NCBI GenBank assembly: GCA_034780895.1
Contig: JAUZTB010000076.1
Coordinates: 92,888,610 to 92,952,609 of the forward strand
DNA length: 64,000 nt
Reading direction: 5' to 3'
DNA from: Rhynchobatus australiae
Taxonomy: Eukaryota
Under the pieces are notes generated by a model. The model worked only from the letters and a program-made list of their open reading frames with translations. It was not told the DNA's origin and did no database searches. Each line of letters starts with the position of its first letter. Position 1 is the first letter of the stretch. A program made the translations under genes and the position numbers. Shown here piece by piece: positions 1-64,000 of this stretch.

Positions 1-1639
1 GAGATATGAGCCAAATGGTCCTGTGAAACACAAATGGGCATCAGTAAACAGGTTATTGACATAAAAAATGCTTTTCACAGATAAATGATGAGCATGAAAT
101 ATAGCTGAATCCTGCATTCATTTCTTAATTGTTTCAGAGTTTCAAAATAACAAGACTGTGTGGTACATTAAAATTTGATAATTTGGTCAGGTACAAGCTT
201 TTTCAAGCCTTTATTGGAATGATGATGAAATAGGGTGGTACTTTAGTCTGCCTTTTAAGATTTGAAAGACAGCTTTGTACTTTGTGACAACTATCATGAA
301 ATCCATTACTCCGGATCACCCAAATCTATTGCTCAAGCTGTGAAGTAACATTAACTGTTAATTTACCTCAATCCACAAATTAATTTAAAAAAATCAGACA
401 AGACCAAATTATTTCCAATTCCTAAGTGTAATTATTTCCAAAATTATTTCCAAAAAAAATTTATATTTTTTCATATAGTTCCCCCCACCCCTTGCTGAAG
501 CAGAATAAAATCCTTTTCTTCTGACACAGCAATAAACACTAAAACATAAACTTTCCCACTGTTTAAAAACCTGCAAGTTGCAACAAACAGAACCAATGTA
601 AAAATCTTTGGAAGACTTCATTAAACACCTTGAATCCTATAAGGAAAATGATTCAAGAAGAATGCCGAAAAAAATTCAATAAGTAGATTCATGACATTTC
701 CAGTGCAGCCCACTGAATTTATGAACGTGCTAAACTGCTTGGACAAAAAGTTACGAGCAAGTTGCTATTTAAGTTTGGTCTCTGCTGCCTCATAAGCTGA
801 AAGTCACTACCAAACTCTGTACACTTGTCAAGGCTATTTTCAGTTCAGTTTAACGGAACTAACAAGCAAGAACTGAAGTGATCTGCAGTCTGCTGCACAG
901 CATTTCCTGTATGATATGAGTGAGCGGTAACTTTGTCATCTCGACAAGCTTCCTTCTCTCCCCACAAACTACACGGCCGTTAGCTTAGCTCACCTTTTGG
1001 GTCAAACTGAAACAACTGCTGGGCAAGATAATCAACTGCAGCAGTACCAGTCTCATAACTGTTGATTCACTACAATAAGATCATATTTAAAGCAATGAAA
1101 CTAATCCCTTCACCGCCAACAGTGTAACTAAGCTACTTAAGTTAATCAGTAACACAACACCATGAAACACTCATACAACTCTCACTACACTATAGAGGAG
1201 CCTGTATAGAAGTTTGTGCCAATCGTTTAAAAAGTCACAATGTGACAAAGAAAAACATTCTTGAATTTTTGAGCTCGCTATAATTTACACCAGTCTCATT
1301 GGGATCAAATTCGAAACCGTATATAAAGCAGAAATATGATCTAGATTTCACTTTAATTTAATAAAACCAGAAAACTAAAAAAGTGATTGCAACCATTAAG
1401 TCTGTATTATTCAATGATGATGGCTCACTTGCTGACCAATAGATCAGAAAATTAGAGGTCTGAGTAACAAAGTATGGAATTGGTGTGCAAGTCAGACTGA
1501 AATTGCAGTGAATTACCAAGGAAATGCTACACTGCTGGGAATACCATTTCTGAAATGAAACTAATGTCACATCATCCTTTCCACTTAATCACGTGGATGC
1601 TGCAGAGTGCACAAAATTATCTAAGTATCCTCCTTCCAT

Positions 1640-1975
1640 CCAACCTGTTGAGCTCTGCAGGAATTTTGCAATTTTCAATGCTGTTTCTGCTCCTGCTTCT
1701 AAACACTGAAGATTACAATGCATAGTCTCCTCACATGGCAAAACTGCCATCCCAGGAACCCAGTCTAGTGAATTTTCAGTGCATCCACTCTGTGGCAACC
1801 ACATCATTTTTTTTTAAAAGATAAGGAGACCAAATCTGTACACAATATGTCAGGTGCTGAATCATCAAGGTGCTACATAATTTCAGTCAGACACCCTCAC
1901 TCCTGGACTCAAGTCCTCTTGTACTAAAGGCCAGCGTACCCTTTTTGCCTTCCTAATTGCTTACTTCACCTGCAA
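1640..1975 (-). mobile_element. Degenerate CR1-type LINE fragment
   Basis: Contains ataaggagaccaaatctgtacacaata, the reverse complement of the CR1 'YCVQFWSPY' region. Confidence 0.55.
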
Positions 1976-2064
1976 CAAAAACAGACTCAATGATCTGATG
2001 ATATTGTTGCATCTTCACCACAAAGACAGATGCAATCCAGCTAATGAGCATCCATTGAATGCTA

Positions 2065-2680
2065 GAACAGGAATAGACAATGAGCTTCTCAAGCTACTTC
2101 CATTACTCAATGTGATCAAGGCTGGCCTGTGACCTAACTCCATACATCGTTAATTCCTCTTATACCTTTATGGCTCTGGTTATCAAAAATCCAACAGATT
2201 TAATTAACATGGCATTCAATGGGTGATTGTGAAAGACAGTTCCAAATTTCAACCACCATAAGTGTGCAAATGTTCCAACTGCACCCCCCCCCCCCCAAAG
2301 ACCTCATTCTGATCTTTTGACTGTGATCCCTCATTCCAATAACCCATCATTGGGAATAATTTCTTCTGATTCACCCCATTAGTTCCCCTTAACACCTTGA
2401 AAAAGTGGATCAAATTATTCCTTTACCTTTTAGATTCAAAGCAATAACAACCTAATTTGTGTCACTTTTCCTTATAAACCAACTCTTAGAATACCATTCT
2501 AATAAATAATGCTGCACTTACTTCAATGCCAATACAACTTTGATAAGGTTTAATGCTCAGAACTGCTCTGATCAAAGTCTTCCAATTGTGCTCCATTCAG
2601 AGCTTTGTATAGTTGCAGCTTAAATTCTACTCCCTGAAATTAGAGTTCTTCAAAATTAAAGGCCTATGCACCATACATTT
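2065..2680 (-). mobile_element. Old CR1-type LINE 3' end fragment
   Basis: Reverse-complement similarity to the CR1 3' ends elsewhere in the window (e.g. 45760-46690); heavily decayed. Confidence 0.45.
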
Positions 2681-2689
2681 TGCCCATGC

Positions 2690-2850
2690 AAAATGCAGCA
2701 GAGGCAGGAAATCTTAAATTAAAACAGAAAATGTCAGAAATGCTCAACAGATCAGGCAGCATCTCTGGTGAGATTAAAATAGTTCATGTTTTAGATTGAT
2801 CAATCATTCTGATGCAAGGTCACTGACCTGACACGTTAATCCTACTGCCG
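2690..2850. mobile_element. Short dispersed repeat (gctcaacagatcaggcagcatct family; probable Penelope-like terminal repeat derivative)
   Basis: The same motif recurs at 15185-15285 (reverse), 54350-54445, 54905-54975 and 55675-55820. Confidence 0.55.
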
Positions 2851-3914
2851 GTCTATAATTCCTTGGTTTCTATCGTTTACCTTTTTAAAATAAGAATGAT
2901 TTTGGAATGGTGAAATCATTATGTTTGGGTGCTTTTCAATATTCTTACCTACTTCCATTAAAACCTTGAAACAGAAAGCACCTTAATGCAAGAGATTTGT
3001 AATTCTTTAGTACCATATTATTTACATTAATTTTTATAAATTCCTATCCTAGATCAGTATTAGTTTCCTCTCCAAGTCCCGGATGTCATCTCCNNNNNNN
3101 NNNNNNNNNNNNNNNNNNNNNNNNNNNNNNNNNNNNNNNNNNNNNNNNNNNNNNNNNNNNNNNNNNNNNNNNNNNNNNNNNNNNNNNNNNNNNCATCTCC
3201 TCCTTTTCATGTAAATATCAATGCCAAGTGATCATTCAACGAGCTTGTCATTTCTTAAATTTCATTAACAATATCACTTTTCACAATAGGCCCAAACTGC
3301 TCAACTATATTCTTTTCCCTGTATACCATCATGGAAGAAATATTTATTTATGTACTCCCTTTTTGTAGCTCTTATTATCCTTTTAGTCACATCTTGCATG
3401 ACTTAGTATTTTTCTAAGTCATCAGGACCTGCAATAGTTTTGGCTTTTTTGTACGTTTTGTGTTTGGTTTTACCTTATTCCTTAACTTATCTTCTTTATC
3501 ATTCCTTGTTCTTAATTTGGCAGAACACAAAACAATTCAACGATCCCAAATTCTTAATTGATAATACCGACTGCTCTATGTGGGTTTACTGATTAGTAGA
3601 TTTACAGTTCATTGTATAGTAGTCAGCCTAACCTGGATCTAGTGTCTTAAGTAAGCATTTCTTCATTTTACAAGGTTCATAATACAATACTTATTAGATA
3701 AACATTCACATACCACTGGGATGTTAACAAATTTGCCTCGATTCTCATCAATATCTACTAAGAGCTGACCCTTTGTTGGTTCTAGGATGTACTGTTCCAA
3801 AGTTTCCTGAACATACCCAAAAATTTCACTACATTTTAGATGAGCTTGTCTACTTTTATCAAATCTACTGAAGTTAAAACTCCAAATTAAAAGTGCCCTC
3901 ATTCAAAGGAGAAG

Positions 3915-5005
3915 TGAAGATGATGCGATGGATTCAGAATTGGCTCGCCATAGAAGACAGGTGGTGGTGGTAGATGGGAGTGTATTCTGCCTGGAGGTCG
4001 GTGACCAGTGGTATTCTGCAGGGATCTGTTCTGGGACCCCTGCTCTTTGTGATTTTTATAAATGACTTGGATGAGGATGTGGAAGGGTGGNNNNNNNNNN
4101 NNNNNNNNNNNNNNNNNNNNNNNNNNNNNNNNNNNNNNNNNNNNNNNNNNNNNNNNNNNNNNNNNNNNNNNNNNNNNNNNNNNNNNNNNNNNNNNNNNNN
4201 NNNNNNNNNNNNNNNNNNNNNNNNNNNNNNNNNNNNNNNNNNNNNNNNNNNNNNNNNNNNNNNNNNNNNNNNNNNNNNNNNNNNNNNNNNNNNNNNNNNN
4301 NNNNNNNNNNNNNNNNNNNNNNNNNNNNNNNNNNNNNNNNNNNNNNNNNNNNNNNNNNNNNNNNNNNNNNNNNNNNNNNNNNNNNNNNNNNNNNNNNNNN
4401 NNNNNNNNNNNNNNNNNNNNNNNNNNNNNNNNNNNNNNNNNNNNNNNNNNNNNNNNNNNNNNNNNNNNNNNNNNNNNNNNNNNNNNNNNNNNNNNNNNNN
4501 NNNNNNNNNNNNNNNNNNNNNNNNNNNNNNNNNNNNNNNNNNNNNNNNNNNNNNNNNNNNNNNNNNNNNNNNNNNNNNNNNNNNNNNNNNNNNNNNNNNN
4601 NNNNNNNNNNNNNNNNNNNNNNNNNNNNNNNNNNNNNNNNNNNNNNNNNNNNNNNNNNNNNNNNNNNNNNNNNNNNNNNNNNNNNNNNNNNNNNNTTTCC
4701 CCAGGGTGAAAATGGTTAACATGAGGGGGCATAATTTTAAAGTGATTGGAGGCAGGTATAAGGGGGATGTCAGGGCTGTTTTTTTTATATACACAGAGTG
4801 GTGAGTGTGTGGAACACACGGCTGGCAGAGGTTATGGGGGCAGATACATTAGGGAAGTTTAAGAGGTTCTTAGATAGCCACATGATAGAAAAATGGAGGG
4901 CCATGTGGGAGGGAAGGGTTAGATAGATTTTAGAGCAGGAGAAAATGTCAGCACAACATCATGAGCCAAAGGGCTTGTATTGTGCTGTAATGTTCGATGT
5001 TCCGT
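3915..5005 (+). mobile_element. CR1 LINE 3' part (RT to 3' tail), interior in N gap 4091-4695
   Basis: RT motif [24 protein letters not shown] before the gap; RGHNFKV and the tail gccaaagggcttgtattgtgctgta after it. Confidence 0.9.
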
Positions 5006-5144
5006 GTCAAGCAACTGAAGGTGTCGTTGAACAACACTGACTCATTTTCCATTCTGCCACAACCTTTCTGCTCCAGACCTCAGTGCAGTCCTTTTTTTTG
5101 CAGCGTGGACAAAAGTGTAGATCATTGATTCTCCTTAGCTGACT

Positions 5145-5465
5145 GGGGGCAGCAGTGGTGCAGCTAATAGTCTGCTTCTTCAGAGTTCCAGCAACCAGGA
5201 TTCAATGCTGATCTTCAATGCCATCTCTAAGGACTTTGCATGTTCTCTGTGTCCATGCGTGTTTTCTCTTGCTGCTCCAGTTTCCTCCCACATCCCAAAG
5301 ACATTAGGATTGGTAGGTTAATTGGCCCCTAGTGTGTAGTTGAGTAGGAGAGTTTGGGGAGAGTTGATGGGAAAATGGAAGAATAAAATGAGATCAGTGC
5401 AGGATTAGTTAAATGAGTACTTGATGGTTGGCCTAAAGGGCCCGTTACTGCACTGGATGACTCCA
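5145..5465 (+). mobile_element. tRNA-derived V-SINE (HE1-like) with CR1-type tail
   Basis: tRNA-like head (cagtggtgcagcta...ggattcaatgc), V-domain-like tttgcatgttctc...gtttcctcccacatcccaaagac, and tail ggcctaaagggcccgttactgcactg. Confidence 0.8.
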
Positions 5466-5857
5466 AACAATAAAAGATCATTTAACTGAGTACGCCATGA
5501 AGGAGACTTGACAAACTGAAATCAAGGAGTGAATACCCCACTGGCTTGAACTCTTGTGCTTAATGGATGCAAGGGCTCCTCAGGACAATATACTTTTTTT
5601 TGTTGATGGGATCATTGGTAACTTTGGCGATTATTTACCATCTATAATTGCCGCTCAACTAAAAGGCATACAGTACTCCAGATGTGATCTAACCAAGGCT
5701 TTCAGTAACAGTACAATGACATGATTAATCCTCCACTCGAATCGTCCTGCTACATAAACCAAAATACCATCTAACTTCTTAACTGTTTGCACTTGCATGT
5801 TTGCGTTTTGTGATTGCTGAGCAACAATTCTAGGTGCCTTTGTACATAAACACTTGT

Positions 5858-6155
5858 AATCGGTTTATTGTTGTCACATGTACCGAGGTACAGTGAAAAA
5901 ATTGTCTTGCATTACCATTCATACAGATCAATTCATTACAACAGTGCATTGAGTTAGTACAAGGTAAAACAATAACAGAATGCAGAATGAAGCTGAACAG
6001 CTGCGGAGAAAGTGCAGTGCGGGTAGACAATAAGGTGCAAAATCATAATGAGGTAGATTGTGAGGTCAAGATTATTGTACAAGAGAACTACTCTTATAAT
6101 AGCAGGGTAGAGCTGTCCTTGAGCCTGGTAGTATGTCTTTTCAGGCTTTTTTTAT
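5858..6155 (-). mobile_element. LINE 3' end (Rex1/Babar-like by recall), inserted in an older minus-strand CR1 fragment (~5540-6250)
   Basis: Reverse complement ends ttcactgtacctcggtacatgtgacaacaataaacc; a closely similar second copy lies at 18982-19103. Confidence 0.65.
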
Positions 6156-7249
6156 CTCCCATAATACACTGCCTTTCTTTTATACCCCCAATGGAATGGA
6201 TAACTTCACATTTATCCACCTTGTCACATTTCAACTTCCATAATGCCTTTATGCCTAGGAAATGACAAAGCAAATTATTTATTTAATGTTTGCATAGATT
6301 CCAAGCCAAAAAGTAACTTTGTGACCAAGTACACCTAATGCGACCTGCCAATAGGCTCTCATCCATCGTCTGTACCAGTTACAGGCTGAGTTATTAATGA
6401 GGTGGTAAAGATGATGGCACAAGAGATCCTGGAATAGTTAATAAGCATTTATGGACAATGTAGCAGGTTAAGTCCCGGCAAAGCACTGGGACCATGGCAA
6501 GATGGAGCAATGGATTTATGTCCCAACTCCAAGGAACCTAATATTTCTCCTAGGAAACTGAATTCCTCAAGTTCACACTTGAAGGAAATACTGTAATAAT
6601 CAGAAGCTGAACAAGTTAACTTCAAGCATGGTGCATTCAGGGAGGCTTTGAGATGTATTCTCTCTCAATTTCTTTTAGTTTAAATATCTTTTATGAATCG
6701 CAATTGCACAAAATAATTAAATCAAAATAAACCTGCCTGAAAATGACTCATCAAGAGATTTTCATTCTGTATCATATTTTGTTTATTACAAAAATAAGGA
6801 CACATAAGAATAGAATTTATACTGATCTATTTTCATTTTTAACATTAGAGAAAGTAATTTAGGAATTTAAAGTGTAACTGTTTTAAATTTACTAGAATCA
6901 GAAGTCCATTGCTGAGTCAACTGGATTATGCAGTTTATTTTGATGCAGAGAGGTGCTCTGGAATAACCCTGTACTGAGCGCTTAAGGATAATGCCTTGTA
7001 ACGGTTTCTTATGGGACTTCTGCAGCTTTAAAAGCAATCTAACCTGCCTAATATTGTTGACTTTTGACCAGACAGTTCTCATGCTTCCTTCCTGGAAATG
7101 TGATTTTAACAGTCCATTGCCTGACAATGGAGATGTGTCACATTTTCATTTCCCTCAGGAGTACACGCTACTTGAATTGGCATATGTTAAATACTATCCT
7201 TGGGACTGCTAGTTTCAAGGGTAATACCCATCTCTGCTAGCATAAGCTT

Positions 7250-8715
7250 GTTATTTGGTTTCTCTTTTTTAAAAAAGCATAAGCCAGTGAGTAAGAGAAT
7301 GTGCTCCTTCTGCCACTTATACTGGGCTTCTGCGAGTTCCTGGTAGATGGATTTGTGGTTCTCAGTGCCTCCCGAATGCTGCTCCTTTATTCTGGCCCAG
7401 AAACTCTTAAGAACTAGTGAATTATGCTGCAATTTTTCCCAAGTAGACTTTGAGAGTATTTTTGAATCTTTNNNNNNNNNNNNNNNNNNNNNNNNNNNNN
7501 NNNNNNNNNNNNNNNNNNNNNNNNNNNNNNNNNNNNNNNNNNNNNNNNNNNNNNNNNNNNNNNNNNNNNNNTTTCTCTGATTACCCAGTAATAGCTTCCT
7601 GCAAGTAGCTCGGAATAATGTCCCTGTTTCAGGCTTGTGGTTTTGGGCACAAGGACAATGTGGCCTGCTCAACAAAGCCAACTGAGTCAAAAAAAAGGCA
7701 ATAGTGCCAGGATTGTTGGCCTATAAAGAACACTTCAATTGATCTGTTATCCTTCCAGTGGATCTGGAGGATTGCTCGTTGGCAGAATCTTCCCAGTCCC
7801 TTGTGGTGCCTGGGGAAATTAGCCCAGATCTCAGAACATACTGAAGACAGGGATCGTTGCTTCCCGGTAGACCACAAGTTTTGTAACAGGTTTGAGGTCT
7901 TGATCTTTAAATCCACTTTTCTTCAGTAGGCAAATTGAAACTGATGGTGAAATTCATTATCAATGTTTATCTTTGCTGAGGAGTGGCTCACAAGACAGGG
8001 AAAATGGTCTACTTTTTCCAGGACCTTGTTGTGAACCTTTGTTGTTGGAGACAGTTGTATAACAGGGGCAAGTTGGTAAAGGATGTCTGTCTTGTGGATG
8101 AGTGTAAGGCCCATCCTTTCATATGTTTTAGTGAATGAGTTCACAGTGGCTTAGAGCTGGATGCGCACAAACGTAAGCATAGTTGGGATACCAAAGGTAA
8201 ATTGTTGAAATAGGGGTAACATTGGTTCATAGAGTTTTACAGCACAGAAACAGGGCCTTTGTCCATGCTCCATCAAGTACTTACCTACACCTATCCCATT
8301 TAACAACATTTGCTTCTGGAATGTCAGTTAATTCAGTTTCCTCAGTACTGTAGATTTTATCCATTTTTGCAGAAAACTTGGAAGTGAGGAGCAGCACAAA
8401 TGATTGGAAAAAATTGTCAGGGCAACGTCGCAGTCTTACCTAATATAGCAGTCTTCACTGGAATTAGCTTGGTTTTGACCCATTGGTTAGAATCAAAGCC
8501 TACATGCTACCATGAAGCAAACTGAAGATGGGGACAAATTTCCATGGGAACCAAATTTGAGGAGGGTGTTCCACAGCCCCTCCTAGTTGACAGAGTCAAA
8601 GGTTTCAGCAAGACTGAAAAAGACCATGCATAGTAGATGGCACTTCTCTCTGCATTTCTTTTTAAGTTGCAAAGTAAAGACCATGTCCACAGTGTCTCTC
8701 GATAGTTTGTCAAAC
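7250..8715 (-). mobile_element. RTE-clade (BovB-like) LINE remnant, interrupted by a short CR1 tail at ~8228-8310
   Basis: Minus-strand translation GLTLIHKTDILYQLAP..KVLEKVDHFPCLVSHSSAKINIDNE resembles the RTE RT C-terminal region. Sequence near 8600-8625 corresponds to the 'F.DL.KAFD.V' region. Confidence 0.75.
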
Positions 8716-8719
8716 ATAA

Positions 8720-9475
8720 TCATGATTTGGGTGATAATGGCATGATTCGTAAGTTTGCGGATGACGCCAAAATTGGTGGTGTGGTGGACAGTGAAGAAGG
8801 TTGATCAACTCAAAGTGGACCAAGGAATGGCAGATGGAAGTTAACTCAATAAAATACAAAGTGATATATTTTGGGAAGTTAAATCATGGCAGGACATACA
8901 CAGTGAACGACAAGGCCCTGGGGAGTGTTGTAGGCCCTGGGGAGTGTTGTAGAACCAAGGGTTTACAAGTAAATAATTCCCTGAAAGTGGTGACACACAC
9001 AGACAGACAGGTTAGCACTCTTGCCTTCATCAATTGGGGCATTGAGTACGAGTTGAGACATCATGTTACAGTTGTATAAGACGTTGGTGAGACTGCTCTT
9101 GGAGTACTGTGTGGTTGCCACACTAAAGGAAGGATGTGATTAAGCTACAGAATGTGCAGAAAAGATTCACAAGGATGTTTCTGGGACTGGAGAGCTTGAG
9201 TTATAAGGAAAGACTGGATAAGCTGGAACTGTTTTCCCTGGAGCGAAGGAGGCTGAGGAGTAACTTTATAGAGGNNNNNNNNNNNNNNNNNNNNNNNNNN
9301 NNNNNNNNNNNNNNNNNNNNNNNNNNNNNNNNNNNNNNNNNNNNNNNNNNNNNNNNNNNNNNNNNNNNNNNNNNTGTAGAACCAAGGGTTTACAAGTACA
9401 TAATTCCCTGAAAGTGGTGACACAGGCGGAGGTAGTGGTAAAGATATATGGCGCGTTTGCTTTCACTGAACGGGG
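8720..9475 (+). mobile_element. CR1 LINE RT fragment
   Basis: aagtttgcggatgacgccaaa (FADD), WQMEVNSIKYKV, and VQKRFTRMFLGLESLSYKERLDKLELFSLERRRLR; gap at 9275-9373. Confidence 0.9.
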
Positions 9476-10718
9476 CTTCTTTTTATTTTGGGTGGGGGTG
9501 GTGCTACCTTACAGTTTTTGTTTTGTTTTGGGTGGGTAGGGGCTGGTGTGGTGATGTTTAGTGTATTTATAATCATAACTGTCATAGTGCCTCAGTATGG
9601 TTTAATGAACCTGCTTTTACGAAACAGACTGGTTCATGGTTCAGAAGGTAACGTCAATACCATTCCAGATGCTTTAAGCCAGATTCATTTGTTGACCGTC
9701 ATGGTTTGTATACAATCTGATGCTTATATCCCATTCAATATTCTAGCTACAGCTGGCAATTTCAAACAAACAAGCAATCTTGTACAGAAGGTTTTGTCAT
9801 AATTGGGTGTCTATCATCTTAAGGCACAGAACCATTGTTTAGCTATAAAGTTATGGGGTTTGTGTTAGAACTGAAGCACATTTCATCCACAGCTCCTTCC
9901 TTGGTGCAGAATTATTGGAAGTTCGTGTAGCTGGGTACCTTTTAAACAGTCAGGTTAAAATCTACAGGGCTAAATGAAAGGAAGAATGCAAGGGTACAGA
10001 AGAAACTAACTCTGTTGAAACATATGGACTTGTAAAGATCCAGGTTTGATCCAGGTAAAGATGGGGGAAAAAAAAACTGACCAGATTTTATACCTACATG
10101 ACTATCCAATAAACACCACTGGAGCACAAGCAAGGGCATAGCTGCAATAAAATGGGATGTCAACATTTACTGACATGACTTAAATGAAATCTGACCCTTA
10201 GGCAAGGTGCCAGAGGGCCGATATCTATGGAATCATTCTCCAAGCATAGAATTAATGCCTTTTTCAAGAAAGTGAAGGTTCAATAAACTGCAAAAAAATG
10301 TATGCAACTAGACATTTTTATGTTGTTAAGTTTGTATGCACTACAAGATAGAAAATTTGCTAATGACCAGATTCTTCATGTTATTTTCTCTTTTTCTTCA
10401 ATTTGCAAGGAAAACATGTGTTTGCAGTCCATTTATGGATCCTCTCTAAAGTAACAGTGAATTGTTAAAAGACAAAAAAATTGTTCAAGTAGTTAATCAA
10501 TTACAACTCTGTTAAACAAAGAGGAGAAATTTCTTTTCTGTTGTACATGCTAAATGCATGATTTGCTCACGGGTGTGCATTGCATTTCTTCAATTCAAGC
10601 AATTTTCTTAACTTCTGCAAACACATACAAGAGAGACTAAATCTCTTTCCCAGGCTCTCAAAAGGGCACTAATGTCCTTTTCAAGAGTATAATTCTCCTC
10701 ATTTTAAAAGTGATTTAC

Positions 10719-10864
10719 CTGAAGAGCTGTTCACCATATTAGATGCCATGTTGTAAGTAGTGGTCTGAGGGTTCATCATTAAAGAGCTGTTGTTCATTGG
10801 TTGACTGTAGGGAGAGCTAGAGCCCATCATACCACTTTGGTTCATGCCAGTGTATCCAGCTTGC
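10719..10864 (-). CDS. ARID1B: ARID1B internal coding exon, 146 nt: (G/R)[48 protein letters not shown]
   Basis: Acceptor ctttctttttttcag| and donor CAG|gtaaat on the minus strand. The peptide closely matches the recalled human ARID1B segment [48 protein letters not shown] upstream of the ARID domain, and matches it better than the ARID1A equivalent. Confidence 0.95.
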
Positions 10865-11869
10865 CTGAAAAAAAGAAAGCATACATGGTTGTTTGCATAA
10901 ACACGACACAAATATACCAAGAATGTAAAGCAAGAGACAAAAGTAGATATCTGACAGCAGTAGCATGCTCCGTGATCAGTAACGTGGGGGAAGACTCCAG
11001 GGCTGGAGACAGATGCTGGATTGAAAGCAACAGTGTGGAACACCAAAGAAGAGCAAGGATAAAGATAAAGAATGAAAAGAGGTCAAGTGTTAAGCAACAG
11101 CAAGCACAACACTAGAACAGCATTAGTTAAAACAAACCGATTCCCATTAAGCTGTCACACATCACTCAATATCATTGCCAGTTTTCAGGAACATTTACAC
11201 CACAGAATTACCAGAACCATTGCAAACTGCATGGGTTTGATTTTTAAAATCCTTTTTCTATTTATGTCCCAATATATTGTACTTTAATATTATGTTTGTG
11301 TATTTATTATAGTTATTCATGTGAAAATATTCTCTAAGGAACACAGAAAACTAATAACTTGAATGTCACCAACACTACGGTCAGTTATTGAACTGGATCA
11401 ATAGCACTTGCTAATATGGATGATGACTTGGTGCAAGCTTTATTTGTGGTTTTAATATATACTATAACCCTTTATAAAATTATAATCAACACATTTCACT
11501 GGAATCCCTGAAGGGAAGTGAAGAAATTCTCCAAGTTTAACCAACAGAATTAATATCAGCAAGAAGGGTTTGTTGTAAAATACCCAGTTGTAACAAACAA
11601 AAGGTGAACACATTAAGGAATATTTCACCCTGTATTTCCGGAATTTCAAGATAGTGGACCTATTCTAATTTTGGTTTCTTGTAGATTACTGATTAAGGAA
11701 TATGTGTTGCCTAAAGCTCATGCTGTTACTCGTTCATAAGAGCCATTTCTTTTACTTTATAAACAGATTTCTACAGAGGAAGCAGAAAAAGATACATCTT
11801 CCCTTTCAAGTTACTTTTAAAGTATTGATTCAAGGTCTATTCTCAAACACCATGCTGTGGAAGCTGTCA

Positions 11870-11914
11870 CTTCACCTCCAACTTACAATTCTTCACCTCC
11901 AACTTACAATTCTT
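11870..11914. repeat. 21-bp perfect tandem duplication (cttcacctccaacttacaatt x2)
   Basis: Seen directly. Confidence 0.9.
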
Positions 11915-13684
11915 AAATATTACAAACGTTATTAAATTATAGATCTTGCCAAAGTGGGCCAACCAGCAATGTTCAATGTCACAGAACCCAGAAAGTTCTA
12001 AGCTTTATTGGTGATCTGTGATGAAATTACTCATGTTCACCAGTTATGAGAGATAGAATGCTGCAGTTGTCCTCAGTATACCTGGACTATGAAAGAAGCA
12101 AATCAGGAGGGACATTGCCCAAAGATCCCTCCTGGAAAATGAAAAAAAAGTGTGCTTCAGGCAAGGTCAGGATCAAGATTAGCATTAATCCCTTTCAAAA
12201 TAAGAAAATCTGTAAAGACTCCCTGTTTAAACCATTAATAAAGAATGGCAATTAGAGAGAAAAACTACCAGAGTTGAAACATTCTGCAACTGGTACAGAT
12301 TAAAACCAGTGAATTCACTTTTACTGAGTCTTCCTACAAAGGAATCAGAATCACTCAAAGGAAAAAGGGCAAGATCTTAACTTTTTTCTACCAATGGAAG
12401 GTGTGTGACATAACCATAATGGAGTTATTGGCTAATCATAGAAATCTCCATTTAATCCACAATGGACCAGACATAAAACTACGAAAACCACGGTATAGAA
12501 AGCTTTGAAAGCTTGAACTTAGAAAAGCTCAAAATTACCTGCTTCTCCCAAACATGCATTATGTCTCAAGGTAGGGTATACTTTATTCCGAAATATAATT
12601 TGCATTTGTATAAATCAGTCTGTTTTCCTCTTCCCCCCAGGGACCGTGTTTCATAGGAATAATGTTTCCATACTGCAGACGTATTCAAAAATCATTAATG
12701 GTTTTGATAACGTAAATAAGGAGAAGCTCTCTAGTTGCAGAGTGGTCAGAAATAAGAGACAGAGCTAGCACAATTTGTACAAGAACCAGAGGCAACCCGA
12801 GGAAACATTTTAATATAATGCTTGAATGAATAGTGAAAGCTGATTCAATAATAACCTTACGAAGAGAATTTGATAAATATTTCAACAGAAACAAAGCTAT
12901 GATAGAGTATGGATGGAAGTACAGTTCAACTACAATGTAGGAATTTTACAGCCTTTGATCAGAGAAAGATTTTTAAAATATGAATTAGTTTCATTTTAAG
13001 CAGGNNNNNNNNNNNNNNNNNNNNNNNNNNNNNNNNNNNNNNNNNNNNNNNNNNNNNNNNNNNNNNNNNNNNNNNNNNNNNNNNNNNNNNNNNNNNNNNN
13101 NNNNTTAGTTTCATTTTAAGCAGGTTGTTTGCTGAATGAACTTAATTTGTTTTCACCAGTGTAAATAATAATCAACTCCTTCGCTTGTATTAATAATTAA
13201 ACAAATAACACATTACATCAAGTGTGTGAGAAACTGTGAAGAAATGGCTGCAGATGCACCCAACAAAAGTATTGAAGGAAGAATTGGTTCTGCTCAAGTA
13301 CGCTATCTGAATGCAGAGCTGCAGCTATTCCACTCATTAATTACAAATAATGTTGGGAAAGTGCCACAAGTTCACTATATTTTGCAATACCACAGAAAAA
13401 TTGAAATAAGTGAAAGCAATCACAACTGCTGCTCTGTACAATCACTTGAAGTGACATTAAGCTATTTAAAGATTTATCTTGCCAGGTGTTTGCTTGATTT
13501 TCCTTCAGAGATAATTAAGCAATACACATTCAAAAAACATAAATATACACAATGTCAAAATAGCTGGTTATATATATCCATGTTATTTTATTACCCACAT
13601 ACAGAAAATACTGAGATATAAGGCAGCACATGTCAACTCAGTTCAAGGAAAGGTATGAAACCTGGTGAAGAATATGTGACACTT

Positions 13685-13772
13685 TAGGCAAATGGAACTA
13701 GCTGAGGGGGGCAATTTGGTCAGCATGGACAAGTTGGACTGAAGGGCCTGTTTCAGTACTATATGATTCTAT
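13685..13772 (+). mobile_element. Isolated CR1/HER1-type 3' tail
   Basis: ggtcagcatggacaagttggactgaagggcctgtttcagtactatatgattcta. Confidence 0.7.
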
Positions 13773-15494
13773 AACCCTCCTGAGAAAGCACTCACTCCAT
13801 TTTACTAAGCAAAAGTGTAAGGCCTATTTAGAAAGGCAGCTATATTTAACTTCCATAAAGTGTGATGCATTTTAACAAAAAGAGAAAATAATACAGCTTA
13901 CGGCTTACTAAAATGTCACTTTGTCCAGATTATCCAAATTTTGGATTTTTTTAATCTAGCACCATAAACTGAGTAATATAANNNNNNNNNNNNNNNNNNN
14001 NNNNNNNNNNNNNNNNNNNNNNNNNNNNNNNNNNNNNNNNNNNNNNNNNNNNNNNNNNNNNNNNNNNNNNNNNNNNNNNNNCACCATAAACTGAGTAATA
14101 TAACCAGAAGAACACCAATGATTCGAGCAGAGTCCCAATAGTAGCTTCCCAGAACACCTATGGAAAGGCAGGAACTAACAGTCGCCCTGCTCTGTAGGAC
14201 TGATTTAAATACAGTGATAATTAAACTGATATTAACCATTGCTTTCTATGTGTCTTTGAGTCAGTCCCATGGTACAAAACTTCCATAGAACATAACAGCT
14301 GAATGACAGTGCTACCTATGTAGATTACCCAAATTACTTAGGTGTTTATTTGTACTACTACAGCTCACCTTTTTTTAAAATGAGAATTCATAAATGAACA
14401 GAATTAGGGAAATTAGTATCAATGATCTCAGCTCCAACATATCACATTTCCAAGAGAATTTTTTCCCAATTTCCATCAAAGAAACACACCTATTCTTAAC
14501 TGAATGGTTATTAAAAAGTGATGAGGATCAACAGGAAAGTTACTTTAGCTGTTTGCAATGTTGTTCACTGGTGCGAGACAGCAGCGTTTCACACACAATC
14601 TAATTCTCCTTCCTTTTGTATCTAGGAATTTTAAATCAACATTCAAGACTCGTAAGACGCAGTAAATCATAAAGTACTGGCTCACTTCCATATCTTTACT
14701 CTGGGGAGATCACCATGTGAAAGTGCACTATTAGTAGAATTTCATTTGCAAATGACTAGCAAGCAAAGATTCGTCAAATATAGCCGTGGGTAAGGTAGGC
14801 TGCAATAATTTTTAATTTTTTTTGGTTATGAATTGTCTTCCCCAAGTGGAACTTTTTGAATGATTTGAACATTAGGAGACAAGTCTAAGATGTTCAACTG
14901 CAAACTTTGATACTTCTGAGTTATTTGTCATTTCTAAAAGATCTTTTGGCCTAAGACATAAAACTCTTCATCGGATTTAAATAATCCCCATAAAATATGT
15001 CATTTGGATCTTCCAGGTCAGGGTCTACCAAAGATAAAAGGTATTCTTTAAACTGGTGTAAGTAGGTATTGACTGAAAATACAGATTATATAAATTAAAA
15101 CACACATAAAAGTTAACAAGCAGGCGTAGCAGCCAGAAAAATTACTCAGAGATAGTGCAACCCAAAACATCATTGCATTAACTATGAGCTGATGCAGGAT
15201 CTTGACCCAAAACATCAATAATTCTTCTCCCCCCCACAGATGCCCCCTTGATCTGCCGAGTTTCTTCAGTTTGTTTTTCGCACAAGAAATTGGCAGTCTT
15301 TTGACTCTTTCTCACATCTGTTCCGCCTTTTTTTGGGAGAAAAATGTCTGACCTGAGCCAAGGAGTTTTCCATACGGGGAAGTAGAGTGTGGGAACCTAC
15401 ATCCTAGCAAATGCAATAAAAGAATAAATGTGACACACTTCTGACACTGCACACGAAATGGCAGAAAATATTGTGATGATGTCCATTTAAAGAT

Positions 15495-15733
15495 AAGGCT
15501 GTAAGATATAGGAGAAAAATTAGGCCATACAGCCTATCGAGTCTGCTCTGCCATTCAATCATGGCTGATTTTCTTCTCAACCCCATTGTGCTACCTTCTC
15601 CCCACAGCTGTTAACCCCCTTACCAATCAAGAACCTTTCAATCTCTGCTCAGATTTACCACCATCTGGCTGAAAAAAACTTCCTCATCTCAGTTTTCAAA
15701 GGGATGTCCCTTTATTCTGAGGCTGTGCCCTCA
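15495..15733 (-). mobile_element. CR1 LINE 3' end
   Basis: Reverse complement of the tail gactcgataggctgtatggcctaattttt; matches the tail at 57020-57075. Confidence 0.75.
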
Positions 15734-15734
15734 A

Positions 15735-16825
15735 GAAGGGCTTAAAGCTGATAAATCTTCAGGACATAATGAACTGCATTCAAAACTTTGGTAAGTGGTG
15801 GTGAAGGAGACACTGGTTGTCATCTTGCAAAATTCTTAAGATACTATAATTGTTCCCACAGATTGGAAGAGCTGAATCCCACTATTTAAGAGGGAACTGT
15901 AGAACTGTTAGCCCAACAACAGTAACAGGGGAATGCTAAAACTTATTGTTAAGTATTTGGTGCAGGACATTTAGAACAAAAGGAATGGCCAGAGAGACTA
16001 CTTGGATTAATGAAAAAGAAATTAACTTTGACAAGTCTGTTAAAAGTTGCCTTGAGGTTTTAACCAGAAGAATACACTGGAGGGAACTAGCAGAACTGAG
16101 ATTATTGGCCTCTTAGAAGACCTTCAAAAAAGTATCACATAACAGATTTTTAAACAAAAGTAGAGCCCAAGAGAATATAGTGATGTGGATTGAGGATTGG
16201 TTAAGGAACAGAATACAAAATAGCAATAAACAGGTAATTTTCGGTTGAGAGACTGTCACTAGTGGGGTAACAAAGATATTAGTGCTGGGATCCAGCTGCT
16301 CAATTTGTGTCAATGATTTGGATGAGGGGATCAAGTGTAACATATCTAACTTTGCTGATGGTACAAAAGGTATGACGCAATGTGGGTTGTTAAGACATTA
16401 AGAGAGGCTTCAAGGAGATATAAATAGGCTAACTGAATGAGCAATGACATGGTAGATGGTATATCATGTGGAAAATTGTTGGCCTGGAAGGCCAGATGCA
16501 GGGACAATGCTTCCAATGGCTGGGATCTCTAGACAAGGCATGGGAGTCTTAAAAGCAAGGGGCTGCTCATTCAAAGCTGAATGGAGAAGAAATTCCTTCA
16601 ACTAGTGGGCACTGAACCTTTAGGATTCTCTATGCAGGATTACTGTGGATGCTCTGTCATTGAACAACAAAAATCAATAGAGTTTTATTTCTTAAAGGAT
16701 CCAAAGAATGTGGGATTGTTGTAGGAAAGTGGCATTGAGGTAAAAAAAATCAGCCATATTCTTACTAATTGGCAGGGCAGTGGTGAGACTCCAAATGGCC
16801 TACTCCTGCTTCTTTTTCTTACACT
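15735..16825 (+). mobile_element. Decayed CR1 LINE ORF2 (RT) to 3' tail
   Basis: Remnants of gtcactagtggggt..gtgctggga, aatgatttggatgaggg and tttgctgatggtacaaa (FADD-like); tail aaatggcctactcctgcttct. Confidence 0.8.
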
Positions 16826-18289
16826 TTATTTACCTGTCAATATATAATTTATAAATCCATTTTCTTTGCAGGCAAATGCATGTTGTTATGTTATATGCTG
16901 ACTTAATAATAATGAAAAGAGGGAAAACAAATCTCTATTATTAACACTAAAAATATTTTTGTATGGTTTGGATCCCAACAGTCCATGGTAGGAATAAATT
17001 TTGTTTTAAGTCATACATAAATGATACAGATAAAACTGTGAGGAATACTATTTAATGCATTATAATTCTGGCTGCATTTTACAACTGCTTGTGATGGGGG
17101 AAGAGTTAGATATTTTACAGCTCTTTGTTTCAAGATAGCACACCTAATTTCCTAAACCTATAATTGCCAACTTGCATTGGCAAACTTGATTAATAACCAA
17201 TTGGTAACACTGATAAAAACTTCAGATGACGCCCAGAAATTGACAAGCACCATTCTATGGCAGTCCATTTTACAAAAGGTGATTTACAGTAATGGTCAAT
17301 TGTCATTAGAAAAGTCTATTCATTAATATTTGAGATTTTTCTCAAAGCAGAATGCGAGATGTTGTAAGAAACACAAGATGGCAATAATAGCCTCCTCAAT
17401 TTTTCTGGTAATATAACTCAACTCAAAGAAACGTGGAAAAATAGGAGCCTGCAATTGAGTCCTTAAAACCTGCTTAACCATTCCATATGACCATGGCTAT
17501 TATCCACCTCAAAAGCATATTCCTGCTCTTACTGCATATCCCTTTAGATCATTAACAGGGAATTGGACCAACAGGCTTGCTTGATATAGAGCTAGAATGG
17601 ACTTGTTAGGCCAAATGGCCTCTTTCTGTGCCAAAATAATTTTATGATTCTAATGTGTACTCTTTTCAATTCTCTCCCCATTGATATTTCTTTTTACTTC
17701 TCAATCTTACAATTTTCAAAGCAATTTTTCTAGCTCTGACATTAATCTCAACATTCAGCTCAGTGGTACCTTACAAGTCCTACGAATACATGGATCTCTG
17801 ATGCTGGGCATCTGCAAAGAGGTCAGTGTAAGGGATTTTACACTAAGTCCTGCTAAATATGGGAATACTGTGCATCAGTTATGAAAAATTCATTAACAAT
17901 CAGTGATTAAATGTTGTTAGCAATCTTAAGAGCTACATGAGATGCGAAAGGAGCAACAAGTGGAATATCTCAAGTTTTGTTATGTACTTTCTATACACAG
18001 CAAACTACAAGGCTTAAAATTATAGATGGACAGCTCCAATTGTCTTTGAAAAATTGAGTATTTGGAACACTGATCTTTGCACAATGCTTAAATACAAATA
18101 GTTGACTCCGGTGTGTTGAAGGTGGGAATGGCTCCACTAATCATCAGCTGATTCAACTTATTTTCAATCACAGAAAAAGCTTTGAAGCAATACTCATGGA
18201 AAAGCTCCAATTATCCATACAACACCTATAATGTGTAGCTTATCTCATCACCAGATTTCTAATTGGCTAACCACAACTGCAACAGCATG

Positions 18290-19230
18290 AAAAAAAAAGT
18301 TCCAGGTTATAGAAAGATATTAATGGATTGCTTAGGTGGACACTAAAGTGACAAATGGAATTCAACCTGGAGAACTGTAAAGTTATACATTGCAATCAAG
18401 CCAAGGAAAATGACAACAAATGGTGTGATACTCCAAAATGTAGAGGAATAGGCAAATTTGGAATGCACGCCCACAAGTCCCTGAAGGCAACACCACAAGC
18501 AGTTAAGGTGGCAAACCATAGCTGAGGCTTGCTTGTACTCTCAGCAAGGAAATCATGTTCGAACTGTATGATACATCTGCTAGGCCACAGCTGAAATATT
18601 ATAAACAATTATGGTCTTAAAACTATAGGCAGGATATGATAACACTAGAGAGGTTGCAGAGGAGACCTAGGAGGATATTGGCCAAGGCTGGAGAATTTTG
18701 ATTGGAGAAGCAACGGTCTAATTTTGAGCATTTATTCTTTGGGACAAAGAAGACTGAAAAGAGATTAAGTGGAGATGTATTAAACTATGAGGCATCTACA
18801 GAAGATGAACAGTGAGAAAGCATTTTTCTTTGCAGAGAAATTATTAACTAGAGGGTACTAATTTAATTAGGACGTTAAGGGGTGACTTGAGAAAAAAAAT
18901 TCTTTCATTCATGTGTGGTTGGTGTCTGGAACTCACTGCCTGAAAGGGTGGTGCAAGTAGAGACCATCACCCGATTGAATAATTGGTATTGGTTTATTAT
19001 AGTCACCTGTACCGAAGTACAGTGAAAAACTTGTCTTGCATACCGATCGTACAGGTCAATTCATTACACAGTGTAGTTACACTGGGTTAGTACAGAGGGC
19101 ATTGGATGAGCAGTTAGCAGGGTTATGAGCTAAATGCTGGAAATTCAAACTCATCTCCAGTCTATTCTTGGGTGGCATGGATAAAATGGATTGAATACTT
19201 TCCTTCTGTGCCACAAATGATGATTTCATG
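18290..19230 (+). mobile_element. Decayed CR1 LINE 3' part carrying a nested opposite-strand LINE tail
   Basis: caaatggaattcaacctggagaactgt (QMEFN..C), gagaggttgcagaggaga, tctggaactcactgcctgaaagggtggtg. Confidence 0.75.
18982..19103 (-). mobile_element. 5'-truncated LINE tail (same family as 5858-6155) nested in CR1
   Basis: ggtttattatagtcacctgtaccgaagtacagtgaaaaacttgtcttgcat is nearly identical to 5862-5913. Confidence 0.75.
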
Positions 19231-20114
19231 AACTGCAATGGCAACAATCACTGCAAGGTCAGTAAAGACTGATAACACCACCTACGGCATCCAAAGACAT
19301 GTGCCAGTAATGTTAAAAATTAAATGAATTTCTGATCACATCATGTTCCCTCCTCCTTTCAAGTAATCTTGTTCAGAATTGTAACAAAGAGATTAGGAGA
19401 GAAACATGGGCTAACTGATTCAGTTCCAAATTCCGGATCTAGCAGCAACACAGAAAATTTATCAATCATAAACCAAAAGGGCCAAGGTATGTGGAGAGTA
19501 AAGTAATAGTGCAGAAGTGAAGACCACCCAAAAATACTGAGATCTCTGAGACATGGATTTCTTCTTTCCTAAAAATCAGCTACTGTCAGGCATCACTGTT
19601 AGGGAAGCCTTGGCATTCTGCAACATGATGTCTTTGTGGAAAACGAACAGCCAATCAAATTAAAGATTCTCAGGGACAGAAAAGCAAGTAATAAAATAAC
19701 TTTTAGACATTTTACAAACCACAAAATAGACATCAGATTAACAATGCTGAAATATCAAACTTTAAAACAGCACAGAATTTTGAAATATTTATGTGAAGGA
19801 GTGACAACCTGCACAGATAAAATTTGCTTCCTTAGAGTCAGAAGGATTGTGAAGCAGTATTATAAACTCAATTATGCCTCATTTACAAGGTATAATACTG
19901 CAGGATTATTTTGGATCGAGTTTAAACTTCTCAACAGTGCACCTTGTGGAAGACTGGGGAATTGCTCTCAGCAACCTCTGAATTTTTTTATATATTTGCA
20001 AAATCTGGGCTAACAAAAATGTCTCTAATCACTCCCAAAAAGAATCGGAGGCAGTGTTTGCATGGGACAAGCAGGTTCAAGGGCTCATTCAGGCATAGCT
20101 TCAACACCACTCAC

Positions 20115-20196
20115 CCGTGGAATGGCGGAAGATGCACAAACTCTCCTCTGACCAGGGTCCTTTACTCAGCCCCTTAGCCAGAGTAAGGAGACCAAT
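20115..20196 (-). other. Candidate 82-nt poison (PTC/frameshift) cassette exon of ARID1B
   Basis: Acceptor ttatttttttttcccctacag| and consensus donor CGG|gtgagt in non-repetitive sequence. In the ARID1B phase it reads A TTG GTC TCC TTA CTC TGG CTA AGG GGC TGA (stop), and 82 is not a multiple of 3. Confidence 0.6.
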
Positions 20197-22499
20197 CTGT
20201 AGGGGAAAAAAAAATAACCTTCAGTGGTCCAAGCCACTTGAGAGGCACACAGCACATTCGCCCACCTGATGGTGTGTGGAACTACCACCACTTAATGATC
20301 ATTTGGTTTGCATTTGCATTGTTAATCAGGAAACTTGCAGTTATGGTTAACTGGCTTCTGTTTTCCTGGGGCTTGTGTGTGTTGCCCACTGGTGTAATGG
20401 CAGGAGAATGATGGAGTCCTACCTACAAAAGCAAATTCAGGAGACAGGGACTTCAAACGTTCAGTTTAGGCAAAATATTTTAAAGAACTTTAAATTCAAG
20501 CACTGGCTAATACATGCACATTTGATAGGAATGGAATATTTTTTTAAAAATGCATCTGAACAGGAGTCATTGTTAATGCATTGAGAAATCAACATTTAAA
20601 GGTCAGCACATTTACAAGCAAAGTTGGCCATGCTGCAGGCTTCCAGTGTGCTATTTTAAGGAGCTTAAGCTAAATGGATGATGTGACAGCAGAAACCTGC
20701 ATCGATACAGTACCTTTAATATATTATATAAGGTCCAAGATCTATCACAGAAACCTTATCAAACAAAATCTGAACACCAAGCCATGTATTTAACACAGGT
20801 GTCCGAAAGCTTGGTCAAATACCAGGGAGAGAAGTAGAATCTATGATGAGGGAACAGAGTTCGTGGTCAAGACTAAAGGCAATGTCTCATGACTTCCAAA
20901 TATTGAGTTCCAGGAAATTTCTGTTTGTCGAGCTACAGATGTCTGATGAGCAATCTGCCAATGTACAGACAGTAGAGGGCTCATGTAATGTGGTGAACTT
21001 TTTTCCAAAGACTGCACACTGACAAGAGTATAAGAGATCTCTACGCTCCATGGTCACTGTCACATAACACAAAAGCTGTTTTGTAAATTGACATCAATTA
21101 GTAAGAGTTAATCCAATTAACATACCTATCATCTTCAAGGGACAAATGTAATACAAGAGACAACCTGCAGTGTGTCCACAGGAAACCAGAAATATGAAGT
21201 TACTGAGTATTCTCAAAGGAATATATGCAGTTAATCTGCACAAAATATATGATTCTGTGTAAACTGGATATCATGATTCTGTAAAAGTCATTAAATAATT
21301 TAAATGAGAATGCAGTAACAATAAGCTTCAAATTTAAATGTAACGGATTTAAATTTTCTATATNNNNNNNNNNTTCATTTTGTTAAGAGCCAGATAAAGC
21401 TGTAATCATTAACTGATGCTGGCAGAGGTGGTTTTTTTTCCCCTTTGACATTTAAGTGCAATGTATGCATTTATTTTATCATTCCCAGCAACCTTCAGCC
21501 CATCATTACCACTTCACTGCCAGGGCTTCTGAGAAAATAAGAGGGCACGAAGTGCTTTGCTGGCACTATCAACCGGAGTATGAATTATATATAAGCAGCC
21601 AGCTTTAAAACAATACTTTCATAAGCAATCTGTGATCCTTGGAGAACTTCAAAAGATGATAAAAATTCTACTGAAAATTGCCCTAAAAGGCCATAAATGA
21701 AACATTACTGAATTTTTTCCCCTCATTAACCCTGTACTGCTGAGGTCAGTTCATGAAAACAAGATAGTTCATTCAGTCCAACAGAGATAAAGGTTTTGTT
21801 GCATCCTGTGGCTGAAAACTCTTCTTTGCTCCAAATGCGTTTTACCCAAGAGACTATTTTTATAAGTTATGGCCTCTAGATATTATTGAACAAAGCAGAC
21901 AGGGAAAAAGTAAAAAGGTTCCCATGATGTGCCTTGTTTTCATAAATCTGTGTTAAAAACAAGCTTCAAACCCATACTCTATTCCTATTTCTGCACTTTG
22001 AGCCTGAACTTGCACATTTAACTACATTTATTTTTGCTTTATTTCATTTTAGAAAATTTACATTGTGCCAATATTACATAGTGGAATATTTTTTTGCAAA
22101 ACAAAATAGCAGAACTGGAAAGATGAACAAGTGCAATGAACGTCAAATGAATTTTGTTGCTCTGCCAATGACCCAGTCAATTTATTATTCCACAAGTAGC
22201 AGAATATCACAGGCAAGGAAAATCCAAACGTTGATCTGTTATCAGAATTATGTTATGTCATTGCAACTCTAGCAGTGCAGAGGCCCTAATACTGATATTA
22301 TGCCCTTAAGGAGAAGAAAAAAAGAACTGAAGTATCTTTGGATGAGGCCTGAACAAGGTCCTCTGTAGGCAAATGATTTGTCCTTACTCTTAAGATTCAT
22401 CCATATTTGAGGATGAAGGAAACATACAGGGATTTAAAAGGTGCAATGGTCAGATGGAGAGGCACAAGCATCTGGAGGAGAAAAAGTCCAATAAGCAGA

Positions 22500-24840
22500 A
22501 CAAGCAAGTAAATAAACATCAAAGGAGTTCAAAGTTAAATTGTGTCTATTGTAATGCAAGGAGTATAATTAGTAAATTAGATGAACTCAAAACTTTAATT
22601 AACATGGTGGTCTACGATATTGTTGCCATTGTTGAAACATTGTTAAACGATGGGCAGGACTGGCAACTCCATATCACAAGGTATAGAACTTTCAGGAGCA
22701 ACAGAGGTGGGAGTAAAAGGGGAGAACGTATTGCACTGTTAGTTGAAGATTTCGTTACTTCAGCATTGAGAGAGGATATCATAGAACAAGGCCATGGGTA
22801 GAGATTAGAAGCAAAAATGGTGTCATCACCTTGTTGGGGGTGTCTTACAGACTTCTCAATAGTCAACAGGAGCTAGAGGAACTGATACAGAGGCAAATAT
22901 CAGATAGATGCAATAACAATTGGACAATTGGGTTGTCATACTGTTGGATTTCAAATTTCCCAAATATTAACTGGGATTACCTTCTTACTGTCAAAGGCTC
23001 AGAGGGGACAGACTTTGAGGTGTGTCCAGCACTGCAGTACATAGCAAAACCAACAAGGAAAGAAGCATTACTGAACCTTATTTTGGGGGATATGGCTGGC
23101 CAAGTGGAAGGAATGTCAGAAGGGAAACATTTTGGAGATGGTGACTATAACTCTGTATATTTTAGTGGTTATGGAAAAGGATAGAGATGGACCAGCAATA
23201 AAGGTCTTAAACTGGATTAAGACCAATTTCATAAGGGAGGACCTGGCAAAGGCAGACTGGGAGTATCTACTTGCAGCTAAGTCTACATCTGCACAGTGGG
23301 AAGCATTCAAAGGAGAAACAGCAGAAGTTCAGGATCAAAGCTAATGGAAAAGCCAGGTGTAACAAGTAGAGGGAACTCTGGATGTTGAGGGATATTGAGG
23401 TTTGGATAAAGAATGAAAAGAAAGCATATCATAGGTATATGGAACTAACGACAGGGGAGACCTGCTAAGGGTATAAAAGTATAGGGAAGGTGCTTGAGGA
23501 GGAAATTAGGAAGGCAAAGAAGGATCTCGAGAAATCATTGGCAGACAGGATTGAGGTAAATCTGAAGGCATTATGCAAGTACATTAAAGCAACAGAATAA
23601 CCAGAAAAATAGGGCCCATTAGGCACAATCTGTGTGGGGAGCCAGAAGGTACATGTAAGGTCTTAAATTAATACTTTTCATTGGTATTCACAAAGGAAAC
23701 AGACTTGGTGAACTGGAAAATTCAGTGGAGGATAGGTGAAAAGTTCAGTGCAGATCTCCATAAAGAAATTCTTGATGCCTTGGCAGGCTTAAGTGTGGAT
23801 AAATCCCTAGGACCAGATGGGATTTATCCCAAAGTTGCTGCAGGGGGCAAGGGAAAAGATTGCTGGAGCTCTGTCTGAGATTTTTAAATCTTTGCTGGAC
23901 ATGAGGTATAACTGGAGGACAGCAAACATGGTCCCCCTTTTCAAGAAAGGCAGCAGGAAAATGCCTGGTTACTATACATCTCTGAGCCTAACATCAGTGG
24001 TAGAGAACATACTGGAAAAAATTCTGAGGGAGAGGATTAATGATCACTGGGAAAGGCAGGAACTAATCAGAGACACCCAACATGGATTTGTCAAGGGCAG
24101 ATCCTGTCTGACCGAATTATGAAGAGTTAATAAAGTGTACTGGGCAGTAGTGTAATTTACATGGACTTTAGTAATGCCCTCGACAAGGTCCTGTATGGGA
24201 GACTGGCTCAAACGGTTGGGGCCCAGGGAATCCAGAGCAAGTTGACAAACTGGATCCTAAATTGGCTTGGCAATAGGAGACTAAGGGTGATGGTGGAGGG
24301 TTGCAGACAACATAGTTAGGAAGGCATATGGGATACTGGCTTTCATTAGTTGAAGCACTGAGTAACCTTATAAATCCTTGGTCAGACCTCAGCCAGAGCA
24401 CTGTATGCAGTCTGGGTCACCAAGGTATGTTACGGTGCTGGAGAGGGTGCAGATGAGATTCATGAGGATGAAGTGTTTCAGTTATGAGGAAAGATTGGAG
24501 AACTAGGTTTGTTCTCCCTGAAGTGGAGGAGGTTAAGAGGGGACATGACTGAGGTATATAAAATGACAGGTATAGATAGAGTAGATTGTAGGAATCTTTT
24601 CCCTGTATCAGAGATAGATAAAACTAGAGGACATAGGTTTATCATAAGGGGGGGAGGGGAGGGTGGGAAGAGATTTAGGGGATATATTGGGGGAATCTTC
24701 ATAATCCAGAGAGTAGTCAGTACTTGGAATGCACTGCCTGACAAAGTGGCTGAAGCTGGGTCATTGACAGCAATTGAAGAAGTGTTGAGATCAGCACTTG
24801 AATCCCTTTGGCATAGGCTGCTGGGTGATGGGATTGATAT
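22500..24840 (+). mobile_element. Long CR1 LINE ORF2 pseudo-copy (APE endonuclease, RT N-part, 3' end) with frameshifts and an internal deletion
   Basis: APE start LNCVYCNARSIISKLDEL..YDIVAIVETLL; NFPNINW; PTRKEALLNLILG; DKSLGPDGIYP; WRTANMVPLFKKG; QHGFVKGRSCLT; FSLKWRRLRGD; KTRGH; WNALP. Confidence 0.95.
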
Positions 24841-27519
24841 TCCATATTCACTGCTGTTATTTATAGAAACTGAATTGAAATATTTTTATCCAATAGATCT
24901 TGAAAACTAACCAACATGGCCCAAACATGTTTCCATTATATATTTCAATGGAATAAAGCTACATGTAAATTGAAACAATATGTAATCAGAATAAAATTAC
25001 CAAACAGAAGTAAAAGGGAGCAATTCTGCAACCATCAATTGCACTTCCACTCCCCTTAACAGCTATTTTAAAACAACTTAAATTACGAATGATAAGAACT
25101 CATTTCAAAAAATTAATTGAAACCCATAATGAGATGCAAGAGAAATTAACATTAAAAAGTTGAAAGAGATCTTTACAATGACAGAGATTCTGTGCAGTAA
25201 CTAACAACACTATTACAGGGAAGAGCCTGTGTCTCTCAATGACATTCAAACATTGTGCATTGGAATTGATTGTGAATAACACCATTTTAACTCCTGTAGG
25301 GCACAATTAGGATCCATTCATTGACCAAAGGAAACACGCTCAAATCCTGCAGTATTCCAAGATTTAAAATTAGTTAATAAATTAATTTTATTAAGCAGAC
25401 TAACTGGCTAATGTTCTCACCCACAAAACTGACAATAAAAAGAAAAACAAGTTGCTCTGTATCAGAAGATATATTGTTCAGTTAGAACAGGTCTTTTATT
25501 TACACTCTATTCCAGCGCTGAGTGATTTTATCTGAAATTCTGTTCATTGCAGTGAGGAAAGAAGGCCAGAAACAGCTCACAAAGTTGAAGCGTGCACATT
25601 CAGACTGAGGGCTCAGGAATATTTGGATTAAATATTAGGTGTGGGAAATTTGGTTTAAAGCATGTGTATTATTTTTAATATATAGAAAGGGCATGGGATA
25701 TATTGGTGCATTACTGAGGCAGTTTAAGAACAGGGCAGAGGTATTTGTGCCGAAAGTGAAAGAGTGTTGGAAAGCTCCCTCCAACCCAATAACTGTTTAA
25801 TCCAAACATATCAAGGTGCGTGCCCTTGAGACAAATAGGCAGACAATTTAGTGTGTACAGGCTTCTCTTGGTTTTCAGAGCTTACCAGTGAAAAGATTTG
25901 TTTAGATCACAGTGGCCTTATAAGAGGTTGACGATATGATTGGCAAATCTGCAAATAAATATGGCAACCACATTTCCCCCAACACAAATAAATCTTGTAA
26001 ACAGAAATACATTTTTTGTGTAGGCCTTGTGCTGTACCTCGATTTGTCTCTCTCTATTCCACATAATTGGTCAATGCAAGGCACTAACCAAAACTATGCA
26101 AGACTTCAAAACGATGCCAATTATAAAAAAACACATTAGTGAAATATAATGGTGCATTACACCTGTATGCACAGCTCTGTAGGATTATAAACATTTGGCC
26201 TTTCAACTTCTGCAATTCCAACATAGTACAGTATCATACAGATTCAACAGAGGTGGGGGTAGAATGTTCCTAACCATGATCTAATGGCTGAAATGCTTTA
26301 GGCTGATGTCATCTGGGTTTTAAGCTCACTCCCTTAGACAGATCAATATGTACATCAGATAGATATTTGGACAGGAGAAAACTTGTTGAATACCAACAGG
26401 CAGACAGAAAGGTTGTCAACGCTTCAGTAGTGGAATCATTTTGATCAGAGCACCTTCTCCCATTCCTCCTTTAAACTTCATCCTTCTCAAGTTCCTCCCC
26501 TCTATGCTTGCAATGAGCTGCCAGGTACACCACTGTGGTGCTGATGGTTCAATACCAGGGTTACCATGTATTTTAGTTAATGTATAATTTATAAAATGCA
26601 AGCCTTTGGAGAAGCCCCACATGCACTTGTTGATTTCTCTGATGTGCTATGCAGGTGTGCCAGACTTTCCATGGATGGAAACATCTTAGCAAATATTATT
26701 GGCTTCAAACTATTCTTGATGTCCTTAGTGCTACAAATGTGTCCAAAATGTGGATTCTATTCATTGATAGCCCAAGCTAGGCAGCTCGGACAAGCCTAGT
26801 GGACTGTTTTCCAGATCTACTTCTTTCTCTGCTTATTTGTGAGGTACAAATCACCTGTGGAAAACTCAATTGTCTTTCTTCCTAGAACCAGTGAAGTATT
26901 AGTATCTGAGCCCATGCATGGTAGACATAAGTCCTGTAGTTGTGCACTCTCAAAGTAACCACTTCCTTTGAGAAGTGGGGGGCGGGGTAGGGTCACTATC
27001 ATTTTTCAGCATGTCCTCAGAGGGGTGAAAGCTCTATAGGAGATTAAGAATGTGAATTAAACTGCTGCAATGAAAATAACTAAAGTTATCATTATTCATA
27101 TCATAGTTTTGTTGGTAACTTTCATTGATTTTTTGATGTTGAATGAAATGTGACCGATGAATTCTGTCACTAAGAAGCTGTGATGGCTATACGTGGATGG
27201 GGAACATGAATCACAATGAGGATAAATATCGGTAGTGGCTGGAGAGATGGAGATATGAGGAATTGTTCAGACACTGATGAGCATACTAAAAAGTAAATTG
27301 GTGCTTGGAGAGGTTTGCTTGTGTAGGCTCAAAACAGCAGCTTGAATGGGTTGGGCATCGGCAAATATGCCACTTCCCTCATCATTCCTCATCTGATAAA
27401 TTAATTCGTTTGAGTTTCTCAAGGAGCAGGGGTTCATTTTTCGCTTCTAAGGCAACCTCCAGTCAGGCTTCTTCCTTGCTCATCAATAGGTATTATTAAG
27501 TTCCTCTATGAGAAAGGTG

Positions 27520-27870
27520 ATAAGTCTCTAAATCCATGGGTCCATAAGGTCATCTCTCTGCCTCATACTCCAGGGAAAAAAAGTCCTAGCCTATCCTGCG
27601 TATCCTTATCACTCAAGCTCTCCAATCCCAGTAACATCATTGTGAGTTTCTTCTGCATTCTTTCCAGCTTACCGACTACAGCTAGGCAACCAGAACTAAG
27701 CAAATTATTCCAGGTACAGTCTCACAAATGAGTTGCAATATGACGGCCCAACTCCTGTACCTAATGTCCTGACCAATGAAACAAGCTTGTCAAAAGCCTT
27801 CTTCATCACCCTGTTCAGCTGTGCCACTACTTTCAGAGAACTATTGTACCTGCACCCCTAGGTCCCTCTC
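27520..27870 (-). mobile_element. CR1 LINE fragment
   Basis: Reverse complement of the 'LGLFSLE' and 'QFW.P' coding region (ctccagggaaaaaaagtcctagcctatcc). Confidence 0.75.
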
Positions 27871-27877
27871 TTATAGT

Positions 27878-28160
27878 CCATATATGGAATTTCACCATCC
27901 CAAGGTGCTTTACAGCAAATAAATTACTCTTGATGGCCTCCACCTCCAAACTGGAACAACAATAAACAGATAACATATCTTCAGATATTTGCTTAAGGAA
28001 TTAATATTGGACAGGATGCCAGGAAGAACTTGCTTACTCTTTTTTGAAATTACATCCGATGTTGCCTTGGAAAACAGGTGGAGGCTAGTTTTAATACTAA
28101 CTTCCTGTATTTTCCCACCAGTTATGCCAGGAAAAACATCACTGAACCTAGATGTACCAC
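27878..28160 (-). mobile_element. Ancient Deu-domain SINE (SacSINE1/AmnSINE-like) remnant
   Basis: cccaaggtgctttacagc..aatattggacaggatgccaggaagaact matches the recalled reverse complement of shark Deu-SINEs and the copy at 44140-44530. Confidence 0.5.
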
Positions 28161-30623
28161 AATTTCAGCAGCTTCATTCATTTCACTTGGAGAGGAATGG
28201 ACGCAAGAGAAGGTGAGGTTCAAGTATTTAAATCAAGTTGTTTGATTTTGTGTGTTCTCGTATTTTATTGAATATTTCTTATAGCATGATTAGTGTTATT
28301 TATTTTGTTTGAATACTTGTAAATGGCCGAGCCACTCACATACATTCAAAAATTTCCAGTGTTTCACAGCTTTGACACTACATAATCCAGGCTTAGTCAT
28401 TGTCAAAGCATTTCTCCTGCTGGACTTATTATTTATAAAAAGAGATCCTTGTTAAATCCACAGGATTTCACTGATCAGGTCAGTCAAATTTGTAGACCAA
28501 GTTACTGCTATCCAGGTCAGTGTGAACCTATAAGTAGAGGGAAAGCTAGCTGCAAATTCTGTTCCAATAACAGTCCTAAGTTACCTGTTCCTAGTTTTGC
28601 TGCGTTCACTTGTTCTACTTTACACTTTTTAATTCATACTTAGTATGACAGGCAGCTCAATTCCAGCCCTGTACTTAAACTGATTCAAAACAGCCTCTAA
28701 CGATACCCAAATAACTGATCAATGATTACTCATGGAATTTCACTTAGTTAAAAGTAGCCCTATCATCTGGTCTTTATGATTTAAAACATGGCTCTCAGTT
28801 TAGTACAAATTTGTAAATGTAAATACATACTAATTAGCATCTGAGAAGAGGAGATATCACAGTGGCTGTAGCAAATGTTGATCAATGGATGAATGGTTTG
28901 CCCTCAACAGTAACTAATCTTTTTGAAAAACTGACCAATTATCTTCAGACCCTTCTGTAAAATTTGTACTTGCCATTTCATCCTCCTTTTATTCAAGCTA
29001 CAGTATAGGAGCAGTTTCTTGCCCCATGGTTTTGTAAGACTTTTCAATTCATTCTATTTTTCATTGAACAACAATCAGAATCAATGGCAACAACTTCCAG
29101 CACATAAATATTTATCACAGAAACTGTCTTACCAAAATATATACCGAGAGGAGATTTCAATGGTAAATCTTCTTTGTATTGCATACATCTAATGGAATTA
29201 CCAGTAAGACTGCAAAATTATTTCTATGAGTAAAAGATAATGCAAGCTTTCTGTTTTTTCCCCCCATTATGAACCTGATAAATACTTTTTTTCTGAAACC
29301 ACAAATTTATGTATTGGATTGGTGTCCAAGATCCAGTCCAGGATCACAGATTACACAAACCAGAACAAAGGTGTGCCCTCCATCTGAAAAGCATTTACCA
29401 AAAAACTCAAAATACAAGTTCTCAGCCTTTCAACACAACAGGCCTTAAAGGTTTCAAGTATTTTAGTACACCAATATGGGGTCTTGCTTATTGCAGCATG
29501 GGGTCGTTAAAAACATATTACATATAATCAAGCTTTTAGCCTTCATCTCAGTATTTTGCAACACCGTAGAGAAGCAAATTTGATTTTTATTTGGTTAACA
29601 AACACTGGAAGAATTTTACAATGCTGCAAATATTCATCTCAACTCCTTTGTATCAAAGGCATCATGTGAACTTTTCCTGATATTTTTGCTCTTGGTAAAA
29701 ATGCAAAGATTACAAGAAATTGTAAAGTAAGGGTCCCACACCCTAAGATTTTGTTTACAATACACTTAAACAATGAGTGTCGATGTCCCTCTTGGCAAAG
29801 TATTAGAGGAAAGTCGTTATGGGAGACTGCTGGGAAGAGGGCACAGTACACACAGAAGAGGTGGCACAATTATTGAGATACCCTGAGTTAACTAACAGCT
29901 CCTTTGGACCAAAGATTTCACTTACTGTTTCCAATGATTTCATCAGCACCTACCATTTTAAACAAAAGTAATCTTTTATAATGCAAAGATAAAACAGGTT
30001 TAATCATTTCACTCTGTGACTAAATTTAGGGGGTGCCAGGTGGTTTATACTGCTCAGTCACTTATCCTGATTACTTTGGCGAAATATTGAGTAAAGGCCA
30101 GTGAGTTTGGGGTGCACCTTCAACCTATTCAGCAATCAGCTCAAAGTGATACTGGCTGAAGCCGGAAGCCAACCTCTCTCTATTCTGGTAGAGGAGCTCC
30201 TGAAATGTTTAAAAAAAAGGCAAATGAAGTAATGACACTCTCCCCAGTTTCTTTCAGTAAAGAAAGCATTGATATGGAGGATTACTCTTTAAGGTGAATT
30301 GTTACACAGTCAATGTTGTGGAAACATTTTTTAAATAATGCACTTGAGGCTTCCTTCCCCATATAAAATTCCACACAGTAAAAACTACAGCTATTCAGTT
30401 AAAGTTCAATCCGATGACTGAAGGTATCAGAAAGTTAGACATGCTTGAGAGTCAAACATAATTTTTCTCACTTTTGAATGTTCAGCTCTTCAAAATGGGA
30501 CTTTGAAATAACTGTGTAGTGAGAAGGCCTTGAATTTTTTTTAAATGCAGTCCCCAGTCTTTGTAATGTAATAGCTCTGCACTGCGGTTTACAACTTCCC
30601 CATTAGGCAGGAAGAGGTTCAGC

Positions 30624-30690
30624 CATGCCAAAAGCCATGCAGGTGTGAGGCATGCATTTTTTTTTCATTCTCTCATAGCTCTGGTTAGTA
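30624..30690 (-). promoter_or_regulatory. Intronic splicing-regulatory cluster: RBFOX (U)GCAUG x3 and QKI-type UACUAAC downstream of the 129-nt exon
   Basis: On the minus strand: TACTAAC at 30690-30684, TGCATG at 30656-30651 and 30641-30636, GCATG at 30628-30624. Confidence 0.55.
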
Positions 30691-30823
30691 CAAAACATAA
30701 CTAAACAGAATCAAAAAAGGAAACCACAAAGAACAATCCTCTTTTTTTTTGCAGTCGGGTTATAAATCCCACTGGGAAACGCCATGGTCCCACAGCAGAT
30801 CCAATCATATAACAGCTACCTAC

Positions 30824-30952
30824 CCGTACTGGTCAGGCTGGTACATCAAGGGAGCCTGAGTGTTGCCATAGTTGGGATGTTGTGGTGGAAACACAGGACG
30901 TCCACCAGGCCCAGTCTGACTGGGATAACCAGGCGACCTAATGTACGGTGGC
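30824..30952 (-). CDS. ARID1B: ARID1B 129-nt frame-symmetric (cassette-type) coding exon: (R)PPYIRSPGYPSQTGPGGRPVFPPQHPNYGNTQAPLMYQPDQY(G)
   Basis: Acceptor atttctttcccaatttag|G and donor CGG|gtaggt. The reading frame is open with phase 2 at both ends and joins in frame to the 146-nt exon (GG+G). Pro/Gln/Tyr/Gly-rich composition fits ARID1 low-complexity regions, and codon-like GC stands out against AT-rich intron. Not in the supplied ORF track. Confidence 0.85.
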
Positions 30953-33900
30953 CTAAATTGGGAAAGAAATAGCTCCTTTGTTTTTATTCTGTGTCAGTTC
31001 TGCATTTAGTTGTTAAAATTCATGAGATATTTACCCATCAATCCTCAAGAATTAAAATGGAATTTGAAGATTTAACAATCAGTTTAAGCAAGATGGGTTT
31101 TTCCATTTAATTCCATTTTTTCTACGTCCAATAATCTTCCCTGAATTTTAAATGACAAGTATTTAAGGTTGAAGTATTGGATTCTCATATTTTAATTCAG
31201 TACAAAATTAATAGTGAAAACTAATCAGATCTGAAGATTGAATGTTTAAATTAAAACTGGTTCTCTTTTCTCCATCAGCTGTTTTAGTCTTAAACTGATA
31301 ACTTTTGAGGAGTTCAGGTCCATGGATTGGATTCACTAATACCTTGTCCTGTTGACCATTCAATAAGAACAATGCAGGGACTAATTCCTGACAGACTAAA
31401 GGAGGAGTCACAGCATAGCCTGATTCTGTCTTCACTAGATGTCTACACAAGCAGGTCCCACCAGGAATCACAGAGATCAATTGTAATGTCATGTCTACAG
31501 ATCTGGCTGAGGTCAGCTATTTTAGTATACACCAGGAATCAATTCTGTGACATTATGGCCTGTATGCCATAAGTGTCACAGTGGGATACTATCTTTACTG
31601 GGCTCATATTTATTTCAGATTTAATTTGTTTCCCCAAGCAATTCTAAACTGAAACAATGGAAACTTGGCCATTAAAAGTTGTGAATGCATGCTGCTACAA
31701 ACCTCCCTTTACAACGTGCATGATAGTTGTTTCTGTTCTTCTGATAGCTCACATTTCCTTTAGATTTTGTATGAACTATGGGTTATTCTACTCAAAATAT
31801 AACAGATTAATTTTCCAATTCTTTTTTTGCAGGGTAGGCACGTGATGTATCATATTCAATCCTATTGCTGGTATAATCACAATCGTGCAACAGTCTACTT
31901 TCATCAAAATCATTTAACTTAGTGGACTATATGGTGAAGTGCTGAACAACCCAGCTCACATAATGTCCCAGCCCAATCTCTTATTAGTGACTGCAAGAGT
32001 TTGGAAAAGTACGAATGAAAATTAACCGGCTTGGTTTTTTCATTCCAACCATTCCTGATAGCTAATCAGTAACTCCTGTTGTGATATGCATAAGCAAATA
32101 CTGAGAAAGGATAACCTAGGGTTTGCTGCAGTTCTCTCTATTGTCTTATCATTCCACCCTGCTTAGGCTCTATTTATGAAAAAGGCTAACTTGGACATGG
32201 TACACAAGAAATTTAAGGGACAGTCAGGAAAGGAGAGGACAGAAGAATAAAGAACTCACACAAACAAACTAAGGACAATCCTTTCCATTAACTATACACT
32301 CAAAGGACTATGCAAACAGAGTACACTACCTGATAGAATAGTAAACCACTTACTATATTTTGGGACGGGTTTTAATTTTCAAAATGAATGCTAGTTACTC
32401 AGGAATATTATAATTTCAAACGGGCAATTTAAAACAAATGGCTGAATTAGCTTCTATAAAAAAGGATACTGTAGATAATATCTGCCATATTGTGCAAAAG
32501 AATCCAATACTCAAACTTTAAAAAAGATCCACAAAATCATTTTGGATATAACTCATAAAAATGTAAATTCAAAACATGTATACCAATGGGTTTTGGTTTG
32601 GTGAGGTGTCATTTTTAAACAGTGTTAAATAGCAGTTACTTGCCAGTAAACCATACAGAAACACAGAATTCTTCAAACTGCTTCTCTCACTAAACTGTTA
32701 TAGCCAAGAGCTTTTTTTCTGTATAACAAGACTGTCATGTGCAGCTTATAGCAATCCACTTAAACAATGTTCAATCAAATCTAATATTGAGATTGAAAGG
32801 GTTACATAAAACGGTTAACATTTCTGAAGGNNNNNNNNNNNNNNNNNNNNNNNNNNNNNNNNNNNNNNNNNNNNNNNNNNNNNNNNNNNNNNNNNNNNNN
32901 NNNNNNNNNNNNNNNNNNNNNNNNNNNNNNCACTGCAACTCTGTAATTATTTCAGATAGAAAAGTACAGATAGATTGTTTATTTTCATTTCAAATATTCA
33001 GAGAAAATGCAAGTAATGAAGAGTTAAAAGAACTCTTTAAAGCCTTGAAATGGTGTAGTGTGCCATCAGGTTTGTTTCTGTCCTGTAATGGTATAATATT
33101 TACCTGTATTTATTGATATACTTTTAATCACTCCCCTCTCCAACTGGTAACCTATATGTTTGTGCAGCTGAAAGGGAATTATAACACTGATACACAAAAA
33201 AACTATCCAAACTGAAGACATTGGGACAAGACAATAATTTAGATTTCTACTGCTTCTCATTGAGGTGACACATTCTGTTTCCACACAGTGCTTCCACACA
33301 AACAAGGAATCATAACTGGATAGGGCTTTACCCAAGTTACAAATGAGACTAAAATTGAGTGTCCTGTATCATCAGCACTTGACTTCCGGCCCATACAAAT
33401 TGCACTACTAATTGTTTAAAATGCAATCTTTGTGTTATGTGCAAATTAGCGATATACAGAATGTATAAGATATTCACAGAAAACACACTCTGGGCAAACC
33501 AACAGCATAGCTCCTTAATGGATGTTAAGTCATACATTCTCCATTAAATGTGCATTACTTATAATGCTGTATACATTTGCTGAATTTTTGATTTGCTGAT
33601 TGCCAACAGTGCCAATGTTGCAAAATGTTGCAATTATAGTTACATATTATTTCTCACAAAACTAATCATTGAATGTAACTGCACATAAATATTTTGGACA
33701 TGAAGTGTAAAGCAACATATTCTGGCAGAATTGGAACTACATTCAAGAGCTGTATAACTGAAAAAAAACACTAAACTCAAAAATGCTTGATGGTAACAGC
33801 ATTTGAATATTGCCAAGTAAAATGATCTTAAAACTCAATATTGAAGAATAAGCATCAAATAAAAAATTACTTGCTTCAGAGAAATATCCTCCTTCTTTCC

Positions 33901-36900
33901 TGCTATTATAACAAAACCACGGAGTGAAAACTGGCACAAAATAATTACTATTGAAGGAAACAAAATATAAATAATGCAATAGAAACTAATTCTATATAAC
34001 AGAATATTATAACTACAAAATAACTCCAATTACACCATTAATTTCTCAATTCAAACATTTAAGACTTAGATTTGGCTACATGAATGATGACAGGACACTA
34101 AATGAGAAAGGTAAAAAGTTACCCATCCTTCCCTACCCTGAAAAGAGACAGCCCAGTGTGAACCAACATGTAATGGATGTGTGTAAAATCTCTAGCTCAG
34201 TCATTCAAAAAAAAGGATAATTCAGAAGCTAGAAAGCTGGTGGAAATAATGCTAAATCAACAGATTACTGAGGAGCTACAATAGTACTACAGAAGTATGT
34301 AGCAACGTTTGTATCTGAGGCTGCTGTATTCCCAAGGGTGTTGGGGGCAAGAAGGAATATTTTGTCCATTTACCAGTAATTTAAGATTTTCTGCTTCAGT
34401 TTGCTTTCCAATTCTCTTATAGGTATTTCATCTCATGCATTCCAATACAAGTTAAATAAAGGTTCACCATAACTTACTCCAATGACATTCCTCGTTTATT
34501 CCAATAGGGAGCACATCTTGAGATATGCAGCCCAATTGTTGGCTCCTAGGTACCCAATGGAATGCCTTGCTTCAACATCATGTTCATCAAACAGCAGGAA
34601 GAAGAACTGATGAATTGAGAATGTAATCCAGCATGTATGAAAGACAGTTTGTTCACTAATCTCATCTGATATGAAGCCATTCATTTCTTTGGAAAGAATG
34701 CAAACTGAACACAGCTCATTCTTGCAACTAAGTATACTCTGAGATCCTCAGAACTGGATTTTATTCATAAATTATCACATAAATTATTTGCTTTATTAAA
34801 AAAGAAACTATTGTCTGGAAATTCAGATTACTGGAAACATTTTAAATAGAATGATTGAATGTTAAATCTCCTGGCAATGTTTTATTTATTTTCTTAGCTA
34901 ACAATAGATGAAAGTGAAGCAAAACTTTTTGGGAAAGAAACTGTGATATGAAAATATGAATTTCCTGGAGTTTTTTGATTAAAGCATTTCTTCTCATCAG
35001 ACACTGTGTGTTGCAAGTCTAATGTTTGTTACTGACTTAAATCACTTGCAGCTTCTTGTAAATAGCTGTTCTTGGAAATGTCCTGTACAGATTTGTTCAT
35101 TTTAGTTATTAGGCTGAAAACATCACAGGTCAACAATAAACATTGAGATGTGCTTAGGTAATTCTACCATGCAGCTGCCACAAGAATGGCTACACTGATA
35201 AAACATATTTATGTACATGTGTAATATCTGCTTAGCAAATGGAAATTTTCCTTCAAGAGCTTTTTTTTTATTATAGCAAGGATAATTAAATGCTGTGACA
35301 GTGGTCAGTTTACTTTATGATTAAAAGGTGAGTACAGTACAAGTGAAAAAAAAATTGTTACATTTGTATTTTGCTCCATTTGGAGGGGAGCACTAGCTGC
35401 ACTAAAAATCTTTAAGTCATTGCAACTTTCTTTCACATGTCCATTAACTTCAGTAGTTCAAGGAACACAGAGAAAAAGGGAGACGATCTCTTTGGCTTTG
35501 TATTTTCAGTCTTCCCTAATCTTCATTTTTTCAGTGTGCTAGTCAAAATATATTTGTGTTGGGTGATAGGAATGCAGGTGTGGAATCATCTGAAAGGGGG
35601 AATGATTTGCTAAGTGCACAACTAGTCAGGCCTAGGTTTCCTCCCAAATATAGGTTCTCAAATCCATTGTGCACTGGACCTGTTGGAAATCGATAGAATT
35701 GAGAAGTTGTGCATATGATAGGCTGCACTGAGACAAACTATCTGAATTCTGAAACACTTGAGTGATCGTAACATGAATAAACCATGTATATGTTTAGAGT
35801 ATGAGGTTGTTATCCAAATGCCTCATGACAGGAATCACATTTAATATCTAATAAATATATTACCATTCATTATAAATTAAAGCCACAGTGCAGGACAATA
35901 GCTCTCATGCACCACACCAGTTAGAAATTTCTAAATTTAAGTATGCTTAATTTAAATCAGCCACATATTCATAACGTAAAGAATGTCAGTGTGAGGACTG
36001 ACAATCAGGGACAAAATTTACTTGCTTGCCTTCATTAAGGCTTTCTATGTATATTAGAAGTGTCTTCTAAAACGTTAACAAATTCAGCATCCNNNNNNNN
36101 NNNNNNNNNNNNNNNNNNNNNNNNNNNNNNNNNNNNNNNNNNNNNNNNNNNNNNNNNNNNNNNNNNNNNNNNNNNNNNNNNNNNNNNNNNNNNNNNNNNN
36201 NNNNNNNNNNNNNNNNNNNNNNNNNNNNNNNNNNNNNNNNNNNNNNNNNNNNNNNNNNNNNNNNNNNNNNNNNNNNNNNNNNNNNNNNNNNNNNNNNNNN
36301 NNNNNNNNNNNNNNNNNNNNNNNNNNNNNNNNNNNNNNNNNNNNNNNNNNNNNNNNNNNNNNNNNNNNNNNNNNNNNNNNNNNNNNNNNNNNNNNNNNNN
36401 NNNNNNNNNNNNNNNNNNNNNNNNNNNNNNNNNNNNNNNNNNNNNNNNNNNNNNNNNNNNNNNNNNNNNNNNNNNNNNNNNNNNNNNNNNNNNNNNNNNN
36501 NNNNNNNNNNNNNNNNNNNNNNNNNNNNNNNNNNNNNNNNNNNNNNNNNNNNNNNNNNNNNNNNNNNNNNNNNNNNNNNNNNNNNNNNNNATTATTTTAA
36601 ATGACAACTATTATTAGGTTGGACAATTGCAATAGGGAAGCTACATGGGCCCTTTAAACTTCATCTTCGAATACAAGGATCACAGTTTTAAAGTTGTAGT
36701 CTACTTAACAGCTTAATCATAGGTTTCAAATGAATATTTTAAGTTTTCTTCAATTAGAGTACTGAAGGAAAACATTTATAACAATAAATTGCAAATCTCC
36801 AAAGCCTTTCCAGTGCTGAAAATGTAATTTTAATATCTGTAAGGTGAACAAAAATAGGAAGTCACTCATGCTTAGCCATAAAGTGCAAAGGTTGCAAAAA

Positions 36901-38084
36901 TATCATCAACTAATTAGCTAATTTAAATCTGTGTACCTAATCAAACATCCAGAATGACATCTATTTGGATAATAAATTCTGTTTTGATGATGGAAGGATA
37001 TTTCTTTAATGGGTTGAATAGCTTGATGGCACAATGGGGGAATACACTAAACCATCTTTTTCTGTCTCAGAATCAAGTCTGGCATAAATTATGTNNNNNN
37101 NNNNNNNNNNNNNNNNNNNNNNNNNNNNNNNNNNNNNNNNNNNNNNNNNNNNNNNNNNNNNNNNNNNNNNNNNNNNNNNNNNNNNNNNNNNNNNNNNNNN
37201 NNNNNNNNNNNNNNNNNNNNNNNNNNNNNNNNNNNNNNCATTTTGGGGTTTTATAGATCTTGCTCAGACAGAAATATATATGTTTAATTGATGGAAAAAC
37301 CATGAGAACTAAACCTTAAGACATGTTAAGACATGACATAAACCTTTCAAAGTTGTGAGCTCAAACATGCATCTGGCTTCAGCATTGTCGTTAATTTAAA
37401 ATGCTAGGGAATAGGAGAATCTGTGATAGAAAAATTAATGGATATGTTGCAACATTCTTCAATGACCTAATCAATATACTTTGGTTAGGCACAATAATAG
37501 TTTACCTTGCTAAGGCAGATTGGGGTAAGCAAGTTCATCAAATCAGCTGAATATTCATCTTCAAAATAGAATATGTGAGCATGTATATAAAAATGCCACC
37601 TGCCTCTAGCATTAGTTCGTTAATGCATTTATCTCTATTAACAATAAATAATAAATATCTCTTGAGCCCAGTGGAACATTTCAATTTTCTTATTTGTGTT
37701 ATACTTCAGAGACCATTTCCATTAAATGCTTCTTTCCCTTAAATCTTTCAGTACAAGATTGCCTTGGCGATAAAATTCACACAAAGTATTCAACATCTCA
37801 AGTGAAAGTCGAATTAAATCATTAAAATTTACAAGTTCTGTCAATTCTCGGTAACGAGCAGTATGGTATTTTAGGATATACAGTTTTACATTCATAGAGC
37901 ACAACCACCTTAAACAACTTAAAGGACACAGTAGGAAACACTCTTGACCAAATCATATTTCTGTGGATTGAAGCCCCATTGTGGGAAATTAAAATAAATG
38001 TAATAATTTGAAGCAACATATCAATGTGGTACTTTAATAGTATTTTATTATCACAGATAATAGCTTGCAACTAAGATGATGATT

Positions 38085-38600
38085 TCCATCACGAAATGCT
38101 ACAGTAGCAAAGCCTTCCAAAATATTTTACAAGGTGTAAATGGATAAAATAAAAAGACATTGACTCAAAAGGAAGAGCAAGAAAAACTTGGATGAAGAAG
38201 TGGGTTTTGAGAAGAGTTTTCAACTGGAGGAATTTGGAGAAGTAAGTGAAGCTAGGGAGGAAATTGCATAGCCCAGGGATTCAGGTGATAAAAGACATGG
38301 TTGCCAATAACTGGGGAATGAGGCTGCTGGACAAATGCATAACAAACCAGAATGGAGATTTTGTGTGAAGAGTTATCAGGTTAGAGAATTTAAGTTACGA
38401 AGGCAAGGAATTTAACCTGCAGAACTGGGGATGAAAGGATGTGAGAGGAGCGTTTGGTTTTGGACAAGGTATAGCCTGCAAAAAACAGGTGACAGGAGAC
38501 TGGATAGAAAAGCTACCTGAAGGTGAAAAAGAAAGAGAATTTTAGCAGCAGATGGACTTGGCTAGATTTGAAGTCAACTAATGTTGTGGAAGTGGAAGGA
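38085..38600 (-). mobile_element. Highly decayed L2-type LINE 3' remnant
   Basis: Purine-rich stretch (cttggatgaagaagtgggttttgagaagag..gggaggaaattgcatagc) similar to 20690-20880. Confidence 0.4.
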
Positions 38601-41600
38601 GATAACCTTTATGCTCTAGTGAATATTGCCAGTGGGGGGAAGGGGACTGGGTGGGTGCTGCTAGAAATGATTCCTATGTTTCTAAGGATCAAATAGGACA
38701 TTAAAATTACTGAAGCTCTATGGATTTGACTTTAAAGCCAACAGAAAATACTCCTCATTGTGCAGATATCTGCTGGCACTCTCTCTTTCACCCTGAAGAA
38801 AATACTCCTTGTGCTCTGGTAATATTTCCCAGATGTTCTCTTATTTTGGCATTGGAGAAACATGAATTACTTAGGGCGCGACATTCCACCTTTAAGGTTT
38901 TTTCCTGTTGACCAACACTACAGAATTATTTCTGGGAGATGCAGGATGGATGAACAAAATACAATTCAGTAGTTTACATGTATTTTTTTTAAAGTTCCAG
39001 AAGGGACTGCAGAGAATGATAACAAAGGTAGGACAGGAGATTTCAAGGAAGTTGTGGGCATATGGTCGGAAGGCCACATGGTTTGTCTTGGAGCTGCTTT
39101 TATTTATTAAATGTAAAAATGATCCAGACATTGAAATTTACTGTTAACACTGAGGTTAGGATTGTGGCAGCATATGAAAAACTTCAGATTACTGGCTGCA
39201 TATATTGAGTGAAAATGTGGCAGATCCAACTCAACACAAAAAATATGCAGTTAAACACTTTGGAAATAAAATATTACAGCATCTTTGTCATGTTTTAAAT
39301 GGAGTAGGAGAATGGAAGGATCTACGGTAATTAAAAAGAGTAGTACCAAATAATTTGTCTAACATGGGTTGTTTAAATTACAAATCTCTGTTCTCATCAT
39401 CATTCCAATATGAACTACTAAGAATCATATGAGGTACTAAGTTGTGTTTCCTTTATCTATCCCATCTCTCCCAAAATTAATTATATTGTGTTTGCCAATG
39501 TGAACTGCTTATTAAAAATAGAGACCAAGTCGCTAAATATGCTTAAGAAGGAAGGGAATAAAGATTCTTCGACACAAGCATCAAAGGGTAAGGGGAGAGC
39601 ATAGAATGGGGACAGATGTTCAGCCATGATCGTATTGAACGTGGTGCAGGTTTGAAGGGCCAAGTAGTCCAATTCTGCTCCTATCTTCTATATTTCCTCA
39701 CCCTGACCATTACTTTCAACTGGAACTAGTCCCTCCCTTTCCCAAATGTGGTGATCATTACGGGAGCACAAGTTTAGACTCAGAAAAAACGTCAACTGTC
39801 AGCTACATAGGAACTTTGACAAAGATTAATTGAGTGTTCAGTAATTGGCATCGCAGGTTAAAACAATATTAATCTATTTTTTTTTCTGTTTCACTCTAGC
39901 AACAGCAGAAGTAACCATGGCACCTTATTGTCACTCTAAGATCTGGCAAAGTACATTCTGGTCAGAACTTCCTGGTATGTATTGCTTGGTGCTGCATCAC
40001 TTGCTGCATTTATCCACTGAAACATTATGTTTTACTTTTTCCTGGTTTGATATCAATATGTGCTCCCGCCTTCCTTGCCCAGACACAGTTCTCAAAACTC
40101 TCATCAATTTCAGTATTTGTGGGAAAGCCTACCGTCAGTAAGCTGGCCATGTTTTGTACCCTTATGTGACATCATAGTCAAACTAAAACCTGCAAGGAGT
40201 ATTTATATATTTTGTTATTTACTTCACCATAATAGTGCTACTTGCAGACTGTAGTTTAATCATTAAGAAAAAAGTGAGTCAGTGTGTACTTGTGTTAGAT
40301 TACTAGTACAGTAAAATACCTTTCTCTAAGCTTCTAAATGGCTGAATTGTCAAAAAGATCAAAACTGAAGGATTTCATAAAGATGACTACTGTTAACTGC
40401 TGATGCAACTGATAGCATGGCATTTCTTTATACTGAATTTTCCCTATAGCATGCAGTGTTTTAATTGAAGAATGTAGAATCCTTCAATTACTTCTAAGTT
40501 CTTACAGGCTGTGAAATTATAATAAAGATAAGAAACACATTAAATAAGAACACATATTCATACAATCTGTATTGCATACTTTTGTATATCTTCCTTGATT
40601 GGATTTTAAATATCCAGCCTCAGAATTGAGAACAATGTGTACAGATTACTTGGTAGAAAAAAAATGTGCATTGTTTTTCAATTGTTGACAGATTAAGAAG
40701 ATTTTTGACAGCAAGGTCCCTAACATTTGCTTGAAACCGACTACAATCATTCTATGGAAGACACAGAAATTGTTGAAATGTAGCTAAGTGTTGCTTTATC
40801 ATTTGTACTATAAAATTTGAACATTTGTAATGTAAAAACACACATACCATTTAAACTGGAAACAGTTTACACTAATTACATTACTGTTCATAATTCTCAA
40901 AACTAAAGGCTAACAAGTGGCATGAGAAAAAGGGAAGCCCTCCCAGAAAGCAGCATCTAATTGTACTTTCATGTTGTTTTAAGAATGATAATATTCTTAT
41001 ATATATCAGAACATAAACTAANNNNNNNNNNTTCATGTTGTTTTAATCGGTTTGTAATTTGTTGGCATAAATCCTGATGGGCTACAAATGATTAAGTAAT
41101 TAAGCTGAATCAATTGAACAGATGCCTGACCAGCATAGTTCAGCTGGACTCTGAACAATCAATTTCCTCCTGAGGCTTTCGTGAAATTTCTTCAGTGAAC
41201 AGTTTGTTACACAAAAAGAAATTTAGATGAATCTATCTGGAATTTAACATTACTCATCATAAACAAGACAACTGGACAATTTTATGGCAGGGGAGAGATC
41301 TGAACACTGCACAGTTAAACTTTGTTTAAAAAAAACACTGACACATGCTTATGTTCTGTCATATTTAAAGGGTTCTGATAGTTCATAAATAAAGATCCAA
41401 AGCATTGTTACTTAAACCACTTAAGTTACTTAAAGAATTGGTTCCAGGCACGGAGTGGCTCTGTGAGTTAGTAATCTGTCTTCTGGGGCTAAAATTCAAA
41501 CCAATCCCAGACTGAAGGGATTAGAATTAATCTCATTCTCTTCTCTACTTTTATATTGGTCTGTTTTCAGTTTGAATTCTAGCATTTGCACTGTTATATC

Positions 41601-44139
41601 CAGGTGGCCACCACCTGAGCCTCTAAATACTACGTGCATGGGGGAGCAGACCTCACTGATGTGTAAAAGAATGGATGTGCCCCATCCCAAATCCCAGAGA
41701 TGGAGACACGTTTCGATTCTTTGTCAGCTGGAATGCCTGACAGCTGCTCCGCTGAAGGTACACTGAGGCCCTTCCAAGTCAATTTTCCTTAGTGCCTTGG
41801 AGCACTAGAAACTCACTGCATAAGAATAATCAATCTATCCTTCCAAGGTCTTACAAGAACTTTTGGCAGTTCTTAGCTGTTGAGCTCCAGTGAGAGTGCA
41901 AATTCTGAGACTTTTTAGATTACTATCCCACAGAAAAGATTTAACCAAAAGACCTAATGATGAATAGTTTTCTCTTTGCAATTCACGCAAAGTTTCTTTG
42001 GAAATAAAAAAAGCTCTGTAGTGGATATTACTTAAAATATCATTGTACAATTTTATGATGCCTTCTTAACTATTGCATACAAATATGTATGTCAATTTGT
42101 CGTAGCAATTAATAAATAATTCTCACCCAATGCACTGGAAGGCTCCTGCCTCCAATATAGTTTGGAATTGTGTAAATTATAAAAGATAGTTTCAGAAGCA
42201 GTCAGTGAGTAAAGTAATCCCTTACTATTTTCAGAAAGTAGAGTTCAGAAATGTACTGAAATGTATCTGATACCATGTGAAAGATCCACTCCGTTTTAGA
42301 TCTGGAAGCTACTTGAATGTTTGGGCATGGATAAACATGATAAACTCTTGGAACCAGCTAACAGCTGAACTTGATACCGTTTACAAATTGGGGCTGGGCA
42401 ATGTCAACCCAGTTCTAAGCCATTTTACTACAATAAATGGACTAGGAACAAATTTAGTAGTAAGAACCTGCATTAAAACAGATTTGTACAACAGCAGATA
42501 ATCAAAAACAGCTGCAAGCTGTAAAATTTAAAATGAAGAAGCTTTTGGCAACATTTAGATACATATATGCCAGAGAATTTAATTTTGCTAACTAACACTT
42601 GCATCTAAATGAAATATTTGTGCTTAAAAATTTAATCACACAATAATTTGTTTACAACAACATACATTACAATATTCAAATTTGGTACTAAAAATTTAAT
42701 TATCAAGTAATCTAAATGAAGTCCTACANNNNNNNNNNGACCCAAGTTAAAAAAAACGGCTCTCATATTCCACTATATTTTTAAATCTAACAAGAAACTG
42801 GAACATTTCTCAAAAAGAATAGACACTTTGTTTCATGCATTTTCAGCATGAAAAACTTCTTGCAGAACTTTTCATTGCTATAACCTGGTTATCCCCAGAT
42901 TCTCAAGAATGTTTTACCTTCCCCCCTCACACATGAATATAGTTTACTGTTTTAAGGTCACTTTCCTCTTTTGTTCTTTATATTCTTATTTTGCTGTGTA
43001 TGAGATTTACCAACTATCAAACCCTCCTATTTTGTACTTTCCTCTTTCAGATTCTTACCTCCAACAGTCTCGTCGACGATCTTTGCTACTTCCAGACCGA
43101 CAGCGCCCCTTTCCTTTCCTTCCGCTCCATGGGTGCTGCCATTTCTTTTAACTGTCATGGCACAACCTGCTCCAGGAGAATCCACAGTAAACACAAGGAC
43201 CATACCATTGTCTCCTTCAAAACTCAGCTGCTAAATCTATTAATAATTTGCTCCCTTGCTCTTCACACCAGGTTCAATGGGTGAGTAGCAGTAGTAGGCC
43301 AGGAGTCTGAATGTTTGGACTCAGTAATTTCCCCCTTTTCTATTTTGTACACCTGCCTCATGTGCTTTGACAATCCCTTTTTCTTTTATCTTTACTTTTT
43401 AACCTCTTGCTGTTTGCTTGTCATCCTTTATCCCCTTATTTCCTGCATCATTTCTCAGCAACAGAGGGATTTTCATTATTGTGAACGTTTCTTTTTCTTG
43501 ATGTTGTCTGTTGGCAAAAGAAGTTTTCAGTTCACTAATAATCCAGCAGGGACTGTAGTTGGTTGTCCACAAGTAAAAGACTTTTCTCAGAATAACATGA
43601 GCAAAAGGCCATACAAGGCTGAGATGAATAAGCATAATAAGTGGGATAGAAACAAATTCAGATGACCCAAAATGAACAAAGAGTAATGACCACAATGCAC
43701 TGTGGTATCATTCATCTGTTTTGAGAAAATACAGAATGTCAACTGTGGCTGCTTCTAGGGTCTTGAATCACAATAGTCAGGCATTTGACAGATAATATCT
43801 AAAATAAAATCTTAATGATACAGGCCCGATGAGAACTTTTGTCTATGTATTTCTATTGCAAGTAGTAGCACAGAGCACAACCTCAACGCAAGATAGTAGC
43901 TAAGCAACTTCTATGTAAAAAAACAAACTGAATGCCTGACCTCAGACAACTGGAAGTGTATTGTTAATCAGAACTTCCTTAACTAAGAGTTGAGATGGTT
44001 AAAGTACTAATCCACACAGAGGACAACTACATGAATTCTTTCCAATATGGGACAACAAAGATGTCCAATAAACAACTTGCAGCTACAGTGATGCCAGAAC
44101 TGAACCAATATGAGTGTTGATTCAGCAGTGCATATGTAA

Positions 44140-44530
44140 AGAAGTTATTTCACAAAGTGTATTTTTCAAGTTCAAGAGACTCTAGAACATAGCAATCAAT
44201 GAAGCATTTTGAGGTATAGTCTCTGTGGTGATATAGGGGAATACAACAGCCAAACTGGCACAGCAAGGTCAATCAAAATGTTTGTTTTAGTGATGTTGTA
44301 TGAGAGCTGAATGCTAGCCACAATACTGGGAGAATGACTTAGTTCATCAAATAGTCNNNNNNNNNNNNNNNNNNNNNNNNNNNNNNNNNNNNNNNNCAAA
44401 AAGGGTTTTGGTGAAATGCTTGATCTGAAAAATAGAATCCCTCTTGACTGCACTAACTTCAATTCTGTGCTCAAATCTCTGGACTGGGAGTTGAATTCAA
44501 AACATCACGCGTCAGAAACGAGTGTATTAT
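44140..44530 (-). mobile_element. Ancient Deu-domain tRNA-SINE remnant
   Basis: cagccaaactggcacagcaag..tttagtgatgttg..tgtgctcaaatctctggactgggagttgaattc, the last part being a reverse B-box-like sequence. Confidence 0.55.
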
Positions 44531-45769
44531 GACGATGTTAGAGTTGAGACCTAATTGGCGCACACAGTTTAAACCCCACTGCTCCCTTCCTTCTTGGCTT
44601 AATTCTTTGACTACTACAAAAGGATACTTTCTTTCCTGTTAACCACATGGCAACAAAGGGAACATTGTCATGGTAAAGTTGTTTGTGCTACATCTCAGCA
44701 ATCCTGGTCTTGGAAATACTAAGCAGTTTCACTATAATTTTGGAGCCATACAGCTTGAGGTCCCAGTGCCAAATTTTAAAAAGGATTACCCTGATAGTCC
44801 TACTTAACATCTTGCTATCTGCAACACTACAAATTATTTTAGTTCCATCTTGTTCGTTAATATTGAATCTACATCTAACATCCTTTTAGGAAGTGCATGA
44901 ATATAGTAATAACTTTGCGTGTAAAAAAAGTCTTCTCTCACCTTTTCCCTCCTTTCTGGTTCTCCTACCACCTCGTACGTTTATTGAAAATGAAAAGCCG
45001 CTTTCTCTCTGCTGTATGAGACCTTTCCCTGTGAACATCTATATCAAATATTCATTAACCTTCTCTGCTCCAAGAGCAGTAGTAGGGGAAATGCTCTTGC
45101 TGCTCCTCATTACTGAAATCCTCATCTCAGGTATCATTTCATTTCTAAGCACAGCGTCTTATAATTTTATAAATATGGCACATTTCAGCAATGCTGCCAG
45201 GCTCTGTTTATACAGCACAAGCTCTGTACAATGAATAGCCAAGATGAACGTTCTCTTTTCTCCCTACAGTTCTATAAATCCCCATTAAAATATATGGGCT
45301 CAGATAATGCACCAGGTCTAAACTGGCACAGGATGCCAGAATAGATATCTCAATGCAAACACAAATGAAACTCTGCTAATCAAACTTAGTTGCTTGAAAT
45401 CATGGGCAATCCAGGACAGAACACACCGGAAAATTGCCAGTGGAATTCGGCCAGCAACCTTGGGTTGCAGTAACAGAGCACAAAGTCTGAAGCTTACTGA
45501 CGCTTATTCAGCAAAATCCAGGTCACCACCACCACCATCATCATTATCAGATGCTTGTCCATGCAATGTTACACTGATAACTAAATCTGGCTCAGACTCA
45601 AGACTAAATCTAATATGGCCTGCTCTATTGTTGGTTTTAGGAGGTAGATTGCTTACCCCCTAATCAAATAAAGGTTAAAATGTCTTATTAAAACCAGTAT
45701 TCCATCATTACATACATGTCTAATATCTGCACCTGAACACATCATAGCTGGTTCCAGGACATTTCAACA

Positions 45770-46690
45770 TACAAATTAAAACCACTACTCCTGTCCCTCA
45801 TGTCCACTCACCATTTAAGATGGTGGCTGATCTAAGTGCAACCTCAACTCCATGTTTCTGTCTACCTCTGGTAACCTTTCACCCCCTTGCCCATCAAGAC
45901 TATCCGTCTCAAGAATTTGCCTCTAGTACTCTTTGAGGAAGAGAGGTCCAAAGACTTACAACCCTCAGAGAAAAAAGATTTCACCTCACTTCATTTCAGT
46001 CTTAAATAAGTGATGCCTTATTTTTAAACAGTGATTCGCCATTCAAGATTCTCCCAAAGAGGGAAGCATCACCTCCAGATCCATTCTATTCACACCCTTC
46101 GGAATCTCATGATTCAATCATCCCTCTCACTCTTCTGGGCTTCAATGGATACATCCTAGTCTGTCCAACATTTCTCATAACACAACCTGCACATTCCATG
46201 CATTACTTGAGTAAACCTTCCCCAAACTGCTTCCAACACTTTAACTTCCTTAAATAAAAGACCAATACTAAACAGTACTCCTGAAGGTCTCACCAATGCG
46301 TTACATCACTGAAGGATAATGTTCTTACTTTTGCATTCTATTCCCCTAGCAATGAGTGATGTCATTTGGTTAGCTCTCCAAATTACTTGCTACACCTGCA
46401 TAATAAGCAACTTACTGGAACTATGTACCAAGATTCTCTGCAATAGCAAAGCTCTGCAATTTCTCACCATTTGGATAATATGCTTTTTATTTTTCCTGCC
46501 AATTTCACATTTTCCCACATTATTCTCAGTTTACCAGATGTGTGCCAATTCAACGTCTGTGAGACTTCCTGGCGTCTTTTGCACAATATATTTTCCTACC
46601 TATCTTTCTCTTATCAGAACATTCAGTAACCATAACTTTGGTGTCTTCATTCAAGTCATTTACATGAGTCATGGCCCAAGCTGTTAACTG
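45770..46690 (-). mobile_element. Decayed CR1 LINE 3' part
   Basis: Reverse-complement CR1 tail (ccatttaagatggtggctgatct) and RT remnants (cacattttcccacatta, tcttcattcaagtcattta). Confidence 0.75.
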
Positions 46691-48616
46691 TTTGGGAACA
46701 AATCAGAATGAAGATCTTTTCATCATCCTACACCTTATTTATGTTCCTTATGTGCAATGACAACCAGATAACTTCTTAAAATGTATATACCCAAAATTCC
46801 CCATCGCCTCCAAAATAATCCAGCCCTTTCTTCCTTAATGCATTATCAAACCCCGCTTCTGAAGTTTTTCCACTTAGCAAATAAAAACTGAGAAGAAACA
46901 CCAGCTTTATTTAGTTGAGGTGAGTTTCTCTTCATGTAGGAAATCTTTACAAATAATTCATACCAGATCCTCAATAGTTATACTTTTGACAGGTGAACTG
47001 GCTGCTGCTTCAGTGTAGTATGCAGCAAAACAAAATCAAGAAAGAATGGATAGCCACGTGAGAGAAAATTAGTTGCAGGGATACTGGTAAATAAAAGGTG
47101 GGAAACTGGACTGATGAGACTGCTCTGCTATGAGCTAGCAGGGACCTAATGGGCCAAATTGCTTCCTTTGTTGTAATAAGTAGGTATACCATTGTATTTA
47201 AAAGGTTCTCAAAGGCGTTATCTTGGTTGACATGCCAAACCAATGGTGACACGGAAGAAATTACCACTTTTGCCAATCCAACTTTTGATGATCCTGGAGG
47301 AAAATAGAGTCCCTGAAAGAACTTCAAACATGGGTGCTCTAGGTTGCGCATTAGCCTGTCTCGATTTATTGCATAAGGGCATTATCTAGTCTGTATTATA
47401 GAGGCTTTTGAAAGTTAAATTTTAAATCAAAAGTTCAAATTAACTGGTAGCTTTATAAAGGCTATTTAATTTTTTGCAAACAAAAAAACCCGCCAAAACC
47501 ACCATTTAACACCTAATGTTTTCACACATAGTATTCATTCGAAAAATAGTTTCCTTTGCTGCCTTCATATCTATACATGCTAACTATCTGCATTTGACTC
47601 TCCATTGTTCACAGTCTTGCCCCTAATCATTTGTACCTGATGATGCTGCAACCATCCTGAAGCGTTAAACTGTCCTGAATTCAGTGGACAGGAATTCTTG
47701 TCTAGTATTGTCAGATCAGGAATTCACCCTCATAATGAGCAACAGAATTATATCCACAGGAAGGGAATATCCCTGGGGGTGGGGAAAGAATAAGTTCTAC
47801 TGTCTTGGAAATATTTTCCCTTTTCAACATTACTATTGACTCTGTTTCCACAATGTCTTCCAAAGCATAACAACAAACTGAAACTTACTATTCTCAGTAA
47901 AGAAAATGAGGCAATCGTTTCATACATCTTTATATTCGCTATAATGTAGCCTGCTAATAGAAAATACTTGAAAGAAGTTTGGCCTGGGCTGACTTCCTCT
48001 TAATATTCCCTCTGTTTGACTTCTAGCTGTCCTGATCTGTAATCTGCAGTTTTACTGTGAGGAATACAATATATCTGATTGCCCCAGCCACTGTTAAGAA
48101 GTTGCCACATAAAGATTATGCTACTTCTATGTTCGTGTTTTAATATACATTCCAGGAGCTCAGTGAAAATGAGAAATACATAGTATTTCATCCAGGTTTT
48201 ATCCAGGTACTTGTCTACTAAGGATTTAATCATCACTTGGATACCAGGTTTCCAGTTGGTGAACCCAAGATTCTTTTGTACATTTAAAAATCACTGGAAA
48301 CTGTAAATAGTCCATAATAACACATGCATAAAAGCTCTACAATACTCAAGAAAATAGTTCTTTGAACAATAATTTTAGCTGCAGTCAATGATGAGATTTT
48401 CTTAAATTTTGGTTGCAGAGGAGAAGTGCCTATCACATGAAAATGTTCAGGAATTATGGAATCAAGCTGGTAATATGTAAAGCAGGTCATGCTTGTTATC
48501 TTTCCTCAAACAGCAGTCAAATAACCATCCATATACAAATAAAGCACAAGTGAACCTCAAGTCTCTTGCTGGGACAAAGAATTTTAAACCAAAACTGCTG
48601 ATCTTCCCAAATTTGA

Positions 48617-48906
48617 TCACGGTAGTGTAGCGGTTAGCGAAATGTTATTACAGCGCCAGTGACCTGGATATAATTCCAGCCACTGTCTGGAAGGAGTTTG
48701 TATGTTCTCCCTGTGACTGCGTGGGTTTCCTCTGGGTCCTCCTGTTTCCTCCCACATTCCAAAGACGTACGGGTTAGGAAGTTGTGGGCATGCTATGTTG
48801 GCATCGGAAGCATGGTGATACTTGTGGGATGCCCCCAGAACATTTTACGCAAAGATGCATTTCATTGTGTGTTTTGATGTACATGTGACTAATAAAGATA
48901 TCTTAT
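48617..48906 (+). mobile_element. tRNA-derived V-SINE with a non-CR1 (Rex/Babar-like) tail
   Basis: Head cacggtagtgtagcggttagc; V-domain-like aaggagtttgtatgttctccctgtgactgcgtgggtttcctc..tttcctcccacattccaaagac; tail ttcattgtgtgttttgatgtacatgtgactaataaag. Confidence 0.85.
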
Positions 48907-49075
48907 CAGTGTGAAATACCTTTGAGTACCACCCAAAGTAAAAGATGAAAATTAAGATGCTTTTGAACATTTTTTTCTGTAAGGTGGAGCCTCAGTCATG
49001 ACTCTTGAAATTCCTTCTGATGAACCTCTCAATATTTATGAATCTAGCTAATGATTCCCTTTTCATCATCATTTA

Positions 49076-49290
49076 CAGTGGCGTGCGGAAGTTTGGGCAC
49101 CCCTGGTCAAAATTTCTCTTACTGTGAATAGCTAAGTGAGTAAAAGGTGACCTGATTTCCAAAAGGCATGAAGTTAAAGATGACACATTTCTTTAATATT
49201 TTTAAGCAAGATCACTTTTTTATTTCCATCTTTTACAGTTTCAAAATAACAAAAAAGGAAAAGGGCCCGAAGCAAAAGTTTGGGCACCCT
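49076..49290. mobile_element. One end of a Tc1/mariner DNA transposon (IR/DR type), truncated at an N gap
   Basis: TA|CAGTGG terminus at 49074-49081. The 14-bp direct repeat aagtttgggcaccc occurs at 49089-49102 and 49276-49289, bracketing an AT-rich spacer. Confidence 0.8.
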
Positions 49291-51059
49291 NNNNTGGACA
49301 CCTGGCATGAAACCTACAGAGTGAAAGAGAAAAAGTAAGAGGTTTAGATGGACATATGCACAGACATAAAAAGAAAAGAGAGAAACCTAATTATAACAGG
49401 AAATTACAAAGCTAACACTACCTTGGTGTATTCAGCTCTTCTTGAAAAGTAAGGCATCAAATTCTCCTTCAGCTAAATTTCATGGAGTACTACTTTACTT
49501 TCTATCATTTAATCGTACTAATAACACAGTTAAGCTTGATTGAGTCAGTCATGGAGCTGTGGAAGTAAAGCTGCTAACTAGTTTAATTAATGAAAATCAT
49601 GGTTAACTTGTGTTGTCATTATGCTCTCGAAAAGAACTGATTTAGGGTGGACTGTGTGCACATTTGCTTGATTTACACAACAACAATACAAGAATCTTTA
49701 AATGTACAGTTGGAAATGCATTATGAATTTAAACTTGAAAAGTCCAAGGTGTCTGGTTCACTCCAGTTTCTGTAGAAACTGGCATAAGGTGATGGTTAAG
49801 AGAAATTAGTAGCCCTTTTCAGGTTTTAGTCTTAGCATCATGTAGAGTGATTTTTATATCAGAGTAAAGCAAAGAATATTTCAATTTATTTTCACTCTTA
49901 AATCCTTTATTAATTTATCTTTACAACAGAGATAGAGCAAACTTATTATTTAGGTTTATCTATTTTGCCTTTCTCTATCAAATAAGTTTGTTCTGGACAA
50001 CGTAGTCTATTACCATAGCTAAATAGGATTTAAATGTAGTTAATAATATTTGAAAATGGCAATGAAATGGACCTTTTGATCAATTGACAACCAGTAAGTT
50101 TCAAATGGAAGGTTAAGGAGTCCCAGACTCAAACTTTGCTGCTTGAAGATACATAGATGAACATTATCTTTGTTCATTTACTTGATAAAGACTTCCAAAG
50201 GATAATTACACAATTGGAGAGCAGAGTGAACAGGACAATAGCTTGTAGCCCTAGACTTTACGTACAGAAGTGATTTACATCTATTTCGTACCAAAAGTGA
50301 GGTTAGAAAAGAGTGAAATCAAAAGCACTACATATATACGTACACACAATTATTTCTCACTGAAAAAGATGTTTAAAGAAGCAAGCTATAATTTTATTCT
50401 ATTTGCAGACTAACAACTGAGCAAGGAACAAGCTATGTTTCCTTTGGGTTCTACCAGCGAGTGTACTAATTAAGGGATGGCAACAACAAAACAAAGCCAG
50501 ATGAAAGAACAAACGTTTCTTTTAAACAGGAAGAAGAGTTCAAATGTCAATCTTACAATGGTCAGTAAAAAAAATAAAAATCTGCATTATTCATATTAAG
50601 TTGCATGCTTTTGTTGTTTCAGATAACTGGATCATATGTACTAATCAGCATCGCCATTAAAACCTCACAAGAAACACACTTTTCCAAGATACAACAAAGT
50701 GAACTCTCCTAAAACTTGGTGACCTTATCTACTAAGTTGTCAATTTACAAAGGACCTGGCTACAATCTCTATTCTATGCTGAGCAATCTGATCCATGTTG
50801 AAGGAGCGGTATAAGATGCAACTATCTGGGCCATTTAGTTAGGAAATTGGTGGGGGAAAAAATACAAGGAGTGTCAGAAGAGAATGCAACACCCACTGCA
50901 GTAAATCTATGTCTATGAGATTTGGTGGACAGGATCTCATTCACATTGACAGAAGTGCCCATGGAACTGTGCCCCAATAAGAAATTACTTAAGGAGGAAA
51001 GACAAAAAAAAGACTGACAAGTAAATCAAACAATGCCAATGAAGGATGCATTATCTTGA

Positions 51060-52313
51060 TTGCATGCTTTATGAAAGAGTTATGATCTGAATATGAGAAA
51101 GTATGATAGCTCACTGAGAAATGAAATTTTTAACATTTTGGCAGTGTTAAAATTTAGAAGCAAACTTCTATTTCTTTTCCACCTCTTCTGGGGAAGGTAA
51201 GTTTTGCTGAGATGCTGTTCCTTGGCACCATTAACCTTCAGCCATTGAATCTAAATAGTTCCTCCTGTCACATATGGTAGCTGAGCCCTAACACACAATT
51301 CAGTTTTTATAAGCAGAATATTTAATCCCCTTTTGGTAAATCTTAAATACTACTAAGCTTACTGTAATATTTACAGAAAGGAAATAAAAAATATCAACAC
51401 ACAGTTGATACTATCCACCAAAACCCAAATTAAACTCATCAGTAAAACCATTCAGAACACAGCTTCTGTACATTTTGCTTAAAACCTTGAGATCATATAA
51501 TTGAATCAAATTTGGTCAGACATCTGGATGATCATATGCACCTCTGATTTTTATTCCCTCAATGACTGCTTCTTTTACAAGTGTGAGTAAATAATATTAT
51601 TTATTGCACCCAGCAAAGTACCAAAACCTTTTGAAGTTTACATTATACACACCAAATATTAATGGATGGAATCATATGGTTCTAAATTGAACTCAAAGCA
51701 TTCAGCCATTCCCACAAAATTAAGTCTGAAATTCAGCAGATCTGCAAATTAGAGTCAGTGGTGCATCTGTCACACTTTCCCATCACTGGACTCGAGTGAT
51801 GAGGCCAAGAACTTCAGGATTTCCCAGCAATGCACTGGGGAATCTGTCTTTCTGATCCTTCTCCAGATCATACCTGGGGTAGAACTGGAGACTCCCTTTA
51901 TTTGAATGGTGACTCTTGGCTTGGAGAATGGGCTGAGTGATTATTTTACTTTAACATTCTTATTGCTATCTAAGAGCTTGATACATTAAAACACCTTTAG
52001 GATCTGCACTAGCTGTTGCAGTTCTAGTAATATTTCAAAATACATATAAATATTGTTTTAAAAAAACTCGAGGTGAAACTCCAACCTCAACTTTGTCCTC
52101 TGTCCAAAGGCTGCAAGGCTGAGAGGATGTTCTGGATGAACATCTCAAGGAACAGCATCTCAGCAAAAATTTACCTCCCCCCGGAAGAGGTGGAAAAGAA
52201 ATAAAAGTTAGAAGCCAACTTTTAACACCGCCAAAGTGTTAACAATTTCATTTCTCAGTAAGCTATCATATTTTATCATATTCAGATTATAACTCTTTTG
52301 GTAAAGAAAGCAA
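51060..52313. repeat. Long inverted repeat: arms ~51060-51224 and ~52146-52313, spacer ~920 nt
   Basis: gagttatgatctgaatatgagaaagtatgatagctcactgagaaatgaaat...ttttgctgagatgctgttccttg is reverse-complementary, with scattered mismatches, to caaggaacagcatctcagcaaaa...atttcatttctcagtaagctatcatattttatcatattcagattataactc. Confidence 0.92.
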
Positions 52314-54349
52314 GTTTCACTACGACTCATGGCCCAAGTCAAAGGTGCAGAGGATCAGCACCTGCACTCTAAGCAAAGCACAGATAAGTGGAGACTCGAT
52401 GCTTTATGCCTCATTCAGAAAGATTTACCCCAATGTGCATTTGCATGGAATTTTAACAGGAAAACCAAAGCAGAAACTGGAATTGGTCGAAGTGAATTAA
52501 ACAGTAACTTTGAATACATAAGGAAGGATAGAAAAATGTCAGGCTTTGAGGGAAAGGGTCAGGATTTTGATCTGGAGCTAGTGAAGAGATGATAGGCTCA
52601 ATGGTCTCCCTGCTTTAAGATTCTACAAATTTATAAATTTTGTCCAAATTGATTACGTTTACATTTTCTGAGGCTTAAATGGCAAGAGAACATGACAGGG
52701 TGACAAAATTCTAAATTTTATTATAGATACAAGGTCTAGATAAAATTGTCAATTGGGCAACTGTGCCCAAGAACGAAAAACAAAGAGCAACAAAGATGCA
52801 AACTGTATGAATCATCACCAGAATGTTCTTTGAACAGTTAATTTTTCTTTAATTCTATGTTCAGCCTCACAAATATTCAAACATCAAGCATGATACAAAA
52901 ATAATGCCATTTAGGAATAAGGATTTGGAAAGCAAGTCCTCTCACAGTAAATTATTAGGTGTAGTAGCTGTTCCTGCACAGACAAACCAATGATTAACTT
53001 GTTACAAGAATTTCAATTCCAGACTCTAAATCAAATTTCTACTTTACATCATAATTTCATAGTTGGTGCACTTAACAGAGATGAATCAGGTTCTAATTTA
53101 TTTGAAAATTAGTTAAATATTTTAACAAATATAATTTTCCAAAGAGGTAGTTTGTCAAATGTACATACTTCATAAGTTGCAAGTCAAGTTATGCCCAAAA
53201 TTAAATTAAAGCACAGGCACTGACAATATTGCTTAACTTATTCAACTTGATTCATGGATCACACAGAAAGAAAGTTATTGAAATTACAAACCTCTATCCT
53301 GTGACATTGGTGACTGGTTCATGGCCGGATGAGAGCTAGCATCTGATTGGCTATTGGGAGGCTGAGCTGGCATTTGATTTCCTGCATTGTGGAAGAGCAT
53401 TTTAGTTTATCAGCAGAAGAATTAAGTAAATCTGTAAGTTACTGGTTCGAGCTTCCTAGGATGCTTCATTATAGAGCAAGCATACTGCAATTTTTTTATT
53501 TGGTTTCCTGTATTGGAAGAAACCTTTTTCCTGAAATCAAACTGACTGGGATATGAAGTTTAAACAGAAATCACTATTTGCATAAAAACAGATCACTATT
53601 TAGCTGGTAGAATCATAAACAAATAACATAGCATGAAATGAGGATCAAATAAGCAGAATATAAGCACTTTATAGAAAAGACAAGAAATTTCCAATATACT
53701 GCAATTTAGGAAGGTCTGAAGGTAGTGACAGAGAAACAGATGAGAGTGAGAAAAGTGTGAAGTGTTAAAAGACTTTCCCATCCAAAAACAGACATTGTGA
53801 AATAATGGCTCCATGGGTGTTTTCTGAAATGTCATCATTCTTTAGATGTAAATCTAGACACTAAACATCAGCAGGCCACAAAACAATGGAGGGCACAAGT
53901 CTTATCTAATGTTCACTTTTATTTTGCAGTGATAAAGAGCAAATACCTGCAGATAAGGGGCACTAAAGCCATCAAAAACAACCTAACCACCAAGCATGCT
54001 AAAATCAGCTCGTTCATTTAATTTTCTTGATCTTTATAGCCAAGTTTAATTATGTCACTAATTAGGCATACCACGAGTACAGTACTTGTTCAAGAAATAT
54101 AGCAAGCTTATCCTTTTTTGTTCTGCTCTGTCACAGAGCTACAACTACAAGTGATTGATCATCAGACCAAATTCAGTCATGAGCAATAAAGAATTGGTAA
54201 AAAGTTGAAATGAAGAGTTTTAGTGGGAGTGATTAACATCAATGTGGTATCTTTAGTTGATCCCTGATGCCACCTAAAGACGTAATTCCTGGTGTTTACT
54301 TAAAATCTATGACTCTGCTTGTAATAGCATGCAATCACTTGTAATAAGC

Positions 54350-54690
54350 ATCACACACAAAATGCTGGAGGAACTCAGCAAGTCAGGCAGCATCTATGGA
54401 GGGAAATAAACAGAACATTTTGAGTCGAGACCCTTCATCCGGGACTGAAGAGAAAGAGGGCAGAAGCCAGAATAAAAAGCTGGNNNNNNNNNNNNNNNNN
54501 NNNNNNNNNNNNNNNNNNTCCAAGTGAGGGGGGAAGGTAGGTGGGTGGGGGAGGGGAGATGAAAGGGAATGACGTGAGAAGCCAGGAGGTGATAAGTGGA
54601 AGAGTTAAAGGGCTAGAGAAGGAGGAATCCGATAGGAGAGGACAGTCGACCATAGAATAAAGGGAAAGAGGTGGGAAGTCAGAGGGAGGT
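54350..54690. mobile_element. Dispersed repeat, probable Penelope-like element terminal region
   Basis: aaaatgctggaggaactcagcaagtcaggcagcatctatggag..gtcgagacccttcatc followed by a G/A-rich tract. Best-preserved copy of the family in the window. Confidence 0.65.
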
Positions 54691-54989
54691 GATGCTGTGG
54701 TTCTGTTGTTGTTAATCATTGGTCAAAGTGGCAACAAAAGGTACATCAAGTGACATAACCAAGGTATAAACAACCTGGATGCATCCCTTCATGATCTCAC
54801 TATACTAGAGAGCCCATGGGATATACTGCTAAGTTTAGCAGTGATGTTCAGTTCAGCAGTTTGCAGATATTGCCCAATTCTTACCATTGGTCTACTCATT
54901 CTGGAGCAAAATGCAGTGAATGCTGGAGATCTAATATAAAATGCTGGAATGATCCAGCAAATCAGGCAACATTTACAAAACAAGCTGAC

Positions 54990-56020
54990 TTGTCACATTT
55001 GAATGAAAGATTATAAATCTGAAGCATTCACACTGCCGTTAATAATCGACCTGGACTTGATATGAAAGGCGTGAAACTCAGTAACATAGCAAATAGCAAG
55101 GAGAATTATAACATGCTGAACTAATGAATCAGACTCATGACACATGAAATTTAATGTAGAAAAGTGATTAGTTTTGGAGGAAAGAATGAGAAAAAAATAT
55201 ACACGCGTGCGCGCGCGCAAAATTTTAATAAGGGGTAGAAGAAAAATGTACATTCACAACTCTTTGAAGGTGGAAAGAGAAGCTTATTTATCCATGGTTT
55301 TATAAACAGAGGTATAGGTATACAGTACAAAAATATGAAACATTTATAAAACATGAATTGGGCATTATTGGGGTTTTACATTGAAATCTGCAAAGAATTT
55401 CAAGGTCACTGTGAAGTTACAGATGAAATCTATTAGACAGCATCATGGATGACAGCCCAATATAAGAGACAAGAGAAAATGGGACAGATTTCTTTACAGC
55501 AGACAAGGTTAAGAGAAGAAAATTAAAAGGGACACAGAACATCTTGAAGGATTTTTATGGAGTAAATAAGGGCAAGCTGTTTCCCTTGCAAATTTGATTG
55601 GAAATTAGAAACCAGAAGACAGGGATTTAATGCAAGTTACAAGAATATTATAAATGACATGAAAAAATAAAATCAACAGAAAATGCTGTACACACTCAGC
55701 AGGTCAGGAAGAGAAACAAAGTATTAACTCCTCTCAATGCAGATGCTGCCTGCCAGACCCAAGTATTTCTACCATTTCCTGTTTTTTATTTCAGATTTCC
55801 AGCATCTGCAGGTTTTCATTTTTCAAATACTGGGAAAATAATATGTTAAGCAGCAGTTTGTTGTCTGAAATGCACTGCCCAAAAGCATAGTGTAAGCAAC
55901 TTTTCAAAGGGGGTTTGGATGAATACTTGAAAGAGAAACATTTGTTTGGATATGGGGAAAGAACAAGGGAGTGGAATTTAATTGTACAGCTTTTCCACAG
56001 AGTAGGCATTTTAGATTCTG
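54990..56020 (+). mobile_element. Highly decayed CR1 3' part with a nested short repeat (55675-55820)
   Basis: Remnants tgaaatttaatgtagaaaagtg, aagctgtttccc, tgaaatgcactgcc, tggatgaatacttgaa. Confidence 0.55.
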
Positions 56021-56094
56021 TTGGAGCGGATGACCTGACAGAGGAAGACCATGGCATAACAGGAGTTTGGCACCGTACCTGGTGCCATGGTCCA

Positions 56095-57078
56095 GTGGGC
56101 AAGGAGAAATGCAGTGGTCATTGGAGATTCTATAGTTAGGGGAACAGATAAGAGATTTTGTGAACTTGACAACAGAACCCAGATGGTGTGTTGCCTGCCT
56201 GGTGCCAAGGTAAGGGATGTCTCGGACCAGGTTGAGAATATTCTGAGGGAAGAGGGTGATCAGCCAGAAGTCTTGGTACATGTAGGTACCAATGACATAG
56301 GTAGAAAAAGAGAGGAGGTCCTAAAGGAAGATTACAAGGAGCTAGGAAGGAGAAGCAGGACCTCCAGGGTAGTAATCTCAGGATTACTGCCTGTGCCATA
56401 TGCTAATGGAAGTAAGAATAGAAAGATCTGGCAGATGAATGCGTGGCTGAATAACTGGTGCAGGGGGCAGTGCCTCAAATTCTTGGATCATTGGGACCTT
56501 TTTGGGAGAGGTAATGACTTATTAACAAAGGATGGGTTACACCTGAACTCCAAGGGGTCCAATATCCTGGTGGGAATGTTTAATATAGCCGTTGNNNNNN
56601 NNNNNNNNNNNNNNNNNNNNNNNNNNNNNNNNNNNNNNNNNNNNNNNNNNNNNNNNNNNNNNNNNNNNNNNNNNNNNNNNNNNNNNNNNNNNNNGAGGGG
56701 ACCTCATAGAAACATTTAGAATGTTGAAAGGACTGGACAGAGCAGATGTGGTTAAGCTGTTTCCCCTGGTGGGCAAATCCAGGACTGGAGGGCATAATCT
56801 TAGAATTAGCAGATACTGGTTTAAAACAGAAATGAGGAGAAATTTCTTTAGCCAGAGAGTAGCGAAATTATGGAATTCTTTGCCACATACAGCTGTGGAG
56901 GCCCAATAATTTGGGGTGTTTAAGGAGGAGATTGATAGGTATCTAATTAGTCAAGGTATCAAAGGATATGGGGATAAGGCCGGAAAATGGGGCTAGATAG
57001 GAATAGTATTAGTTTAGCTCATGATGCAGACTCGATGGGCTGAATGGCCTACTTCTGCTCCTTTGTCTTATGATCTTG
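56095..57078 (+). mobile_element. CR1 LINE: ORF1 SGNH esterase domain (56095-56594), 100-N gap, then ORF2 C-terminus and 3' tail (56695-57078)
   Basis: SGNH blocks VIGDSIVRG, CLPGAKV, VHVGTND, DGLHLN. After the gap: GDLIETFRML..RTGGH..RRNFFSQRV..WNSLP and the tail gatgggctgaatggcctacttctgctcct. Confidence 0.9.
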
Positions 57079-57154
57079 TAATGAGCTACGAATGGTATAA
57101 GATGATACGAAGGCTTCCTTGCATGATTGTAACCATTGACTTCTGTTCTTCTCT

Positions 57155-57650
57155 TCTTCTTAAGCAGTCCCTTGGAATCCAGGATGATTTTCTTCCACAC
57201 CAGTATTGTGGGTGATGAGATGGCTCAATGAGGCCAACGTGGGAACCACAGACTGTTCCAAAAAAGGGGCCCGCTGTTGGAACGGGTACATTGTAGCTGG
57301 TGAGGTGGTACATTCCTTCCACAGCTTACACAGGGTTTCTGTGTGCTCACTATGTGTGCCCTCAAGGTTCTCAATACCATTCTGAATCTCCTCCACCACT
57401 TTGCGTGGTCATGGGCCCAGGGCTCCCAGGAGACAGTGGGGATGTTGGTCTTCTGCAGGGAAGCTTTGAGCACATCCTTGAATCTTCTTCTCTGTCTGTC
57501 TGGTAATCTCCTCCATTTGGGGGGTGTGGGGGGGGGGGGTGTATAATCTGATGGATGTCATTCTCCACCTTGCTGTGTGGCTTTATCACCATGCAACTGA
57601 CATCATTTCAGAACAGATTTAGTAGCTTGAATATCTGTATGGCACTGAGA
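57155..57650 (-). mobile_element. RTE-clade LINE 3' end fragment
   Basis: gcagtcccttggaatccaggatgattttcttcca resembles the recalled reverse complement of RTE 3' ends, preceded by a (ctt)n-like tail. Confidence 0.55.
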
Positions 57651-58699
57651 CTCAACATTGGTTGCAGAACTGGATTCCAATTCATAATTTCATAGCCAGG
57701 CATGTTCATCATTGCCAATTTCATCAAGTCAGTGGTTTAACAAGGACCACAGAAATTCATACCAAGAGCAGTAATGGGTGAACATCAAAATCTAGTAATG
57801 CTACATTTGATGCAGATGATATAAAAGAGGATAAGAAATAGCATCTCTTCATACATGTTGCTCATGTACTTATGGCAGTGTTCATGGTTTTTCATCAATG
57901 GACAGAATTCTGGAGTTTTTAGTTAACATTTTTACAATTTTATAATGTTAGTCTGTGATAATCGAGTTTCAGACATCAGCCTCTTAGAATTTAACAGCTT
58001 ATTTTTCATTGTTTGAGCTGTCAATATATCTTACACGTTTAGGATAGTGTCTCATTTTGTTTTATAAAGAGGTCAGCATCTCAGTGAATTGGAAGTCAAT
58101 GGACTGAATATCACAGCTGAAATATATTTCATGAGTATCCGACTGTAAGTGAGAACTCTGAAACAGATCATGTCTTCTGAATAACCAGATATGTAGAAAA
58201 TACTGTCCGATGCTTGAGCTCAAGCAGCAAGTTTCAGGGCTTGATGGATAGCTAAAGGCATTGCACTGCACCCCAGAGCCCAAGTTTTCTCAAGCATATT
58301 TTCCAAGTGGCAGTCACACACTGCCATAGAAAAAAGCAGCAGATGACAGTAAAGGTGACTATCAAACAAGTTATAAGGAAGACCCAAGTATTTACAGTTT
58401 TGAAAACTGGGTAAAATGATAACTGCTTGAATGAGTGCAGTTGGAATCAAACTCCAGGTGGTTACATCATACACAGAAAACAAGGGGAATTGCAGCAATC
58501 ATAGGTGATTGCATAGTTACTAACATAGTAGGCAGTTACTTCAATAACTGCTACCAATCTCCTGAATATTCTGCTGCCCCTCTGGTCCAGGTGTAGGACA
58601 TTCTGCAATGAGAACAATGGAAACATTGACTTGGAAGGTAAAAGCATCAGAGTTCCTTATGGTGAAGTTTCAAGAAATGGTGCTGAAGTAGTGTTGAGA

Positions 58700-58960
58700 T
58701 TATTACCCCTTTTAAAATGCTAGTTGGGGAGATGGTGCAGGTTAATATTTTATCTGGAGAAGAAATGCAGGAGGGAAGATTACAGATTGCTGAGGCATTG
58801 GGATCGTTTCTTGGGAAAGGGCCAATTACACAAGATGAACACACTGCATCCAAATAGAACTGGGACCAATGATCTTGCTCAAAAGTTGTTAAATACTTTG
58901 AGCAGGGGATAAATTATTGTGGGAGTGAAAAGAGAGCTAGAAAACAGAGTGGAACAGCAA
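58700..58960 (+). mobile_element. CR1 ORF1 esterase C-terminal fragment
   Basis: CRREDYRLLRHWDRFLGKGQLHKMNTLHPNRTGTNDLA parallels WCRGQCLKFLDHWDLF..DGLHLNSKGSNIL at ~56450-56580. Confidence 0.75.
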
Positions 58961-58971
58961 TGAGATCAGAT

Positions 58972-60005
58972 GAATATAGAACAGTACAGCACAGAACGGG
59001 CCCTTCGGCCCACAATGTTGTGCCAACATAGCTAATCCCTCCTACCTACAGAATGCTCATATCCCTCCATTTTCATCTCATTCTTGTGCCCATCCAAGCC
59101 TCTCTTAAAAGCCCCCAATGAATTTGCCTCCACCACCCATTCCAGGCATCCACCACTCTCTCAGTAAAAAACATACCCCTCATGTCTGTACTGAACCTAC
59201 CCCTCTCACCTTAAATGCGTGCCCTCTGGTATTGGATCACTCATTAATGGGAACAAGATATTACTTGTCCACCCAATCTATGCCCCTCATAATTTTATAC
59301 ACTTCCAACAGATCACTCCTTAGTCTCCGCCACTCCAGAGAAAAGAGCCCAAGTTTGTCCAGCCGCTCCTGATAGCGCATGCCCTCTAATCCAGGCAGCA
59401 TCTNNNNNNNNNNNNNNNNNNNNNNNNNNNNNNNNNNNNNNNNNNNNNNNNNNNNNNNNNNNNNNNNNNNNNNNNNNNNNNNNNNNNNNNNNNNNNNNNN
59501 NNNAGCATCCTAGTAAACCTCCTCTGCACCCTCTCTAAAGCCTCAACATCCTTCCTGTAGTGAGGTGACCAGAATTGCACGCAATACTCTAAATGCAGCC
59601 TAACCAGAGTTCAATAGGGATGCGTCATAACTTCTCGACTCCTATACTCAATACCTTGATTAATAAATGCAAGCGTTCCATAAGCCTTCTTAACCACCCC
59701 GTCTACCTGTGTAGCCACCTTCAATGAGCCATGGACTTGCACCCCAAGGTCTCTCTGCTCTTCAACACCGTTAAGGGTCTTGCCCTTAAGGGTGACTGCC
59801 TCTTGACATTAGTCCCACCAAGGTGCAACACCTCACATTTATCCAGGCTAAACTCCATCTGCCATTTCTCTGCCCGCATCTGCAGCTGATCTATATCACA
59901 CTGTATCCATCGCCAGCCTTCTACTCTATTCACAACTCCATCAATCTCTGCAAACTTACTAACCCACCCATCAAATACTCATCCAGGTCATTAATGTACA
60001 TCCTG
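58972..60005 (-). mobile_element. CR1 LINE 3' part (RT to tail)
   Basis: [24 protein letters not shown]; IQCDIDQL..AEKWQMEFSLDKCEVLHLG; reverse tail acagcacagaacgggcccttcggccc. Confidence 0.92.
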
Positions 60006-60949
60006 AACACAGACATGGTCAACTCGATCCGTCGTCATACGGCCAGCCCGCCCTCCCCGGAGCTCCTCTGGTGAACGTTTGCTGCACCTCCTCTTGGACA
60101 AGTACGTCCAACCTCTCCTGTGAAACACTCTATCCCCGGCAACATCCCGGGGAATCTGCCCTGCACCTTCTCCAGTGCACTGTCACTCCCTTCCCTCAGC
60201 TTGTGACCACAGGTACACAGTCCTCCAAATCTGAGCTGAACCTTCTTCATCGTCTCGGTCCCCGGCTGAGTCATTCCCAATCCTCAGGCCCACCGTCACT
60301 CTGGCAACTCTGCCAGCTTCACCCTTTGTGTTTAACCTTCTGCCAGCAGTTGGAGATGGGCCACTTTTCCTGTGCAGTTTTTGAACTATAAAGGATTTTG
60401 TTTTTGCAAAACATTGTTTAGTAACATCATCAACCTTTACCTAGATGTCGGCGAAATGAACGAGTTTCAGGACACTCAAGTCAGTGATAATAAACCTGAT
60501 TCTTCCTGATGGAACTTCTCTCCCAACCCACACCTCGCCCCTTCCAACATCTCTCTGCCTTCCAACGTCTGCGTTCGATCTGTAGTCCGGTATTTCCCGC
60601 TGTGTCCGCCAGCTCTGTCCCGAGGCATGGTGCCTAGAGAGTGAACCTTCCTGCCAGCTCTGATTCCAGGAGGCAGACTTGGAGGGAGCTCCTCCCCATC
60701 TCCTCCCTCCTCTCCCCCATCATCCCATCCTTCCCCTCCCCTCCTCCCCCCACTCTATATACCAGTAAAATTGGAACAATTGTAAATATGACAAAAGCAG
60801 TTTTGTAGAAGACATTAAATATATGCATTTCAGTACCCGCAGTGTTACAGTGGTGACAAATTGCAATATGGGAGTATAGTGTGGTTACATTCATACAATA
60901 ACATGGCCAACACAAGGCCAGGAATGTGCTCTTAATATTCCTGGTTACC

Positions 60950-62190
60950 AAGTAACAAAGAACAATGAAAAAGCAAAAAGAGGAGGCATTAGTTGCATTT
61001 ATTAAAGATGTTATTACATAATTAAATAAAAAGGATTTTTGAGATGATTCTAGGTTTGAATCTATTTGGGTTATTCAGGAAGAGTGGAGAAGCTGCAACA
61101 AAGCTGGGAGTTTGCTTCCAATATATAAATTTCCAATATAGTTAAGTAAATTTGTTCGCCAATTTCTAAGTGCAACACAAAGTAAAGGAAGATAAACTAG
61201 TCATGGTCCACATAAACACTAATGACATGAAAAGGACTGCAATGGAAGTTTTGCTACAGGATCATGAGCAGCTTGGGGCGAAATTGAAAAGCAGAACCAC
61301 AAGGTAGTGACAATTTCCACATGTGCATCTCAGCAACCTGCAAAGTGGCAGAGGGTAAATAGGAATAGAAAAGTAAATGTGTAGTTCAAAGGCTAAGTGT
61401 CGTAAAATGGGTTCCAATTCATGGTCAGTGCACCAGTACTACAGAGAGAGAGAAATGTGGAACTGTTCCATTGGAATGGGCTTCATTTAAACTCTGCTAG
61501 GACAGTGTCCTGGTGAAATACATAATAGGGTCATAGACAGATGATATAGACTGATGGGGGGTGGGAAGAGTTCTTTTGGAAATAAGTTAATAAAATGAAA
61601 AGAAATGTGAGAGGAGTGGTGGGGAAAATGGAGAATTGGACAGAAAACATCAGCAAAATTGTGCAATAGAAAGTGAATCTGTGGTAAGCAAAAATTGTTA
61701 AGTCAAAATTTAAAGCTCTTTATCTGCACCTTGTGCAAAAATCTACAAATGCTCATCCACTGACCTTTCTTTAGCTTATTTTTCCAGTTCACTCCAGACA
61801 ACTCTTTCTTCATAAATATGTAACGTGTGGCATTTGTAATAAGATAGATAAAGTGACTTACACAAATGAGTTTGACAATATACTGTAACAGAAACACGGT
61901 AGCAGGTTGACCAGGACCAGGAAGTCAATATTCCAGTTCATTAAATGCTCCAAAAGAATAGGCAAAAAAAAGACGCAAGTGTGATGCTGAATGGTGATTA
62001 CAAATGCAATGGATAGTTTAGGTAGAAATAAAGAACAGTAAGGGGAAAGAAGATCCAAATGTGAGTAGTCAATGGGCCCCCAAAATCTTGTGTTTTGACA
62101 GGACAAAGCATAAATCAGGAAATATAAAAAGGCATAAACTGCAATTATCATGGGTGATTTTAAACTGCATAATGATTGGACTAAACTATG
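60950..62190 (+). mobile_element. Mosaic of decayed CR1 fragments (APE, ORF1 esterase, APE)
   Basis: gtccacataaacactaatgacat (VH..TND-like) at ~61205; attatcatgggtgattttaaa (IIMGDF) at ~62145. Confidence 0.6.
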
Positions 62191-62633
62191 GTTGAGGAGA
62201 AAGGCAACTGGGAACGGATGAGGTACTTGAAGAGTATAGGAAATGTAAGAAAATACCAAAAAAAGGAAATCAGGAAGGCAAAAAGACATCAGGTTGCTTT
62301 GGCAGATAATGTGAAGGTAAACCCAAAGGGTTTCTACAGGTATATTAAGAGCAAAAGGAGAGTAAAGGGACAGAATTGGAGATCAGAGTGGTCATATGTG
62401 TGTGGAGCCTCAGGAGATGGGGGAGGTCTTAAACAGTTTTTTTGCATCAGTATATAGTCAGGAAACTGGCATCGTGGATATGGAAGGAAGGGAAACAAGC
62501 ACTAGTGTTGTGGAACATGTAGAGATTAAAAAGGAGGTACTTGATGCTTTACAGCAAATAAAGGTAGATAAATCCCCAGGGCCTGACAAGATATTTCCTC
62601 GGACCTTGAGAGAGACTGGTGTAGAAATTGCAG
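62190..62633 (+). mobile_element. Younger CR1 ORF2 fragment (linker before RT), truncated at a gap
   Basis: KKEIRKAKR..KVNPKGFYRYIKSKR; VLNSFFASV; IKVDKSPGPDKIFPRTLRE. Confidence 0.9.
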
Positions 62634-64000
62634 NNNNNNNNNNNNNNNNNNNNNNNNNNNNNNNNNNNNNNNNNNNNNNNNNNNNNNNNNNNNNNNNNNN
62701 NNNNNNNNNNNNNNNNNNNNNNNNNNNNNNNNNGTGGGGAACCCAGTAACAGTGCTTAACCTTTCAAATAGGCTGTAAAATTAAAGGAAACCTCCATGTA
62801 TTTTTTTTTTACAAATACAAGCTCTTCTTTTAAACTCTCTGCTATGAAGTAATGTCAACAAAAGCTACAGGTTGTAGCATAAACAACAAGATAACTCTGG
62901 TGTGGCTTTTGAAAGCATTAAACAGCAGAGAAAAACACCATTAACTTTTTGTGAAGCTAATAAATTGCAACTTTTCCTCGGTCAAAGCATTTTTTGTGGT
63001 GCAAAAGGTTGGGCATCAAACATACCTGTGTGGGACAATTCGTGGTCATGAACATGATACAGTTAAAAGGAATGGTTTGGTTAATCAAGCTGTCACAGGT
63101 GTGTTTCTTGGATTATAAAATAAGGAAACTTTAGGACAAACGTTGGTAATGCGCAAAGGAAATATGGACAGAATTCATTATTTGTGCAGAGTCAGAGAGA
63201 GGTGCATGTGAGTGTATATACCATAGGTTACAGTTGAGAGTTAAAGCTGTTCAAAAGTACAGAATCCGAAAGTCATAATGGAGTGCAACAATATTGAGTA
63301 TTTTACATTAGAATTTAGTCATTTCACAAAACATCTTATGTTATATTACTTTTGTATTTGTACTAACATTATCTCATTTGTTCAGACTTATTGAACATTT
63401 TTAAAACAAGTAGCGAGGTTGGAGTTGTGCTGCACTATGGACCTTGACTGGATTTCCCCCACCTGGATGGGTTCGGGCCAATCTCAGTGTATAGGGGTGA
63501 GCCGGCCTCGTCAGATGTGATGACATCATGAAACTAGGTCAATGGAAAGGAGTTCATGCAGGAAACAGGGTGGATGGACAGGCAGTCCATGGGCTTGCGT
63601 AGGACACTTTACACTAAACTATTTCATAAAATGTAGATGGAGAAGTTCAGAAAGAGAAGTCAGTTAAGAAGCAGCTGAAAGAAAAAATAGTAAAAATTGG
63701 TGGCCGAGGTGAATACACTTTCAAGTTCTATATGAGAGCAGGAAGTAGCAGCAGTATAGCTATTGATATACCGGAAAAAGAGGTGAGGGAGTGGGCCTGA
63801 GTAGGGCTGAAACAAGGATGTTCCACATTTCCTACAGAGAGACATAATTTGTTTGCATCCAGGTTCCCACACAGCTAAATCTTTAATTTGACTGGTGTGT
63901 GGAGTTTAATAAATGGACTCTCATTTCTATTGCAGGACTTGCTCGAACATCAGGTAAAACATTACACATAAGATTTATAAATTAATCGCTTCATTTAAAA

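Follow-up and report, generated by a model that had tools for sequence, protein, structure and literature searches.

A candidate 82-nt cryptic exon with strong splice sites in a long ARID1B intron of Rhynchobatus australiae

The window, that is the whole stretch of 64,000 nt of Rhynchobatus australiae DNA analysed here, carries on its minus strand two coding exons of ARID1B of 129 nt and 146 nt, which are separated by an intron of 19,959 nt (30823-10865). Within this intron a candidate exon of 82 nt lies 10,627 nt from the 5' end and 9,250 nt from the 3' end (Table 1), in agreement with the initial annotation, which had placed a possible poison exon about midway in a ~20-kb intron. The assignment of the gene to ARID1B and the eligibility of the candidate for nonsense-mediated decay (NMD), both claimed at the same time, are borne out by the whale-shark matches and by the number of exons downstream. 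The peptide of the 129-nt exon matches two of the three candidate proteins, both of them whale-shark 'ARID1B-like' isoforms, with 95%, and both of these models splice the 129-nt exon straight onto the 146-nt exon. With whale-shark ARID1B-like as the query, the better-matching locus is found on the contig of the window (C76, 77-98%), while a second contig (C68) holds the ARID1A-like paralogue. Downstream of the candidate, shark ARID1B possesses at least ten more exons. A protein search of the own genome, which on C76 extended to 170 kb beyond the window, did not recover the two ARID1B exons that precede the 129-nt exon; they are perhaps hidden in stretches of N, or lie further away.

The exons on both sides of the intron had been described as coding exons. 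Coding they are, with the refinement that the upstream 129-nt exon is itself a frame-preserving cassette in human, where its counterpart is given as ORF-preserving in rows of the PMC13078869 supplement. Both this shark and the whale-shark models have this symmetric exon (30952-30824, minus strand), and its occurrence in shark, whale shark and human dates the alternative coding exon to early jawed vertebrates. No tblastn match to it was found in the matching intron of the shark ARID1A-like gene.

Table 1. Features of the ARID1B intron and its flanking exons (positions in the window).
Feature	Position	Strand	Remarks
ARID1B coding exon, 129 nt, phase 2-2	30824..30952	-	counterpart of the human ORF-preserving cassette chr6:157150724-157150853
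Strong 3' splice site	20197..20216	-	T9-C4 pyrimidine tract and CAG (crude matrix of approximate frequencies)
Candidate cryptic/poison exon	20115..20196	-	82 nt, frameshifting; T9-C4-TACAG acceptor, CGG/GTGAGT donor
In-frame TGA after phase-2 upstream exon	20166..20168	-	51 nt before the 3' end of the candidate
Strong 5' splice site CGG/GTGAGT	20109..20117	-	read from the sequence, matrix-scored
ARID1B coding exon, 146 nt	10719..10864	-	counterpart of human chr6:157167040-157167185; expressed in three RNA runs of a relative

Canonical and competent 3' and 5' splice sites are present at the candidate on the sense strand of the intron, and the near-ideal acceptor and donor 82 nt apart that had first drawn attention to the site are confirmed at 20196-20115. 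The acceptor ends at 20197, and the branch-point-like CTGAA at its position -25 is weak. Once the 82-nt exon is included after a phase-2 exon, the 10th full codon is a premature TGA (20168-20166), and inclusion also shifts the frame, 82 not being divisible by 3; the phase of the upstream exon, the place of the stop and the frameshift were recomputed and all hold as originally predicted. In the paralogue, the exon that precedes the 129-nt exon ends in the same phase, so that the stop should arise with either upstream exon. NMD requires that a stop sits 50-55 nt or more upstream of a later junction, and because so many exons lie downstream of the candidate, its premature stop would, on inclusion, be located more than this distance upstream of a later junction. 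A coding role of the 82-nt exon was rejected: the frame that runs on into that of the 146-nt exon is interrupted by two stops, and no ATG follows them. Likewise, a rescue of the frame by joining the exon to a 157-nt neighbour was rejected: the joined products of 239 or 308 nt do not restore it.

The bin 20101-20200, which approximates the candidate, has a G+C content of about 53%, compared to about 37% window-wide and to 26-48% in the fourteen remaining 100-nt bins between 19501 and 21000. When 19900-20600 was searched against the whole genome at the DNA level, with very common words skipped, it recovered itself and one match of 33 nt outside the exon, and no repeat match over the candidate was found in 329 kb of sequence. 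The description of the site as unique, non-transposon sequence therefore stands, and an origin of the exon from a transposon was rejected on the same grounds, with the qualification that repeats of great age or high abundance could escape such searches. The 33-nt match is perfect, links 20551-20519, which lies some 320 nt upstream of the candidate, to another contig (C87) and may be a decayed repeat. Elsewhere the intron holds short interspersed repeat pieces (13687-13778, 15493-16470, 18981-19104 and 23988-24741), some of which are very abundant in the RNA and DNA of relatives. An Rfam scan of 18000-22500 returned zero matches at E<=1, and the RNA fold of 20080-20330 is nothing unusual (z -0.34). 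The RBFOX motif TGCATG is absent within 300 nt of the candidate exon, the nearest copy being at 20518, and no similarity to the candidate was detected in the corresponding intron of the paralogue ARID1A.

Splice-site strength was scored with matrices built from approximate vertebrate frequencies, which are crude and not equivalent to MaxEntScan. By these acceptor and donor matrices the candidate attains 9.7 + 7.2 bits, a sum above that of 20 of the 21 real ARID1A/B exons, with one of the 21 scoring as high. It is also the best acceptor-donor pair by summed score on both strands of 218,409 non-N bases, in which the minus strand has a single pair at or above this sum (the candidate) and the plus strand has none. 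Pairs that come within 2 bits of the candidate at both sites number two on the minus strand, the candidate included, and three on the plus strand of the same 218 kb. If independence is assumed, pairs this strong are expected by chance at 0.12-0.18 per 64-kb strand, which corresponds to 0.04-0.06 per 20-kb intron and to 0.4-0.6 per 218 kb, and given the rate per 64-kb strand the candidate, though uncommon, is nothing exceptional in the scan of a whole genome. The next-strongest pair of the window on the gene strand (56242-56079, minus strand) encloses 164 nt with one open frame, in which no ARID1B similarity was found.

The use of the candidate was assessed in four of 24 listed runs, namely three RNA runs of one relative (18-24% of each) and one contig set, mapped to 10600-21000; the mapping is dominated by repeats and the coverage of ARID1B is thin. 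The 24 runs include no NMD-inhibited shark RNA, and none of the 19 runs that contain the stretch is registered as RNA, which speaks neither for nor against its use. The 146-nt exon has a mean depth of approximately 7, 3 and 8 in the three runs, and full inclusion of the candidate would give 1.7, 0.7 and 2.0 in the bin that holds it, against observed depths of 0.03, 0 and 0.6. Summed over these three thin runs, the observed depth is at most about 14% of the full-inclusion expectation, and the value of 0.6 equals the intronic background in four other bins of the same run (0.6-0.8). No 20115-10864 joint is among the joints listed for the three thin runs, for which at least three reads per joint were required, and the contig set contains no contig over the bin of the candidate. 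Word sharing amounts to 0.04 in five runs, four of one organism and one of another, and to 0.15 in three runs of two further organisms; it refers to the 901 nt of 19800-20700 and not to the exon, on which it is uninformative. A major exon at 20115-20196 is excluded in the three RNA libraries of the relative, and skipping is the main outcome both in its RNA and in the whale-shark models. RNA depth cannot tell a silent pseudoexon apart from a poison exon whose product is degraded, since transcripts that include it are removed by NMD and the depth of the 146-nt exon is itself only about 3-8.

Human ARID1B contains an exon with which the candidate can be compared. For the coordinates of that exon we take SCN1A exon 20N to be 64 nt long, and its interval 166007230-166007293 has this length if both end positions are counted. 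The TANGO list of Lim et al. 2020 (PMC7347940 Supplementary Data 2), whose coordinates are accordingly inclusive, gives one ARID1B event (EI_NMD, chr6:157164639-157164748), which is therefore an exon of 110 nt. In Table S2 of Mironov et al. 2023 (PMC10123112) the same human exon is a GENCODE-annotated poison exon with 'PTC within', spliced between hg19 157471987 and 157488174. The first of these positions is where the 129-nt exon ends and the second where the 146-nt exon begins, and the 110-nt exon lies 2,291 nt before the 146-nt exon in an intron of 16,186 nt. The idea of an ARID1B poison exon is thus not new for human, where this exon is already catalogued, and by the same token the splice-switching idea is already in print. 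The supposition that a human counterpart exists holds for the position between the same two exons, and fails for the length and for the site within the intron.

The human exon and the shark candidate have in common the gene, the flanking 129-nt and 146-nt exons, the frameshift, the internal stop and, as is expected of orthologues, the intron. They differ in length (110 nt versus 82 nt), in the distance before the 146-nt exon (2.3 kb versus 9.25 kb) and in the position along the intron (85% versus 53%). Furthermore, the annotation of the human exon derives from transcripts, whereas the shark candidate is known from genomic signals, and the homology is putative. A 110-nt form in the shark was rejected, since there is no AG or GT to yield it, and neither the length nor the boundaries match the human exon. 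In the tables of mouse-human conserved poison exons of Felker et al. (five supplementary files, PMC9882217), a list that requires splice sites conserved between the two species, ARID1B has no match. The same is true of 12 of the 13 supplementary files of PMC11188260 and of one supplementary file of PMC11632617, which may not be the file with the exon list. At least four human ARID1B events are given in the PMC13078869 supplements, all those listed being non-NMD. The passages available from a 2026 review treat ARID1B only under NMD of mutant alleles (PMC13542418), and Coffin-Siris syndrome is named as a potential antisense target (PMC12096787). Among the papers listed in the literature searches, none has a poison exon of ARID1B, or one of sharks, as its subject.

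Pseudoexons and cryptic exons in long vertebrate introns can possess good splice sites without detectable inclusion in ordinary RNA-seq. The shark candidate departs from such silent pseudoexons in that most real exons of the gene have weaker sites, an unusual situation for a pseudoexon that is silent. With SCN1A exon 20N and the poison exons of chromatin regulators (PMC7347940), the candidate shares an intronic location, a non-coding nature, strong sites, a stop that lies over 50 nt ahead of later junctions and a dosage-sensitive host; those exons, however, are shown to be included and NMD-sensitive and are often highly conserved, whereas the shark candidate is a prediction. It would work like an exon of alternative splicing coupled to NMD (AS-NMD) and is, at best, one more of a known kind.

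On balance, we consider it probable that the 82-nt stretch is a cryptic exon which splicing as a rule passes over, with at most some leakage. Its strong splice signals probably arose by chance in the long ARID1B intron of this shark, and an occasional inclusion would deliver the transcript to NMD as splicing noise and not as a tuned switch; the rare inclusion, the decay of the product and the absence of regulation are all parts of what we infer. The cryptic exon is favoured since pairs of this kind turn up fairly often by chance and nothing points to use or conservation. On the one hand, this explanation is supported by the three antisense pairs within 2 bits in the same 218 kb, by an RNA depth in the bin of the candidate that does not exceed that of unique intronic bins in any of the three runs of the relative, by the whale-shark joins from the 129-nt to the 146-nt exon, by the mismatch in length and position with the human exon, by the absence from the list of Felker et al. 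and by the lack of an ARID1A counterpart. On the other hand, the candidate is the best pair in 218 kb, its rise in G+C is typical of exons, and in human a poison exon is annotated between the two corresponding exons. In addition, selection might be expected to remove a strong but silent site from a dosage-sensitive gene unless the site is useful.

Alternatively, sharks (the cartilaginous-fish lineage) may use the candidate as a regulated poison exon, which would be included in some tissues or stages and lower ARID1B via NMD, the human 110-nt exon then being an independent gain. We regard this as a serious, though less probable, alternative. An exon of this kind is consistent with the exceptional strength of the splice sites, with the rise in G+C in single-copy sequence, with the geometry of the premature stop and with the parallel poison exon in the same human intron, and a class of intronic cryptic poison exons that are conserved has been documented (PMC11632617). 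Nevertheless, the thin RNA data have no junction among those listed, the chance expectation is not small, and neither an RNA structure signal (z -0.34) nor an RBFOX TGCATG within 300 nt accompanies the exon.

The initial annotation went further and suggested that the exon is ancient as well as used and regulated. None of this is supported by the thin RNA data, in which no such junction is listed, by the human exon, which differs in length and position, or by the mouse-human list, which has no row for the gene. An ancient jawed-vertebrate poison exon, homologous to human hg38 chr6:157164639-157164748 with shifted boundaries, would make the shark and human exons one element since the shark-human ancestor and an old, conserved AS-NMD switch that sets the dosage of a haploinsufficient BAF subunit; we regard this as quite improbable. 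Against the differences of 82 versus 110 nt and of 53% versus 85% along the intron, and the want of a 110-nt form in the shark, stand the same intron and flanking junctions and the fact that both exons shift the frame and contain a stop (human 'PTC within'). Moreover, ARID1B is absent from the mouse-human list (PMC9882217) and from the searched supplements of PMC11188260 (12 of 13 files), and Lim et al. (PMC7347940) put the share of highly conserved exons, at the level of coding sequence, at about 16% of the human NMD inclusion exons. The least probable explanation takes the G+C-richer block 20100-20450 for an element of another kind within the intron, either an enhancer or a site of recursive splicing, to which the signals of the 82-nt exon would be incidental: a second pair of median real-exon strength (20422-20266, minus strand, 157 nt) lies 69 nt upstream of the candidate, and its acceptor at 20422 directly precedes GTAGG (TAG/GTAGG) like a recursive-splicing site, but pairs of that strength number 20 sense and 26 antisense in 218 kb.

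What the finding means for ARID1B differs between these explanations. If the 82-nt stretch is merely cryptic, as we consider probable, the shark exon is ordinary, and if it is used and regulated, it would add a further case to the poison exons of chromatin regulators, a class already known. Were it homologous to the human 110-nt exon, an annotated and apparently uncharacterised human event would become a deeply conserved switch, and the human exon would gain support as an antisense (splice-switching) target for Coffin-Siris syndrome.
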